From positions 2,195 through 66,194 of the forward strand of contig JAISWR010000004.1 in NCBI GenBank assembly GCA_031270985.1: a stretch of 64,000 bases of DNA. The letters are read 5' to 3'. The position numbers and the translations under genes are program-made. Below, in pieces: positions 1 to 64,000 of this stretch. The stretch comes from Bacteroidales bacterium. GTDB lineage: Bacteria > Bacteroidota > Bacteroidia > Bacteroidales > UBA4181. Positions within the stretch are counted from its first letter, which is position 1; each line of letters opens with the position of its first letter. The notes below the pieces were generated by a model. It saw only the letters and a program-made list of their open reading frames with translations, did no database searches and had not been told where the DNA came from.

Positions 1-1
1 G

Positions 2-193
2 GCAAAAGCCATAAAAAAGGCGATTCCCTGCAAACGCATCGGCATCGCGACGGTAGGCTTGGAGGTGCCTCATGCGCACATCCATCTCATCCCCATCAAC
101 GGTATTTACGATATTGACTTTAACCGTCCTAAACTGAAGTTGTCGCCCGAAGAATTTCGGGAAATTGCTGAAAATATCGTACAAAACCTGTGA
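2..193 (+). CDS. HIT family protein, C-terminal fragment (5' end lies upstream of the window)
   Basis: Translation from nt 2 reads ...IATVGLEVPHAHIHLIPINGIYD..., which carries the histidine-triad HxHxHxx motif. The stop TGA is at 191-193 and no start codon lies in the window. Confidence 0.75.
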   Translation, partial: AKAIKKAIPCKRIGIATVGLEVPHAHIHLIPINGIYDIDFNRPKLKLSPEEFREIAENIVQNL

Positions 194-241
194 TTTTCTC
201 ATCAAAAATCGTTATCTTTTCTCATTGGTAAATCGTGTTTT

Positions 242-1534
242 ATGCAAGGAATCCGGTCTCGGATATGTTTATATGCGGCTGTCTGCACGTTATTGATTGC
301 CTGCGGCACATCCCGCAAAAAGCAAGTAAAAGGCAATAACCCCGTGCTGTATAACCCGGCCTCGTCGTCGCTGCATCCTCAGATGGGAGTGTTCCACATT
401 TCCGACGAGGAATCGCAATTGTACATCATGCTCAACACCAATGAACTAATCGTAAACGAAGCCAATGCCGATCATCTTCCCAAAGCCGATATACGGATAC
501 ATTACCGGCTGTTTGACTGCACGGAGATAGACAACAACAAGGCAGTGAGCGACAGCGCTACCTTCATCAATTCGATACAGGTGTACTCCCAGCAAAAAAC
601 CGTTGTGTTCCCTATCCCCATTCCTGCGTTGCAGGGACGGCGGTACATATTGCTGGCGCAAATCACCGACCTGTTGCGGCGCAATACCGTTCGCCAATTT
701 GTCACCATTGACAAAACCAACACCTTCTCGGAACAAAATTTCAGGATTACCGCCATGAACGGTACGCCGAAACTTGGAAAAACCGTTTCCGAAAGCGATA
801 TTTTCAGAATCATTTGCCGGCAACAGTCCATCAGCCATATCTTCATCAAGTACATGAGCGCACCGCAAGAGGTATCTACATCGCCGCTGTCGCCCTATCC
901 TGCTCCGGCACTGCATTTCACGCCCGACACGGTGTGGGAACAGCCGTACAGCCCCACTACCAACTTCCTGTTCACTCGCGAGGGACTGTATTTGATACAA
1001 ATCGACACACTGCAACAGGAAGGCATGTTGCTCATGAATTTTGGTAACGCCTATCCGAAAGAAAACCAGACGGCGCAATTGGTAACTCCCATCCGTTACC
1101 TTATGTCGGCAACGGAATACCAAAAACTTCAGGCAGCGGGACATCCCAAAAAGATGATGGACGACTTCTGGCTTGCTGTCACCGGAAGCACCGACAAAGC
1201 CCGCATGTTGATCCGCGTTTTCTATACGCGGATGTCGTATGCCAACCAATATTTTACCGACGTGAAAGAAGGATGGAAAACCGATCGCGGGATGGTGTAC
1301 ATGGTGTATGGACTACCGGATAATGTGTTGAAAAGTTTTGACTCGGAAACGTGGGAATACAACCGCAGCAGTAGGCAAGCCGGCACAGTGACTTTCATCT
1401 TCGACCGAAAACCAACAAATTACGGAGGCGATTATTACGTTCTGCGCCGCAATAGCCCGCAAAGTACTTACTGGTCGCAAGCCGTTGACAGTTGGCGCAA
1501 TGGGAGAGTATTCAGCCTTAGCGAAATAGAATGA
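242..1534 (+). CDS. GWxTD domain-containing lipoprotein
   Basis: 430-aa ORF. The N-terminus has a signal peptide and lipobox (LLIACG). The C-terminal motif EGWKTDRGMVYMVYGLPD is the GWxTD signature. Confidence 0.85.
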   Translation: MQGIRSRICLYAAVCTLLIACGTSRKKQVKGNNPVLYNPASSSLHPQMGVFHISDEESQLYIMLNTNELIVNEANADHLPKADIRIHYRLFDCTEIDNNKAVSDSATFINSIQVYSQQKTVVFPIPIPALQGRRYILLAQITDLLRRNTVRQFVTIDKTNTFSEQNFRITAMNGTPKLGKTVSESDIFRIICRQQSISHIFIKYMSAPQEVSTSPLSPYPAPALHFTPDTVWEQPYSPTTNFLFTREGLYLIQIDTLQQEGMLLMNFGNAYPKENQTAQLVTPIRYLMSATEYQKLQAAGHPKKMMDDFWLAVTGSTDKARMLIRVFYTRMSYANQYFTDVKEGWKTDRGMVYMVYGLPDNVLKSFDSETWEYNRSSRQAGTVTFIFDRKPTNYGGDYYVLRRNSPQSTYWSQAVDSWRNGRVFSLSEIE

Positions 1535-2316
1535 ACACAAACGAATACCGTCAGACCCATCAGCAAGCGCCAAAGCAGATGATCTTCGGGCTGCATCCGG
1601 TTATGGAAGCGCTGGAAGCAGGGCGCGAAATGAACAAAGTGCTGCTGCGCAGAGGAATGGAAGGCGATTCGTACAAACGCTTGCAGGCATTGTTGCAACG
1701 GCACGACATACCCGTGCAGATAGTGCCACCCGAAAAATTAGATCGGGTGACGCGCAAAAACCACCAGGGAGTAATTGCATTCATATCCCCCGTGGAGTAT
1801 GCACGGGTGGAACATCTGGTGCCGGCATTGTTTGAATCGGGTAAAAACCCGTTGATAGTTGTGTGTGACGGCATTACCGACACGCGCAACATCGGAGCCA
1901 TAGCCCGATCGGCGGAATGTGCCGGCGCTCATGCATTGCTGCTGCCCGCCAAAGGTTCGGCAATGCTCAGCGCCGACGCCGTAAAAACATCGGCAGGCGC
2001 GCTGAACCATCTGGCTGTTTGTCGCACCGAACACCTGAAATCCACACTTTTATTTCTGAAAAACAGCGGATTGAAAATCATTGCCGCCACGGAAAAAGCG
2101 TCTGTCGCCTATCACGAGGCGGATCTTTCCTGTCCCGCCGTTCTGTTGCTGGGCGCGGAAGATACGGGTATTTCTCCAGAATGTCTGCGATTGGCGGATG
2201 TCATAGTAAAAATTCCCGTGCAGGGCAAAATTTTATCACTGAACGTGTCTGCGGCTGCCACCGTGTTGCTGTTTGAAATGCTCAGGCAAAACACGGGCGC
2301 AAAAAACCGGCAATAA
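1531..2316 (+). CDS. rlmB: 23S rRNA (guanosine-2'-O)-methyltransferase RlmB (SpoU/TrmH family)
   Basis: 261 aa. FGLHPVMEAL at the N-terminus is the substrate-binding region, and the SpoU motifs LLLGAEDTGIS and IPVQGKILSLNVSAAATVLLFE are present. There is an ATGA overlap with the upstream gene. Confidence 0.9.
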   Translation: MNTNEYRQTHQQAPKQMIFGLHPVMEALEAGREMNKVLLRRGMEGDSYKRLQALLQRHDIPVQIVPPEKLDRVTRKNHQGVIAFISPVEYARVEHLVPALFESGKNPLIVVCDGITDTRNIGAIARSAECAGAHALLLPAKGSAMLSADAVKTSAGALNHLAVCRTEHLKSTLLFLKNSGLKIIAATEKASVAYHEADLSCPAVLLLGAEDTGISPECLRLADVIVKIPVQGKILSLNVSAAATVLLFEMLRQNTGAKNRQ

Positions 2317-2404
2317 TGCTGATTTTCGACAGATTGCCGACCGTCGCACGCATACGGTTTTTAGTGATTTGGATACGACTTTTCGTTTTCGCGTAAGAAA
2401 ATCC

Positions 2405-2412
2405 TATTTTTG
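2405..2412 (+). promoter_or_regulatory. Candidate Bacteroides-type -7 promoter element (TAnnTTTG)
   Basis: TATTTTTG lies 22 nt upstream of the ATG at 2434. Confidence 0.35.
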
Positions 2413-2433
2413 CAACCGTTAATTGCGTCTGTC

Positions 2434-2523
2434 ATGAAAAAATTTTGGTTGACGACGTTTTCTGTACCCCTGTTTGTTTCCTGTGATAATTATGATTCGA
2501 TACATCGACATGGAACAGGATAA
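2434..2523 (+). other. 29-codon ORF encoding only a lipoprotein signal peptide plus 12 residues (mini-lipoprotein or 5' remnant of a lost lipoprotein gene)
   Basis: MKKFWLTTFSVPLFVSCDNYDSIHRHGTG followed by a stop. The signal peptide and lipobox (LFVSC) are textbook, and a -7 promoter match precedes the ORF. No long ORF continues in any frame. Confidence 0.3.
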
Positions 2524-2735
2524 CCGGATCCCTTTGCTGGCGGTGATCGCCGTGGAGCGGCTTGGCGTAAGTGCAGACGCTTTATAGACCACAGGCATAT
2601 TCTGTCCGTTGGATGTCCGACCGCCGGACAAGACACCGCCTTGCAAAAAGCCCGTTTTGCGGATGGCAGACTTGCTTGTTTCGCATCTGTCTGCCGACAC
2701 CTATGCGTATTATCGCAGCCTTGTGCGACAACACA

Positions 2736-2869
2736 ATTGTAATAGTTTAGTAAACAAAAGTATGTAGGATTTTATAGACTACCTAATTAGGTAGTCTATA
2801 AAATCAGTGTAATGGTTTAGATATTAATATTTTATAGGAAATAACTACCTAACTTTTGCGGAGTTAGGG
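2736..2869 (+). mobile_element. MITE-like structured repeat, copy 1 (short form)
   Basis: 134 bp, near-identical to 42044-42178 (two substitutions and one 1-nt indel by eye). It is also similar to the reverse complement of 56896-57031. It contains a perfect 38-bp palindrome at 2768-2805 and ends in the hairpin CCTAACT-N7-AGTTAGG. Confidence 0.8.
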
Positions 2870-2946
2870 TTTTATTGCACAATTAGAGGACGAACCCGAA
2901 AAACACCTGTTTGATGCCACCCGCTTTGCTTATGATGGCCTGTGAA

Positions 2947-3849
2947 TCAATTAACGGACATTTTAGGATTGTTACACGCCATAGCTGGAGTAAAAATGCT
3001 TGTCGTCCCCACATACTGTACCGCCACCCATTCTTTTTTCACAGTGTGTCGCCAATAGTGGTATCCGTTTTGTTCGGCACAGGCGGTGACGTCCGGGAAG
3101 TCACTTTCGTAAAATCCGCTGAGTTGCAGCAATCCGCCGCCGCCGAGACAAGTCGCGTATGCGGGAATATCGTTGAGAAGGACATTGCGGTTGATATTGG
3201 CAAGCACTGCGTCAAATTTCATATTGTGCAGTAAGCTACTGTCTCCCTGCAACACCGTTATGTCGCCAATGCCGTTACGGGTGCAGTTTTCGAGTGCATT
3301 GCGGTAAGCCCATTCGTCGGCATCAATAGCGACTACCCGACTGGCTTTCCGCAACTTTGCCAGAATGGCAAGTATTCCCGTGCCACAACCCATGTCCATC
3401 ACGGATTTCCCGTCAAGTTCCGTGTCCAGCAGCAATTCCGCCATCATTGCGGTAGTTTCGTGATGTCCCGTGCCAAATGCCATTTGCGGGAGGATATTGA
3501 TTTTATAGGGAAGATCCGGTACGTCGGCATGAAACGGAGCATACACCACGCACCGACCGGCTATCACAGTCATCGGGAAGTCGCTTTCCCACACGCTGTT
3601 CCAGTTTTCTTGCGCCACTTTACCGACATGCACCGACTTCACCACTGCGCTGCCGGTTATCGCAAAATCTTCCATCGTGCCGGCGTCGTAGAAGTCCTCC
3701 CTGATGTATGCTTTCACCGAAACGGATGTTCCGTCGTCGATGGTTTCGAAACTCTCAAAGCCGAGTTCGGCAAGCAACGCCACAACAATATCCGGCGCAT
3801 CCCGCTCATTGTCGGCACATACGCACAACGCTTCGATATAATCCGGCAT
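2947..3849 (-). CDS. prmA: 50S ribosomal protein L11 methyltransferase
   Basis: 300 aa. The SAM-binding motif VMDMGCGTGILAI is present, and overall PrmA-like architecture and length fit. Confidence 0.9.
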   Translation of the reverse strand: MPDYIEALCVCADNERDAPDIVVALLAELGFESFETIDDGTSVSVKAYIREDFYDAGTMEDFAITGSAVVKSVHVGKVAQENWNSVWESDFPMTVIAGRCVVYAPFHADVPDLPYKINILPQMAFGTGHHETTAMMAELLLDTELDGKSVMDMGCGTGILAILAKLRKASRVVAIDADEWAYRNALENCTRNGIGDITVLQGDSSLLHNMKFDAVLANINRNVLLNDIPAYATCLGGGGLLQLSGFYESDFPDVTACAEQNGYHYWRHTVKKEWVAVQYVGTTSIFTPAMACNNPKMSVN

Positions 3850-3852
3850 GAC

Positions 3853-4320
3853 TTATTTGGTAATGGGTATTTGACGGTTGAAACTCTCTTCGAGAGAAAT
3901 CAATGTTTCCGTGCGTACAATACCCGATATGGATTGCAGTTTGTCCACCAGAATATATTTCAGGTGTTCGTTGTCGTGCGCATACACTTTGATAAAGATG
4001 GAATAATTGCCTGTGGTATAATGACACTCGGTAACTTCCGGTATCATATTCAACTGTTCCACAACAGATTTGAACATACTTGCTTTTTCCAGATAAATCC
4101 CCATGAATGCGCAGGTGTGGTAGCCCATCACTTTGGGATTGAGGATAAATTCGGAGCCTTTCACGATGCCCAGCCTGATGAGCCGCTGCATACGCTGGTG
4201 TACTGCAGCGCCCGATATACCACAGTCCCGGGCGACTTCCAAAAACGGTACGCGCGCATTGGCGCATATCATAGACAATATTTTACGGTCCAGGTTGTCT
4301 ATTTGAAATTTTTCAGCCAT
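3853..4320 (-). CDS. asnC: Lrp/AsnC family transcriptional regulator
   Basis: 155 aa with an N-terminal HTH (LDRKILSMICANARVPFLEVARDCGISGAAVHQRMQRL) and a C-terminal RAM-like domain. It is divergent from asnA, as in the classical asnC-asnA arrangement. Confidence 0.85.
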   Translation of the reverse strand: MAEKFQIDNLDRKILSMICANARVPFLEVARDCGISGAAVHQRMQRLIRLGIVKGSEFILNPKVMGYHTCAFMGIYLEKASMFKSVVEQLNMIPEVTECHYTTGNYSIFIKVYAHDNEHLKYILVDKLQSISGIVRTETLISLEESFNRQIPITK

Positions 4321-4431
4321 TTCCTTTTGCTTAGAAAAAAATTCTCACATAAATTGCTGATTCCGGATAAAATATATTGATTGGCATCACATAATTTTAC
4401 GATTGATGATAGAATATCCAAATAAAAGCAA

Positions 4432-4439
4432 TATTTTTG
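4432..4439 (+). promoter_or_regulatory. Candidate -7 promoter element (TAnnTTTG) for asnA
   Basis: TATTTTTG lies 60 nt upstream of the asnA ATG, in the AT-rich divergent spacer. Confidence 0.35.
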
Positions 4440-4499
4440 CAAAAATAAAAAATAAAATTTATAATTTTCCTGATTTTAGTCACTTTTTATGATAAATTT

Positions 4500-5537
4500 A
4501 TGGCTCAATTGATTTTTCCCAAGGCATATTCGTCGGTTCTTGATTTGCGTCAAACCGAAAAGGCGGTGAAGGAGCTGAAAGATTTTTTTGAATCCGAATT
4601 GTCCACCGAATTGAGGCTGCGGCGGGTAACCGCCCCTCTTTTTGTCCTGAAAGGCACAGGGGTGAACGATGATTTGAACGGTGTGGAACGCCCTGTTTCT
4701 TTTCCCATCAAGGATCTGGGCGAAGCCACTGCGGAGGTGGTACATTCGCTTGCCAAATGGAAACGGATGATGCTCGCCGAATACCGGATTGAGACAGGGT
4801 ACGGCTTATATACCGACATGAACGCCATTCGTCCGGACGAGGAACTGGACAACCTCCATTCCATCTATGTCGATCAGTGGGATTGGGAACGATCCATCGC
4901 CCAGCACGATCGCTCATTGCCATTTCTGCAACACGTTGTCCGTCGGATTTTTAACGTGCTGAAGCGCACGGAATTTTTTGTGTATGAGAGTTATCCGCAA
5001 TTAAAACCTTACTTGCCCGAATCTATCACGTTCATCCATTCGGAAGATTTGTTGGCAATGTATCCCAACAAAACGGTAAAGGAACGCGAGCATCTGATTA
5101 CCCGGCAACACGGCGCCGTCTTCATCATCGGCATCGGCGGCGAACTTGCCGACGGTACCATCCACGACGGACGCGCACCGGATTATGACGACTGGACAAC
5201 CGAAACCGGCGAAGGTCATAAGGGGCTGAATGGGGATATTTTGTTGTGGAACGAAGTGTTGCAACGCCCCATCGAAATATCCTCAATGGGCATAAGGGTG
5301 AATCCCGAAACATTGGAGAAACAACTTGCTGTACGTGGTTTAGGACATCGCAAAGATTTGATGTTTCACAAAAAACTGTTCAGCGGAGAACTACCTCTTT
5401 CCATCGGCGGCGGTATAGGACAATCGCGCTTGTGCATGTATTTTCTGCAAAAAGCACATATCGGCGAAACACAAGCCAGCATTTGGTCGGCGGAAATGAT
5501 GGAAGAATGCCGCAAACACAATATTTTTCTGGTGTAG
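4500..5537 (+). CDS. asnA: Aspartate--ammonia ligase (asparagine synthetase A)
   Basis: 345 aa, AsnA-like from end to end (LDLRQTEKAVKELKDFFE..., ...GGGIGQSRLCMYFL). Confidence 0.92.
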   Translation: MAQLIFPKAYSSVLDLRQTEKAVKELKDFFESELSTELRLRRVTAPLFVLKGTGVNDDLNGVERPVSFPIKDLGEATAEVVHSLAKWKRMMLAEYRIETGYGLYTDMNAIRPDEELDNLHSIYVDQWDWERSIAQHDRSLPFLQHVVRRIFNVLKRTEFFVYESYPQLKPYLPESITFIHSEDLLAMYPNKTVKEREHLITRQHGAVFIIGIGGELADGTIHDGRAPDYDDWTTETGEGHKGLNGDILLWNEVLQRPIEISSMGIRVNPETLEKQLAVRGLGHRKDLMFHKKLFSGELPLSIGGGIGQSRLCMYFLQKAHIGETQASIWSAEMMEECRKHNIFLV

Positions 5538-5538
5538 G

Positions 5539-6207
5539 ATGGCTTACCGCGCCGTGATATTCGATCTGGACGGCACACTGGCAAATACGTTGGAAGATAT
5601 TGCCGACGCCATGAACCGGACGTTGGCTGCATCGGGTTATCCCGTGCATAGTCTCAACGCCTACCGCCTGATGGTAGGCAACGGGCTGAAAAATCTGGTT
5701 ACCGTTTGCCTGCCGGAAAGTGCCCGCACGGCATCCGTCATCGATCGGTGTCATGCCCGCGTGGTTGCCGACTACGGGGAGCATTACATCGTGAAGTCCC
5801 GTTTGTACGACGGAATTGAGGAACTACTGAACAAATTGTCCTTAAAAGGCGTAAAAATGGCGGTACTGTCCAACAAAGCCGACGCTATTACGCAAAAAAT
5901 TTGCCGGACGCTGCTGGATCACTGGAAATTTGACGCCATAATGGGCATGAGCGAACGTTTTCCCCGCAAGCCCGACCCCCAGTCTTCACGCCACATTGCA
6001 GCCGGTATGGATGTTGCGCCTTCCGAAGTATGCTATGTCGGCGACAGCGACGTGGACATGAAGACAGCGCTTGCAGCCGGTTTTTTCCCCGTAGGGGTTG
6101 CGTGGGGTTTTCGACCGGAAAAGGAACTTGCGGATAACGGCGCACGGAAAATTATCCGTTTCCCCACGGAATTGCTGTCTGTGGTTTTCTCCGATGACGA
6201 TTTGTGA
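5539..6207 (+). CDS. HAD family hydrolase (phosphoglycolate phosphatase-like)
   Basis: 222 aa. HAD motif I is FDLDGTL, and VGDSDVDMKTA supplies the motif IV aspartates. Confidence 0.85.
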   Translation: MAYRAVIFDLDGTLANTLEDIADAMNRTLAASGYPVHSLNAYRLMVGNGLKNLVTVCLPESARTASVIDRCHARVVADYGEHYIVKSRLYDGIEELLNKLSLKGVKMAVLSNKADAITQKICRTLLDHWKFDAIMGMSERFPRKPDPQSSRHIAAGMDVAPSEVCYVGDSDVDMKTALAAGFFPVGVAWGFRPEKELADNGARKIIRFPTELLSVVFSDDDL

Positions 6208-6221
6208 GTTTGTCCCGCCGG

Positions 6222-8420
6222 CTATTTTTCCGGAAGGTGTTTGGATATTTTGGCAAACAAATTGTGCATGTCAATGGGTTTGCTGATGTAGTCCACGCAT
6301 CCCGCGTTGAGGCATCTGTCTTTGTCGTCGCTCATGGCGTTAGCGGTTTGCGCGATAATCGGCATGTCTGGGCGGTGTTTGAGGATGATTTTGCTGGCTT
6401 CCAAGCCGCTGATTTTGGGCAGATGCATGTCCATCAACACCAAGTCTATCCGGTTGTTTTTATGCACAATGTCAATAGCTTTCATGCCCGTATTCGCAAA
6501 CACCAATGTGGCTTTCGTGGTTTGCAGCATGACATCCAGCACTTTGCTGTTGATATAGTCGTCTTCTACGATCAGGATGGTGTATTGTGCCCAATTGTAA
6601 TCCGGATGATCGTCTTTGCTGTTTTCCGGCAATTCGTCGCCAAGTGAAGTAAGGCGGTAAGGGATGGTGAAATAGAATACGGATCCTTCGCCGTCAGAAG
6701 ATTTGCACCAAATAGTGCCGTCCAGCAGTTCTACCAGCCCTTTGGATATGGCTAAACCCAAGCCCGATCCTCTGAATTTGCGTGCCAGCGTGTTGTCCAC
6801 TTGTGTGAAACGGTTGAAAATTCCGGATATTTTGTTTTTGGGGATGCCTATTCCCGTATCTGCTACGAAGAAGAGGATATTTTTCTTTTCCACTTCATAT
6901 CCAAATTCGACATGTCCTTTTTCGGTAAATTTCAGCGCATTACCTATAAGATTGATGAATATTTGCTGCAACCGTTCGGGGTCGGACAAGGTGGAAATAT
7001 CCGGTACGTGTTTTTTGCAGCGGAGTTTGAGTTTTTGCTGTTTTTGCACGTACAGCGGATGGGCAAGGAAAATGGAGTACAATTGATCCATCAGGGAATT
7101 GATTTTGAGCGGTCTGTACTTTATTTGCAACTGCTTTGCCTCTATTCTTGATATGTCCATGATGTCTTCAATCAATGAGAGCAAAGAGTTTCCGCTTTCG
7201 ACAATCAATTGCACATATTCTTCGCACGTTGCCCGGTTAATTTCGGGTTTCATCAGCAGCTGCGCCAGTCCGAGAATGCTGTTGAGGGGCGTACGCACTT
7301 CATGGGACATGTTGGCAAGAAAAGCGGATTTCAACCTGTCCGATTCTTCTGCTGCTTCCTTGGCTTTTTTGAGTTCAATTTCAATCTGATTCCTGTGCAA
7401 TGCGATGCCTGCCTGATAGATGAATGTTTCTATCAGCGGCACATCCACCTTGCAGTCTTTTTGTCGGGGGGCAAACAGGAGTCCGCCGTAAAGTTTTCCC
7501 TTGCGGGACATCCCCATGGCGTAAAACTCTTTGAGTTTGAGCAACCGGAAAATACGTTCCACTTTTTTTGAGGATTCATCGTCTTCCAGCAGGTCTTTGG
7601 CATCTTGCAAGGGTTTCAGTTCTTTTTTGGAAAAATACCGCATACGGAATTTACGCGGCAGCTTGATGGGAAAATCTTCGGGCGAGTTACCCAAAATGTT
7701 GATGATTTGTTCTATATGGAGGAAAATTCCGGAAATATAACGAATGTAAGAAATGTCGGTGGCGGAATCGTATGAAAAAACAGCGATGACAGATTTCGGA
7801 ACAATTTTGGAGATACATTTGCCGATGTAGATAAAAATGTCGTCTTCATTGGAAAACGTGAGAAATTTAAGGGCAGTGTTGGAAAGGAAAAACATGTTTT
7901 CTTTGTAGATCGATATTTCCCGTTCGGCATGTTTTTCTTTCGTCATGTCAAACATCACGATATTCAACCCCATAGGCATGTGGTTTTCATGTTTTCGGGA
8001 GGCATAAACGCTCACCGAGAAAATGTGTCCACTACGGGTGATTGCTCTAAGTTCCGTTTCCGGTACCATTTCCCCGCTCATGACGGTTTTGAAGAGCGTC
8101 TGCCAGTGCTCTTTGTCTTCTATGTCAATCAGGTCGGAAATGTTCAGGTCGAAAATATCCGAGCCGTAGTCAAATGCGTCAATGGTTCTCATGTTGGCAA
8201 ACGTTATTTTCCCTTCCTTGTCGGTTTCGATGATGATTTCGGGCAGAAAAGCAGTAAGCATCTGATACTTCTCTTCGGCGATTTTTGCCGAAATCGCCGA
8301 ATTTTCCCGAGATACGTGTTTGCCGGATTCAATGGTTCCTTTTGCCGGTTCATTGACTTTTGCCTGCACGTTTTCAACGGTATCTTCGCGAGATTGAATA
8401 ACGTTCGACCTGAATTTCAT
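6222..8420 (-). CDS. Hybrid sensor histidine kinase / response regulator (PAS-HisKA-HATPase-REC)
   Basis: 732 aa. The H-box is MSHEVRTPLNSILG, the ATPase motifs are DTGIGI and GSGLGLAI, and the C-terminal receiver is ILIVEDD...DLVLMDMHLP. Confidence 0.9.
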   Translation of the reverse strand: MKFRSNVIQSREDTVENVQAKVNEPAKGTIESGKHVSRENSAISAKIAEEKYQMLTAFLPEIIIETDKEGKITFANMRTIDAFDYGSDIFDLNISDLIDIEDKEHWQTLFKTVMSGEMVPETELRAITRSGHIFSVSVYASRKHENHMPMGLNIVMFDMTKEKHAEREISIYKENMFFLSNTALKFLTFSNEDDIFIYIGKCISKIVPKSVIAVFSYDSATDISYIRYISGIFLHIEQIINILGNSPEDFPIKLPRKFRMRYFSKKELKPLQDAKDLLEDDESSKKVERIFRLLKLKEFYAMGMSRKGKLYGGLLFAPRQKDCKVDVPLIETFIYQAGIALHRNQIEIELKKAKEAAEESDRLKSAFLANMSHEVRTPLNSILGLAQLLMKPEINRATCEEYVQLIVESGNSLLSLIEDIMDISRIEAKQLQIKYRPLKINSLMDQLYSIFLAHPLYVQKQQKLKLRCKKHVPDISTLSDPERLQQIFINLIGNALKFTEKGHVEFGYEVEKKNILFFVADTGIGIPKNKISGIFNRFTQVDNTLARKFRGSGLGLAISKGLVELLDGTIWCKSSDGEGSVFYFTIPYRLTSLGDELPENSKDDHPDYNWAQYTILIVEDDYINSKVLDVMLQTTKATLVFANTGMKAIDIVHKNNRIDLVLMDMHLPKISGLEASKIILKHRPDMPIIAQTANAMSDDKDRCLNAGCVDYISKPIDMHNLFAKISKHLPEK

Positions 8421-8449
8421 TTTACAAAGTTACATCATATTTTTGTCAT

Positions 8450-9448
8450 TTACAACCATTTTTCTTTTTTATACCATTTTATACATTCCTCAATGCCTTT
8501 GTCCAGGTCGTATTCGGCGACGAATCCGAGTTCTTTTTGCAGGGGTTCCGTTTCGCATTTCCAATTGGTGGCGCGCATGATTTTGTATTTGTCTCTGTTG
8601 AGGGTGGGTGAAACGCCGAACCAACCGCATACCGTGTCCAGCGTGTAGGACACGGTTTTCACCAGGAATAGCGGTACGGGCAGAAACAGCGCCCATTTGT
8701 CCAGATGTTTTTTCACGATGGCGGCATATTCGCGGTTGTCGTATTCCTTGCCGTCGGACACGAACCACGCTTTGCGGATGTATTCCGATTCCAGCGCCAG
8801 ATACATAACACGCACCAAATCCGTCACGTAAATGAATGTGAGGTGTTGTTTGCGGAGACCCATTGCCGGTTCCATGTGGCGGTTCACCGTTTGCAGAAAC
8901 ACGAAATAGTCCTTTTCGCGAGGGCCGTAAACGCCTGTGGGACGCACCGTCAGATAAGGAAAGTCGGGTATCGAACGGATAAATTCTTCGGCTTTCAGTT
9001 TGCTTATTCCGTACAATGTGTCGGGGCGGGGTGTGTCGGAACTTTTGACAGGTTCCAGCGTTTTCGGATTACCTGAGCCGTATGCCGCCATACTGCTGAC
9101 GTACAGGAATTTTTTCGGGACGGTATCTGTTTCCGTCAGCGCTTCGACAAAATGCCGCGTGTATTGATGGTTCACGAGGTCAAAATCCGTTTTCTTGTTG
9201 CATTTGGTCACACCTGCATTGTGGATGATATAATCGAAACGTCCGAGCGCGGCAAGTTCCCGTTTCAAACGTTCTTTGTCGCTCAACGTGAGCACAACGG
9301 TGTGTGCGCTTTCCGGAAGGTATCGTAGATTGCTGGACGCCCGAACGCCCGCATACACTTCATAGTTGCGGCGAATGCCTTCTTCCGCAATGAATCCGCC
9401 GATGAATCCGCCGGCGCCCGTGACAAGAATTTTAGTCATATTGATCAT
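8450..9448 (-). CDS. NAD-dependent epimerase/dehydratase family protein
   Basis: 332 aa with an N-terminal Rossmann motif (VTGAGGFIGGFI) and the SDR catalytic motif YGISK. Confidence 0.85.
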   Translation of the reverse strand: MINMTKILVTGAGGFIGGFIAEEGIRRNYEVYAGVRASSNLRYLPESAHTVVLTLSDKERLKRELAALGRFDYIIHNAGVTKCNKKTDFDLVNHQYTRHFVEALTETDTVPKKFLYVSSMAAYGSGNPKTLEPVKSSDTPRPDTLYGISKLKAEEFIRSIPDFPYLTVRPTGVYGPREKDYFVFLQTVNRHMEPAMGLRKQHLTFIYVTDLVRVMYLALESEYIRKAWFVSDGKEYDNREYAAIVKKHLDKWALFLPVPLFLVKTVSYTLDTVCGWFGVSPTLNRDKYKIMRATNWKCETEPLQKELGFVAEYDLDKGIEECIKWYKKEKWL

Positions 9449-9451
9449 AAT

Positions 9452-11401
9452 TTAACATAACACCCTATTGCCTAAATTTTTTGCAATTACTTTTTTTATT
9501 TCGGTCAATGCCGTGTATTGTGCGTAACATTGGTCATATGTTTCCAAATCTTTCGCTTCCAGCGCCTTTTGCATGGAAATGAACCGTTCTTCCAACAATC
9601 GGATGATTTTTTTTTGCTTGTATGCCAGCAGGTGTACGGGCACGATTTCGCACAGTTGATCCATTTCCGTTTTCACCTGAATGCCGTTGTGTTCATGGAT
9701 GCTGCTCAGTTTGTATTTAGCGGTGATGAGATCGGCGACCACACTGCTGACCTCCGGATTGGGATGCAGGATGAAAAATTTGTCATCCACCCGTCCCGAT
9801 GCTTTCAGTTGTTGCTCATATTCTTCAAAAATAGCGCGCAAAACGGGTTGTTGCGGTTCCAATTCGTCCGTGCGTAATTCTTCGGTGAGGTATCCGGCTA
9901 CCGACACTTCGTCTGTTCCTGTTTCCTCGTCCACATCAAATAATTTCTCGTTGCCATAGATAATCAGCAAACGGATGATTTCCTGTTCGGCGCATTCCAT
10001 CTCTTTGTCGCGGGTATCCTCTACAACAGGCTTTTCCTCAGTGCGTCTTCGTTGTTCCTTAAATAGTTTTTTCCGTTTTTCGTCTGCACTTTGCGCCAGC
10101 ATCTGCTCGTCCATGCCGAACATTTCCGCTGCTTCTTTCAGATATACCGCCCGTTTGATGGGGTCTGGAATTACGGCAATTGAATGCATCACCTCGTTGA
10201 TGAGTGAGGCGTGACGGATGGGGTCTCCTTGTGCATCGTCCAGCAATAACTTGGCTTTGAAGCGGATGAAGTCGGTTTCGTTGTGCGAGAAATATTCTTC
10301 CAACGCAACGGCGCTGTGCTTGCGTGAAAATGAATCGGGGTCGTCGCCGTCGGGCAACAGCAGCGCTTTCACGTTCATGCCTTCCTGCAGGAACATGTCA
10401 ATGCCGCGTAGCGCCGCTTTGATACCTGCCGCATCGCCGTCGTACAACACGGTGACGTTCTCCGCGAACCGTTTGATAAGCCGTATCTGTTCCGTTGTCA
10501 GCGCCGTACCCGACGAGGCCACCACATTTTCGATGCCTGCCTGATGCATGGAAATCACATCGGTGTAGCCCTCCACCAAAAAGCATTTGCGGTGGCGCAC
10601 AATACTGTTTTTGGCTTGGAAAATGCCGTACAGGACGTTACTTTTGTGGTAAATCTCCGATTCGGGCGAATTGACGTATTTGGCAATATGTTTATTTTTG
10701 TCCGTCTTCAGCACCCGTCCACCGAAAGCGATTACTTTTCCCGACAGGCTGTGGATGGGAAACATCACCCGTCCCGCAAAACGGTCGAACAATCCTTTTT
10801 CGCCGTTGATACATAAGCCGGCGTTCACCAGAAATTCTTCTTTGTAGCCGTCTTTCAGCGCTTTTTGGACAAAAGCATTCCGTGCTTCGAGGCTGTAGCC
10901 GAGTTCAAATTTTCTGATGATGTCTTCGCGAAAACTGCGTTCTTTGAAATAACTCATGCCTATCGCCATCCCTTCGCGGGTGTTGTGCAGGTTTTCCTGA
11001 AATATGCGGGCGGCATAAGCCGACACCACCATCAGGCTTTCGCGACGGTCGCTCTGCTGCCGTTCTTCGGGCGTCAATTCTTTTTCGGAAATCTCAATGC
11101 CGTATTTTTTTGCCAAAAAACGCAACGCTTCGGGATAGCCAAGTTGCTCGTGTTCCATGACGAAGTTCACGGCGTTACCTGCTTTGCCGCATCCGAAGCA
11201 TTTGTAAATGTTCTTTGCCGGCGACACAATAAACGAAGGCGTACGTTCGTTGTGGAACGGGCAACATCCGATGAAATTAACGCCCCGCCGCTTGAGTTGG
11301 ACAAATTCTTCCACCACCTCAACAATGCGGACTGCCTCGAAAATACGGTCTATGTCATTTCTATCTATCACGATATCTACATGAAAATGAGTACGGAACA
11401 T
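9452..11401 (-). CDS. dnaG: DNA primase
   Basis: A zinc ribbon (CCPFHNERTPSF...CFGCGKAG) and a TOPRIM domain (LVEGYTDVI, LYDGDAAG) are present. The true start may be the GTG at 11371, which gives MIDRNDIDRI..., typical of DnaG N-termini. Confidence 0.9.
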   Translation of the reverse strand: MFRTHFHVDIVIDRNDIDRIFEAVRIVEVVEEFVQLKRRGVNFIGCCPFHNERTPSFIVSPAKNIYKCFGCGKAGNAVNFVMEHEQLGYPEALRFLAKKYGIEISEKELTPEERQQSDRRESLMVVSAYAARIFQENLHNTREGMAIGMSYFKERSFREDIIRKFELGYSLEARNAFVQKALKDGYKEEFLVNAGLCINGEKGLFDRFAGRVMFPIHSLSGKVIAFGGRVLKTDKNKHIAKYVNSPESEIYHKSNVLYGIFQAKNSIVRHRKCFLVEGYTDVISMHQAGIENVVASSGTALTTEQIRLIKRFAENVTVLYDGDAAGIKAALRGIDMFLQEGMNVKALLLPDGDDPDSFSRKHSAVALEEYFSHNETDFIRFKAKLLLDDAQGDPIRHASLINEVMHSIAVIPDPIKRAVYLKEAAEMFGMDEQMLAQSADEKRKKLFKEQRRRTEEKPVVEDTRDKEMECAEQEIIRLLIIYGNEKLFDVDEETGTDEVSVAGYLTEELRTDELEPQQPVLRAIFEEYEQQLKASGRVDDKFFILHPNPEVSSVVADLITAKYKLSSIHEHNGIQVKTEMDQLCEIVPVHLLAYKQKKIIRLLEERFISMQKALEAKDLETYDQCYAQYTALTEIKKVIAKNLGNRVLC

Positions 11402-11668
11402 GTGCGCCGCACAAGGACAAAATTACAAAAAATTCGTTACATTGACCTTCGCGCCGACTCGCTTTTTGTCATGCTTTTTTTTCATTCCCATTCGATCGCC
11501 GAACCGATTTTTCGCGCATATCCGAAGGCAATCGCCTCATGCTTCTTATTCCCCGCAGAGGGACAACGGCAACGGGACAAACGCGCATACGCTTTTGATT
11601 GTTCGTAGCACATTCATCATAAACGGCGTTTTATCCGAAAAATATTTTTCAAATACATCATCCTTTTG

Positions 11669-11676
11669 TATCTTTG
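11669..11676 (+). promoter_or_regulatory. Candidate -7 promoter element (TAnnTTTG)
   Basis: TATCTTTG lies 10 nt upstream of the ATG at 11686. It overlaps the alternative TTG at 11674, which favours the ATG start. Confidence 0.35.
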
Positions 11677-11685
11677 CTGCAACAA

Positions 11686-12372
11686 ATGAAATTGGTGACT
11701 TTTTCGGGGCCGCCCTCATCGGGCAAAACCTCTGTACTGTTGAGGTTGATTCATGAACTTTCGAGGCAGGGGCGGGCGTCGGGTGTGATAAAGTTTGACT
11801 GCCTGTATGCCAATGAGGCGGAACTTTTCGGGCGGTATGGCATTCCTGTGACGGTGGGGCTGTCGGGCAACCTGTGTCCCGATCACTTTTTTGTGAGCAA
11901 TATTCAGGAGGGCGTTGAATGGGGGTTGGAGCAGCGGCTGGATTACTTGTTCACCGAAAGCGCCGGACTGTGCAACCGTTGTTCACCTCATATCAGGGGT
12001 GTGACGGCGGTGTGCGTGATTGACAACCTGATGGGCATGGAAACGCCCCGCAAAATCGGCCCCATGCTGCGGATGGCAGACATGGTGGCGATCACCAAGT
12101 ATGACATCGTGTCGCAGGCGGAACGCGAAGTTTTTTTGTTTCGGGTGCAACAGGCAAACCCTAAGGCGCGGCTACTGCTCATCAACGGCATCAGCGGGCA
12201 AGGCGTTTTTGAACTTGCGCGGCTGCTGTCCGAAGCCCCCGACACCGACACCGTAAAGGATTATCGCCTCCGCTTCTCCATGCCTGCCGCCTTGTGTTCT
12301 TACTGTCTCGGCGAAACGAAAATCGGTACGGAATATCAGGTGGGAAACTTGAAAAAGATATCGTTTTTATAA
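11686..12372 (+). CDS. G3E-family P-loop GTPase (HypB/UreG/CobW-like metallochaperone-type)
   Basis: Walker A is GPPSSGKTS. The LFTESAGLCNRCSP region resembles HypB ENVGNLVCP, and ITKYD is an NKxD-like motif. The C-terminal CSYC motif is also present. I moved the start from the TTG at 11674 to the ATG at 11686. Confidence 0.7.
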   Translation: MKLVTFSGPPSSGKTSVLLRLIHELSRQGRASGVIKFDCLYANEAELFGRYGIPVTVGLSGNLCPDHFFVSNIQEGVEWGLEQRLDYLFTESAGLCNRCSPHIRGVTAVCVIDNLMGMETPRKIGPMLRMADMVAITKYDIVSQAEREVFLFRVQQANPKARLLLINGISGQGVFELARLLSEAPDTDTVKDYRLRFSMPAALCSYCLGETKIGTEYQVGNLKKISFL

Positions 12373-12822
12373 ACCGGCGGTAAGCAAAACAGTCGAGTTT
12401 TTGCCGGAGATTGTCAGTCATTTTACGGATTTACGGTAAACGGAGAAAGTTTACGATGAACAGAATGACAAACAAACAGCACACGATTATCAGGGATATA
12501 ACTACCAATGCAGAGTAAAATTTATCTTTTTTTGTCTTCATGCCGTATAAAACAAATAACTGCGCTGTTATGTTCGTAAAAAGAATGAAGTATATCTTCG
12601 AGCCTGAGAGCTTTTTTGAGGCGCGTTCCCGTTGTTATTTTTGCCTCGTGTTTGCACGCGCAAAACGACGGAAAATGCGTTTTTACTCAAAAATAACGTA
12701 AACCCAAAATGTCCGGTTAAACCGAATGAATAGAGATACATGAATACTTCGGGTTAGATGGATTCCCTAATGGGCATTTTTTGATTATTAAAAAACAACT
12801 GTGCGGATGTGATTTTTTATAT

Positions 12823-12830
12823 TATATTTG
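12823..12830 (+). promoter_or_regulatory. Candidate -7 promoter element (TAnnTTTG) for rubrerythrin
   Basis: TATATTTG lies 32 nt upstream of the ATG at 12862. Confidence 0.4.
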
Positions 12831-12861
12831 TATTTTATTTTTCATAAAAAACTATATCACT

Positions 12862-13440
12862 ATGTCAAAGAGTATCAAAGGAACCCAAACAGAAAAGAAT
12901 TTGATGATTTCTTTTGCGGGAGAATCACAGGCGCGGATGCGTTATACCTATTTTGCCGGTCAGGCAAAGAAAGACGGCTACGAGCAAATATCGGCTATAT
13001 TCGTCGAAACCGCCGAACAGGAGAAAGAACATGCCAAACGGATGTTCAAATATCTGGAAGGAGGTAGCGTGGAAATCACGGCAAGTTATCCCGCCGGTGA
13101 AATCAAAACCACACTTGAAAATCTGTATGCGGCTGCTGCAGGCGAATACGAAGAATGGTCGGATGCCTATCCTGCTTTCGCTGATATTGCCGAAAAAGAA
13201 GGTTTTGCGGAAATTGCCGCCATGTACCGGAACATTTCGATAGCCGAAAAAGGACATGAAGAGCGGTATCGTGCACTTGCCGCCAATATCGAATCGGACG
13301 GCGTGTTCAAAAAAGACGGGGAAATCGTGTGGCAGTGTCGCAATTGCGGTTTTATCCACAAAGGGAAACAAGCGCCCGCGACGTGTCCCGCATGTCTGCA
13401 TCCTCAAGCTTATTTTGAAAAGAAAAAAGAAAACTGGTAA
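12862..13440 (+). CDS. rbr: Rubrerythrin
   Basis: 192 aa. There are di-iron ExxH motifs (EQEKEHAKRM, EKGHEERY) and a C-terminal rubredoxin-like CRNCG...CPAC. The upstream extension to 12781 is low-complexity and overlaps the promoter match. Confidence 0.92.
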   Translation: MSKSIKGTQTEKNLMISFAGESQARMRYTYFAGQAKKDGYEQISAIFVETAEQEKEHAKRMFKYLEGGSVEITASYPAGEIKTTLENLYAAAAGEYEEWSDAYPAFADIAEKEGFAEIAAMYRNISIAEKGHEERYRALAANIESDGVFKKDGEIVWQCRNCGFIHKGKQAPATCPACLHPQAYFEKKKENW

Positions 13441-13442
13441 CC

Positions 13443-14435
13443 ATGAGTGTTCTGGGAATGGGCAATGCCCTGGTAGATATGATGACAGGACTGCCGGACG
13501 ACACATTGCTGAAAGATCTTGCACTTCGCAAAGGGAGTATGCAATTAGTGGATAAGGGCTTCTCCAACAGAGCATTGGAAAAAGTACAACATCTTGACCG
13601 CAAGGAAACATCTGGCGGTTCGGCTGCCAACACCATTTGCGGACTTGCTTCGCTGGGTATTGAGACATCGTTTATCGGTAAAGTGGGCAACGACCGCCTC
13701 GGAGATGTGTTCCGCGCCGACCTGCAACGGTACGGCGTACAGCCGATCCTGCAGTATAGCGACACGGAAACGGGACTGGCGCTGGCGCTGGTCAGTCGCA
13801 ACGGCGAACGCACCTTTGCCACCTATCTCGGCGCCGCCGTTGAAATGGAGCCATACGACCTGAATGTTAGTATGTTCGCCACGCACACACATTTCTACAT
13901 CGAAGGTTATCTGGTGCAGCACCACGAACTGATACGCAGAGCGGTAGAACTCGCCAAAGAGGCGGAGTTGGAAGTTATCGTAGACATGGCAAGTTTCAAT
14001 GTGGTGGAAGACAATCTTGATTTTCTGCATTTTCTCGTGAAAGAGTATGCCGACATTGTGTTTGCCAACGCCGACGAAGCCAAAGCATTCACCGGACAAT
14101 CCAATCCCGCAAAAGCGCTTGGCGAAATTGCGCAGGATTGCTGGATTGCCGTGGTAAAAACGGGCGAAAAAGGATCGCTGATACAAAACGGCAAACATGT
14201 GTACTCCGTTGCGGCACGAAAGGTGAACTGTGTGGACACCACCGGCGCCGGCGACCTGTATGCCGCCGGATTCCTCTACGGATTCCTCAACAACCTGAAA
14301 CTTCCCCTGTGCGGCGAAATAGGCTCTATCCTTGCCGGAAAAGTGATAGAGACGATGGGCGCCAAAATTCCCGACAAAGCATGGCAAAGCGTTAGGGAAG
14401 AGGTCAAACAAGTGGTGTACAAACAAGTGGGATAA
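13443..14435 (+). CDS. PfkB-family carbohydrate/adenosine kinase
   Basis: 330 aa with the PfkB signature DTTGAGDLYAAGFLYG and an N-terminal GNALVD motif. Confidence 0.88.
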   Translation: MSVLGMGNALVDMMTGLPDDTLLKDLALRKGSMQLVDKGFSNRALEKVQHLDRKETSGGSAANTICGLASLGIETSFIGKVGNDRLGDVFRADLQRYGVQPILQYSDTETGLALALVSRNGERTFATYLGAAVEMEPYDLNVSMFATHTHFYIEGYLVQHHELIRRAVELAKEAELEVIVDMASFNVVEDNLDFLHFLVKEYADIVFANADEAKAFTGQSNPAKALGEIAQDCWIAVVKTGEKGSLIQNGKHVYSVAARKVNCVDTTGAGDLYAAGFLYGFLNNLKLPLCGEIGSILAGKVIETMGAKIPDKAWQSVREEVKQVVYKQVG

Positions 14436-14442
14436 CCCTATC

Positions 14443-15057
14443 ATGATACGTCAGGCAGAATTTGTCAAAAGCAGCGCGACGCCGGATCAGTGCCCCAAGC
14501 CGGATAAGCCGGAATATGCTTTCATCGGACGGTCGAACGTGGGAAAATCTTCACTGATCAATATGCTGTGCATGCACGGCGGTTTGGCAAAAATATCAAC
14601 CACGCCGGGCAAAACACGACTTATCAACCACTTTCTCATCGACAGGAGTTGGTATTTGGTGGATTTGCCCGGGTACGGCTACGCAAAAGTACCCAAAAGT
14701 ATGCGCAAAGATTTTGACAAAACACTCTTCCGATATTTGGAAAAACGAGAAAACCTGTGCTGCGCTTTTGTGCTGATTGACGCCCGTATCCCTCCACAGG
14801 AGATTGATATAAAGTTCATTAACAAACTTGGCGCTTTACAGATACCGTTTGCCGTTATATTCACCAAAACCGATAAAACCACACAAATGCAACTGCACGA
14901 CAACACACATTCGTTCAAAGCGGAAATGTCAAAATCGTGGGACGAATTACCGTCCTGCTTTTTTACGTCGGCGATTACCCGGAAAGGCAGAGAAGATATC
15001 CTTGATTTTGTGGTGTCTGTCAATCGAAGCTGGTCGTCAAAGGAAACTTTTGTTTAA
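14443..15057 (+). CDS. engB: Ribosome biogenesis GTP-binding protein YsxC/EngB
   Basis: 204 aa with G1 (GRSNVGKSSLIN), G3 (DLPGYG) and G4 (TKTD). Confidence 0.9.
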   Translation: MIRQAEFVKSSATPDQCPKPDKPEYAFIGRSNVGKSSLINMLCMHGGLAKISTTPGKTRLINHFLIDRSWYLVDLPGYGYAKVPKSMRKDFDKTLFRYLEKRENLCCAFVLIDARIPPQEIDIKFINKLGALQIPFAVIFTKTDKTTQMQLHDNTHSFKAEMSKSWDELPSCFFTSAITRKGREDILDFVVSVNRSWSSKETFV

Positions 15058-15298
15058 TTAATTTCATCGGGCAAAGCACATTAAAGATCATTTTCCCCAC
15101 TTTCTTACGCCTTCTCCCTTTTTAATATTTGCACTTTTAGCCCAACTATGTATGTATTTCCATGATTTGTTCAAAAAAAATAAAAAAATTATTTTTTATT
15201 TTGGGGGAAAAGCATTACCTTTATAATTAAAGACTAAATATTTATTTGCGGATGAAATAATTTTTTATGCTTTTCCGTTAAATATTAGTAAGAATAAT

Positions 15299-15634
15299 AT
15301 GGATTATAGCCGAATAAAGATCGTATTGGATCGAAAGAAGATGTCTATCAGGGATTTATGCTATAAGATTGATATAACCGAACAAGGTTTGCATCAAATG
15401 ATTCGCAACAAATCCATGAAGATTGAAGTCTTGGAACGCATTTCCAAAGTCTTGGGGTGTCCCATGTCATTTTGGTTCAGTGAAGAAAATACGGTCAACA
15501 ACCAGCAACAAGCACAAGATTCCGATATATCTGGAAAACAAATCACTCCGACCATCATTCATCAAAAAATAGATTTGCTTACCAAAGATCTGAATGAGAT
15601 GCTCAAGGATATTCTTGCCAAACAGCCACAATAA
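15299..15634 (+). CDS. Small XRE-like helix-turn-helix protein
   Basis: 111 aa. The HTH region is MSIRDLCYKIDITEQGLHQMIRNKSMKIEVLERISKVLG, followed by a Q-rich linker and a C-terminal helix. It follows a 240-bp AT-rich spacer. Confidence 0.65.
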   Translation: MDYSRIKIVLDRKKMSIRDLCYKIDITEQGLHQMIRNKSMKIEVLERISKVLGCPMSFWFSEENTVNNQQQAQDSDISGKQITPTIIHQKIDLLTKDLNEMLKDILAKQPQ

Positions 15635-15669
15635 TACGGGATTTTGCCATTATTTGACTTTAAGCAAGA

Positions 15670-16380
15670 ATGATTTCTACCCCTGTTATGCTCCACATCG
15701 AAACTTCGACAGAGGTATGTTCCGTTGCTTTGTCCCGCGGTATGCAATGCATCGCATGCAAAGAAAATACCGAAGAGAAGAATCACGCTGCCCTGTTGAC
15801 ATTTTTTATCGAAACCCTTCTCGACGAACAAAACCTCCGTCCGTCGCAATTGGACGCGGTTGCCGTGAGTGTCGGTCCGGGTTCCTATACCGGTCTGCGT
15901 ATTGGCATGTCCACAGCAAAAGGCTTGTGTTACGGCGCAAATATCCCGCTCATCACCGTTCCCACGCTACATGCCATAGCAGACGGCTTTGTGCGGAAAC
16001 ACCGCCACGTAGCAGCTGATGCGCTGATTTGCCCAATGATCGACGCCCGTAGAATGGAGGTATATACCGCCCTGTTCGACGCAAAAGGAAACATAGTAGA
16101 GGAAACTGCCGCCGTTGTCATCACAAAAGACACGTTCGGGCAGTATCTTGCCGACAGAAAAGTCTATTTTATCGGTAACGGGGCATTTAAATGCAAAGAA
16201 CTGCTGTCCAGTCCCAACGCATGTTTCCCCGAGTCTTTTTTCCCTTCGGCGGAATATCTGCTTCCCGACGCAATGAAAACATTCCGCCAACAGGCGTTTG
16301 CAGACGTTGCCTATGCGGAACCTTTCTATTTAAAAGATTTTATCGCAGGAAAACCGAAACAATTCATGGAATACGGATAA
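15670..16380 (+). CDS. tsaB: tRNA t6A37 biosynthesis protein TsaB
   Basis: 236 aa. IETSTEVCSVAL and VSVGPGSYTGLRIG are the characteristic TsaB/YeaZ motifs. Confidence 0.9.
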   Translation: MISTPVMLHIETSTEVCSVALSRGMQCIACKENTEEKNHAALLTFFIETLLDEQNLRPSQLDAVAVSVGPGSYTGLRIGMSTAKGLCYGANIPLITVPTLHAIADGFVRKHRHVAADALICPMIDARRMEVYTALFDAKGNIVEETAAVVITKDTFGQYLADRKVYFIGNGAFKCKELLSSPNACFPESFFPSAEYLLPDAMKTFRQQAFADVAYAEPFYLKDFIAGKPKQFMEYG

Positions 16381-16639
16381 CATCGCATCAAACTCATTCC
16401 AAATAAAAAGCCAAATTGCCGTATATCTCGGGAAGGCCTGTCCTGTCCGTTACGAGAAATCAAAATGCGTAAGCCCTGTAAAAAACCTTGAGTGACAAAT
16501 AACTTATAATGGTTTTGGTGAATGTAACGATAGCCGACAAAAGTCCCGTTTATGGACTATCTTTTGTCTTTAAAAGATATAATCGTTGTAAGTTGTTTAT
16601 TTTTCGTTCTTGAAATTCTGTTTATGTAATAAATAATCG

Positions 16640-16647
16640 TACCTTTG
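16640..16647 (+). promoter_or_regulatory. Candidate -7 promoter element (TAnnTTTG) for the GT2 operon
   Basis: TACCTTTG lies 67 nt upstream of the ATG at 16714. Confidence 0.35.
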
Positions 16648-16713
16648 TACGGTCATTTGCCATGATTCCGATTTGATTTGAAAATCGGACGTCGGGCTTA
16701 GTTTATTTCTTGC

Positions 16714-17475
16714 ATGGAAAAGATATCAGCCGTTATCATTACTTTCAATGAGGAACGGAATATTGTCCGTTGTTTGCAGTCACTGCAAGGCATCGTCGAC
16801 GAGATCGTGGTGGTGGATTCCGGATCGACCGACTGCACGGAAGCGCTGTGCCGCCCGTTCGGGGTGCGGTTTATCCTCCATCCCTTTGAGGGACACATCC
16901 AACAGAAAAATTTTGCCGTTAAACAGGCAAGCACGCAATACGTGCTTTCACTTGATGCCGACGAGGCGCTTTCCCCCGAATTGCAAGCCTCCCTGCGGGA
17001 AGAGAAAAACCGCCTGCAAGCCGACGGGTACACCTTCAACCGGCTTGCCATCTATTGCGGACGAAAACGTATCCATTACAGCGGCTGGTACCCCGACAGC
17101 AAAATACGCCTGTGGAACCGGCAGAAAGGAAAATGGGACGGCATCAACCCGCACGATTATGTCGTGATGGAACATCATGCGCACATTCAACATCTCAAAG
17201 GCGATTTGCTGCACTATTCCTATACCTCCATCAGCGATCACATCGAACGATCCAACAAATACACAAATATCATGGCGGAAGAATATTTCCGGATGGGGCG
17301 GCGCTCATCCATACCGGCCATTCTGTTCAAACCTCTGTGGAGGTTTATGCACGACTATTTTGTCAAATTGGGTTTCATGGATGGATACTACGGCTTTGTC
17401 ATCTGCACCGTCGTGGCTTTTTCCACCTTTCTTAAATACGTCAAACTGTATCAATTATACCGAGGAAGCAAATGA
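16714..17475 (+). CDS. Glycosyltransferase family 2 protein
   Basis: 253 aa. ISAVIITFNEERNI begins the GT-A fold, VVVDSGSTD follows, and LSLDADE is the DxD motif. Confidence 0.88.
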   Translation: MEKISAVIITFNEERNIVRCLQSLQGIVDEIVVVDSGSTDCTEALCRPFGVRFILHPFEGHIQQKNFAVKQASTQYVLSLDADEALSPELQASLREEKNRLQADGYTFNRLAIYCGRKRIHYSGWYPDSKIRLWNRQKGKWDGINPHDYVVMEHHAHIQHLKGDLLHYSYTSISDHIERSNKYTNIMAEEYFRMGRRSSIPAILFKPLWRFMHDYFVKLGFMDGYYGFVICTVVAFSTFLKYVKLYQLYRGSK

Positions 17476-18344
17476 AAGTGAGTGGTTTCAGTTTTATCCG
17501 TAATGCCGTCAAATACGATTATCCCATAACGGAGGCGGTTCGCTCCGTACTTCCGCTGTGCGACGAATTTGTCATTGCCGTCGGAAAATCGGACGACGGG
17601 ACGCTGCAACTGATCCGCAACATCGGTTCGCCGAAAATCCGTATCATTGAAACGCTGTGGGACGACGCCAAACGGACGGGAGGCGCTGTGCTGGCGGAAG
17701 AGACCAACAAAGCGCTGCGTGCCGTCGCCACCGACTCCGACTGGGCATTCTACATACAGGGCGACGAGATACTGCACGAACAGTACCTCGACACGGTGAA
17801 GGATGCCATGCTGCGGTGGAAAGATGCCCGCAAAGTGGACGGGTTGCTGTTCAACTACCGACATTTCTACGGATCGTACGACTACGTTGCCGTATCACCC
17901 CACTGGTACCGGAAAGAAATCAGGATTGTCCGCCCGCAGGGAAACATCTATTCTTACCGCGACGCACAAGGTTTCCGGAAAGACAACAACCGCAAACTTT
18001 CCGTCAAATCGGTCGATGCCTGCATTCATCACTATGGATGGGTGAAACACCCGCAGTACATGCGACAAAAAGTCGAAAACTTCGTTCGCCTCTACCATGA
18101 CGACCGGTGGTTGCAACTGCACCTCCCCGCGGCAGACGAGTTCGATTACTCCGGTATCGACCTGCTCACCCGCTTCAAAGACACCCACCCCGAAGTAATG
18201 CGGGAACGCATCGCGCGAACCAACTGGTTTTTCGACCACGATCTGTCCAAAACCAACCTTTCGTGGAAGTATAAACTGAAAATGTGGGTGGAAAAACGGA
18301 CAGGATACCTAATCTTCGAATATAAAAATTACCGGACAATATGA
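17472..18344 (+). CDS. Putative glycosyltransferase (GT2-like fold)
   Basis: 290 aa. Features are FIRNAVKYDYPITEAV, FVIAVGKSDDGT and YIQGDEILHE (DxD-like). It overlaps both neighbours by 4 bp. Confidence 0.65.
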   Translation: MKVSGFSFIRNAVKYDYPITEAVRSVLPLCDEFVIAVGKSDDGTLQLIRNIGSPKIRIIETLWDDAKRTGGAVLAEETNKALRAVATDSDWAFYIQGDEILHEQYLDTVKDAMLRWKDARKVDGLLFNYRHFYGSYDYVAVSPHWYRKEIRIVRPQGNIYSYRDAQGFRKDNNRKLSVKSVDACIHHYGWVKHPQYMRQKVENFVRLYHDDRWLQLHLPAADEFDYSGIDLLTRFKDTHPEVMRERIARTNWFFDHDLSKTNLSWKYKLKMWVEKRTGYLIFEYKNYRTI

Positions 18345-19249
18345 ATGTAATAACAGATACCTCCACCCGACAAAAAACAGAAGGAACGGCATACATCCCT
18401 GAGGCTTGGGAAACCGTACCATGCCCGTTTTGCGGCGATTCTAAGCCCCGCCGCTACGAACGCTACGGCGACAAATGGCAATACACCCACGTGAAATGCA
18501 AAACCTGTGGGTTGATATACCAGAACCCCCGACCCAAATACGATCCGTCGTTCGTTCACGATGCCTATGAATACTATGCGGAAGGCATCCTGAAAAACGT
18601 GGACAACCCACAGAACTTTCTCGAACAGGAAGCCTTGAAGGCGCAAAACGACGACTTCCTGACGGAAATCCTGCAGTATGACCGTCGGTGTAGCGCCATA
18701 CTTGACGTGGGGTGTTGCATGGGAATATTTCTGCATCAGGCAATGAAATACTATCCTTCGGCATTGGGAGTGGATGTTTCGTCGCAAATGGCAGATTTCG
18801 TCGAAAAAAATACCGGCGTGAAAGTGTTGCGCGACAAATACGAAAACATCCGGTTTGACCGGCAATTTTCCTGTATCAACATGAGCCACGTGATAGAACA
18901 CATCCCCAATCCGAAAGAATGGCTGGAACAGTCCGGAAAAATACTGTCCGAAGACGGCATACTGGTGATCAGCGTTCCGAACATGTTGTCGTTGAGCCGG
19001 CGATTCAGACTGTTTTTGAAATACCTGCGACTTCGCAGAGGAAAATGGGATTCATCCCGTACCCCCGACCACCTGTTTGAACCCACCGTGCCAAGCATGT
19101 TGCGTTTCCTGAACGAAAACGGGTTCGAGGTGGTACATTTTAAAACGTATTCCAGAAAAAAAATGACGGATAATTCCCGTTTTGGGACATGGTTTCACCA
19201 AAAGAGATACTGGGGTTCCAATTTACGTTTTTACCTGAAAAAGAAATGA
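18341..19249 (+). CDS. Class I SAM-dependent methyltransferase with N-terminal zinc ribbon
   Basis: 302 aa. CPFCG...CKTCG is the Zn ribbon and ILDVGCCMG is SAM motif I. Confidence 0.85.
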   Translation: MNVITDTSTRQKTEGTAYIPEAWETVPCPFCGDSKPRRYERYGDKWQYTHVKCKTCGLIYQNPRPKYDPSFVHDAYEYYAEGILKNVDNPQNFLEQEALKAQNDDFLTEILQYDRRCSAILDVGCCMGIFLHQAMKYYPSALGVDVSSQMADFVEKNTGVKVLRDKYENIRFDRQFSCINMSHVIEHIPNPKEWLEQSGKILSEDGILVISVPNMLSLSRRFRLFLKYLRLRRGKWDSSRTPDHLFEPTVPSMLRFLNENGFEVVHFKTYSRKKMTDNSRFGTWFHQKRYWGSNLRFYLKKK

Positions 19250-19272
19250 ACACGCCCGATACGCCAACCGTT

Positions 19273-19561
19273 CTACCGGTTTTTGGCGTCGTCCGTACCC
19301 GATATGATCGCACGCAACACTTTTATCGCGTTCGTTCCTTCGATATCGCGCACATAATGCTGCAACTTGACATTCTCATCACTGTCAAAGGCTGTCTCAT
19401 CGGTCTTCAGGCGAACCGAGTTTTTGTAATGACGCCGGATTGATCAGCGTTACCTTTATGCCTGCCTCCTCCGGCATCTCATACAGGATCATCCGGTATC
19501 CCCCGTGGCTTCCATCGCCACATCGGTTGCGCCTTCCCTTTTGAGCAGTTCCACCGATTCC
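19273..19561 (-). pseudogene. IS110-family transposase fragment (decayed, frameshifted)
   Basis: The minus-strand frames read ...VELLKREGATDVAMEATG / GYRMILYEMPEEAGIKVTLINPASLQK / ...LKTDETAFD...LRAIISGTDDAKNR. These resemble the DEDD N-terminal domain (vvmEaTGgY...L.eaG..V.vvnP...KTD). Stops and frameshifts interrupt them and no intact ORF remains. Confidence 0.5.
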
Positions 19562-19614
19562 TAAAAAAACTCGCTAATCAATTAACGCACATAAAGTTAC
19601 GCATCAAACCACTT

Positions 19615-20682
19615 TCAGTTGTAAATTCTCAGTTTGTTCAACGCTTTTTGGTATGCTTCGGCGTTGCGATTGTGTTGTGCCAACGTTTTGGAGAAATTGT
19701 GGTATCCCGTCAAGTCTTCCTTCGCGCAAAAATACAGATAATCGCTCTTTTTGTAGTTCAACACGGCATCCAGCGATGCGACGGACGGCATGCAAATGGG
19801 GCCGGGAGGTAATCCCGTGTGCAGATAAGTATTGTAAGGCGATTGTATTTCCTTATGTTTGTCCAAAATACGCCGAATGCTGAAATCGCCTGCGGCAAAT
19901 TTCAGCGTAGGGTCAGCCTGCAAAGGCATCGCGCGTTGCAACCTGTTGATGTACACGCTTGCCATCATCGGTTTTTCGTCGTTCATCTGCGTTTCTTCTT
20001 CAATGATGGATGCCAAAATGCTTACCTGCAACGGCGTCATTTCGATGGCGTCGGCTTTTCGTCTGCGCTCTTCATTCCAGAAGCGGGTATGCTCTTTCAG
20101 CATACGCTCCCAGAACTGTTTTGCCGATGTATTCCACTGAAATTCATACGTGTTGGGGATAAAAACGCTAATGGCGGTTTCGGGCGTCAGATGATGTTTG
20201 TTCAGGAAAACATCATCCGAAAACAAAGCGGCGATACCGGCAGAATCTGTTTCGATAACGACTGCTACTTTTCCCGCCAGTTGTGCGCCCGTGCGGATGT
20301 TGTTGAAAGTCACTTTGACGGGGATTTGCCTGCCCGAGCGTAACATGCGCACCAACTCAATATTATTCATCCCGTTGGGCAGGCGGTAACGACCGGCTTT
20401 CACCCTGTCCGGATAGTTCATCCTGTGCGCCGTCCAGCGGAACGACGCTTCGTTTTGCAAGCCGGCTTCCAACAGCAACGTACAGACCTTATCGAAAGAA
20501 GCGCTGGTAGGAATCATCAAAAATTGAGGATCGTCGCTTATCAATATATTTGCCGCATAGATGCGTTCATAAATGCGGTATCCCGCCGCTATCAACACAC
20601 ACAGGATGATAACAGCTACCATGCACCATATACGGGGTCTTTTAATCTGCGCCATAAATATATCATCAAAAAATAATGACAA
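19615..20682 (-). CDS. mltG: Endolytic murein transglycosylase MltG (YceG-like)
   Basis: 355 aa with an N-terminal TM helix and the YceG motifs ILASIIEEET and NTYLHTGLPPGPICMPS. Confidence 0.9.
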   Translation of the reverse strand: MSLFFDDIFMAQIKRPRIWCMVAVIILCVLIAAGYRIYERIYAANILISDDPQFLMIPTSASFDKVCTLLLEAGLQNEASFRWTAHRMNYPDRVKAGRYRLPNGMNNIELVRMLRSGRQIPVKVTFNNIRTGAQLAGKVAVVIETDSAGIAALFSDDVFLNKHHLTPETAISVFIPNTYEFQWNTSAKQFWERMLKEHTRFWNEERRRKADAIEMTPLQVSILASIIEEETQMNDEKPMMASVYINRLQRAMPLQADPTLKFAAGDFSIRRILDKHKEIQSPYNTYLHTGLPPGPICMPSVASLDAVLNYKKSDYLYFCAKEDLTGYHNFSKTLAQHNRNAEAYQKALNKLRIYN

Positions 20683-20747
20683 AATTAATCAAAAAACAGA
20701 ATTTTGCATGAGTTTTGTATATAAAACATTGTATAAAAAACGGAAAT

Positions 20748-21215
20748 ATGGATAAGATAAAGCGAATCGCCCTTGTGGCACATGATAACAGGAAATCAGA
20801 CCTGATAGGATGGGTGGAATGGAATTGGGAGTTGCTCATCAAGCATCGTTTGATCTGCACCGGAACAACGGGACGTTTGGTGGAGGATGTGCTGGTGCGG
20901 AAAAAGCAGGAACATAACAATACACGCACAGTGTATATTCACAAGTTGAAGTCCGGACCGTTGGGCGGCGATCAACAGTTGGGAGCGTTGATTTCCGACG
21001 GTGATATTGATGTGCTCATCTTTTTTTGGGATCCCATGCAACCCCAGCCGCATGATGTAGATGTCAAAGCGCTGTCGCGCATCGCGGTGTTGTACAATGT
21101 GGTGATAGCCGACACGCGAGCCACTGCGGATTTTGTCATTTCGTCGTCTTTGTTTGACGCGCCCTATTCACCCATCATCAAGGACTACGCATCGTACATC
21201 AACCGTAAGTTATGA
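20748..21215 (+). CDS. mgsA: Methylglyoxal synthase
   Basis: 155 aa from the ATG at 20748. IALVAHDNRK, ICTGTTG, SGPLGGDQQ and DPMQPQPHDVD are MGS motifs. Confidence 0.9.
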   Translation: MDKIKRIALVAHDNRKSDLIGWVEWNWELLIKHRLICTGTTGRLVEDVLVRKKQEHNNTRTVYIHKLKSGPLGGDQQLGALISDGDIDVLIFFWDPMQPQPHDVDVKALSRIAVLYNVVIADTRATADFVISSSLFDAPYSPIIKDYASYINRKL

Positions 21216-22615
21216 TAACGTGCATCCTCCACGGTCGGATAGCAAACGATGAAACAACCGTCCGGTGGGCAACATTGCCGCAAGTGTCCCGCGTGCATCA
21301 TTTCCCCGAATTGTGTTCATCGCAATCCGTATCGGAAATAGCGAGGATATGCCGTAGCGAGTACCTTTTGCTGTGCGACCTTTCCGCAGGCGACATTGAA
21401 ATAACTCCGCAAGCATTGAAGAGGATGGCGGATATAGCCGTACAAACGGCGGCAGATTGGGTATATGCGGATTACCATACGGAAAAGGATGGCAAAACGG
21501 AACCTTTCCCCACTATTGATTACCGGCAAGGAAGCCTGCGCGACGATTTCCGCTTCGGTCCGTTGATATTGCTCCGTACGTCTTCTTTCCGGAACTCGAC
21601 GAAAAACGTTTGCAACGAAAAATATCGTTATGCGGCGCTGTACCGTTTGCGGTTAGACATGGCGAAAAAAGGACATCTGTTCCACATCAGGGAAGCGCTG
21701 TACCGCTGCAAGGCGCACACCGGCACCAATGACGACAAGGCGATGTTTGCCTATGTAGATCCCGCCAATCGGGAAATACAGCGGGAAATGGAACAAGCCT
21801 GTACGCAATATCTGAAAGAGATTGGCGCATGGATTGCCCCTGAAAGCATAAGCGCCGTGACATTCGACAAAGAAAAGTTCCCTTGCGAGGCAACGGTGGT
21901 GATACCTGTCCGCAACCGCGTAAAAACAATCGGTGACGCCATTGATTCCGCCCTTAGCCAAACCACTTGCTTCCCTTTTAATGTCATCGTTGTGGACAAT
22001 CATTCCGACGACGGCGCTACGCAACTCATTGCGGACAAGAGCGCTCACGCGGGAAACCTGATGCACCTCATCCCCGAAAGAAAAGATTTGGGCATCGGAG
22101 GATGCTGGAATGAAGCGGTGTACCATCCGTCTTGCGGGCGTTTTTCCGTGCAGTTGGACAGCGACGACCTTTATGCGGATGTGCATACGCTGCAAAAAAT
22201 AGTGGATTGTTTCTACGAAACCCATGCGGCAATGGTCATCGGGGCATATTTCATGGTAGATTTCGCTTTGCGCAAACTGCTGCCCGGACTGATTGATCAC
22301 AGAGAATGGACGTCCGATAACGGACGAAACAATGCACTCCGTATCAACGGATTTGGCGCCCCGCGCGCTTTTTACACGCCGGCGCTTCGGGAAACGGGTT
22401 TTCCAAATGTCAGTTACGGAGAAGATTATGCGGTGGCGTTGGCAATATCCCGTCGTTTCAAAGTGGGACGAATATACGACCCCGTCTATTTGTGTCGCCG
22501 CTGGGATGGAAATTCGGATGCCGCACTGTCCGTGCAACAACAGAATGAATACGACCGCTACAAAGACAGTATCCGGACAATCGAATTGCTGGCGCGACAA
22601 AAACACACCGGCTGA
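21212..22615 (+). CDS. Glycosyltransferase family 2 protein with about 220-aa N-terminal extension
   Basis: 467 aa. The GT-A core is ATVVIPVRNR...NVIVVDNHSDDGAT...QLDSDDLY. There is an ATGA overlap with the mgsA stop. Confidence 0.85.
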   Translation: MITCILHGRIANDETTVRWATLPQVSRVHHFPELCSSQSVSEIARICRSEYLLLCDLSAGDIEITPQALKRMADIAVQTAADWVYADYHTEKDGKTEPFPTIDYRQGSLRDDFRFGPLILLRTSSFRNSTKNVCNEKYRYAALYRLRLDMAKKGHLFHIREALYRCKAHTGTNDDKAMFAYVDPANREIQREMEQACTQYLKEIGAWIAPESISAVTFDKEKFPCEATVVIPVRNRVKTIGDAIDSALSQTTCFPFNVIVVDNHSDDGATQLIADKSAHAGNLMHLIPERKDLGIGGCWNEAVYHPSCGRFSVQLDSDDLYADVHTLQKIVDCFYETHAAMVIGAYFMVDFALRKLLPGLIDHREWTSDNGRNNALRINGFGAPRAFYTPALRETGFPNVSYGEDYAVALAISRRFKVGRIYDPVYLCRRWDGNSDAALSVQQQNEYDRYKDSIRTIELLARQKHTG

Positions 22616-22828
22616 TTTCCCGTGTTAAGGGATGCGCAATAAACAAGATATAACGGTTCCTTTTTTGTTCAAAACCATACTGATTTAACAACACTTCAAA
22701 ATAAAATTCATTTAACCGTAAATCACTGTCCCCGCCGGAACGGGTTACTGGCTGCTTTGAGTGCGGCATCCGAGTGTCATGCAATTGATTATAATTTCAT
22801 CGTAATGAATTGTCAATAAATTATAGCA

Positions 22829-23122
22829 TCAACTTGGAATGATCATATAATTCCACTCTCCGTGAAAAGAATTTCGTTCTATATTTATTTTAGCAAATGC
22901 GTTATCATCTATTTTAATGCCTGTTTGATATAAATTACTGTCAAGTTGAGCTTTCACTGTCAATCCGTTTTTCGTTACCGTTCCGTTAATCAATCCGATA
23001 ATTACTGATAACGTGGCCAACGGTTTTCCTTCACAATTTATTGAAATATAAGAAAATAACCGAGTAATTTGCGCATTTGGGACTGTTTCAAAAACAACGA
23101 ATAAACAGTGGTCGAAAGTCAT
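22829..23122 (-). pseudogene. ISAzo13-family transposase C-terminal fragment
   Basis: ...ITRLFSYISINCEGKPLATLSVIIGLINGTVTKNGLTVKAQLDSNLYQTGIKIDDNAFAKINIERNSFHGEWNYMIIPS matches the conserved C-terminus of this family (..HRLFS.IS.NWRG.PL....GL.V...D...Y..G......E....I.R..FHGEWNY.I.P). The catalytic part is absent. Confidence 0.6.
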
Positions 23123-23213
23123 AGATTTTTGGAATGGTCGTTTAATCGGTGCGATAATTTGAAATGTATCCTTCGTTTGTCGCTCATTTCCGGAAATATT
23201 ATATCTTTGTCCG

Positions 23214-26096
23214 TTGAAAAAAGCATCCCTTATCGAATCGCATCCACAAATATCCGGTTTTCTCAGGCAAACGGCGGCATACCTGCACCGCATGTACGGC
23301 GACAGGCTGAGCCGGTTTTGCATCGTGTTTCCCAATATTCGGGCGGGATTGTTTTTCCGAAAATATTTGGCGGAATTGTCGGCGCAACCTCTGTGGTCGC
23401 CTGCTTTTCGTTCCGTCAATGCGCTTTTTGAGGAACTCACGGGGTGGAAACATGCGGAGCGAATCGCTATGGTGTTTGACCTGTGGCAGGCTTACCGTGC
23501 CTGCAGGCTATCCGAAGAAAGTTTCGAAGCGTTCTATTTTTGGGGAGAAATGTTGCTGAATGATTTCGACGATGTGGACAAAAGCCTCACGGATGCACGT
23601 GACCTGTTTCGCAATGTTTCCGACCTCAAAGAGATAGACGTGCTGTTTGATTACCTGACGAGGGAACAAAAAGAGGCAATCCGCATGTTTTGGCGGGATT
23701 TCGGCGACGGTAAAACGCCGATGAAAGATACGTTTTCCTTGGTGTGGTCGTCGCTGCACGCGATGTACGTGACCTTCAAGCAACGGCTGCGCGACAAATC
23801 CGTCGGCTACGAGGGGATGCTTCAGCGGGAGGCGGTGGAACGCATACGCCGGGGAGAAGCACGCCTTGATGCTTACGAAAAATATGTGTTCATCGGGTTC
23901 AATGCGCTGACCGCTTGCGAGAAAAGATTCTTCAAAACCCTGCAACAGTCCGGCAAGGCTATTTTTTTCTGGGACACGGACAATTACTATTTGGACAACA
24001 AATGGCACGAAGCCGGCGTGTTCCTTCGTGACAATGTAAGACAGTTTCCATCCGAACAGCAGCCGGACAAAAAACCGTTTGCCGGTTTTTGCGGGCATAT
24101 TGAAGTGATTTCCGTGCCCTCCGAAACGGGACAGGCGGAGATGATGGCGCAAATACTGGACGCCCTGCCCAACGACACCGACTGGAGCCGTGTGGCGGTG
24201 GCGCTTCCCGATGAACACATGCTACTGCCTGTGCTGTCATCCCTGCCCGCCAAGATAAAAGACGTCAACATCACTATGGGTTACCCCTTTGTGTATTCGC
24301 TCGCCAACAGCCTCTTTGAGCGGCTGGCTTTACTCCGGCAGCGTCTTCGCAACAATGCGGGCGTCGTGTGGTTTTACCACCGCGACGTGGACATGATCTT
24401 GCACCATCCCTACGTACAACGCATCGTCGGCGACGATGCCGGACGCATCTCCCGCTCCCTGATACAACTGAATTGCATCTACGTGGAAGCGTCGGAACTT
24501 GCCGCACACTCGCTGTTGCGGAAAATATTCCGCGAATGTTCCAACCCCGGCGATTTTACGGCTTATCTCATGGAGATAGTGTCGGAAATAGCCGGTAATA
24601 TTCGGAAAGACGGCGGGGAACTTTCCGTAAACGACCGGTATGCTATGGAATACCTATATACGCTGCATATTGAGTTGCAAAAAATAGATAATATTTTAAC
24701 AGGGAATGACATTCATGCGGATATGCCGATGTTTATACGGTTGGTGCGGCAAGTGCTGGCGTCCGTAAAAATCCCGTTCAACGGCGAACCGCTCAAGGGA
24801 CTTCAAGTGATGGGTATGTTGGAGACCCGTGCGCTGGATTTCGACACGGTAATCATTCTGTCCATGAACGAAGGCATTTTTCCCGCTCCGCATCATTTCC
24901 CTTCTTTCATCCCCTACCATCTGCGCAAAGGCTTCGGACTGTCCGTGTCCGAACATCAGGACTGCGTCAGCGCATATTGTTTCTACCGCTTGATGCAACA
25001 TGCCGCAAACGTTAAATTAATTTACAATTCGGCGGCAACCTCCCGTAATTCGGGCGAAGTAAGTCGTTTTATCACGCAAATGCGCTACGAACCGGACGTT
25101 TTTAACGTGAGCGAATATCATGCCCCGTTCCGTATCCGTCCCACCGCAGACGCCGTCATCGTCAAAGAACGAACGGAAAAGGTGCGCAAAATACTCGACC
25201 TGTACCTGTCGGAGGGAGAAAACCGGAAAATGCTGTCGCCAAGTGCGCTGAACACTTATCTGGATTGCCCGTTGCGTTTCTTTTTCCGCTATATCGACGA
25301 GTTGAAAGAACCGGAAGAACCGGCACAGGAGATAGAACCCAATGACTTCGGGAAGCTGCTGCACAGCATGATGGAGCAACTGTACCTGCCGCATACGGGA
25401 AAAATGATGGAGCCTGCCGACATCAGGCGCATTGCGGACGACGTCGGGAATATCCGCCGCACCTTGCTCAAAGCCTTTTCCAAAGAATATTTCCATAAAA
25501 ACATTAATGACAGCGACATCAGCGGACGGAACATCATCATCCGCGAAGTGCTGATGAAATACGTCGGGCGCATCCTCGAAGTGGACGAAAAGGCGGCGCC
25601 GTTCACCATCCTGAGCGTGGAAAAGAAACTGCATGTGCGCATACCCGCCGGCAACCGGCAAGTAAACATGTATGGAGTCATCGACCGGTTGGAGCAAACA
25701 AGCAAAGGGTTGCGCATCATTGACTACAAAACCGGCAGCGCCGGTCGGAATTTTGCCGGCGTCGTCGGCTTGTTCGACCGCTACGGGGCAGGCAACCATG
25801 CCGCCATGCAGACGTTGGTGTATGCCCGCATGGTGCACGCCGACCTGCCCGAGCAGCAGCATATCTGCCCGGGTTTGTACGTCACCAAGGAATTGTTTGC
25901 CGGCGATTATGATCCCCGTCTGTACATCCCCAAACAATTATTGCTCGACAACTATTTTTCCATTGCCGGTGAGTTTGAAAAAGAACTTGACGCATTGCTC
26001 GCCGAAATCTTCCTCGGCGAACAGCCTTTCATCCGCACCAACAATGAGAAGAAATGCCAAAACTGCCCGTACGCGGAGATTTGCCACAGGGGATAA
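23214..26096 (+). CDS. PD-(D/E)XK nuclease family protein (AddB/RexB-like, Fe-S cysteines at C-terminus)
   Basis: 960 aa. The C-terminal nuclease block is RIIDYKTG, and a Cys cluster (CPLRFF...CQNCPYAEIC) is present. The only start upstream of the conserved N-terminus is the TTG at 23214. Confidence 0.8.
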   Translation: MKKASLIESHPQISGFLRQTAAYLHRMYGDRLSRFCIVFPNIRAGLFFRKYLAELSAQPLWSPAFRSVNALFEELTGWKHAERIAMVFDLWQAYRACRLSEESFEAFYFWGEMLLNDFDDVDKSLTDARDLFRNVSDLKEIDVLFDYLTREQKEAIRMFWRDFGDGKTPMKDTFSLVWSSLHAMYVTFKQRLRDKSVGYEGMLQREAVERIRRGEARLDAYEKYVFIGFNALTACEKRFFKTLQQSGKAIFFWDTDNYYLDNKWHEAGVFLRDNVRQFPSEQQPDKKPFAGFCGHIEVISVPSETGQAEMMAQILDALPNDTDWSRVAVALPDEHMLLPVLSSLPAKIKDVNITMGYPFVYSLANSLFERLALLRQRLRNNAGVVWFYHRDVDMILHHPYVQRIVGDDAGRISRSLIQLNCIYVEASELAAHSLLRKIFRECSNPGDFTAYLMEIVSEIAGNIRKDGGELSVNDRYAMEYLYTLHIELQKIDNILTGNDIHADMPMFIRLVRQVLASVKIPFNGEPLKGLQVMGMLETRALDFDTVIILSMNEGIFPAPHHFPSFIPYHLRKGFGLSVSEHQDCVSAYCFYRLMQHAANVKLIYNSAATSRNSGEVSRFITQMRYEPDVFNVSEYHAPFRIRPTADAVIVKERTEKVRKILDLYLSEGENRKMLSPSALNTYLDCPLRFFFRYIDELKEPEEPAQEIEPNDFGKLLHSMMEQLYLPHTGKMMEPADIRRIADDVGNIRRTLLKAFSKEYFHKNINDSDISGRNIIIREVLMKYVGRILEVDEKAAPFTILSVEKKLHVRIPAGNRQVNMYGVIDRLEQTSKGLRIIDYKTGSAGRNFAGVVGLFDRYGAGNHAAMQTLVYARMVHADLPEQQHICPGLYVTKELFAGDYDPRLYIPKQLLLDNYFSIAGEFEKELDALLAEIFLGEQPFIRTNNEKKCQNCPYAEICHRG

Positions 26097-26206
26097 ATTT
26101 CCGACCCGACAGTCACTTATCCGAATCCCCCGTCGCGACGAATCGCCACTGTGGGAGTCAATCCGGCAAGCATCCCCTCCATTTAATCGTTTAACTGCTT
26201 ATATCC

Positions 26207-28144
26207 TTATTTTTCAATATCCTTATCGGGTTTCCATTCCCGCATCACTTTCTCCAACGTGTATTCCTCCGCTTCCGTATCGGTCAATACTTTCGACCAT
26301 TTTACCCGTTTGGCGGTGGCAGCGCCTGCACCGGTGTTGTTGTATTCCATGTAGCGGGCGGTTTGTTCATTGGCGGCATTGCCCCAGTTGTCCCAGCCGG
26401 CGGGACGGATAACGACGGGCAACTGCGTATTCATGAACAGCGTCATGGCGTGTGGACGCCACGGACGCCCCAGATACATCTCGGTAACCTTCGGCGAAGC
26501 GGTGACGGTGCAACGGTTGAACACATAGCCGTATTTCACCGATTGCGGTGTGTTTGCGGCAGTGATGAACGAATTGACTTTGCAATAGATGACACAGGAT
26601 TCAAACCATGCTGTTCCCGAACCGAAAATAAAATCGGTAGTCCCTTCAATATAGCAGTTGCGATAATATTGTCGTGCTCCGTCGCCGGCTGCGTACAGCG
26701 TATCCTGAAATCCGAGAAAACGGCAATTGTAAAACGCCGCCCTGTCGCCCAGCACGTACATGGCCACTGCCTGAGAAACGGGTCCTGCCGTATTTTCAAA
26801 AGTGATGTCCACTGCCGTAAAATCGCCGCCATACACATAAAAACCCGCTGAACCGCTGGTGCCTTTATTTTCGCCGAAAATATTCTTTTTCAAGTTATAA
26901 TCGTCATACATGATTATGGTTTTGTCGCAGTCTTCTCCGATCAGAGTCACCAAACGTTTACTTGCCGCAAGAACGATTTTTTCACGATACACGCCGTTGC
27001 GGATGAAAATGCGTGTTTCATTCTGACGAAAATCGGGGACTGCGTCGATTGCATCCTGCACAGTGACGAAATCACCCGTGCCGTCCTGCGCTACCACAAA
27101 ATGGTATTTCCCTGCGGGCACTGACGCCGTAACCGGCTTGAAGGTTTTGTCCAGAAAATTCACCATATAATTAACAGTGGTTTTGAACCATGGATGAAGC
27201 AGCCAAAAGGGATGTACGGGCGTTTCCATCACATGCAGTTCCGAGTGGATATTCATACTGTCCAGCATCTCCATCTGTCTGTCCATACCTTCGTGTAACC
27301 GTCCGTAACTGTTGATATAGCAAACAGGCGGCGCTTTAGACGTTACCCAGCGGACGGAAGAAGCCTCTTTCCACGTGTCCGGCTTTTCTTCGTATGTGCC
27401 GTCAAACCATTTGGCGTCGGAGGGTAAATCCTTTTGTTCGGCTCTTGCCGCCCGCGCTCTGTTGATGCGTGCATCCACAAGAAAATCGGCACAACCGTCA
27501 ATATCTATAACCGCCTGTACATCGCTGGAGGTCTGCGGATTGCCGCCTGTTCCCTCAAATCTTTCCACGCCGTTGGTCATACCTACCAGATTTGCCAAAT
27601 GTCCGCCTGCCGAACATCCCGAAATAGCAATATGTTCCGGATCAACACCGTACTGGGCGGCATTGGCGCGCAACCACCGTATGGCAGCCTTAATGTCATG
27701 CACTCCCGCCGGATACAATGCTTCCGGACTGAGGCGGTATTCCACCGCTACCGTCACATAGCCTCTTGCAGCTATTTGTTGCGCCAAAGGTACCTGCAAC
27801 GACAGGTCGCCCGAACGCCATCCACCGCCGTGCACCATTACCAAAGCGGGATAAACCTTTTGATCGTCGAGACGGTAGAGGCAGGCATGCAATTCTCTTT
27901 TCCCGTAAGGTGTCTCCGCCAATACGGAATATACCAATCCTTCGCGGGCAATTACTCCGACAGGCAATTCGGGTCGCACCATCTTTATCTCTGGAAACCG
28001 CTTCCGCTCTTTTTCAAAAGTCTGATACACAGTGAACGACGTATCACGCGGAACAGCTACGGATTTCTTCCGCTGGGCATGCACCGGCGCCACCATCAAC
28101 AGAAATCCCAACAAACACTTGAACATAGATATTTTCATGAGCAT
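26207..28144 (-). CDS. Secreted bifunctional carbohydrate esterase: alpha/beta-hydrolase (esterase/lipase) domain fused to pectin methylesterase (CE8) domain
   Basis: 645 aa with a signal peptide. The N-terminal half has VMVHGGGWRSGD and GCSAGGHLA (HGGG and GxSxG). The C-terminal half has VAQDGTGDFVTVQDAI, QAVAMYV, GFQDTLYA, DFIFG and LGRPW, which are pectinesterase motifs. Confidence 0.88.
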   Translation of the reverse strand: MLMKISMFKCLLGFLLMVAPVHAQRKKSVAVPRDTSFTVYQTFEKERKRFPEIKMVRPELPVGVIAREGLVYSVLAETPYGKRELHACLYRLDDQKVYPALVMVHGGGWRSGDLSLQVPLAQQIAARGYVTVAVEYRLSPEALYPAGVHDIKAAIRWLRANAAQYGVDPEHIAISGCSAGGHLANLVGMTNGVERFEGTGGNPQTSSDVQAVIDIDGCADFLVDARINRARAARAEQKDLPSDAKWFDGTYEEKPDTWKEASSVRWVTSKAPPVCYINSYGRLHEGMDRQMEMLDSMNIHSELHVMETPVHPFWLLHPWFKTTVNYMVNFLDKTFKPVTASVPAGKYHFVVAQDGTGDFVTVQDAIDAVPDFRQNETRIFIRNGVYREKIVLAASKRLVTLIGEDCDKTIIMYDDYNLKKNIFGENKGTSGSAGFYVYGGDFTAVDITFENTAGPVSQAVAMYVLGDRAAFYNCRFLGFQDTLYAAGDGARQYYRNCYIEGTTDFIFGSGTAWFESCVIYCKVNSFITAANTPQSVKYGYVFNRCTVTASPKVTEMYLGRPWRPHAMTLFMNTQLPVVIRPAGWDNWGNAANEQTARYMEYNNTGAGAATAKRVKWSKVLTDTEAEEYTLEKVMREWKPDKDIEK

Positions 28145-28215
28145 AAAATTCCCTCAAAGATATATCATTTGAACGACAAAAACAATTTTTGATACCGAGA
28201 AGCAGAATCAACGAA

Positions 28216-28440
28216 TTAAATTTTGAGGAGATGTAAGAGGAACTCCTTGTTCCATGCGGCATTGAGCCGTTTTGAACGGAAGCTTTCCTTGCGGTGTCTT
28301 TTTTAAGAAGGTTGAGGGCAATTTTCCTGATGACGGCAAAATTTTCGGCGGCTGTCGTGCTCGCTTGCGCTGTTCGTCTTCCCGGAAGACCATGTCCGGC
28401 GTGTGGCGAAGAGGATTTTAAAAAGTGTTGATAACCACTC
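28216..28440 (-). pseudogene. ISAs1-family transposase C-terminal fragment (at least 2 frameshifts)
   Basis: Three minus-strand frames together read ..DMVFREDEQRKRA / AAENFAVIRKIALNLLKKDTARKASVQN / RLNAAWNKEFLLHLLKI-stop. This is the conserved ISAs1 C-terminus. There is no upstream catalytic region. Confidence 0.6.
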
Positions 28441-28542
28441 CCTTTTTCGTTTTTTATGCGTTGACCCTGCCAAATCACACAATATTTTGTTTTTCGGAAA
28501 AATATCCGTAATATTGTATGATGAATTATCAACAATTGTGAC

Positions 28543-29646
28543 ATGCAAAAATTTGTATATCAATTAATTAAAAGAATATTGCAGGGTTGTGGTATTGTCG
28601 TTGCCTTGGTGTGGGTGGCGTCCTGTGTATCCGTCAAAAATGAAACCGCCGTTGCACCTTACTCGCCTGCGGTGATGAACAACAGCGCGCTGGTGTACGG
28701 GCTTCCACAGACACGTTTGTATTTCGAAGTGGAACTTGTGAAAACGCGGATCAAAAAAGGCCCTTATGCGGAATATGCCGCCCGTATGTTGGGTTTGCAG
28801 GATGTTCCCATGAAAGATTCCGAAAGATGGCAACTTGGCTATGTCCACATTTACGATAAAGCAGAAGTGGACAACAAACAACTGTATGCATTGTCATTCC
28901 GGAATTATCCGCAGATACTGGACAAACTGATGCGTTTCACCAAAGAAGGGCTGATATTGGACGTGTCGGCGGACAATATACTGATGAATAGCCAAACGTT
29001 CGGGAAGAACAATGAGGACTTTCATTTCATGAACACCGCCATTACCACAACGGTGGTCGAAAAAGTGGACACGTTCTACAAAACCATCCTGACCGACACC
29101 GCTTTCGTACGTATCCCCGTGCTGCAGCGCAAAGTGATGGGCAAAACGGCGGAAGAACAGGCACGCGAGGCGGCGAACCAGATCTTCGGCATCCGCCAGG
29201 GACGAATAGACATCATTACGGGCAACACCGACCATAACCCCGACGGAAATGCCATGAAACTCGTGCTGGAAGCGCTCGACAATCAAGAAGAGCAACTTTT
29301 GTCCCTGTTCATCGGGGCAAAGGTGGAAAGCCGCTACGTACATACTTATTCGGTATTGCCCGAAAAAGCAGACATCAGTGATCCGCTGTTCTATTTTTCG
29401 GACAAAACGGGCATTGTGTCCGGAAATTCAGCCGACGCTACCAAAGTGTGGTACAGGATAGGGAAAGCCAACGCTCCGGCTTCCGTGCATGTGGAGCACC
29501 AAGCCGCCAACATTGTCTATTACCGCATACCGCAAGTGGTAGAGGTATCGGCAGGCGTTGCCGGCAGTACATTGGTCGGCAAGCAGAAAAGCATTTATCA
29601 ATTGGGAAACCTTGTCTCCTTTCCACTGCTGCCTCAAAAAAAGTGA
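28543..29646 (+). CDS. Lipoprotein, DUF4831-like
   Basis: 367 aa with a signal peptide and Cys (WVASC). The family name is from memory of similar Bacteroidales proteins and is unverified. Confidence 0.6.
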   Translation: MQKFVYQLIKRILQGCGIVVALVWVASCVSVKNETAVAPYSPAVMNNSALVYGLPQTRLYFEVELVKTRIKKGPYAEYAARMLGLQDVPMKDSERWQLGYVHIYDKAEVDNKQLYALSFRNYPQILDKLMRFTKEGLILDVSADNILMNSQTFGKNNEDFHFMNTAITTTVVEKVDTFYKTILTDTAFVRIPVLQRKVMGKTAEEQAREAANQIFGIRQGRIDIITGNTDHNPDGNAMKLVLEALDNQEEQLLSLFIGAKVESRYVHTYSVLPEKADISDPLFYFSDKTGIVSGNSADATKVWYRIGKANAPASVHVEHQAANIVYYRIPQVVEVSAGVAGSTLVGKQKSIYQLGNLVSFPLLPQKK

Positions 29647-29774
29647 GCCGACGGGAAAAGCTATCTGCCGCACTATGACTGAATTTCGTGACGAACTCAT
29701 CCAACTTTCAGGCATCACTTTCATGATTTTTTGTTTAAAAAATCGCATTTTATTGTTTTTAACAAAAAAAACAG

Positions 29775-29782
29775 TACTTTTG
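29775..29782 (+). promoter_or_regulatory. Candidate -7 promoter element (TAnnTTTG) for ssb
   Basis: TACTTTTG lies 74 nt upstream of the ssb ATG. Confidence 0.3.
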
Positions 29783-29855
29783 TATTTAACTACGGGATAA
29801 TACCCGTTGTTCAAAAATATTTATTTTTTAATATACAAACAAATAAAATTTGGTC

Positions 29856-30275
29856 ATGGTAAACAAAGTAATCTTATTGGGAAGAGTGGGGAAGGATCCC
29901 GAAGTACGTCATTTGGACAATGATCTCACAGTAGCAAGATTTCCGTTGGCTACCGATGAGTGGTATAGAAATAAGGAAGGGGAGAAAGTCACCCAAACGG
30001 AATGGCACAACATCGTGTTGTGGAGGCAATTGGCAGAACTTGCCGAGAAATGGGTCACCAAAGGAAAACTGCTCTATATCGAAGGAAAAATCAGAACACG
30101 CTCGTGGGAAAAAGACGGGGTGAAGCATTACTCCGTTGATATAGAGGGCGATGTCATGCGTTTTGCAGGTAATCCTTCCGAAAATCCGTCATCTGCGGTG
30201 GTTACGCCGGCATCTGCGCCAAATGTGGAAACAACACCTTTGCCTGTAGCGACTGGGGATGATTTACCGTTTTAG
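29856..30275 (+). CDS. ssb: Single-stranded DNA-binding protein
   Basis: The OB-fold N-terminus is MVNKVILLGRVGKDPEVR, TEWHNIVLW follows, and the acidic C-terminal tip is GDDLPF. Confidence 0.92.
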   Translation: MVNKVILLGRVGKDPEVRHLDNDLTVARFPLATDEWYRNKEGEKVTQTEWHNIVLWRQLAELAEKWVTKGKLLYIEGKIRTRSWEKDGVKHYSVDIEGDVMRFAGNPSENPSSAVVTPASAPNVETTPLPVATGDDLPF

Positions 30276-30296
30276 TACACACTTATCGCGATATTT

Positions 30297-31535
30297 TTGA
30301 ATCCTGAACCTCATTTATTGGTAGCAACCGTTTATTCCGGCTCTATGGGGATCATCCTGCTGTGTTCGGCGGCATTATTACTGTGCATGGTATTATTGTG
30401 GTTGATTTCCGGTTCGGAAACATCGCTTTTTTCCTTGTACGTCAGCGACATCAACACACTGAGAAAGGACGGGCACGACGAACAAATGCACAAATGGTGG
30501 GAACAGCCCGAACGGTTGCTGGCCATATTGTCAGTGTCGGGAAGTTTTGTATTCCTGTTGTCCGCCGTCGTTTCCGCATGTCTTTTCTATCTGGTGACAG
30601 GAGAGAGAGCGGGATGGGCAACATTGTCGGCAATATTTGCGGTGTTGTTTCTGCTGAGAATATTCTCCCAAAAACTTGCTTCGCCGTACATTCTGCGTCG
30701 CATGGCATGGCTTTTGCCTGCACTCAACATGATATTCCGTCCATTGACCAACGCAACGCTCACGCATCGCCAAACGCAGCAAAAACAAGGAGAAACATGG
30801 GACAAATCATCCGAAGCGGTGATAGAAAACGAAAGCATTTTAAAAGGCATTGTGAAATTCGGGAATATTGATACCCACACGATTATGACCCCGAGCATTG
30901 ACGTGGAAGCGGTGGGGATAGACACGCCTTTCCCCGACTTGATACGACTCATCGGCGAAAACGGTTATTCCCGCCTTCCCGTGTATGATGAACGCGAAAA
31001 TGTAAAAGGCATCCTGTACGTGAAAGATTTGTTGCCTTACATGGGGACAGGGACGGATTTCGCGTGGCAGTCGCTGCTCAGGGAAGCCTATTTCGTACCC
31101 GGCAACAAAAAAATCGACGATCTGCTCAAAGAGTTTCAAGCGAAAAAAATACACATGGCGGTCATCATCGACGAATATGGGATCATGGAAGGCATCGTCA
31201 CCCTTGAAGACATTCTGGAGGAAATTGTGGGCGAAATAGCCGACGAATCGGATGACGACGAACCCGGATACCGCCAAACGGATGCACATACCTACCTGTT
31301 TGACGGGAAAGTGCTGCTCAATGATTTTTCCCGCATCCTGCATCTGGAAGACAAACTGTTTGACGAAATCAAAAGCGACGCCGACACACTTGCCGGCATC
31401 ATCCTCGAATTGAAAGGTGAAATACCGCAAAAAGGCGACAGCGTAGATTACAAAAACCTGTCCTTTTGTGTGGAAGAAATGGAAAATCGGCGTATCAAAC
31501 AAATCAGAGTGACAGTGCATGAACAAAAAGAGTAA
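30297..31535 (+). CDS. gldE: Gliding-motility-associated protein GldE (CNNM/DUF21 + CBS pair + CorC_HlyC)
   Basis: 412 aa with TM DUF21 (SGSETSLFSL), CBS domains and a CorC C-terminus. The ssb-gldE-gldD synteny is present. The start is apparently TTG, with (L)NPEPH resembling the GldE N-terminal DPDP. Confidence 0.85.
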   Translation: MNPEPHLLVATVYSGSMGIILLCSAALLLCMVLLWLISGSETSLFSLYVSDINTLRKDGHDEQMHKWWEQPERLLAILSVSGSFVFLLSAVVSACLFYLVTGERAGWATLSAIFAVLFLLRIFSQKLASPYILRRMAWLLPALNMIFRPLTNATLTHRQTQQKQGETWDKSSEAVIENESILKGIVKFGNIDTHTIMTPSIDVEAVGIDTPFPDLIRLIGENGYSRLPVYDERENVKGILYVKDLLPYMGTGTDFAWQSLLREAYFVPGNKKIDDLLKEFQAKKIHMAVIIDEYGIMEGIVTLEDILEEIVGEIADESDDDEPGYRQTDAHTYLFDGKVLLNDFSRILHLEDKLFDEIKSDADTLAGIILELKGEIPQKGDSVDYKNLSFCVEEMENRRIKQIRVTVHEQKE

Positions 31536-32115
31536 ATCGAACCGGCTTGTGGCGGTGTCGGTAATCATCGGCGCAGTGGTCGTTTCGTGCGGCAATCGTA
31601 ACGAAATGCCCAAACCTCACGCTTATTATCGCATCGACTTTCCTGAAAAGGCATACCGGGTGTACGAAAGTGATTGTCCGTTTACGTTCGACTTTCCGGT
31701 GTACGGCGAAATTCTTCCGGCGAGCAATCATCCCGACGAGCCTTGCCTGTTCAACATCGTGTTCCCCGCCTATAAAAGCACCGTTCACATGACCTATAAA
31801 GAGATACATCAGGATCTGGACGTGTATCTGGAAGACGATTGGACGTTTGTGTACAAGAAAATCTCTCAAAAAGCCGACGCCGTTGAACCGCATACCTATG
31901 CCGACACTGTGCGCCGAGTGTATGCAACGGTGTACGATATCAAAGGAAACGCCGCATCGCCGGTACAGTTTTTCGTCACCGACAGCGTGCGGCATTTCAT
32001 TCGAGGTTCGTTATATTTCAGTGTCAGACCGAACTATGATTCTCTGGCGCCGGTCATCGGGTTTTTCCGCAAAGACATTACCCGTATGATAGAATCATTT
32101 AATTGGAGATATTAA
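31519..32115 (+). CDS. gldD: Gliding motility lipoprotein GldD
   Basis: 198 aa with a lipobox (VVSCG). PKPHAYYRIDFPEKAY and KGNAASPVQFFVTDSVRHFIRGSLYF...PNYDSLAPV closely resemble Flavobacterium GldD. Confidence 0.88.
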   Translation: MNKKSKSNRLVAVSVIIGAVVVSCGNRNEMPKPHAYYRIDFPEKAYRVYESDCPFTFDFPVYGEILPASNHPDEPCLFNIVFPAYKSTVHMTYKEIHQDLDVYLEDDWTFVYKKISQKADAVEPHTYADTVRRVYATVYDIKGNAASPVQFFVTDSVRHFIRGSLYFSVRPNYDSLAPVIGFFRKDITRMIESFNWRY

Positions 32116-32128
32116 TGTGGAGGGTTAA

Positions 32129-32761
32129 ATGGGATTATTGATACATAGAGAAATAGAAAAAGGCTGTTTCCTTGGCATCTGGGAAATAATGGAGGATTAT
32201 GAAACGCTGTTTCCGGCGGTGTATCTGAACGAGGCCGATATCATACGATTGAACGGGTTCAAAAACATGAACCGGAAGGTTGAGTCGCTCAGTGTCAGAG
32301 CATTGTTACAGCAAATGACGCATCCGAAAGCGCGGATTGTGTATTGCGAGTTGCGCAAACCGTATTTGGCGGACAATTCGTACAACATCAGCATTTCTCA
32401 TTCACACCGGATGACTTCCATATTGCTGGGCAAAAATCGTCTCGTAGGGGTAGATTTGGAGTACATGTCGCATGACATTGAACGGATTGCCGACAAATTC
32501 CTGAATGAGCGGGAAGTGATTACGCTTCATCCCGAAAAGAGAAAGGAGCATATGTATGTACATTGGTGCGCCAAAGAGGCATTGTACAAAATTTGCGACA
32601 AGGTGGATATTAATTTCCAGAAAAACCTGACCATCAAGCCGTTTGAACCGGAACAGAGAGGCAACATCATAGGCGTGGTGCGCAATAACCTGCGCAACGA
32701 GGAATACCAAATGCGCTACGTCATCAACGACAACTATGCGTTGGTGTATTGCGTGAAATAA
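32129..32761 (+). CDS. 4'-phosphopantetheinyl transferase superfamily protein
   Basis: 210 aa. ISISHS, GVDLE and WCAKEALYK are Sfp/AcpS-type motifs. Confidence 0.85.
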   Translation: MGLLIHREIEKGCFLGIWEIMEDYETLFPAVYLNEADIIRLNGFKNMNRKVESLSVRALLQQMTHPKARIVYCELRKPYLADNSYNISISHSHRMTSILLGKNRLVGVDLEYMSHDIERIADKFLNEREVITLHPEKRKEHMYVHWCAKEALYKICDKVDINFQKNLTIKPFEPEQRGNIIGVVRNNLRNEEYQMRYVINDNYALVYCVK

Positions 32762-32769
32762 AATTTTTT

Positions 32770-32813
32770 CCACAAAAAAGGCCGTCGAGTTTTTGCGACA
32801 GCCTTTTTTGTGG
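32770..32813. terminator. Bidirectional hairpin terminator between the convergent PPTase gene and groEL
   Basis: CCACAAAAAAGGC (32770-32782) pairs perfectly with GCCTTTTTTGTGG (32801-32813). The stem extends inward (GTCG/CGAC), and A/T runs lie on both sides. Confidence 0.7.
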
Positions 32814-32829
32814 AAAAACGTGATGTTTT

Positions 32830-34470
<1,641 letters not shown>

Positions 34471-34509
34471 TTACGATTTACTTTGTTTTACAATGAATGA
34501 TACATTAAT

Positions 34510-34788
34510 TTAAATAACCGCTAAAATATCCGACTGCCGCATCATCAGGTAATCCACACCGTCCACGTTCAGTTCGGAACCGGAATATTTTCCGTAGAGT
34601 ACCACATCGCCCACTTTCACCTGCATGGTTTCATCTTTGGTGCCGGGTCCTGCTGCTACTACTGTTCCCTTTTGGGGCTTTTCTTTCGCCGTATCGGGGA
34701 TGATCAATCCGCTTGCTGTCTTCGATTCGGCTTCCATCGGCTGCACTAAAACTCTGTCCGATAGAGGTTTAATTTTTACATTTGCCAT
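34510..34788 (-). CDS. groS: Co-chaperonin GroES
   Basis: 92 aa. [15 protein letters not shown]...[13 protein letters not shown] is the mobile loop. Confidence 0.97.
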
Positions 34789-34844
34789 TTTTTTATGATT
34801 TTAAAAAGTTAAACAATTATTTTCTCTTTTTAGCATACATATTT

Positions 34845-34867
34845 TGTGCCAAATGCAATATGGCACA
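34845..34867. promoter_or_regulatory. Inverted repeat TGTGCCA-N9-TGGCACA upstream of groES (candidate operator)
   Basis: Perfect 7-bp arms with a 9-nt spacer, 57-79 nt upstream of the groES ATG. The N9 spacing matches CIRCE, but the arm sequence is different. Confidence 0.4.
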
Positions 34868-34883
34868 TATCGGATGAATTTCT

Positions 34884-34920
34884 CTGCCATTTTTTCACTT
34901 TGCTATGACAAAAATGGCAG
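34884..34920. promoter_or_regulatory. Inverted repeat CTGCCATTTTT-N15-AAAAATGGCAG upstream of groES
   Basis: Perfect 11-bp arms, 96-132 nt upstream of groES. It shares the TGCCA/TGGCA core with the 34845-34867 repeat. Confidence 0.35.
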
Positions 34921-34951
34921 ATGCGTAGATTTATCGTTTTTCCAAAGGCAC

Positions 34952-34985
34952 AAAAACCAGAGTCTAAGTGGCTCCGGTTTTTTTT
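34952..34985. terminator. Terminator-like hairpin with flanking A-run and T-run, not adjacent to any called gene
   Basis: AAAAACCAGAG-loop(9)-CTCCGGTTTTTTTT is an 11-bp stem with one mismatch. It lies in the 500-bp xerD-groES spacer, about 300 nt from the xerD stop. Confidence 0.45.
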
Positions 34986-35287
34986 GCGCCTCAAAACAAA
35001 TCGGTTTTGCGTCAGTACATTAGGATTTAAATCCACTTCAAATTTTGGTAGCGGGAAGAGCAAATCGCTTGATTCTATCCTGATATTTGTACCGAGCTGT
35101 TAACGCCTCGACACAAATCTATCGCTATGCTCTTTGACCAAAATTTCTGGAATTTTTTAGGGTATCGCATTGTCAAAGTCAGGAAATAAATTTTGCCATG
35201 ATGCCGTACGGGTAACGTTAGGATAACGTTGTTGATTATCAGTCATTTGCATGCATATTTGCAAATATCTGATTTTCTTATTATTGC

Positions 35288-36214
35288 TCAGTCGTGTATT
35301 TTTCTGCTTGCTTTGCTGCGGGGATGGTATTCGATGATGGTTTGTCGTAGGAAACTGCGATCCATGTGGGTGTAGATTTCGGTGGTGGTGATGGATTCGT
35401 GTCCCAGCATCTCCTGAATAGCACGCAGATCGGCGCCTCTCTCTATCAAGTGGGTGGCAAACGAGTGTCTGAACGTGTGCGGGCTGACATGTTTTTGGAT
35501 GTCCGCCAATTCCGCAAGCCGGCGAATGATGGTGAACACCATTACCCGCGTCAGCGGTTTTCCGCGCCTGTTGAGAAACAGGATGTCTTCGTAATTTTTG
35601 GCAACATTTGTTTTTGTGCGGTCGGGCAGGTAGCGGTTGATTTCATGCAACGCCTTGTCGTTGATGGGGATCAGACGTTCCTTGCTGCCTTTGCCTTTCA
35701 CGCGGACGAACCCTTCTTTGGGATATACGTCGGACAAGTGCAGAGATACGGCTTCGGAGACGCGCAACCCGCAACTGTACATGGTTTCCAGCAGAGCCTT
35801 GTTGCGTTGTCCTTCCTTTTTACTCAGGTCTATGGCTGCCAGCAGCATATCTATCTCTTCCACAGTTAGTACATCCGGCAGTGTGACGCCTGTTTTCGGA
35901 TGGTCTATCATATCGGCAGGATTGTCGTTTATCTCGTTGTCCATCAGCAGAAACTTGTAGAAAGCGCGAATACCCGACAAGAGTCTTGCTTGCGAACGGG
36001 CTTTTATCGCTGTTTTCCCTATCCGGATAAAAAAATCTTCTATCATGCTGGATGTGACGTCGATCGGGCGTATTCCCGGATGAAATTCAGCCAAATACGT
36101 TTGCAATTTACCGATGTCGTCCGTATAGGCTTCAATGGTATGTGCGGATACTGCTTTTTCTATTTTCAGGTAATCCGTAAATTCGTTTATCTTTTGTTTC
36201 CACCCTTCGTTCAT
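35288..36214 (-). CDS. xerD: Site-specific tyrosine recombinase XerD
   Basis: 308 aa from the ATG at 36214. The N-terminal SAM-like domain is YLKIEKAVSAHTIEAY, and the catalytic region is R...HTFRHSFATHLIERGADLRAIQEMLGHESITTTEIYTH. The start forms an ATGA overlap with the NUDIX stop. The ORF extension to 36376 overlaps the NUDIX gene. Confidence 0.88.
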   Translation of the reverse strand: MNEGWKQKINEFTDYLKIEKAVSAHTIEAYTDDIGKLQTYLAEFHPGIRPIDVTSSMIEDFFIRIGKTAIKARSQARLLSGIRAFYKFLLMDNEINDNPADMIDHPKTGVTLPDVLTVEEIDMLLAAIDLSKKEGQRNKALLETMYSCGLRVSEAVSLHLSDVYPKEGFVRVKGKGSKERLIPINDKALHEINRYLPDRTKTNVAKNYEDILFLNRRGKPLTRVMVFTIIRRLAELADIQKHVSPHTFRHSFATHLIERGADLRAIQEMLGHESITTTEIYTHMDRSFLRQTIIEYHPRSKASRKIHD

Positions 36215-36831
36215 ATTTGCCGGCTCATCCATTGTCCCAATACCTGTCCGATAGTGCCGTAAGTGTTCCGTAATACCGGCGCTAATTCGTTTTCGGAGCG
36301 CCACACCGCTTCGGTGATGTCTTCCTCCACTTGCGGCTGCAACGGTTCTTCGCCGTTGTACGCCATGACGTACCATACGGTATGTTTCAATATTAATTTA
36401 CCGTTTTGCCGGTACACGTGATAAGTGTCGGTCAGCTTTTCGGTGATTTGCGGCAGGGTTACCAATCCGCACTCTTCCGACACCTCGCGTACTGCCGTTT
36501 CTTCCGGTGTTTCTCCCTTTTCCGCTTTTCCTTTGGGCAAATCCCATTTCCCGCGACGCCGTATCAGCAGAATTTTTTCGTCTTTTCCGACAACCAATCC
36601 GCCGGCAGCTTCGATATACTTGAAGCATTTTTTGAAAAGTTCCAGTATTTCGTCTGTACCGTCATGATAAATATATCCGTCTTTACGGGCGTCTGCGAAT
36701 TTTTCCAATTGGTTTTCGAGGGATTTTTTGTTTTTGAATGTCAATACCGTTCCGTTTGCCGGAATATTTGTATCTTTGCCGACGAAAACCAATACATGAT
36801 CGTCAAAATATATTTTTATATCTTTATTCAT
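36211..36831 (-). CDS. NUDIX hydrolase
   Basis: 206 aa with the Nudix box GKAEKGETPEETAVREVSEECG. Confidence 0.88.
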   Translation of the reverse strand: MNKDIKIYFDDHVLVFVGKDTNIPANGTVLTFKNKKSLENQLEKFADARKDGYIYHDGTDEILELFKKCFKYIEAAGGLVVGKDEKILLIRRRGKWDLPKGKAEKGETPEETAVREVSEECGLVTLPQITEKLTDTYHVYRQNGKLILKHTVWYVMAYNGEEPLQPQVEEDITEAVWRSENELAPVLRNTYGTIGQVLGQWMSRQI

Positions 36832-37456
36832 GACACATCATTCCATTGCTGAATATTTACTGCAAAGTAAAGCAATAAAATTGGAACCTGCAACACCTTT
36901 CACATGGGCGTCGGGCTGGAAGTCTCCCATTTATTGCGACAACAGGCGTACGCTGAGTTTTCCGGAGATACGTTCAGCCATCAGGGATGGTTTGGTGGCG
37001 CTCATTCGCAGACATTACCCTCAGGTAGAAGTGATTGCGGGCGTTGCCACAGGCGCTATTGCGCAGGGAGCATTGGTGGCGGATGCACTGAATTTGCCGT
37101 TTGTGTACGTCCGTTCATCGGCCAAGGATCATGGTTTGGGCAACAGGATTGAAGGTTATCTTGATCCGGAGAAAAAGACGGTAGTGCTGGAAGATTTGAT
37201 TTCCACCGGAAGCAGTAGTCTCTCTGCTTTGGAAGCCATACGCGGCGTGGGTAATCCCGTGTTGGGCATGGCAGCCATTTTTACCTACGGTTTTGCATCA
37301 GCGGAAAAAGATTTCCGTCATGCCGATTGCCCGTTGCATACGCTTGTTGATTATGCCGAAGTGCTGGAATTGGCATTGAAATCGGGATATATCCGTGCTG
37401 ACCAGATTGAATTGCTGGAAAAATGGCGCGAATCCCCCGACCGGTGGGGAAAGTGA
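36830..37456 (+). CDS. pyrE: Orotate phosphoribosyltransferase
   Basis: 208 aa. FTWASGWKSPIYCDNR is present, and VVLEDLISTGSS is the PRPP-binding motif. Confidence 0.93.
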   Translation: MTHHSIAEYLLQSKAIKLEPATPFTWASGWKSPIYCDNRRTLSFPEIRSAIRDGLVALIRRHYPQVEVIAGVATGAIAQGALVADALNLPFVYVRSSAKDHGLGNRIEGYLDPEKKTVVLEDLISTGSSSLSALEAIRGVGNPVLGMAAIFTYGFASAEKDFRHADCPLHTLVDYAEVLELALKSGYIRADQIELLEKWRESPDRWGK

Positions 37457-37691
37457 CACGTTGGAGCACCCCTAAAAATCACTCCGTCGAAATGTTAATG
37501 AGAAAAACAGTCCCCAAAATTCGTTTGACTTTTTTGCCGGATATCTCCATCATTTTCTTCGTTTTTATTTTACTGTGGTTTTATGACCTAAGCCACAAAG
37601 ATAGCAATTATACCTGAGAGTACGGCAGTAAGCGCGACAGGGTGGCTTTGATTTTTTATTTCATGCGCTTGGAAAACTCGGTTTTTTCATG

Positions 37692-37699
37692 TAATTTTG
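37692..37699 (+). promoter_or_regulatory. Candidate -7 promoter element (TAnnTTTG) for cstA
   Basis: TAATTTTG lies 27 nt upstream of the GTG start at 37726. Confidence 0.4.
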
Positions 37700-37725
37700 T
37701 GACGGCATCTATGAGGCATAATTAA

Positions 37726-39171
37726 GTGGTCACTTTTTTCATTTCCATATTGTTGCTGGTAGGCGGATATTTTTTGTACGGCAGGATTGCGGAACGGGTC
37801 TTCGGCGTGCAGCCCGAACGGATAACGCCTGCATATACGCACACGGACGGAGCGGATTACGTTCCTATGGGCTGGTGTCGCATCCTGTTGATACAGTTTT
37901 TGAACATTGCAGGGCTGGGGCCTATCTTCGGCGCCATCATGGGAGCCATATACGGACCTGCCGCCTTTTTGTGGATTGTGCTGGGGACGATTTTCGGAGG
38001 TGCGGTGCACGACTACTTTTCAGGCATGTTGTCCGTCAGGAATAACGGCATGAGTCTGCCGGAAATCGCCGGCAAATACATGGGAGTGGGATTTAAACAG
38101 TTCATGCGCGGTTTCACCGTTCTGCTGATGGTGCTGGTAGGAGCGGTGTTTGTGGCAGCGCCGGCGCAGTTGCTTGCTAACCTCACTCCGGAATGGATGA
38201 ACATGACGGTGTGGTGCATCATACTCTTCGTCTATTATATTGCGGCTACCCTGTTGCCTGTGGATAAGCTTATCGGCAGGATTTATCCCGTATTCGGATT
38301 TGCCATACTTTTCATGGCGGCAAGTATCGGCGGATGCCTGATATGGAATGACGCTCCGATTCCCGAAATCACGTTTTCCAGCTTGCGTAACATGCATCCC
38401 GATGCCGACGCCTATCCCATATTTCCGATGTTGTTCATCTCCATCGCCTGTGGCGCCATTTCCGGTTTCCACGCTACCCAATCGCCGCTCATGGCGCGTT
38501 GTTTGAAAAACGAAAGAATGGGAAGGCGTATTTTTTATGGCGCGATGGTGATTGAAGGTATTGTGGCGCTCATCTGGGCGGCTGTGGCCATGAGTTTTTT
38601 CGGGTCGGTAGGCGGATTGCAGGAATTTTTGCGTGCAAATAACAACAGCGCCGCCGTGGTGGTGGACAAAATTGCTCATTCGTGGCTGGGCGTTTTCGGC
38701 GGATTGCTTGCCGTCATCGGCGTGATCGTAGCGCCCATCACCTCGGGCGATACGGCATTCAGGTCGGCGCGGCTAATAGTTGCCGACTTCATCGGCTATA
38801 GCCAAAAAAACATCAGTCGCCGTATCATTGTCGCTTTGCCACTGTTTATCATCGCACTGGTGATCTTGCAAATCAATTTTGACGTGATTTGGCGATATTT
38901 TGCGTGGGCAAACCAGACCTTAGCCGCCGCCACATTGTGGAGCATCACGGTGTATCTGGCAAAGGAACGGAAATGTTACTGGATCACGCTCATCCCGTCG
39001 CTGTTCATGACGATGGTGATATGCAGCTACATCATAGTGGCGCCGGAAGGTTTCCGCCTGCCGATCAACACCGGTCTGCTCATCGCGGCGGTATGCACGG
39101 TTGTTGCCTCCGTCATGTTTGTATGGTGGTTGCGGAACTACTATTTGTCGGATAAAATCTTAAAACAATAA
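37726..39171 (+). CDS. cstA: Carbon starvation protein A family transporter
   Basis: 481 aa, polytopic, with a CstA N-terminal signature (QFLNIAGLGPIFGAIMGA) and a GTG start. Confidence 0.88.
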   Translation: MVTFFISILLLVGGYFLYGRIAERVFGVQPERITPAYTHTDGADYVPMGWCRILLIQFLNIAGLGPIFGAIMGAIYGPAAFLWIVLGTIFGGAVHDYFSGMLSVRNNGMSLPEIAGKYMGVGFKQFMRGFTVLLMVLVGAVFVAAPAQLLANLTPEWMNMTVWCIILFVYYIAATLLPVDKLIGRIYPVFGFAILFMAASIGGCLIWNDAPIPEITFSSLRNMHPDADAYPIFPMLFISIACGAISGFHATQSPLMARCLKNERMGRRIFYGAMVIEGIVALIWAAVAMSFFGSVGGLQEFLRANNNSAAVVVDKIAHSWLGVFGGLLAVIGVIVAPITSGDTAFRSARLIVADFIGYSQKNISRRIIVALPLFIIALVILQINFDVIWRYFAWANQTLAAATLWSITVYLAKERKCYWITLIPSLFMTMVICSYIIVAPEGFRLPINTGLLIAAVCTVVASVMFVWWLRNYYLSDKILKQ

Positions 39172-39175
39172 ATAT

Positions 39176-41020
39176 ATGTGTGGAATCGTTGGATACATTG
39201 GATACAGGGAAGCATATCCGATCTTAATCAAAGGCTTGTACAGGCTGGAATACAGAGGGTATGACAGCGCGGGAATCGCGTTGCCGAACAGACAAAACGA
39301 ACTGAACGTTTACAAGGTAAAAGGACGCGTGTCCGATTTGGATGAATTTTGTAAAAATAAGGATGTATCCGGCACGATAGGCATTGCCCATACCCGTTGG
39401 GCAACACACGGAGAACCGAGCAATAACAATGCGCATCCGCACTATTCCCAATCGGAAACCCTTGCCCTGATACACAACGGCATTATTGAGAACTATGCCA
39501 CCCTGAAAGAACAGCTTATCCGCAACGGATATACCTTCCAGAGCAGCACCGACACCGAAGTGCTGGTACAATTGATCGAGTACATGAAGATATTGAACAA
39601 AACGGACTTGTGTACGGCTGTGCAGATGGCGCTCAATCAGGTAGTAGGTGCGTATGCTATTGCAGTAGTGGAAGAAAACAACCCCGACCTGATTATCGCA
39701 GCCCGCAAGAGCAGTCCGCTGGTGCTGGGTATCGGCGAAAAAGAAACTTTTGTGGCGTCGGACGCTTCGCCTATTATTGAGTACACCAACCGTGTCATTT
39801 ATCTGGAAGACGAAGATATTGCCGTCATCAAACGCAACGCTCCCGTAAAGTTCGTCACCATCGGCAATGTGGAAAAGACGCACGAAATCATCAAATTGGA
39901 AATGAGCCTGAGCCAGTTGGAGAAAGGCGGTTACCCGCATTTCATGCTGAAGGAGATTTTCGAGCAACCGCGCACCTTGCGCGACTGCATGCGTGGACGG
40001 GTCAATGTGGACTGCAACAATGTCATCCTGTCGGGCATCCTTGACAACCGCGAACGCTTTTTCAATGCGCGGCGGATACTGATTTTGGCGTGCGGCACCT
40101 CATGGCACGCAGGGCTTGTCGGCGAATACCTGTTTGAGGAACTTTGCCGTATCCCTGTGGAGGTGGAATATTCGTCGGAATTTCGCTATCGCCATCCCGT
40201 CATTTTTCCGGACGACATTGTGATTACCATTTCTCAGTCGGGCGAAACCGCCGATACGCTTGCCGCTATTGATCTGGTGCGCAAAGCGGGCGCTTTTGTG
40301 TACGGCCTCTGCAATGTGGTGGGGTCGTCAATCCCCCGCAATACTGATTCGGGATCATACACCCATGTGGGGCCGGAAATCGGCGTCGCTTCCACCAAAG
40401 CGTTTACCGCTCAACTGATGGTGCTCTCCATGATGGCACTGTGCATCGGACGGGAGAAAAAAACCATCCCCGAACCGCGTTTCATCGAACTGCTGCAAGA
40501 ACTGAACAGCATCCCCGACAAGGTGGAACAAATCCTGAAAACAAACGATAAAATCAAAGAATTATCCAACATTTTCACCTATGCCCACAACTTTATCTAT
40601 CTGGGGCGCGGTTACAGTTATCCGGTAGCCCTGGAAGGTGCGCTGAAACTCAAAGAGATTTCCTACATCCACGCCGAAGGGTATCCGGCAGCGGAAATGA
40701 AACATGGCCCCATTGCCCTTATAGACAATGAGATGCCTGTTGTCGCCATTGCTACCAACAACGGGACGTACGAAAAAGTTATCAGCAACATTCAGGAAAT
40801 CAAAGCACGCAACGGGCGTGTAATAGCCGTGGTGAGCCAAGATGACACTACCGTGAAAAACATTGCCGACTATGTGATCGAAATACCTTCCACCGAAGAA
40901 TGTTTTGACCCTATTTTAGCAATCATCCCGTTGCAACTGCTATCCTATCATATCGCGGTGAACAAAAAACGCAATGTGGACATGCCGCGTAATCTGGCAA
41001 AATCGGTGACTGTAGAATAA
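39176..41020 (+). CDS. glmS: Glutamine--fructose-6-phosphate aminotransferase (isomerizing)
   Basis: 614 aa. MCGIVGY is the Ntn nucleophile, two SIS domains follow, and the C-terminus is NLAKSVTVE. Confidence 0.97.
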   Translation: MCGIVGYIGYREAYPILIKGLYRLEYRGYDSAGIALPNRQNELNVYKVKGRVSDLDEFCKNKDVSGTIGIAHTRWATHGEPSNNNAHPHYSQSETLALIHNGIIENYATLKEQLIRNGYTFQSSTDTEVLVQLIEYMKILNKTDLCTAVQMALNQVVGAYAIAVVEENNPDLIIAARKSSPLVLGIGEKETFVASDASPIIEYTNRVIYLEDEDIAVIKRNAPVKFVTIGNVEKTHEIIKLEMSLSQLEKGGYPHFMLKEIFEQPRTLRDCMRGRVNVDCNNVILSGILDNRERFFNARRILILACGTSWHAGLVGEYLFEELCRIPVEVEYSSEFRYRHPVIFPDDIVITISQSGETADTLAAIDLVRKAGAFVYGLCNVVGSSIPRNTDSGSYTHVGPEIGVASTKAFTAQLMVLSMMALCIGREKKTIPEPRFIELLQELNSIPDKVEQILKTNDKIKELSNIFTYAHNFIYLGRGYSYPVALEGALKLKEISYIHAEGYPAAEMKHGPIALIDNEMPVVAIATNNGTYEKVISNIQEIKARNGRVIAVVSQDDTTVKNIADYVIEIPSTEECFDPILAIIPLQLLSYHIAVNKKRNVDMPRNLAKSVTVE

Positions 41021-41034
41021 TCAAAAATAATTTG

Positions 41035-41042
41035 TACTTTTG
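41035..41042 (+). promoter_or_regulatory. Candidate -7 promoter element (TAnnTTTG) for frdB
   Basis: TACTTTTG lies 27 nt upstream of the frdB ATG, inside the 48-bp glmS-frdB spacer. Confidence 0.4.
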
Positions 41043-41068
41043 TCCCCAACAAAAATAGAATAATCATC

Positions 41069-41824
41069 ATGGAAAAGAAAGGATTAAACCTCACATTAAA
41101 AATATGGCGTCAGGAGAACGCCAAGGTAAAAGGCGGATTCAAAACCTACCGGATAGAGAATATTTCACCCGACTGCTCCTTTTTGGAGATGCTTGACCAA
41201 CTGAACGAACAGCTGGTGGACAAGATCGAAAAGCCCGTCTGTTTCGATCACGACTGTCGCGAAGGCATCTGCGGGATGTGCAGCCTGTTTATCAACGGTC
41301 GTCCGCACGGGAACGACAGCGGCATCACCACCTGCCAACTGCACATGCGCCGTTTCCGCAACGGCGACACCATCTGGATCGAACCGTGGCGTTCAGCCGC
41401 TTTTCCGGTAGTGAAAGACTTGGTGGTGGATCGCAGCGCTTTCGACAAAATCATTCAGGCGGGCGGTTACACCTCCGTGAACACAGGTGGCGTGCCCGAC
41501 GGCAACGCCATCCCTATCCGCAAGAAAAACGCCGACCTTGCCATGGATGCCGCTGCCTGTATCGGTTGCGGAGCATGTGTCGCCACCTGCAAAAACGCAT
41601 CGGCAATGCTGTTCGTATCGGCAAAGGTGTCGCAATTCGCGTTGCTGCCGCAGGGACGGGTGGAAGCAAAGGAACGCGCCACAAAAATGGTGTCGCGCAT
41701 GGACGAACTCGGATTCGGCAATTGCACCAACACTGGCGCCTGCGAAGTTGAATGTCCGAAAGAAATCAAAATATCTAACATCGCACGACTGAACAGGGAA
41801 TACGTCTGCTCGCAATTTGCGTAG
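41069..41824 (+). CDS. frdB: Succinate dehydrogenase / fumarate reductase iron-sulfur subunit
   Basis: 251 aa. The clusters are [10 protein letters not shown] (2Fe-2S), [11 protein letters not shown] (4Fe-4S) and [12 protein letters not shown] (3Fe-4S). It strongly resembles Bacteroides FrdB. Confidence 0.93.
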
Positions 41825-42013
41825 AGAGATAACCATCGAACGATCCTTGTCCGCAAGAGCGAAATCCTGAAAATAAGTCAGGAGAATCCGCACAGTTGAA
41901 ATATGCATGTGTAAAATCGGTTATACCGATAACATGTCGCTTCGATCTTTATATGCCATCTACCCAAACATTAGATAGCATTTTCATTTTAAACATAAAT
42001 TACGGGATTTATC

Positions 42014-42177
42014 CCTAACTTCGTCATATTTACCCCGTCTATGATTGTAATAGTTTAGTAAACAAAAGTATGTTAGGATTTTATAGACTACCTAATTAGG
42101 TAGTCTATAAAATCCGTGTAATGGTTTAAATATTAATATTTTATAGGAAATAACTACCTAACTTTTGCGGAGTTAGG
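42014..42177 (+). mobile_element. MITE-like structured repeat, copy 2 (long form with terminal inverted repeats and flanking direct repeat)
   Basis: 164 bp. The ends are CCTAACTTCG... and ...CGGAGTTAGG (9 of 10 inverted). GATTTATC occurs immediately on both sides (42006-42013 and 42178-42185). The internal perfect palindrome is at 42077-42114. Confidence 0.8.
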
Positions 42178-42204
42178 GATTTATCTCATTGCCCGCATCC
42201 ATCG

Positions 42205-44337
42205 TCATTTTTTCATGCTGAATGAAATCCGTCGCCGCGCCGTATCTATTTCCAGTACGCGCACTTTCACTTGTTGGTTCAGTTTGACCACCTCCGAAGG
42301 GTGGGACACGTATTTGTCAGCTAACTGGGAGATGTGCACCAGCCCGTCCTGTTTGACGCCTACGTCCACAAAACAGCCGAAATTAGTGATGTTGGTCACG
42401 ATACCCGGCAGTTCCATTCCTTTTTTGAGATCTTCCATGCGGTGGACATCCTGTGCAAATTCAAATATTTTGACGCGGGCGCGGGGGTCAAGACCGGGTT
42501 TGGCGAGTTCCTGCATGATGTCGGAAAGTGTGGGCAGTCCGACGGTTTCGGTGACGTACTTTTCGGGATTGATTTGACGGCGCATGTTTTCGTCTTTTAA
42601 CAGGTCGTTCACCGATGCATTCATGTCGTGTGCCATTTGTTCCACAATATGATAACTTTCGGGATGTACAGCGCTGTTGTCTAACGGGTTTTCGGCGCCC
42701 GGAATACGCAGGAAACCGGCACACTGTTCAAAGGCTTTATCACCCATTCGGGACACGCTTCTCAATGCTTTTCGTGAAAGGAACATGCCGTTTTCCTTCC
42801 GGTAATCAATGATGTTTTGTGCAAGTTGCGGTCCAAGTCCGGACACGTACACCAGCAGATGTCTGCTGGCGGTATTGACGTTCACGCCCACCAGATTCAC
42901 GCAACTTTCCACCACTGTATCCAGCGCCGTTTTGAGTTTGTTTTGGTCAACGTCGTGCTGGTATTGTCCTACGCCGATGGATTTCGGGTCAATCTTCACC
43001 AGTTCCGCCAGCGGGTCCATCAGGCGGCGACCGATGGACACCGCTCCACGCACCGTCACATCGTAATCGGGAAATTCTTCCCGCGCCGTTGCGGAAGCCG
43101 AATAAATAGATGCCCCACTCTCATTGACGACAAATACCTGCATGTTTTGCCCGAAAACCATGCTTTGGATGAAGCGTTCCGTTTCGCGTCCCGCCGTGCC
43201 ATTGCCGATGGCGATGGCTTCTATCTTGTAAGCGTCTGTCAACGACATGATTTTGCGCTTGGCTGTTGCGGTTTCACTCTGCGGCTGATGCGGGTAGATG
43301 GTTTCGTTGTGCAGCAGATTGCCCTGTGCGTCAAGGCACACCACTTTGCATCCCGTGCGGAAGCCGGGGTCGATGGCAAGTACGTTTTTTTGTCCCAATG
43401 GCGCTGCCAGAAGCAATTGGCGCAAATTATCTGCAAACACGCGGATGGCTTCGTCGTCGGCTTTTTCTTTTGCCGCCGCTTCAAATTCCGTTTCGAGAGA
43501 TGGTTGCAGCAGCCGTTTATAGGCATCTTTCGCCGCTTCCTGTACCTGTCGGGTGGCTTCGCTGTTGTTTTTCACAAAATATCTTTTGATGATGTCCAGC
43601 GCTTTTTCTTCGTCAACGTTGACGCCGATGCGTAGAAATGCTTCGTCTTTTCCTCTGAGCATTGCCAGGACACGGTGTGAAGGGCAACGGCGCAACGGCT
43701 CGGAGAAGCTGAAATAGTCGCGGTATTTTTCGCCGTCGGCTTCTTTGTTTTTAATCACTTTGGAAGAAATGACGGCTCTTTCTGCAAAGAGTTTTCGCAC
43801 CGCGTCCCGTACGCGGATGTCTTCGTTCATTTGTTCCGCAATGATGTCTCGAGCGCCTTGCAGGACATTTTCCACAGCGGGCAAATCGTCGCTAAGATAT
43901 TCTTGCGCGAGTGCATGCACATCATTGTCCGTTTGTTGCAGCAGTTGCGCCGCCAAAGGTTCCAGCCCGCGTTCTCGCGCGACGGACGCTCTAGTTTTGC
44001 GCTTGGGTTTATACGGCAGGTAGAGGTCTTCCAACTCCGCAAGGCTTGCTGCATCGTGTATCTGCTGTTGCAGGCTTTCGGTCAGTTTGCCCTGTTCTCT
44101 GACGGAGCGCAGGATGGTTTCGCGACGCTTGTCCGTTTCAAGAAGCCTCTCATAGCGCATTTTGACGGCAGCAATCTGTACTTCGTCCAGACTACCGGTG
44201 GCTTCTTTGCGGTAGCGGCTGATAAACGGTATGGTAGCGCCGTCTGCCAATAAATCCAACGTGTTGCGCACTTGACTTTCCCGCAACCCTAATTCTTTAC
44301 AAATTAAGCTAATGTGTTGTTCTTTCATATCGGTCAA
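42205..44337 (-). CDS. tex: Tex family transcription accessory protein (S1 RNA-binding domain)
   Basis: 710 aa. The N-terminal Tex domain is TIPFISRYRKE, a YqgF-like domain and HhH follow, and the C-terminal S1 domain is GIVTNITNFGCFVDVG. Confidence 0.93.
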   Translation of the reverse strand: MTDMKEQHISLICKELGLRESQVRNTLDLLADGATIPFISRYRKEATGSLDEVQIAAVKMRYERLLETDKRRETILRSVREQGKLTESLQQQIHDAASLAELEDLYLPYKPKRKTRASVARERGLEPLAAQLLQQTDNDVHALAQEYLSDDLPAVENVLQGARDIIAEQMNEDIRVRDAVRKLFAERAVISSKVIKNKEADGEKYRDYFSFSEPLRRCPSHRVLAMLRGKDEAFLRIGVNVDEEKALDIIKRYFVKNNSEATRQVQEAAKDAYKRLLQPSLETEFEAAAKEKADDEAIRVFADNLRQLLLAAPLGQKNVLAIDPGFRTGCKVVCLDAQGNLLHNETIYPHQPQSETATAKRKIMSLTDAYKIEAIAIGNGTAGRETERFIQSMVFGQNMQVFVVNESGASIYSASATAREEFPDYDVTVRGAVSIGRRLMDPLAELVKIDPKSIGVGQYQHDVDQNKLKTALDTVVESCVNLVGVNVNTASRHLLVYVSGLGPQLAQNIIDYRKENGMFLSRKALRSVSRMGDKAFEQCAGFLRIPGAENPLDNSAVHPESYHIVEQMAHDMNASVNDLLKDENMRRQINPEKYVTETVGLPTLSDIMQELAKPGLDPRARVKIFEFAQDVHRMEDLKKGMELPGIVTNITNFGCFVDVGVKQDGLVHISQLADKYVSHPSEVVKLNQQVKVRVLEIDTARRRISFSMKK

Positions 44338-44487
44338 AATATTAATTTAATTTCCTGCCGAAAAACAGGCTGGTAAAAACGTTTACAAAGGTATCATAAA
44401 ATTTTCCAAACCGCATAGCGTGAAAAAATTTTAGGTATATGGGGCAATAGATTACCGGTTGGTATCCTCTGCTATAACATATTTGCA

Positions 44488-45849
44488 TCATTCGGGCAAT
44501 ATCAACTGTTTGATGCGTGTAATCTGTTCCTGTTTTTTTACCTCTCTAAGTTTCCGACCCGTAGCGGTGAAGTATTGGTGTGAATTGATGAATTTCAGTT
44601 GCATTTTGTTCCATTCGTTCAACGAGGACATTTTGTTTTGGGTTTTCAGTTCTTCGTACAATGAGTTGGAAACGGGGATAAAATCTGTGCGTCCAAGATA
44701 ATCAAGGTCGGCGTCGCAAATGATGGATTCAAGGAGGTCTGCGGGTTTGGGCGGCAGTTTGGTTGCCATGATGATGCGGCATATTTCGTTGATTTCTTCC
44801 GGGACGTAGCCGTGTTCGAGGAGCATTTCGCGGGCGATATCCGTGCTTCGTTCTTCGTGGTCGGCGTACGAAACGATGTGTCCTGTATCGTGGAAGAGCG
44901 CCGCTGTTTTCAACAGCAGTAGCCGGTGGTCGTCCAGTCCTTCCGCCCAGCCGATCAGTTCGCTTTCCGTCACTACGTCCACCGTGTGCTTCACATTGTG
45001 GTAGTACAAGTATTTGGGCAGTTTTTTTTCCAGCAAATCCAGCACTTGTTCCTGCAAGTCGCCGAAGCGGTATAGCAGAAAACGGGTACGGAACACATCG
45101 TTGGGCAGGCGATGCGCTGTGTCGGCAGCAAATTGCGGGCGGATGCCGTTTACACGGAAAAGTTCCAGATGATCTTGATACTTCACCGGAATAATACCGG
45201 TATAAACGCAGTCAAACAATTCTTTGACGAGTTCGTATGTCGTTGCCGAGATGGTGACGGTATTTTTTCCGCCCAACGATACGATACGGCTCACGATATT
45301 AATCGTGTCGCCTTTGATTCTGAATACCGTGTGTTTTTTTTCTGCGGCTGAAGCGGTCACCGCGCCCGTATGGATGCCGATATTAACGCACCAAGTATCG
45401 TTCTCGCCTTCTGTTTCCATCACGTGCAACATCTCCAGTGCGGCAAGCGTAACGGTAACCGGATTGGTGATATTTTTTTCCAGAATACCGCCCGCATAGA
45501 TGAGATTGTCGCCGATGCTCTGTATTTTCACCAAACGGTATTTTTGAAGAATGTCGGAAAAACGGAGCAAATAATGGTCAAGTTTATCCATTTGCCGCTC
45601 AACATTGAGTGCATTTGACATAATGTTCGAAAAGCCTTTGATATCGACAAACAGCAATGTCGCCATATTGAAACGCACTTGCCCTGATGCTGTGTCGTTG
45701 CTGTGTTTTGTCTGTTTGTACTGGTCAAGTTCCTCCATCGTTTGTTGATACGATTCGGAAAGCAAACGGTATTTTTCCCTCAACTCTTTATTTTCGGAAA
45801 TTAACGTCGCTATTCGTTTCAGCAATTGTTGTTTGGAATGGGCTGCCAT
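44488..45849 (-). CDS. Class III adenylate/guanylate cyclase domain fused to a PDE-like HD phosphohydrolase domain
   Basis: 453 aa. An N-terminal coiled coil is followed by cyclase motifs LLFVDIKGFS, SIGDNLIYAGG and GDTINIVSRI, then the HD domain YYHNVKHTVDV...AALFHDTGH...DADLDYLG. Confidence 0.85.
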   Translation of the reverse strand: MAAHSKQQLLKRIATLISENKELREKYRLLSESYQQTMEELDQYKQTKHSNDTASGQVRFNMATLLFVDIKGFSNIMSNALNVERQMDKLDHYLLRFSDILQKYRLVKIQSIGDNLIYAGGILEKNITNPVTVTLAALEMLHVMETEGENDTWCVNIGIHTGAVTASAAEKKHTVFRIKGDTINIVSRIVSLGGKNTVTISATTYELVKELFDCVYTGIIPVKYQDHLELFRVNGIRPQFAADTAHRLPNDVFRTRFLLYRFGDLQEQVLDLLEKKLPKYLYYHNVKHTVDVVTESELIGWAEGLDDHRLLLLKTAALFHDTGHIVSYADHEERSTDIAREMLLEHGYVPEEINEICRIIMATKLPPKPADLLESIICDADLDYLGRTDFIPVSNSLYEELKTQNKMSSLNEWNKMQLKFINSHQYFTATGRKLREVKKQEQITRIKQLILPE

Positions 45850-45939
45850 GATATGGTTTTATTTTCGATACAAACTTACACAAAAGTTTTATGGCAAAGA
45901 AATTATAGCACATAATTTTTATCACATGCGTAAATGATT

Positions 45940-45947
45940 TATCTTTG
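45940..45947 (+). promoter_or_regulatory. Candidate -7 promoter element (TAnnTTTG) for the rhomboid gene
   Basis: TATCTTTG lies 21 nt upstream of the ATG at 45968. Confidence 0.4.
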
Positions 45948-45967
45948 CCTTGAATTTCAAACGTGCC

Positions 45968-46777
45968 ATGAATAGAACGCCTGTAGTATTTAATTTGTTG
46001 GTAATTAACGTACTGTTGTTTGCTGCCACGTGGTTTCTTGGGAGGTCGGGAAACGATTGGCTGACCGAACATTTGGCGCTGTATTATCCCGCGTCATCTT
46101 TGTTTGCGCCCTATCAGTTTGTCACCCACATGTTCATGCACGGCGGGCTCATGCACATTTTTTTCAATATGTATGCGCTGTGGATATTTGGTACGCCCGT
46201 TGAGAATTCATGGGGCGGCAAGCGTTTTCTTTTTTACTATCTGTTCACCGGTCTTGGTGCGGCAGCGTTGCATACTTTAGTCAATTACATTATTTTCAGC
46301 GGTATACAAGCGGATATTACCGCATTTAGTAATACGCCTACTCCCGAATTGTTCAAACAATTTCTTGAAGCCCACAAAGATGGTTTCAACCGTGAATTTA
46401 TAGGCTATTGTTACGGGTTATACTCCGATTGGACGGATGCTCCCGGCAATCCGTCGTATGCGGCGGCAGCGCTTGACATGCTGCAACGGATTTCCAGCGA
46501 ACTGATGAACATTCCTACCGTCGGTGCGTCGGGCGCTGTTTTCGGCTTGTTGCTGGCTTTCGGCATGATGTTCCCAAACGTACGGCTGATGCTCCTTTTC
46601 CCGCCTGTTGCCATCAAGGCAAAATGGCTGGTGATAGGCTACGGCGGCATTGAATTATTTTTGGGATTTTCCCAGCCGGGAAGCAACATTGCCCATTTCG
46701 CTCATGTCGGTGGAATGTTGTTCGGATATTTGTTGATACGCTATTGGATTGTGCAAGCGCGCAAAAGACGAATGTAA
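45968..46777 (+). CDS. Rhomboid family intramembrane serine protease
   Basis: 269 aa. HMFMHGGLMHIFFNM and VGASGAVFGL (GxSG) are present, with a His in AHFAHVGGMLFG. Confidence 0.9.
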   Translation: MNRTPVVFNLLVINVLLFAATWFLGRSGNDWLTEHLALYYPASSLFAPYQFVTHMFMHGGLMHIFFNMYALWIFGTPVENSWGGKRFLFYYLFTGLGAAALHTLVNYIIFSGIQADITAFSNTPTPELFKQFLEAHKDGFNREFIGYCYGLYSDWTDAPGNPSYAAAALDMLQRISSELMNIPTVGASGAVFGLLLAFGMMFPNVRLMLLFPPVAIKAKWLVIGYGGIELFLGFSQPGSNIAHFAHVGGMLFGYLLIRYWIVQARKRRM

Positions 46778-46814
46778 CGGGATTTTGCAATGAATTATTG
46801 AAAATCGAATCATT

Positions 46815-47414
46815 ATGTTTTCTGGAATTATTGAAGAAGCCGCCACAGTGGTGAGCATTGAAAAAAAACAGGACAATATGGACATCACGCTGACCTGTTC
46901 TTTTGTAAACGAGTTGAAAATTGACCAAAGCGTGGCACACAACGGCGTGTGTCTCACGGTGGTTCGCCTCTCCGACGTTGCCTATACGGTAACCGCCATC
47001 AGGGAAACGCTGCTCAAATCGAACCTCGGTCTGTTGCGTTCGGGCGACAAGGTGAATGTAGAACGCAGCATGTTGCTCAACGACCGTCTGGACGGGCATA
47101 TGGTGCAAGGGCACGTAGACCAGACGGCGGAGTGTGTTGCCGTAGAAACTGCCGACGGAAGTTGGTACTACACTTTTCGCTATGACTCCTCGAAGGGCAA
47201 TCTCACGGTGGAAAAGGGGTCTATCTGCGTCAACGGGGTGAGCCTCACGGTGGTAAACTCACAGAACGGATCGTTTCAGGTAGCCATCATTCCCTATACT
47301 TACGAAAATACTAACTTTCATCAAATAAAAGCGGGGACAACGGTCAATCTCGAATTTGACATCATCGGCAAATACGTTACCCGCATCTTGCAGGCAATGA
47401 AGCCGCATCTTTGA
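46815..47414 (+). CDS. ribE: Riboflavin synthase (alpha chain)
   Basis: 199 aa. MFSGIIEE is at the N-terminus, and the duplicated lumazine-binding repeats are SVAHNGVCLTV and SICVNGVSLTV. Confidence 0.93.
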   Translation: MFSGIIEEAATVVSIEKKQDNMDITLTCSFVNELKIDQSVAHNGVCLTVVRLSDVAYTVTAIRETLLKSNLGLLRSGDKVNVERSMLLNDRLDGHMVQGHVDQTAECVAVETADGSWYYTFRYDSSKGNLTVEKGSICVNGVSLTVVNSQNGSFQVAIIPYTYENTNFHQIKAGTTVNLEFDIIGKYVTRILQAMKPHL

Positions 47415-47415
47415 G

Positions 47416-50400
47416 TTACGGGATTTTGCTTGTCTCCCCCGCCAGTCCGTTCAGTATCTCCATGCTTTTGCCTATATTGGCAATCGGACTGATGCTTAGA
47501 GCGAGTTTGTCTCTGGCTTCTTTCAGGTGGAACAGGTGCGGATTTTGCTGAATGCGTTGCAGAATGGTTTTAAAAACGTCCGATTGATAATAAGGCGATT
47601 TCGGGTTGTTCACGAAATAAGCCAGCAGCCGTTCGTTGCGAAGGATGATTTTTTCAAAACCCAGACGGGCGGCAAGCCGTCGAAGACGTACCACGCCAAT
47701 GAGTTCTTTTCCTGCGGGCGGTATGGCGCCGAATCTGTCGACAAGCGACTGTTCAAAAGCGGTCAGTTTGTCTTCCGTGTCAATGTTGTCCAATTCACGA
47801 TACAGATGTACCCGTTCGGAAACGTTTTCGACATAATCGTCGGGGAACAGCAATTCGAGGTCGGTATCTATCTGGCAGTCGGCAACGAATGCGGACTTTT
47901 TCCAGTCTGTCGGTTGCCGGTTGTCGGCAATTTCCCGTCGGGCGAATATTTCTTTAAAATCCTCCTCTTCGCTCAGTTCCATCATTGCCTCGTTGAGGAT
48001 TTGGTAGTAGGTTTCAAAGCCTATTTCAGCAATAAACCCGCTCTGTTCCGCTCCCATGAGATTGCCCGCCCCGCGTATGTCGAGGTCTTGCATGGCGATG
48101 TTGAAGCCGCTGCCGAGATCGGAAAATTCTTCGATGGCACGCAATCGACGACGGGCTTCCGGCGTGATGTCGGTAAAAGGCGGCGTAATGAGGTAACAAA
48201 ATGCTTTTTTGTTCGACCGTCCCACGCGACCGCGCAACTGGTGCAGGTCGCTCAGTCCGAACATGTGTGCATTGTTGATGATGATGGTATTGGCGTTGGG
48301 AATATCTAATCCCGACTCGATGATGGAAGTAGCCACCAGCACGTTGTAGTCGCCGTTGATGAAGTCGAGCATGATTTTTTCCAGTTGATTGCCTTCCATT
48401 TGCCCGTGTGCCGACACGGTGGATACTTGCGGGCACAGGCTGTGGATCAGCAATTCCATTTCGCGCAGCGTAGGCACCCGATTGTGGATAAAAAATACCT
48501 GTCCGCCGCGAGACACCTCAAATTCAATGGCTTCGCGGATGATGCCTTTGTCGAACGCAATGACTTCGGTCTGTATTGGATGTCGATTGGGCGGCGGCGT
48601 GGCGATAACGGACATTTCACGTACGCCCATCAGTGAAAACTGCAATGTGCGCGGGATAGGCGTGGCGGTGAGCGTCAGTGTATCCACATTTACGCGCAAC
48701 GCTTTGAGTTTTTCTTTGGCGGTTACGCCGAATTTCTGTTCTTCGTCGATAACGAGCAACCCCAAATCCTTAAATTTTATTTCTTTCCCCAGCAACTTGT
48801 GTGTTCCGATGATGATGTCGGTTTTTCCCTCGGCTAATTTTTTGATGGTTTCACGTTGTTGAGCGGCAGGTTTCAGCCGACTGATGGAATCAATGTTGCA
48901 TGGAAACTTGTCTAACCGTTCCCTGAATGTTTGCTCGTGTTGTAAGGCAAGGATGGTGGTGGGCACCAGCACCGCCACCTGTTTGTTGTCCGTAACCGCC
49001 TTGAACGCCGCACGAATGGCGACCTCCGTTTTGCCGAACCCTACGTCGCCGCACACCAGATGATCCATCGGCACATTGTCCTCCATGCCGTTCTTCACGG
49101 CTTGCGTGGCTTTCAACTGGTCGGGCGTGTCTTCGTAAAGGAATGACGCTTCCAATTCTTCCTGCAAATAAGTGTCGGGGGAAAATGCAAAGCCTTTGTG
49201 GGTGTGGCGTTTGGCATATAACATGATGAGTTCGCGGGCAATGTCTTTTACCTTCTTTTTGGTGTTTTGCTTGAGCGTTTGCCATGCGGTTGCACCCAAT
49301 TTGTTGAGTTTGGGCGGGGTGCTGTCCTTCCCCCTGAACTTGGATACCTTGTGCAGATTGTGAATATTCACGTACAACACGTCGTTGTCTCGGTATACCA
49401 TGCGGATACATTCCTGCATCTTGCCGTTGACCTCCATTTTTTCCAATCCGCCGAAAATTCCTACGCCATGATCCGAATGTACGATGTAATCACCCGGATG
49501 CAGCCCCTGTAACTCTTTCATGGTGATGCTTTTCGATTGCGAAAAACTTTTACGGATGAGATATTTATGGTAACGTCCAAAAATCTGATGATCGGTGTAG
49601 AGGCACAGTTTCAAATCGTGATCAATGAAACCCTCGTGCAGGATATTGTGTACCGGTATAAATTCCGCTTTGGGCGTGATGCCAGCAAAGATATTTTTCA
49701 GGCGATCAAACTGTTTTCGATTTTCACTCATCAGGGCAACCGTGTATCCCCTCTCGGCGAAAGAGGCAATATCCTGAGCAAGCAATTCAAAATTCTTGTT
49801 GAACACAGGCTGTGGCGAAGTATTGAACGTGATTTCCGCATTTGCCTCGCTGTCGAACACCGATCCGAATTCAACGTTGCGGAAACGTTCCAAAAGCAGT
49901 GCCGTTTCAGCCGCTCCGGTAAAAGCTTCCCGTGCATTGAAATCAATATATTCTTCGTCCGACAGGAGTTTCACGGGTGGTTGTTCCTCAATGCGGGCTA
50001 TTTCATGCAATACGAGGCTCAGGTCATAGTTCCACACTACTGTAGTGTCGTCAAATCTGTCGAAAAACGACGTTCGCTCCGTTTGCTGTCTGTCCCAGCC
50101 CAGATTGGGGATGATATGGATGGCATCCAAAAGCGCGTCGGAAAGTTGGGTATCCACATCAAACGTGCGGATGGACTCCACCTCGTCGCCAAAAAAATCA
50201 ATGCGGTAAGGACGGTAATGAGCGTAGGAAAAAATGTCCACAATACTGCCGCGTATGGCAAACTGACCGGGTTCGTACACGAAATCGGTCGGCATAAAAC
50301 GGTATTCGTACAACAGCTCGCGAATGAAGTCAATGGAGATATGTTCGCCCGTTTTCAGTTGCAGTATGTTGCTTTTCATCTGTTTGTTGGGCACCACTTT

Positions 50401-50808
50401 TTCGACAACCGCGTGTGCGTAACTCACAATCACCTTGCCGCGCTCACGGTCGTCCAGCAAGGCTTCCAGCGTTTGCGTCCGCAGGATGATGTTTCCTTCG
50501 TGAGGTTGCAATTGGGCGGTGATGCGCTTCCATGACGACGGGAAAAAATATGCCGCATCGTTGCCGAGAATATTGACAATATCGTTATGGAAATAGGCGG
50601 CAGTTTCAGCGTCGGGAAAGATGAAGAGGTGGTTGCGATCGGTTTCCCTGACAACGGCTGCCGCCACCAACGCCGTTGCCGAACAGCACAAGCCTTTCAG
50701 GCGAATGTTTGCAGTATGACGCAAGGCGTCCTGCAGTTCGTGCAAAAGCGCATGTGCGGCATACGCCTCGCTCAGTTGATTGTCGGAAAATGATGAAACG
50801 TTTTTCAT
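47416..50808 (-). CDS. mfd: Transcription-repair coupling factor
   Basis: 1130 aa. A UvrB-homology region, a CarD-like domain (GDYIVHSDHGVG), helicase motifs (GDVGFGKTEVA, DEEQKFG) and a TRG region are present. Confidence 0.96.
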   Translation of the reverse strand: MKNVSSFSDNQLSEAYAAHALLHELQDALRHTANIRLKGLCCSATALVAAAVVRETDRNHLFIFPDAETAAYFHNDIVNILGNDAAYFFPSSWKRITAQLQPHEGNIILRTQTLEALLDDRERGKVIVSYAHAVVEKVVPNKQMKSNILQLKTGEHISIDFIRELLYEYRFMPTDFVYEPGQFAIRGSIVDIFSYAHYRPYRIDFFGDEVESIRTFDVDTQLSDALLDAIHIIPNLGWDRQQTERTSFFDRFDDTTVVWNYDLSLVLHEIARIEEQPPVKLLSDEEYIDFNAREAFTGAAETALLLERFRNVEFGSVFDSEANAEITFNTSPQPVFNKNFELLAQDIASFAERGYTVALMSENRKQFDRLKNIFAGITPKAEFIPVHNILHEGFIDHDLKLCLYTDHQIFGRYHKYLIRKSFSQSKSITMKELQGLHPGDYIVHSDHGVGIFGGLEKMEVNGKMQECIRMVYRDNDVLYVNIHNLHKVSKFRGKDSTPPKLNKLGATAWQTLKQNTKKKVKDIARELIMLYAKRHTHKGFAFSPDTYLQEELEASFLYEDTPDQLKATQAVKNGMEDNVPMDHLVCGDVGFGKTEVAIRAAFKAVTDNKQVAVLVPTTILALQHEQTFRERLDKFPCNIDSISRLKPAAQQRETIKKLAEGKTDIIIGTHKLLGKEIKFKDLGLLVIDEEQKFGVTAKEKLKALRVNVDTLTLTATPIPRTLQFSLMGVREMSVIATPPPNRHPIQTEVIAFDKGIIREAIEFEVSRGGQVFFIHNRVPTLREMELLIHSLCPQVSTVSAHGQMEGNQLEKIMLDFINGDYNVLVATSIIESGLDIPNANTIIINNAHMFGLSDLHQLRGRVGRSNKKAFCYLITPPFTDITPEARRRLRAIEEFSDLGSGFNIAMQDLDIRGAGNLMGAEQSGFIAEIGFETYYQILNEAMMELSEEEDFKEIFARREIADNRQPTDWKKSAFVADCQIDTDLELLFPDDYVENVSERVHLYRELDNIDTEDKLTAFEQSLVDRFGAIPPAGKELIGVVRLRRLAARLGFEKIILRNERLLAYFVNNPKSPYYQSDVFKTILQRIQQNPHLFHLKEARDKLALSISPIANIGKSMEILNGLAGETSKIP

Positions 50809-50898
50809 GCAGGCGCAAAATTATATGAAAATCCTGCGATTTACAAGTACAAACAAATAAGAAATACGCCAAACTTTTGTGTCTCGGCAAATTTTAAG

Positions 50899-50906
50899 TA
50901 ATTTTG
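50899..50906 (+). promoter_or_regulatory. Candidate -7 promoter element (TAnnTTTG)
   Basis: TAATTTTG lies 22 nt upstream of the ATG at 50928. It overlaps the alternative TTG start at 50904. Confidence 0.4.
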
Positions 50907-50927
50907 TACGTTTTATTTTTCACCGAA

Positions 50928-51824
50928 ATGGCACGTTCAACACATATCATCCCGATTTTTGTAATGTTGCTGATAGCAGCGTGCACGGAACGCATGAACA
51001 TCAAAACGGACGGTATTCCTCCGAGATTGGTCATCTACGGGTACATCACTTCGGACACTTTACGACATTCCATCCGCATTACCCGTTCGGCGAGTTATTC
51101 GGACACCAATCCGCCGGAGGGCGTCAGCCATGCGGCAGTGACCATTTCAACGGACAACGACACCATCCTGCTCACGGAAAGCGATACCGTGCCGGGACTG
51201 TACCTGACTTCCGCCAACACCCACGGGCAAATGGGCAAAACCTACACATTGGACGTGCGGCTGGATTTCAACAACGACGGAACAACCGAACACTACCAAT
51301 CGTCCGCATATCTCACCGAAATCAACCATATCGATTCCATACGTGTACAACCGTCGGGTATTTTACGCAACATGCTGGAAATACTGTTGTATGCACAGGA
51401 TTTGCCCGAGGAAAACTTTTACAGCGTTTTCACCTCGGTGAATGATTCCCTGATCAATTCCACCATCAATGATTTTTTTGTGATGGACGACGTGTTTTTC
51501 AACGGCGCTTATATGAATGGCGTCCCTTGCGGTTTTCTGCTTCAGGAAAAAGACGGATTGCAAACCCTGAAAAAAGGAGACGTCATTACATTAAACATCA
51601 ACGCTATACCCAAAGAATATGCCTTGTTCATCGGTCATGTGCAAAGCGAAATACGCGGATCGAACCCTATTTTCGGAGGACCTCCGGCAAACGTGGAAAC
51701 CAATATCCGTTGCATTGACCGTCCGAATACCGTTGTTTCCGGTTTTTTTACCGCATTTCCCAGCCGGTATGCCAAAACAATAATTGATTTCGACATTACG
51801 GTGGGGAAGAAATCCCGCGATTGA
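50928..51824 (+). CDS. DUF4249-like lipoprotein
   Basis: 298 aa from the ATG at 50928 with a lipobox (LIAAC). PPRLVIYGYITSD resembles the start of DUF4249 proteins. The family name is from memory. Confidence 0.65.
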   Translation: MARSTHIIPIFVMLLIAACTERMNIKTDGIPPRLVIYGYITSDTLRHSIRITRSASYSDTNPPEGVSHAAVTISTDNDTILLTESDTVPGLYLTSANTHGQMGKTYTLDVRLDFNNDGTTEHYQSSAYLTEINHIDSIRVQPSGILRNMLEILLYAQDLPEENFYSVFTSVNDSLINSTINDFFVMDDVFFNGAYMNGVPCGFLLQEKDGLQTLKKGDVITLNINAIPKEYALFIGHVQSEIRGSNPIFGGPPANVETNIRCIDRPNTVVSGFFTAFPSRYAKTIIDFDITVGKKSRD

Positions 51825-51925
51825 AATTACGGTCAAACTCCGGAGATTACCCCCCTCTAACTGCCTACGTATCCGTCCGTGTCAAAAAAAGTTCACCGGA
51901 GAGGACGATATACGATAAAAATATA

Positions 51926-51933
51926 TATCTTTG
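51926..51933 (+). promoter_or_regulatory. Candidate -7 promoter element (TAnnTTTG)
   Basis: TATCTTTG lies 28 nt upstream of the ATG at 51961. Confidence 0.4.
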
Positions 51934-51960
51934 TGCAATACTTTTTTTTCAGAAGAAGAT

Positions 51961-53379
51961 ATGAATTTCAACGATGAAGAACATTGGTATGACGGCGAGA
52001 CAATGGACTCGGTGCACCGTTATGAGGATATGATGAAGAATCATCACCGGTACTTTTTCGATATTCACGAGTTTGAAAACATCATTGATTATTATCTTGA
52101 CATTGAGAACCTCACTCAAGCGGCACAGGTTGCCGATTATGCGAGCCATTTGTATCCCTCCTCTTCCTCCATTCAGTTCCGGATGGCTGAAATCATGATT
52201 GACAACGGACAACCTACCAAAGCGCTGGCTCTGCTGAACGAACTGGAAAAGCTGGAAACGGGAGAATATACCGTTCACTTGCTGAAAGGCGCCGCGTTAA
52301 ACGTGCTGGGCAAAGCGCGAGAGGCACAACGGCAGTTTGAAAAGGCAATCGCATTGGCAGACGAAGACAAAGCACAGGTATTGTATGATATAGGCGTGTC
52401 TTTTGAACGCATTAACCAATACAAAATGGCATTGCAGTACTTTTTGAAAGTCCGTGCCATAGAACCCGACAATTACTATATTTATTACGATCTGGCTTTT
52501 TGCTGCGACCGCATCAACGATCTGGACAGCAGCATCGCATATTATAAAAAATATCTGGACGAAGACCCTTTCGCCGAATATGCATGGTATAATCTCGGCA
52601 TCGTGTACAACAGAAAGGAAGATGATGAAAAAGCCATTGAAGCCTATGACTACGCATTGGCTATCTATCCGGAATACACCTCGGCGCTGTTCAACAAGGC
52701 AAACACCCTGACATTGCTCAACAAAACGGAAGAAGCCATCGAGACATACAATGATTTTCTACGCATAGAGCCTGATAACGCCGCAGTCCATTGTTATTTA
52801 GGCGAATGCCACGAAAAAAACCATGACTATGACTGCGCAACACAATATTTCCAAAAATCCCTTTCGCTTGACAACACCTTTGCCGACGCATGGTTCGGTA
52901 TGGGCATTATGAATGCGGACTGCGGACGTTTTGAAGAATCCGTGCGATGCTTGAAACATGCGATTGCTCTGGACAAGGACAATGAGGAATATCTCTTCGG
53001 GCTGGCTACCACGTACATCAACCTGCAACAATTTGACAAAGCAAACGTTCTGCTCGACGGGTTGCTGCAAAAAACCACAGACGACGAAGTGATGTGGTGC
53101 ATGTATGCACACACCTTTGCGCAACAGGAGCAATACGCCGACGCACAACGCATAACCACCAAAGGACTGCAATACAATCCCGATTCGGCGTTACTCCGCT
53201 ACCATTTGGCAGCCTATTACCTGCTGAACGACGACCGCTTGAAAGGATTAACCATTCTTGAAGAAAGCCTGCGCAAACATCCCGAAGACGTGGACATATT
53301 TTTTGAGGTCTTCGACAGGGAGGACAACCTCAATGACGAAGTGATGGCGCTGGTGAATGCATACCGGAAGAACCCATAA
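51961..53379 (+). CDS. Tetratricopeptide repeat protein
   Basis: 472 aa with about ten recognisable 34-aa TPR units (for example AWYNLGIVYNRKEDDEKAIEAYDYALAIYPEY). Confidence 0.85.
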   Translation: MNFNDEEHWYDGETMDSVHRYEDMMKNHHRYFFDIHEFENIIDYYLDIENLTQAAQVADYASHLYPSSSSIQFRMAEIMIDNGQPTKALALLNELEKLETGEYTVHLLKGAALNVLGKAREAQRQFEKAIALADEDKAQVLYDIGVSFERINQYKMALQYFLKVRAIEPDNYYIYYDLAFCCDRINDLDSSIAYYKKYLDEDPFAEYAWYNLGIVYNRKEDDEKAIEAYDYALAIYPEYTSALFNKANTLTLLNKTEEAIETYNDFLRIEPDNAAVHCYLGECHEKNHDYDCATQYFQKSLSLDNTFADAWFGMGIMNADCGRFEESVRCLKHAIALDKDNEEYLFGLATTYINLQQFDKANVLLDGLLQKTTDDEVMWCMYAHTFAQQEQYADAQRITTKGLQYNPDSALLRYHLAAYYLLNDDRLKGLTILEESLRKHPEDVDIFFEVFDREDNLNDEVMALVNAYRKNP

Positions 53380-53385
53380 CCGCAA

Positions 53386-54396
53386 ATGTCCGCAACCGGA
53401 TACCGCCGCCACATCCGCACACGCATTCTGAAAGCCGTCCGTTCGGCGATTCGTCCCGGACTTGTCACCACATGGTGGATGGTGCGACTTACCGTCGTGG
53501 TATCGCTGGCAGTAAGCATCTTACAATACGTGGGCGTCATTGCCCTGCTTGCCCGATGGCTCAATCCGCTGTTCAACATAGTAGGATTGCCCGGCGAAGC
53601 GGCGCTGGCATTCATTTCAGGGTATTTTGTGAGCATCTATTCGGCCGTTGCAACGGCGATAACGCTCAACATGGACATTCGCGCCATCAACATCCTTGCG
53701 GTAATGTGCCTCTGCGCCCACAACATCATCATCGAAACGGCAGTACAGAAGCAAACAGGATCGTCCGCACTGAGGATGATCCTGTTGCGCACCATATCGG
53801 CGCTGGTATCGGCGCTTGTACTCCACCTGCTGCTGCCCGCCGGTAACGAAACGTCAACATATGCCGTGCAACAGGCAACGGCAATGCCACCCCTAAAAGA
53901 GTTTGCACTCCACCAGATGAAAGTAACCGGTTGGCTGACTCTCAGAATGTTCGTACTCATCATGTCGCTCAACATTTTGCAAAAATTGCTGGCAGAATTT
54001 GGCGTCATTCGTCTGCTGTCGAAATTGCTGCGCCCCGTACTGAAAATCTTCGGATTGCCCGCAAAAACATCATTCCTGTGGATTGTAGCCAACATCCTAG
54101 GACTGGCATACGGAGCGGCAGTCATGATGGAAGAAGTGCAACAGAATAAGATCAACAAAAAAGATGCGGATTTGCTCAATCATCATATCGCCATATCACA
54201 CAGCAACCTGGAGGACGTTTCACTGTTCCTGTCCATTGGCGCAGGACTGTGGTGGATGCTACTACCTCGCTGGATTCTCGCGGCAATCGTAGTGTGGTTG
54301 CGACGCTGGGAACTGCGCATCAGACATACGGACGACAATCCAACACATCTTTGTCGCACATCAAAAATAAAAATAAGGCAGCCGGTAAAAGAATAA
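53386..54396 (+). CDS. Nucleoside-recognition (Gate) domain membrane protein
   Basis: 336 aa, polytopic. LNPLFNIVGLPGEAALAFISG and LRPVLKIFGLPAKTSFLWIVANILG look like two Gate-domain repeats. The gene begins 6 nt after the TPR gene. Confidence 0.65.
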   Translation: MSATGYRRHIRTRILKAVRSAIRPGLVTTWWMVRLTVVVSLAVSILQYVGVIALLARWLNPLFNIVGLPGEAALAFISGYFVSIYSAVATAITLNMDIRAINILAVMCLCAHNIIIETAVQKQTGSSALRMILLRTISALVSALVLHLLLPAGNETSTYAVQQATAMPPLKEFALHQMKVTGWLTLRMFVLIMSLNILQKLLAEFGVIRLLSKLLRPVLKIFGLPAKTSFLWIVANILGLAYGAAVMMEEVQQNKINKKDADLLNHHIAISHSNLEDVSLFLSIGAGLWWMLLPRWILAAIVVWLRRWELRIRHTDDNPTHLCRTSKIKIRQPVKE

Positions 54397-54440
54397 ACAG
54401 ATTAAATATCAATGAAATAAGAAAATAAAATGATCCGTTT

Positions 54441-54470
54441 TAAGAATTTTTAAGAATTTTTAAGAATTTC
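54441..54470. repeat. Tandem repeat, 3 x 10 bp (TAAGAATTTT)
   Basis: taagaatttt taagaatttt taagaatttc, a helical-period repeat 74-103 nt upstream of the ATG at 54544. Confidence 0.85.
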
Positions 54471-54486
54471 GAATGATATTATTTCA

Positions 54487-54494
54487 TATTTTTG
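54487..54494 (+). promoter_or_regulatory. Candidate -7 promoter element (TAnnTTTG)
   Basis: TATTTTTG lies 50 nt upstream of the ATG at 54544. Confidence 0.35.
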
Positions 54495-54543
54495 TACATT
54501 CTAACGATTTAGAAAAATTTTTATTCACCAAAAACAAAAAACG

Positions 54544-55713
54544 ATGCAAAACAGTCATGTCAATCGCCGAAATTTCATCAAATTATCGGCAGCAGCGGGA
54601 GCGGCATTAGCCTTAAACCCGACTGGCGCTCAGGCAACGGAAAGCGTTGCCCGCCAAACCAAGTTTCAGGAACGTGTGCTGGGAAAAACCGGCATCAAAG
54701 TGCCCATCCTGAGTATGGGCGTCATGCGTGCAGACAATCCTGCGGTAGTCAGGGCTGCATATAATTCGGGGATTCTCCTGTTCGACACGGCAAACGGATA
54801 TCAGAATGGCAAGAACGAAGAACTGTTGGGCGAGTTTTTTACCGGTAAGCCGCGTAACTCTTTCGTTTTGGCTACCAAGGTGAAAGAAAATGACGCCGCC
54901 AGATTTCTCGAAAAATTTGAGGTGAGCATGAAACGCCTTAAAATGGACTATGTGGACATCCTTTACATCCACGCGCTCAGCAAGCCGGAGGAGGTGACCA
55001 ATGCGTCTATCCTCGAACTGTTGCTGAAACTGAAAAAAGAAGGCAGAGCAAAATATCTGGGCATATCCACACACTCGAACGAACCGGGAGTCATCAACAC
55101 CATGATTGACAATGGCAATTATGACGTAGTGCTTACCTCCTACAACTACAGCCAGACCTACAAAAAAGAGCTGGATGCCGCGATTGACCGTGCCGCGAAA
55201 GCCGGTATGGGTGTGGTGGCAATGAAAACAATGGCAGGCGGGTATTTGGACAGGGCACGCACCAAAAAAGTGAACGTCAAAGCCGCATTGAAATGGTCGT
55301 TGAGTAACCCCAACATCCACACGGCTATCCCCGGCTTCACCACATTCGACGAACTGGAAGAATGTGTCGCTGCCGCGTCCGATCTGGAACTGACACTGGA
55401 AGAAAAAGAATTCCTGACGGCGGTAGCATCCTGCAAAGAAGGCTTGTATTGTCAGGGATGCCGGAGTTGTGTGGCGCAATGTACGCAAAACCTGCCCATA
55501 CCGGAGATGATGAGAGCGTACATGTACAACTACGGATACAAAAGCTCACTGCTGGCAAAAGAAACCATCATGGAACTGAATTTGGGGGACAACCCGTGCG
55601 GCAAATGCCGTTCGTGCAACGTCAAATGCACCAAGGGATTTCACGTTGCCGAAAATATCAGCGATATCACCCGCTTGAAACGTATTCCTGACGATTTTTT
55701 GGCATACGCATGA
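54544..55713 (+). CDS. Tat-signal aldo/keto reductase with C-terminal 2x CxxCxxCxxxC ferredoxin-type motifs
   Basis: 389 aa. The twin-arginine signal is NRRNFIKLSAAAGAALAL. An AKR core follows (GVMRADN..., DTANGY, YIHAL), and the C-terminus has CQGCRSCVAQC and CGKCRSCNVKC. Confidence 0.85.
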   Translation: MQNSHVNRRNFIKLSAAAGAALALNPTGAQATESVARQTKFQERVLGKTGIKVPILSMGVMRADNPAVVRAAYNSGILLFDTANGYQNGKNEELLGEFFTGKPRNSFVLATKVKENDAARFLEKFEVSMKRLKMDYVDILYIHALSKPEEVTNASILELLLKLKKEGRAKYLGISTHSNEPGVINTMIDNGNYDVVLTSYNYSQTYKKELDAAIDRAAKAGMGVVAMKTMAGGYLDRARTKKVNVKAALKWSLSNPNIHTAIPGFTTFDELEECVAAASDLELTLEEKEFLTAVASCKEGLYCQGCRSCVAQCTQNLPIPEMMRAYMYNYGYKSSLLAKETIMELNLGDNPCGKCRSCNVKCTKGFHVAENISDITRLKRIPDDFLAYA

Positions 55714-56576
55714 AAAGAAACATCATTGCAGGAATAGCGATTATTTTGGCACAATGCGCTATCGCGCAGACGCCGGCGGAACTGAAAGCCAAACTGCCGG
55801 CAGTTAAAGGCTGGACGGTGGAAAACGCCGTTGAAACGTTTGATCCCAACACTTTGTTTGAACGTATCAACGGCGCTGCACCGGGATACCTGATGTATGA
55901 CTTCCAAGAATTGAGCGTTTTCGTGTACCACAAGGACAAAAGCGAAGACTACATCACCATTCAGATATACCGGCACGCTACACCCAACGACGCATTCGGC
56001 ATCTATGCTTCCGAACGTCCCGAAGAAACCAATTTCCTCGACATCGGCGCAGAGGGTTATCAGGAAGAATCTATCCTGAACTTTCTGGCGGACAACCTCT
56101 ACGTGAAAATAGAAAGTCCATCGTCGGATGTGGCAACGGTTCAGGCAATTACCGACATTGCACGGGATTTTGCGAAAAAAATCAATGCCAAAGCCGCTTT
56201 ACCCTCAAGCCTGTCTTCATTTCCTGCCGCCAACAAGGTGGCGCACAGCGAACAGTTCATCGCTATGGGCTTTTTGGGACATGAATTTTTGCAGGACGCA
56301 TTTACGGCATATTATTCAGTGGACGGTAAGAGATATCAGGTATTTCTCATCAATGCCGAGACAACAGCCGCTGCCAAAACATTGCTGGACAAATACTATG
56401 CATTTACCAAGCAGGAAGGCGCTCCGGCAGAAGGTCGGCTTACTGTCAAAGACCGCTACAACGGCGATCTCGAATGTCGCTGGGAAAATCAATATGTATG
56501 GGGAATCTTGAATGACGGCGGAGCCGCCATAAACATTGACGAAGTATTGGACGCCGTAGGCAAAATCCTGAAATAG
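55710..56576 (+). CDS. Secreted hypothetical protein
   Basis: 288 aa with a signal peptide (AIILAQCAIAQ). There is an ATGA overlap with the upstream reductase. I recognised no motif. Confidence 0.7.
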   Translation: MKRNIIAGIAIILAQCAIAQTPAELKAKLPAVKGWTVENAVETFDPNTLFERINGAAPGYLMYDFQELSVFVYHKDKSEDYITIQIYRHATPNDAFGIYASERPEETNFLDIGAEGYQEESILNFLADNLYVKIESPSSDVATVQAITDIARDFAKKINAKAALPSSLSSFPAANKVAHSEQFIAMGFLGHEFLQDAFTAYYSVDGKRYQVFLINAETTAAAKTLLDKYYAFTKQEGAPAEGRLTVKDRYNGDLECRWENQYVWGILNDGGAAINIDEVLDAVGKILK

Positions 56577-56895
56577 CTGTTCCTTACCGACATACGTCAA
56601 GCAACGTTGAGAGGAACGAAGCAATCCGGATGATAGTGATTAATGAAAAACGAATAGCCCGTTAGGGCTTCCATATCAATAGAAATGCGGGAATAGCCAC
56701 CCTGCACAACCCTTGGGGGGGGTGAACTCCTACGGAGTTCCGAAAACGGGAGACACCATTTGTTTCTGTTGATATGTTTCTCTAACGGGAAAAAGGAACG
56801 GACAAAAATGAGTACAGACATTACCTTTTTTATCCCTTATCCGTAGGGACAAAAAGACCAGACCTGTCAGCATCGAACATCCGTTACATGTTAAA

Positions 56896-57061
56896 CCTTA
56901 ACTTCGCAAAAGTTAGGGAGCTATTTTCTATGAAATATTAATATTTAAACCATTACGCTGATTTTATGGACTACCTAAATTTAGGTAGTCTATAAAATCT
57001 TACATACTTTTGTTTACTAAACTATTACAATCATAGACGGGGTAAATATGACGGAGTTCGG
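56896..57061 (-). mobile_element. MITE-like structured repeat, copy 3 (inverted orientation, diverged)
   Basis: The reverse complement aligns with copies 1 and 2 with roughly ten substitutions and a 2-nt insertion at the palindrome centre (AATT to AAATTT). The palindrome is at 56960-56999. The long-form left end is shared with copy 2. Confidence 0.75.
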
Positions 57062-57557
57062 GTTTAATATTTCCTTTTGCGTTTTTTGGGCGAGCGCCAA
57101 GAATGTATTCATATCCGTCTTTTTCAAGCGCCGTTATGTTACTGTCGGACAGCAGTCCTGCATCGGCTATGACAACCGGCTTGCCGAAAGAAAACCGGTT
57201 TGACATATTCTGCAACACTGGAATAAATGTATGACCTTCAAATATATTGCCCTCAAAAATTTCATAACCGATCGTAAAGCCGTCCGAATATCTGTTCCGG
57301 ACCAATTGCACGGATACTGTCATTGCTTAGGCTTTCGACAAAGTTGTTGAGTAATAATTCGTATTTATTTATAAACTGTTTATCGTTTAATCAACTTTCT
57401 CTACTCATGTGCTGCCTTGCCTGTTCCTCCAAACGAACTATATCCGATTCCGTGCAACCTGTCCGAAACTGCATTCTACCTTGTATCTTCCCCGTCTTTT
57501 GGAGACGACATGAACACTTGCCGTTCCATACTTGTTGTATTTTCGACGTAGAAACAT
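57062..57557 (-). pseudogene. IS1634-family (IS4-like DDE) transposase remnant
   Basis: The N-terminal piece MFLRRKYNKYGTASVHVVSKRRGRYKVECSFG (57557 downward) ends in a stop. A middle piece then reads ..GYEIFEGNIFEGHTFIPVLQNM...PVVIADAGLLSDSNITALEKDGYEYILGAR (ORF 57000-57323). There are internal deletions, and the 3' part is replaced by the repeat. Confidence 0.6.
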
Positions 57558-57706
57558 AACACAAAGTTACGAAAATTTCACGCAGGACACCTTTTTTATT
57601 CTTTTTATCCAGAAATATCTGATTATCAATGATAAATTTTTGAAACGAAAAAAGTGCGAAAAACAGGTGAAATCATCATTTTCTCAGTCCTTAATCGAAA
57701 ATTGCC

Positions 57707-57714
57707 TATATTTG
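57707..57714 (+). promoter_or_regulatory. Candidate -7 promoter element (TAnnTTTG) for the ABC operon
   Basis: TATATTTG lies 32 nt upstream of the GTG start at 57746. Confidence 0.4.
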
Positions 57715-57745
57715 CGCTTCAAAATTTATTGTTACTTCCAAGACA

Positions 57746-58690
57746 GTGGACGAAAAATATATTTTATCTGCCCGTGATGTCGTGAAGCAGTACGGTGACG
57801 TCAAAGTGCTTGACCGCGTGAGTCTTGATGTGCCTTTCGGCAGCATTTACGGACTGTTGGGTCCCAACGGTGCGGGTAAAACGACATTTATCCGCATTGC
57901 CAACGGGATTACCGCACCCGACAGCGGAGAACTGTTGTTCATGAGGAGAAAGCTACAACGCGAGGACATCGCCGCTATCGGTTATCTGCCCGAAGAGCGC
58001 GGGTTGTACCGCAAAATGAAAGTAGGCGAACAGGCGCTTTATCTGGCGCGTTTAAAAGGGCTTAGCCGCGCCGACGCCGAACGGCAGACGGCATACTGGT
58101 TCAAACGTTTTGAAATTCAAGGCTGGTGGAATCGCAAGGTGGAAGAACTCTCCAAAGGGATGCAGCAAAAAGTGCAGTTCATCATCACCGTCCTACATCA
58201 ACCTTCGCTGTTGATACTCGACGAGCCGTTCAGCGGGTTCGACCCCATCAACGCCGACCTGATGAAAAAGGAAATCATGCGTCTCAGGGACGAAGGCGCC
58301 ACCGTTATCCTGTCCACCCACAACATGGCTTCGGTGGAAGAAATGTGCGACCGTATTTCGCTCATCGACAAATCGCGCTGCATCCTGCAAGGTGACGTGA
58401 CGCAGATACGGCGGGAATACGGATCGGACGAATACGAACTCCGCTTTGAAGGGGACAGGCACGGTCTGGAAACTGTTTTGGCCGGCATCCGGTGTCGTAT
58501 CATACCTGAAGCGGAACAATCCACCACCGTCAAAATCCGCGTGCCGAAGGGCATGAAAGGCAACGAACTGTTATCTGCCGTTATATCCTGCGTACAGGTG
58601 ACCTCTTTCAAAGAGGCGCTGCCCAACATGAACGACATCTTTATCCGTACGGTGCAAGGCAAAGAAGGACAAGCAAATCAACTGCAATGA
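57746..58690 (+). CDS. ABC transporter ATP-binding protein
   Basis: 314 aa with Walker A (GPNGAGKTT), the signature LSKGMQQK and Walker B (LLILDEP). The start is GTG. Confidence 0.9.
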   Translation: MDEKYILSARDVVKQYGDVKVLDRVSLDVPFGSIYGLLGPNGAGKTTFIRIANGITAPDSGELLFMRRKLQREDIAAIGYLPEERGLYRKMKVGEQALYLARLKGLSRADAERQTAYWFKRFEIQGWWNRKVEELSKGMQQKVQFIITVLHQPSLLILDEPFSGFDPINADLMKKEIMRLRDEGATVILSTHNMASVEEMCDRISLIDKSRCILQGDVTQIRREYGSDEYELRFEGDRHGLETVLAGIRCRIIPEAEQSTTVKIRVPKGMKGNELLSAVISCVQVTSFKEALPNMNDIFIRTVQGKEGQANQLQ

Positions 58691-60033
58691 ACAAGATTTT
58701 TATCATCATACATCGCGAATTTCTCACCCGCGTCCGAAAGAAAAGTTTCATCATCATGACGCTGCTGGGTCCTGTGCTGTTCGCCTCTTTCATGACAGCG
58801 CCCGTGTGGTTTGCCACTATGGAAGACGAAGATGTCAGACATATTGCAGTGTTGGACAGTTCGCGATTGTTTTTCAACATGATACCGGAAACGGAACATT
58901 TCAAATTTTCATACGACTTTCCCAACGTCAGGGACAGCCTCGCTTACCTGAAGCAACATTTGGCGAAAAGCAAATACTCCGGTGTGCTGTACATCCCGCC
59001 CTATGTTGCCTACGTGCCGTCGGGCGTGGAGTTTTATTCGGACAGACAGCCGCCGGTAAACCTGTCGATGCACATGGCGAATGCCCTTGAAAAAATCATT
59101 GAACGGGAAAAGTTGAGCGCACATCACATTGAGAATCTGGACGACATCCTCAGATCGGTCAAGACGAACATCAAAATCCGGATATTCCGCTTGTCCGGCG
59201 GAGGAACGGAAAAGGAAAGCCATAGCGGACTGAATATGGTAGTGGCTTGTATTTCCGCGTTACTGATTTACATGTTTGTGTTCCTGTTCGGGGCGCAGGT
59301 GATGCGCGGCGTCATTGAGGAAAAGACCGGCCGCATCGTGGAAGTTATCATATCTTCCGTGAAGCCGTTCCAACTCATGATGGGGAAAGTGGTCGGTATC
59401 GCGCTGACGGGGCTGACGCAATTCGTCATCTGGATCGTGCTCACGCTGATATTGGTGATGGCGGCGCAATGGATTTTTCTTCCGCAACTTACCGACGAAG
59501 CGTTACAACAAGCCGGAAACCGGCAGACAATAGGTGCGCTTGCAGACAACATCCCTGTTCGGGAAGTCTCGGAGAAAACAGCAGAGATGATGTCCATGCT
59601 GCAATCCATCAATTTCGACGTCATTATCGGCTGTTTTCTGTTTTTCTTCATTGGCGGATACCTGTTGTACGCCTCTCTGTTTGCCGCTGTCGGTTCGGCA
59701 GTGGATAGCGAAACCGACACCCAGCAGTTCATGCTGCCCATCACGGTGCCGTTGTTCGTGGCAATGGCGGTAATGTTCAGCGCCGTGCAAAATCCCGACG
59801 GAACGCTGGCTTTCTGGTTTTCCGTCATTCCCTTTACTTCTCCGATCGTGATGATGGCGCGCATATCTTTTGGCGTACCGTATTGGGAGCTTTTCCTGTC
59901 CATGACGGTATTGGCAGTTACGTTCATCGGCGCTATCCTGCTATCCGGCAAGATATACCGCACCGGCATCCTCATTTACGGCAAAAAACCGACATGGAGA
60001 GAACTGTGGAAATGGCTGACGTATAAAAGATAA
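58687..60033 (+). CDS. ABC-2 type transporter permease (NatB/YhaP-like topology)
   Basis: 448 aa. An N-terminal TM helix is followed by a loop of about 150 aa and five C-terminal TM helices. It overlaps the ATPase gene by 4 bp. Confidence 0.85.
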   Translation: MNKIFIIIHREFLTRVRKKSFIIMTLLGPVLFASFMTAPVWFATMEDEDVRHIAVLDSSRLFFNMIPETEHFKFSYDFPNVRDSLAYLKQHLAKSKYSGVLYIPPYVAYVPSGVEFYSDRQPPVNLSMHMANALEKIIEREKLSAHHIENLDDILRSVKTNIKIRIFRLSGGGTEKESHSGLNMVVACISALLIYMFVFLFGAQVMRGVIEEKTGRIVEVIISSVKPFQLMMGKVVGIALTGLTQFVIWIVLTLILVMAAQWIFLPQLTDEALQQAGNRQTIGALADNIPVREVSEKTAEMMSMLQSINFDVIIGCFLFFFIGGYLLYASLFAAVGSAVDSETDTQQFMLPITVPLFVAMAVMFSAVQNPDGTLAFWFSVIPFTSPIVMMARISFGVPYWELFLSMTVLAVTFIGAILLSGKIYRTGILIYGKKPTWRELWKWLTYKR

Positions 60034-60076
60034 AACGTCTTTTAGCGCCAAAATAAGGCATTGTCGTGCGTGCCGG

Positions 60077-61000
60077 TTATTGATTTACCTGAAAACGCTT
60101 ATCGCCCTTTTCAAAAAAATCCACAATCTGTCGCGCAGCCGCAAGTCCGGCATTGATATTGGCTTCTGCCGTTTCCGCACCGATTTTTTTCGGGGTGGCG
60201 AAAATGCGCATTCCCACACTTTCCTGAATTTTGGAGAAAGCATCGGGAGCAATGTCTGAGGCATATTTCAGATCATTGCGTTCCTGCAAGGCTTTCAGCA
60301 AACCTTCTTCGTCAATCACTTCCTTGCGTGCGGTATTGATAAGCGTTCCGCCTTTGGGCATAGAAGTCAGCAACTGATAACCGACGGATTTTTTGGTGGC
60401 ATCGTTTGCCGGAATATGCAACGAAACATATTGACATTGCCGGTACAGTTCTTTTACATCCGCAACTGGCGTCACGCCGTCTTTTTTGAGTTGATCTTCA
60501 GGCACAAACGGGTCAAAAGCATACACTTCCATTCCGAAACCTTTACCCAGCGCGGCAACCAGTTTACCCACATTGCCGTAAGCGTGAATGCCCAACTTTT
60601 TGCCTTTCAACTCACTGCCTGTTCCGGCAGTCATTCCGTTGCGCGCCATGTAAATCATCATGCCGACAGCTAATTCGGCAACAGCATTGGAATTTTGTCC
60701 GGGCGTGTTCATCGCCACGATATTTTTTTGCGTACATGCCGCCAAGTCCAGATTGTCGTATCCGGCTCCGGCGCGTACCACTATTTTCAAATGGTTTGCC
60801 GCTTCCACAATATTTTTGGTCACCCTGTCGCTACGGACAATCAGGGCGTCCACATCGGCTACGGCTTTCAGAAAATCAGCTGTGTCGGTATATTTTTCCA
60901 ACAATACAGTTTCATATCCCGCCTGTTCCAGTATCTCCCTGATCCCGTCAATTGCAACAGATGCAAACGGTTTTTCGGTGGCTATCAATACCTTTTTCAT
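60077..61000 (-). CDS. serA: D-3-phosphoglycerate dehydrogenase (short form)
   Basis: 307 aa with the NAD motif GIHAYGNVG and the 2-hydroxyacid dehydrogenase fold. It is adjacent to serC. Confidence 0.85.
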   Translation of the reverse strand: MKKVLIATEKPFASVAIDGIREILEQAGYETVLLEKYTDTADFLKAVADVDALIVRSDRVTKNIVEAANHLKIVVRAGAGYDNLDLAACTQKNIVAMNTPGQNSNAVAELAVGMMIYMARNGMTAGTGSELKGKKLGIHAYGNVGKLVAALGKGFGMEVYAFDPFVPEDQLKKDGVTPVADVKELYRQCQYVSLHIPANDATKKSVGYQLLTSMPKGGTLINTARKEVIDEEGLLKALQERNDLKYASDIAPDAFSKIQESVGMRIFATPKKIGAETAEANINAGLAAARQIVDFFEKGDKRFQVNQ

Positions 61001-61026
61001 GATCGGATCAATATTTTATAACTCGT

Positions 61027-62094
61027 TTAATGCTTTGTTTCAAATTCTTTCATGGCGTTCACCAGCGCCTGTACGCTTTCCTGCGGCATGGCGTTGTAGA
61101 TGGACGCGCGGAACCCTCCTACCGAACGATGTCCCTTGATGCCCACCATTCCCTTAGACTGGGCAAATTCCAGAAAATCCTTTTCCAGATCACGGTATTC
61201 GTCGTTCATCACAAAACAGACATTCATCAGCGATCGGTCTTCCACAGCCGCCGTACCTTTGAACAGTTTGTTGCGCTCTATTTCCCCGTACAGAACGGCT
61301 GCTTTTTTCTCGTTCCGTTGCTGCATTCCGGCAACGCCACCATTGGATTTAATCCATTTCAACGTTTGGAGGGCGGTGAAAACGGGCAAGCACGGAGGCG
61401 TATTGTACATCGAATCGTTTTCGATATGGACTTTGTAGTTCAGCATGGAAGGAATGTGCCGCGACACTTTGCCCAATATGTCGTCTCTCACAATGACCAG
61501 CGTCACGCCTGCACATGACAGGTTTTTCTGCGCTCCGGCATAAATCACGCCGTAGCGGGCAACGTCCACCGGACGGCTGAATATATCGGATGACATATCG
61601 GCTACCAGTATGGATTTCACACGCGGGTCGTCATGTAGCTCCGTACCGAAAATAGTGTTGTTCGTGGTGATGTGGAAATAATCCACATCCTCCGGAACGG
61701 TATAATTCTTGGGGATGTAGGAAAAATTGGCATCTTTCGAACTTGCCACTTCCACCACTTCGCCGAATGCTTTGGCTTCCTTGATGGCTTTGCTTGCCCA
61801 TGTGCCGGTGTTCAGATAAGCAGCTTTCTTTTCCAACAGGTTGAAAGGCACCATGCAGAACTGCAGGCTGGCTCCTCCGCCCAAAAAAAGTACGGAATAA
61901 CCGTCCGGAACAGATAACAGTTCTTTTACCAAAGAGCGCGCTTCAATCATCACGGCGTCAAAGTCCTTACCGCGATGCGACACTTCCATCACAGACAATC
62001 CGCTGTTGTTGAAATTCAAAACCGCTTGTGCGGTTGCCTCAATGGCTTCGCGGGGAAGAATAGACGGTCCCGCACTAAAATTATGTTTTTGCAT
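61027..62094 (-). CDS. serC: Phosphoserine aminotransferase
   Basis: 355 aa. [14 protein letters not shown] is at the N-terminus and GAQKNL carries the PLP lysine. Confidence 0.93.
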
Positions 62095-62147
62095 ATTTTG
62101 TTGATTTACATTAAATTATACCGATTTTCTTTGCAGAATCGGAGGAG

Positions 62148-62155
62148 CAAAAATA
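62148..62155 (-). promoter_or_regulatory. Candidate -7 promoter element (TAnnTTTG) for serC-serA
   Basis: The minus strand reads TATTTTTG, 54 nt upstream of the serC ATG. Confidence 0.35.
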
Positions 62156-62239
62156 ACTGTTTTTTCAAAATCATCCGTTAAAATTTCACCAAAAAATCAA
62201 TTTATTTTCTTTTTAGGCTATCTTGTCAAGATAATTGCC

Positions 62240-62247
62240 TACATTTG
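62240..62247 (+). promoter_or_regulatory. Candidate -7 promoter element (TAnnTTTG) for tatA
   Basis: TACATTTG lies 30 nt upstream of the tatA ATG. Confidence 0.4.
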
Positions 62248-62276
62248 CTCCGTTATTTTATTAAAAAATTATCGGT

Positions 62277-62480
62277 ATGAATCTGTTTGTTTTGTTGGGA
62301 GTGATTGGCCCGTGGCAGGCGGTTCTCATAGTAGTTGGATTATTGCTGTTGTTCGGAGGGAGAAAAATTCCCGAACTGATGAAAGGGATCGGACAAGGCA
62401 TGAAAGAATTTAAAAAAGCTACTAAGGAGGAGGAAGGGAATGCCAACCCCCAGAAAGAAATTACAGCCAAAAACGAATAA
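62277..62480 (+). CDS. tatA: Twin-arginine translocase subunit TatA/E
   Basis: 67 aa. A single TM helix is followed by an amphipathic helix ([26 protein letters not shown]). Confidence 0.9.
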
Positions 62481-62498
62481 ATTGCTCCGGATTGCGTG

Positions 62499-63440
62499 AT
62501 GAACCTGTTCCGGCACATTACATTGGATCGTGAGGCAGAGGAGATGTTGCATGCAGGCTTACCGCCGGAAGTGCAACTTATCGCCGCCAATGGCGCCGAC
62601 CCGGAGGAACGGCAGTTTGAGCGGTTTTCCGAGTGCGAGATTGCATTCGGGAATATACCGGCAAGTTGGTTGTCGCGGTCTGCCGCATTGCGGTGGCTGC
62701 AATTGGAGTCTGTCGGCTTCGAAGCCTATAATGGGGCGCTTGCGGAGTTCGGGAGGCGTGGCGTGCTCACCAATCTGCACGGTTTTTTCGGGCAGCCCGT
62801 AGCAGAAAGCGCCCTTGCAGGTATCATGGCATTGAAGCGAGGCATTGACCGGTTGACGCTGCTGAAAGAACGGCAGGAATGGGAGGGGAGCACATTGCGC
62901 CCACAACTCGGCTTGCTGCAAGGAGCAAAGACGCTCATTGCAGGCGGAGGAAACATCGGTCATTCCATCCGGAAACTGCTGTCGGGATTTGATGCGGAAA
63001 TACTCATTTACGACAGGCATCCGGAGCGAGGTGACCTTTCAACGACCGACGCTTTTGATGGCGAACTGCCGTCGGCAGATGTGGTGATTGCCTGTCTGCC
63101 GGAGAATGAGGCATCGAAGCATTTTTTCAACGAAAGGCGTTTTGCATTGATGCCCCCGTCGGCGCTGTTTGTCAATGTGGGCAGAGGTGGCGTGGTGGAC
63201 GAGCCTGCGCTGATAAAGCGGCTGAAAGAAGGACAAATCGCGGGAGCAGTGCTGGACGTTTCCTGCACGGAACCGTTACCGCACGGACACGAACTGTGGA
63301 ATTGTCCCAACACCGTCATCACCCAGCATACGGGCGGCGGCAGTAAAGGAGAACAAACAGGAAAAGTGGCGGTTTTTCTAGACAATCTATCTCGGTATAT
63401 CGCAGGGCAACCGCTGAAAAGGATAGTAACCGCCGGATAA
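62499..63440 (+). CDS. D-2-hydroxyacid dehydrogenase family oxidoreductase
   Basis: 313 aa from the ATG at 62499. AGGGNIGHSI is the GxGxxG motif, and VNVGRGGVVDE and ITQHTGG are also present. Confidence 0.85.
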   Translation: MNLFRHITLDREAEEMLHAGLPPEVQLIAANGADPEERQFERFSECEIAFGNIPASWLSRSAALRWLQLESVGFEAYNGALAEFGRRGVLTNLHGFFGQPVAESALAGIMALKRGIDRLTLLKERQEWEGSTLRPQLGLLQGAKTLIAGGGNIGHSIRKLLSGFDAEILIYDRHPERGDLSTTDAFDGELPSADVVIACLPENEASKHFFNERRFALMPPSALFVNVGRGGVVDEPALIKRLKEGQIAGAVLDVSCTEPLPHGHELWNCPNTVITQHTGGGSKGEQTGKVAVFLDNLSRYIAGQPLKRIVTAG

Positions 63441-63536
63441 GATTAAAAAAATTTTATTCCCCGACGCAACGTTTTGCCACCAGTACCGTCTTATTATCAA
63501 ATTTAAGGAATCTTTACTTCAATAATATTATTTTAA

Positions 63537-64000
63537 ATGTGTATGATGAAAAAAGTTTTTGCTTTGCTGTTGATAGTCGGAACAGCAGCAATGTCGTGTA
63601 ACAAGGAAGACGACACGGAGGAGAAATATCTTGCCGAATTGCAGGCGCTGGATAAATTGATGCCCACCCTTGACCCCAGCGCCAAGCGGGTGGCAGACGG
63701 TTTGTACATCAATGTCGGTCAAAACGAAAACAAGAAACCCCAACCCGGAGAATTTGTGCTGGTAAACTACCGGTTGAGATTTATAGACAACAACGCGCTG
63801 GAATTGTCCAGCTACCTGAGTGATCTGGAGAACACCGCCGACCAGCCGGAATTTTACCCTACCTACGTATATGGGGGACCGGAATTGTGGTTGATGAACA
63901 CCTCGGATATGACGAAACCCGCACTGACCGGAATTTTTGAGGCGATGGGACAGGTGAGCGAGGGGCAAGGTGCGCGTATCTATTTCTATTCCAAATACAA
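63537..64000 (+). CDS. Lipoprotein, 3'-truncated by the window end (possibly FKBP-like fold)
   Basis: The open frame runs from the ATG at 63537 to the window end. The start is MCMMKKVFALLLIVGTAAMSCNKEDD (signal peptide and lipobox). GEFVLVNYRLRF resembles an FKBP-type strand. The ORF is absent from the ORF track because no stop lies in the window. Confidence 0.6.
   Translation, partial: MCMMKKVFALLLIVGTAAMSCNKEDDTEEKYLAELQALDKLMPTLDPSAKRVADGLYINVGQNENKKPQPGEFVLVNYRLRFIDNNALELSSYLSDLENTADQPEFYPTYVYGGPELWLMNTSDMTKPALTGIFEAMGQVSEGQGARIYFYSKY

Follow-up and report, generated by a model that had tools for sequence, protein, structure and literature searches.

The repeated segment that occurs at three places in the window (the whole stretch of DNA analysed, 64 kb long) is very probably a MITE, a non-autonomous DNA transposon of 165-167 bp, of which the segment at 2736-2869 is a truncated copy. 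By structure, four properties speak for this: it is small and non-coding, ends in terminal inverted repeats, is bordered by a target duplication, and is dispersed in multiple copies. On the best reading of its sequence features, it would be mobilised in trans by a DDE transposase. All three copies lie where an earlier note on this DNA had placed them, and that note's view that the element is undescribed still stands: there is no Rfam match, and no description was found in the literature, which was searched with sequence strings and for Bacteroidales and termite-gut MITEs. The copies in the window, their parts and the adjoining remnant are as follows; boundaries of the element rest on an eight-copy nhmmer profile and on alignments.

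2736..2869, forward strand: copy 1 of the MITE, 5'-truncated, model positions 32-165
2768..2805, no strand: central palindrome of copy 1, a perfect 38 bp made of two inverted 19-nt half-sites, GATTTTATAGACTACCTAA
2859..2869, forward strand: right terminal inverted repeat of copy 1, CGGAGTTAGGG; it pairs with CCTAACT at 2848-2854, giving the terminal hairpin
42007..42012, forward strand: left duplication of copy 2, ATTTAT
42013..42178, forward strand: copy 2 of the MITE (W2), full length, 166 bp; left repeat CCCTAACTTCG at 42013-42023 with one mismatch, perfect 38-bp palindrome at 42077-42114, right repeat at 42168-42178
42179..42184, forward strand: right duplication of copy 2, ATTTAT
56896..57062, reverse strand: copy 3 of the MITE (W3), full length, 167 bp, decayed; terminal repeats CCCGAACTCCG / CGAAGTTAAGG with three mismatches to each other, palindrome of 40 bp with one mismatch
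57063..57667, reverse strand: remnant of an IS1634-family element, not MITE (NCBIfam NF033559, positions 176-250 of 483; blastn and tblastx against its full-length relatives L015 and L016, from metagenome contigs)

The unit had previously been taken to be about 134 bp long, which is true of copy 1; copies 2 and 3 run 31 bp further to the left and reach 166-167 bp. This left extension, CCCTAACT(C/T)CGTCATATTTACCCCGTCTATG, is common to copies 2 and 3 and includes an exact 23-mer. Copy 1 lacks the left terminal repeat, with 31 bp missing in all and the left-end 23-mer absent nearby, and is presumably immobile. Two substitutions and one 1-nt indel separate copies 1 and 2, as was noted before (98.5% identity); the identity of copy 3 to either of them is about 92.5%. 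Between rlmB and copy 1 lies a decayed gene (window positions 2410-2735) that begins with a lipoprotein-like signal peptide (MKKFWLTTFSVPLFVSCDN) and continues in broken frames; this pseudogene and the missing left end of copy 1 may be the product of a single deletion. A search of the 64-kb window with the eight-copy profile finds no further copies or solo ends; one weak profile match (63307-63397) falls inside a dehydrogenase gene and is attributed to chance.

The ends of the element are sharply defined. Across the eight full copies, which come from two genomes, similarity between copies starts at CCCTAACTCCG and stops at CGGAGTTAGGG exactly, and these consensus ends are perfect 11-bp terminal inverted repeats; the repeats are exact at both ends in five of the eight copies and carry one to three mismatches in the other three. 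The palindrome, GATTTTATAGACTACCTAATTAGGTAGTCTATAAAATC, sits at the exact midpoint of the element between arms of 82 and 83 nt. Its description as a perfect 38-bp palindrome is borne out for copies 1 and 2, with the 40-bp, singly mismatched form in copy 3; the window contains six occurrences of a 17-nt palindrome half-site where 0.11 would be expected. The hairpin CCTAACT-N7-AGTTAGG, likewise present as described, is subterminal and re-uses the right terminal repeat. The motif CCTAA(C/T)T recurs at the left end (+), in both palindrome halves (+/-), at the right subterminal position (+) and at the right end (-), an arrangement compatible with repeated transposase-binding sites. The earlier note had offered multiple recombinase or transposase sites as one of two readings, and the transposase option agrees with the CCTAA sites, the terminal repeats, the duplications and the dispersed copies.

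Two other internal features do not survive closer comparison. The direct repeat TGTAATRGTTTAG, which had been reported on either side of the palindrome, is rejected as a functional site: it matches at 12 of 13 positions in copy 1 only and at 11 of 13 in copy 2, which 24% of shuffles attain, and the copies of the assembly JAISWE01 do not conserve it. The layout of half-sites as two arrows and a reverse arrow had been derived from the truncated copy 1 and is not supported. An origin of the element by foldback is also rejected, the arm interiors being non-homologous in both inverted (p = 0.63) and direct (p = 0.90) comparison. In the right part of the element, a 14-bp AT palindrome, AAATATTAATATTT (alignment columns 118-131; 42129-42142 in copy 2), reads AAATGTTAACGTTT in a second subfamily made up of the copies at loci L001, L003, L005 and L011. 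The two halves change symmetrically (A>G with T>C), which keeps the palindrome, and one additional G would form a G-U pair; this single event is uninterpretable alone.

The flanks of the full copies point to a duplication of the target on insertion. The 6 nt on the left and right of each copy, with the number of matching positions, are as follows; W2 and W3 are copies 2 and 3 of the window, and L numbers are loci in other genomes.

W2: ATTTAT / ATTTAT, 6 of 6
L005: TTTAAT / TTTAAT, 6 of 6
L006: CTTACG / CTTACG, 6 of 6
L003: TTTAAT / TTGAAT, 5 of 6
L010: TTTAAT / ATTAAC, 4 of 6
W3: ATTAAA / TTTAAC, 4 of 6
L001: TGCAAG / TTTAAC, 3 of 6

The two flanks of one copy match each other better than they match those of other copies (p about 0.012, 1.2% of 5,040 permutations reaching the observed total), and three perfect pairs are reached in 1.4% of 5,040 permutations; these statistics are based on only seven full copies, three of them perfect. 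The background of matches between flanks of different copies is high (3.6 of 6) because an NTTAAN-like target, AT-rich and centred on TTAA, is common to the copies. A duplication of 6 bp is the simplest fit to the flanks. Two alternatives were tried and rejected: copy 2 does not fit a duplication of 5 bp placed immediately against the ends, and a 4-bp duplication (TTAA) combined with a variable terminal base would need that base to have changed in compensation from copy to copy. On the 6-bp reading, the predicted join of the flanks with a single 6-mer in the frdB/tex spacer that holds copy 2 is ...GGGATTTATCTCATT...; in the empty-site comparison, the nearest relatives of Tex (82% identical protein) and TolC (88% identical protein) are non-syntenic at the insertion points.

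The copies lie at the 3' ends of genes, and all six copies for which both neighbours are known lie in convergent spacers, for which random intergenic placement would give about one in four. The earlier statement that the window copies occupy convergent spacers needs qualification for copy 3, which has the 3' end of a DUF6599 gene on one side and the transposase remnant on the other; the next intact gene, encoding an ABC ATPase, is co-directional. Copies with good duplications are found in intact convergent spacers whose neighbours are complete to the C-terminus (MgtE / TolC; FKBP; PCMD; frdB / tex); the other neighbour of the FKBP-side copy, read from its open reading frame, is presumably a valyl-tRNA-synthetase-like gene. 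The three copies with mismatched flanks (W3, L010 and L001) each adjoin a truncated gene, which fits insertion followed by adjacent deletion, or recombination between copies. W3 adjoins the IS1634-family transposase remnant. At L010 (JAISWE010000137.1, 3245-3700), the MITE copy comes after a tRNA-Ser gene and a hairpin, and beyond it a tyrosine-recombinase-like gene (MLGHTNVKTTQIYAKV...) is preserved in its last ~35 codons only. The MITE appears to lie inside, or to truncate, an integrative-element remnant at the tRNA gene. At L001 (JAISWE010000151.1, 861-1163), which has the worst-matching flanks (3 of 6), a 100-codon open reading frame with a signal peptide takes its stop from the TAA of the element's own end (CCC-TAA).

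These observations suggest the following course of events. A DDE-type transposase encoded elsewhere would bind the terminal repeats, perhaps together with the internal repeats that contain CCTAA, and insertion would proceed through a 6-bp staggered cut. Copies would survive, or be targeted, just 3' of genes, mostly between convergent genes, and could later take part in adjacent deletions or rearrangements; such later events would explain both the mismatched flanks at truncated genes and the 5'-truncated copy 1.

The distribution of the element is patchy. The exact 19-nt half-site was scanned against one genome per GTDB species (185,579 species representatives) and is found in seven contigs of JAISWE01 ("Bacteroidales bacterium Nc350_bin110") and one contig of JAISWC01 ("Tannerella sp. 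Nc350_bin100"). The copy-number and spread search that had been proposed yields, beyond the three copies of the window, at least eight further copies in two other MAG species, all with different neighbours, with full copies in only two species among the 185,579 species representatives. Four further matches to the 19-mer, outside Bacteroidales (Arenibacter, Pricia, Saccharibacteria and Clostridia), are isolated and non-palindromic, one of them intracoding, and are dismissed as chance. No copy was found in JGI metagenome contigs scanned with the exact left-end 22-mer, in viral contigs scanned with four patterns, among plasmids and phages searched by blastn, or in three related MAG contigs (64 kb). 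Two MEGAHIT k119 contigs (L008 1-114 and L012 1-114, in JAISWE/JAISWC) stop after about 114 nt of the element, close to the point at which the copies begin to diverge; contigs break inside the repeat, so that copy numbers are underestimates. All sequences come from metagenome-assembled genomes, in which mis-binning could inflate the number of host species; that there are at least two different hosts is certain.

Window copies and other-genome copies are 87-93% identical. For comparison, the one orthologous block common to the window and the JAISWE01 loci, a PfkB kinase and a GTPase, is 72.5% identical as DNA (74% and 64% as protein). Such a patchy distribution is better explained by recent spread or activity than by vertical conservation. 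Conservation is uneven along the element, with a mean pairwise identity of 96.3% for the left arm and 86.1% for the right arm, an inequality that is not explained by simple trans-mobilisation.

The conservation of the left arm, far above the host background, is one of the points in favour of a different reading, namely that the repeat is a structured non-coding RNA gene or a cis-regulatory 3'-UTR RNA, present in several copies by functional need and not through mobility; an RNA with alternative pairings was the second reading of the earlier note. It is predicted to fold strongly (z about -6), its covariation score slightly exceeds that of shuffles (reached by 2 of 500), three pairs change on both sides, and the complementary strand bears a TAnnTTTG motif. 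We nevertheless consider this reading very unlikely. Both strands fold, each with a terminal helix and a central hairpin (z of -6.2, -6.7 and -7.4; -7.4 as DNA), and they fold equally well because the pairing comes from the inverted repeats of the DNA. Among the eight full copies, 38 of the 54 predicted pairs are invariant, and the three double-changed pairs are not above shuffles (270 of 500). The double changes are confined to weak AT hairpins, and a single subfamily split accounts for two of the three pairs; the raised covariation score is thus due to two weak right-arm AT hairpins that separate two subfamilies, that is, to single events. There is accordingly no convincing covariation among these eight copies, and the RNA reading of the earlier note is left unsupported. 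Rfam 15 gives no match at gathering score over the window, and at E<1 only eukaryotic miRNA and snoRNA entries of the kind expected as hairpin noise. Exact terminal repeats, variable 6-bp duplications and a patchy distribution would not be expected of an RNA gene, and copy 1 lacks 31 nt that include one side of the closing helix.

Nor does a protein explain the repeat, in agreement with the earlier observation that no called gene does so: each of the six frames is interrupted by a stop codon within 15 codons of either end, and no stretch stays open for more than 26 codons. The GC content of the element is 30-34% as against about 48% for the window. On the complementary strand, the motif TACTTTTG at 2755-2762, a match to six specified bases that had been read as a possible Bacteroides -7 promoter, is present as reported; its conservation is uninformative because the surrounding region is conserved throughout, and no TTTG stands at -33. 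The right-end hairpin with its T-rich flanks is terminator-like on both strands in a simple scan (a consensus match only), and one might speculate that hairpins read through from the neighbouring genes would act as terminators or RNA-stabilising structures for either strand. It is a tentative and rather doubtful possibility that the element is more than a passive MITE, either through mobilisation by an undescribed group of Bacteroidales transposases with a 6-bp NTTAAN target and CCCTAAC-type ends, or through co-option of its strongly conserved left arm and its hairpins, or both. If co-opted, these parts would serve convergent genes as a terminator working in both directions or as a module that stabilises RNA, or would form an outward TAnnTTTG promoter giving rise to antisense RNA.

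Another reading takes the prominent perfect palindrome and the subterminal hairpin as those of a REP/BIME-like element spread by a hairpin-recognising RAYT or IS200/IS605-type HUH transposase; a location in convergent spacers, as in REPs, and a GTAG tetranucleotide within the palindrome would agree with it. This too is highly improbable, since elements mobilised by HUH enzymes lack terminal inverted repeats and target duplication, both of which are present here. The GTAG lies near the loop and not at the 5' foot of the palindrome, a REP pair would not be expected to span 166 bp with arm interiors that lack homology, and no RAYT was seen in the loci examined.

The IS1634-family remnant that adjoins copy 3 raises the question of a parent element. 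The remnant has its own left end, CCTGTTTTTCGCAC, at about 57667 and keeps its sequence to about two-thirds of the transposase gene; there is an internal deletion of ~400 bp, and the last ~680 bp of the IS are missing. It stops within ~5 nt of the left end of copy 3, and no IS sequence is found beyond the MITE. The terminal repeats of its relatives read CCTGT(T/C)TTTCGCA...GGGACACCC, and the ends of the IS take the form CCTGTTTTCCGCAxTGGGACACCC in the relatives and in the window remnant. A match of the consensus to the terminal region of a known IS, which the earlier note had named as evidence against its interpretation, is not seen for the remnant and its relatives: they end in CCTGTTTTCCGCA..., which agrees with the MITE end at 7 of 11 positions. 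In 80 IS1634-family loci there is no MITE copy and no MITE-type end in a terminal position. The adjoining element is accordingly rejected as the parent of the MITE, being a separate element with different ends, and no cognate transposase was found in the window remnant or the 80 related loci.

Many of the metagenome contigs among these relatives (L015-L025, 1.7-2.2 kb) are each made up of one complete IS1634-family element (~1.7 kb), and the closest database homologues of the window transposase fragment are all short fragments of 86-132 aa. At L006 (JAISWE010000066.1, 2885-3373, reverse strand), an open reading frame about 2 kb from the MITE copy has an N-terminus that we take to be IS110-transposase-like. 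IS110 elements have no terminal repeats, and this frame is therefore an unlikely partner.

It is scarcely probable that the repeat is instead a piece of some larger mobile element or a site at which one recombines (an IS or transposon end, an attC-like site or a recombinase attachment site). Copy 3 does adjoin an IS remnant, one JAISWE01 copy does adjoin a tRNA-Ser gene and a recombinase tail, and CCCTAAC / GTTAGGG match the integron attC core motifs (RYYYAAC / GTTRRRY) at six of seven positions. Against this, the 166-bp unit has the same two well-defined ends in eight unrelated contexts, with nothing conserved outside, the IS1634-family ends differ, the copies are single and dispersed between housekeeping genes and not in cassette arrays, and site-specific recombination yields no variable 6-bp duplications.

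Recognition of the repeat as a probable MITE would account for three unannotated repeats in the window and for the breaks of related assemblies at the element, and adds a MITE family to the uncultured Bacteroidales, in which few have been catalogued. Copies with mismatched flanks beside truncated mobile-element genes suggest a role in local deletions and rearrangements. Copies so alike, in hosts whose genes agree at ~72%, speak for recent horizontal spread or activity, and the element might serve as a marker of DNA exchange among gut Bacteroidales that live together. It is of an ordinary kind, and the family is so far known from only a few genomes of uncultured Bacteroidales; MITEs of its type are already familiar, and general understanding is unchanged.

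In form and likely side-effects the element resembles those of the Correia, RUP and ERIC type. Correia elements (NEMIS, of Neisseria), RUP and ERIC are intergenic, ~100-160 bp long, and have terminal inverted repeats and short target duplications; when co-transcribed they form long hairpins, and they can affect transcript stability, termination and promoters. Sequences, hosts and target sites are nevertheless unrelated, Correia duplicating TA as against the NTTAAN-like 6 bp here. REP/BIME elements share with the present one a palindromic structure, multiple copies and a position between convergent genes, but REPs are shorter, have a conserved GTAG at the 5' foot of the palindrome, and lack terminal inverted repeats and target duplications. 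Among the transposase families, the ends of IS1634 elements and of the MITE both start with CC, and the remnant adjoins copy 3; duplications in the IS1634 family, of 5-6 bp, would fit the 6 bp seen here. The ends of IS1380-family and piggyBac-type elements, which begin CC(C)TAG..., resemble CCCTAAC, and their AT-rich or TTAA targets would fit NTTAAN. Their duplications measure 4-5 bp (TTAA for piggyBac) and directly abut the end; the present element differs in its 6-bp duplication, and the resemblance of the ends extends over ~6 bases only.

The nearest described analogues belong to the same order: MITE239, MITE700 and MITEPgRS/MITE464 of P. gingivalis (PMC2575886). The P. gingivalis MITEs share terminal repeats with ISPg1 and ISPg3, so that a parent IS is identified for them, whereas none was found for the present element; they are also longer, at 239-720 bp against 166 bp, and a central perfect palindrome, present here, is not among their features in the parts of that study drawn on for this comparison (PMC2575886). 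They are small, non-coding and multi-copy, carry terminal inverted repeats and are associated with genome rearrangements (PMC2575886), all of which likens them to the element of the window.
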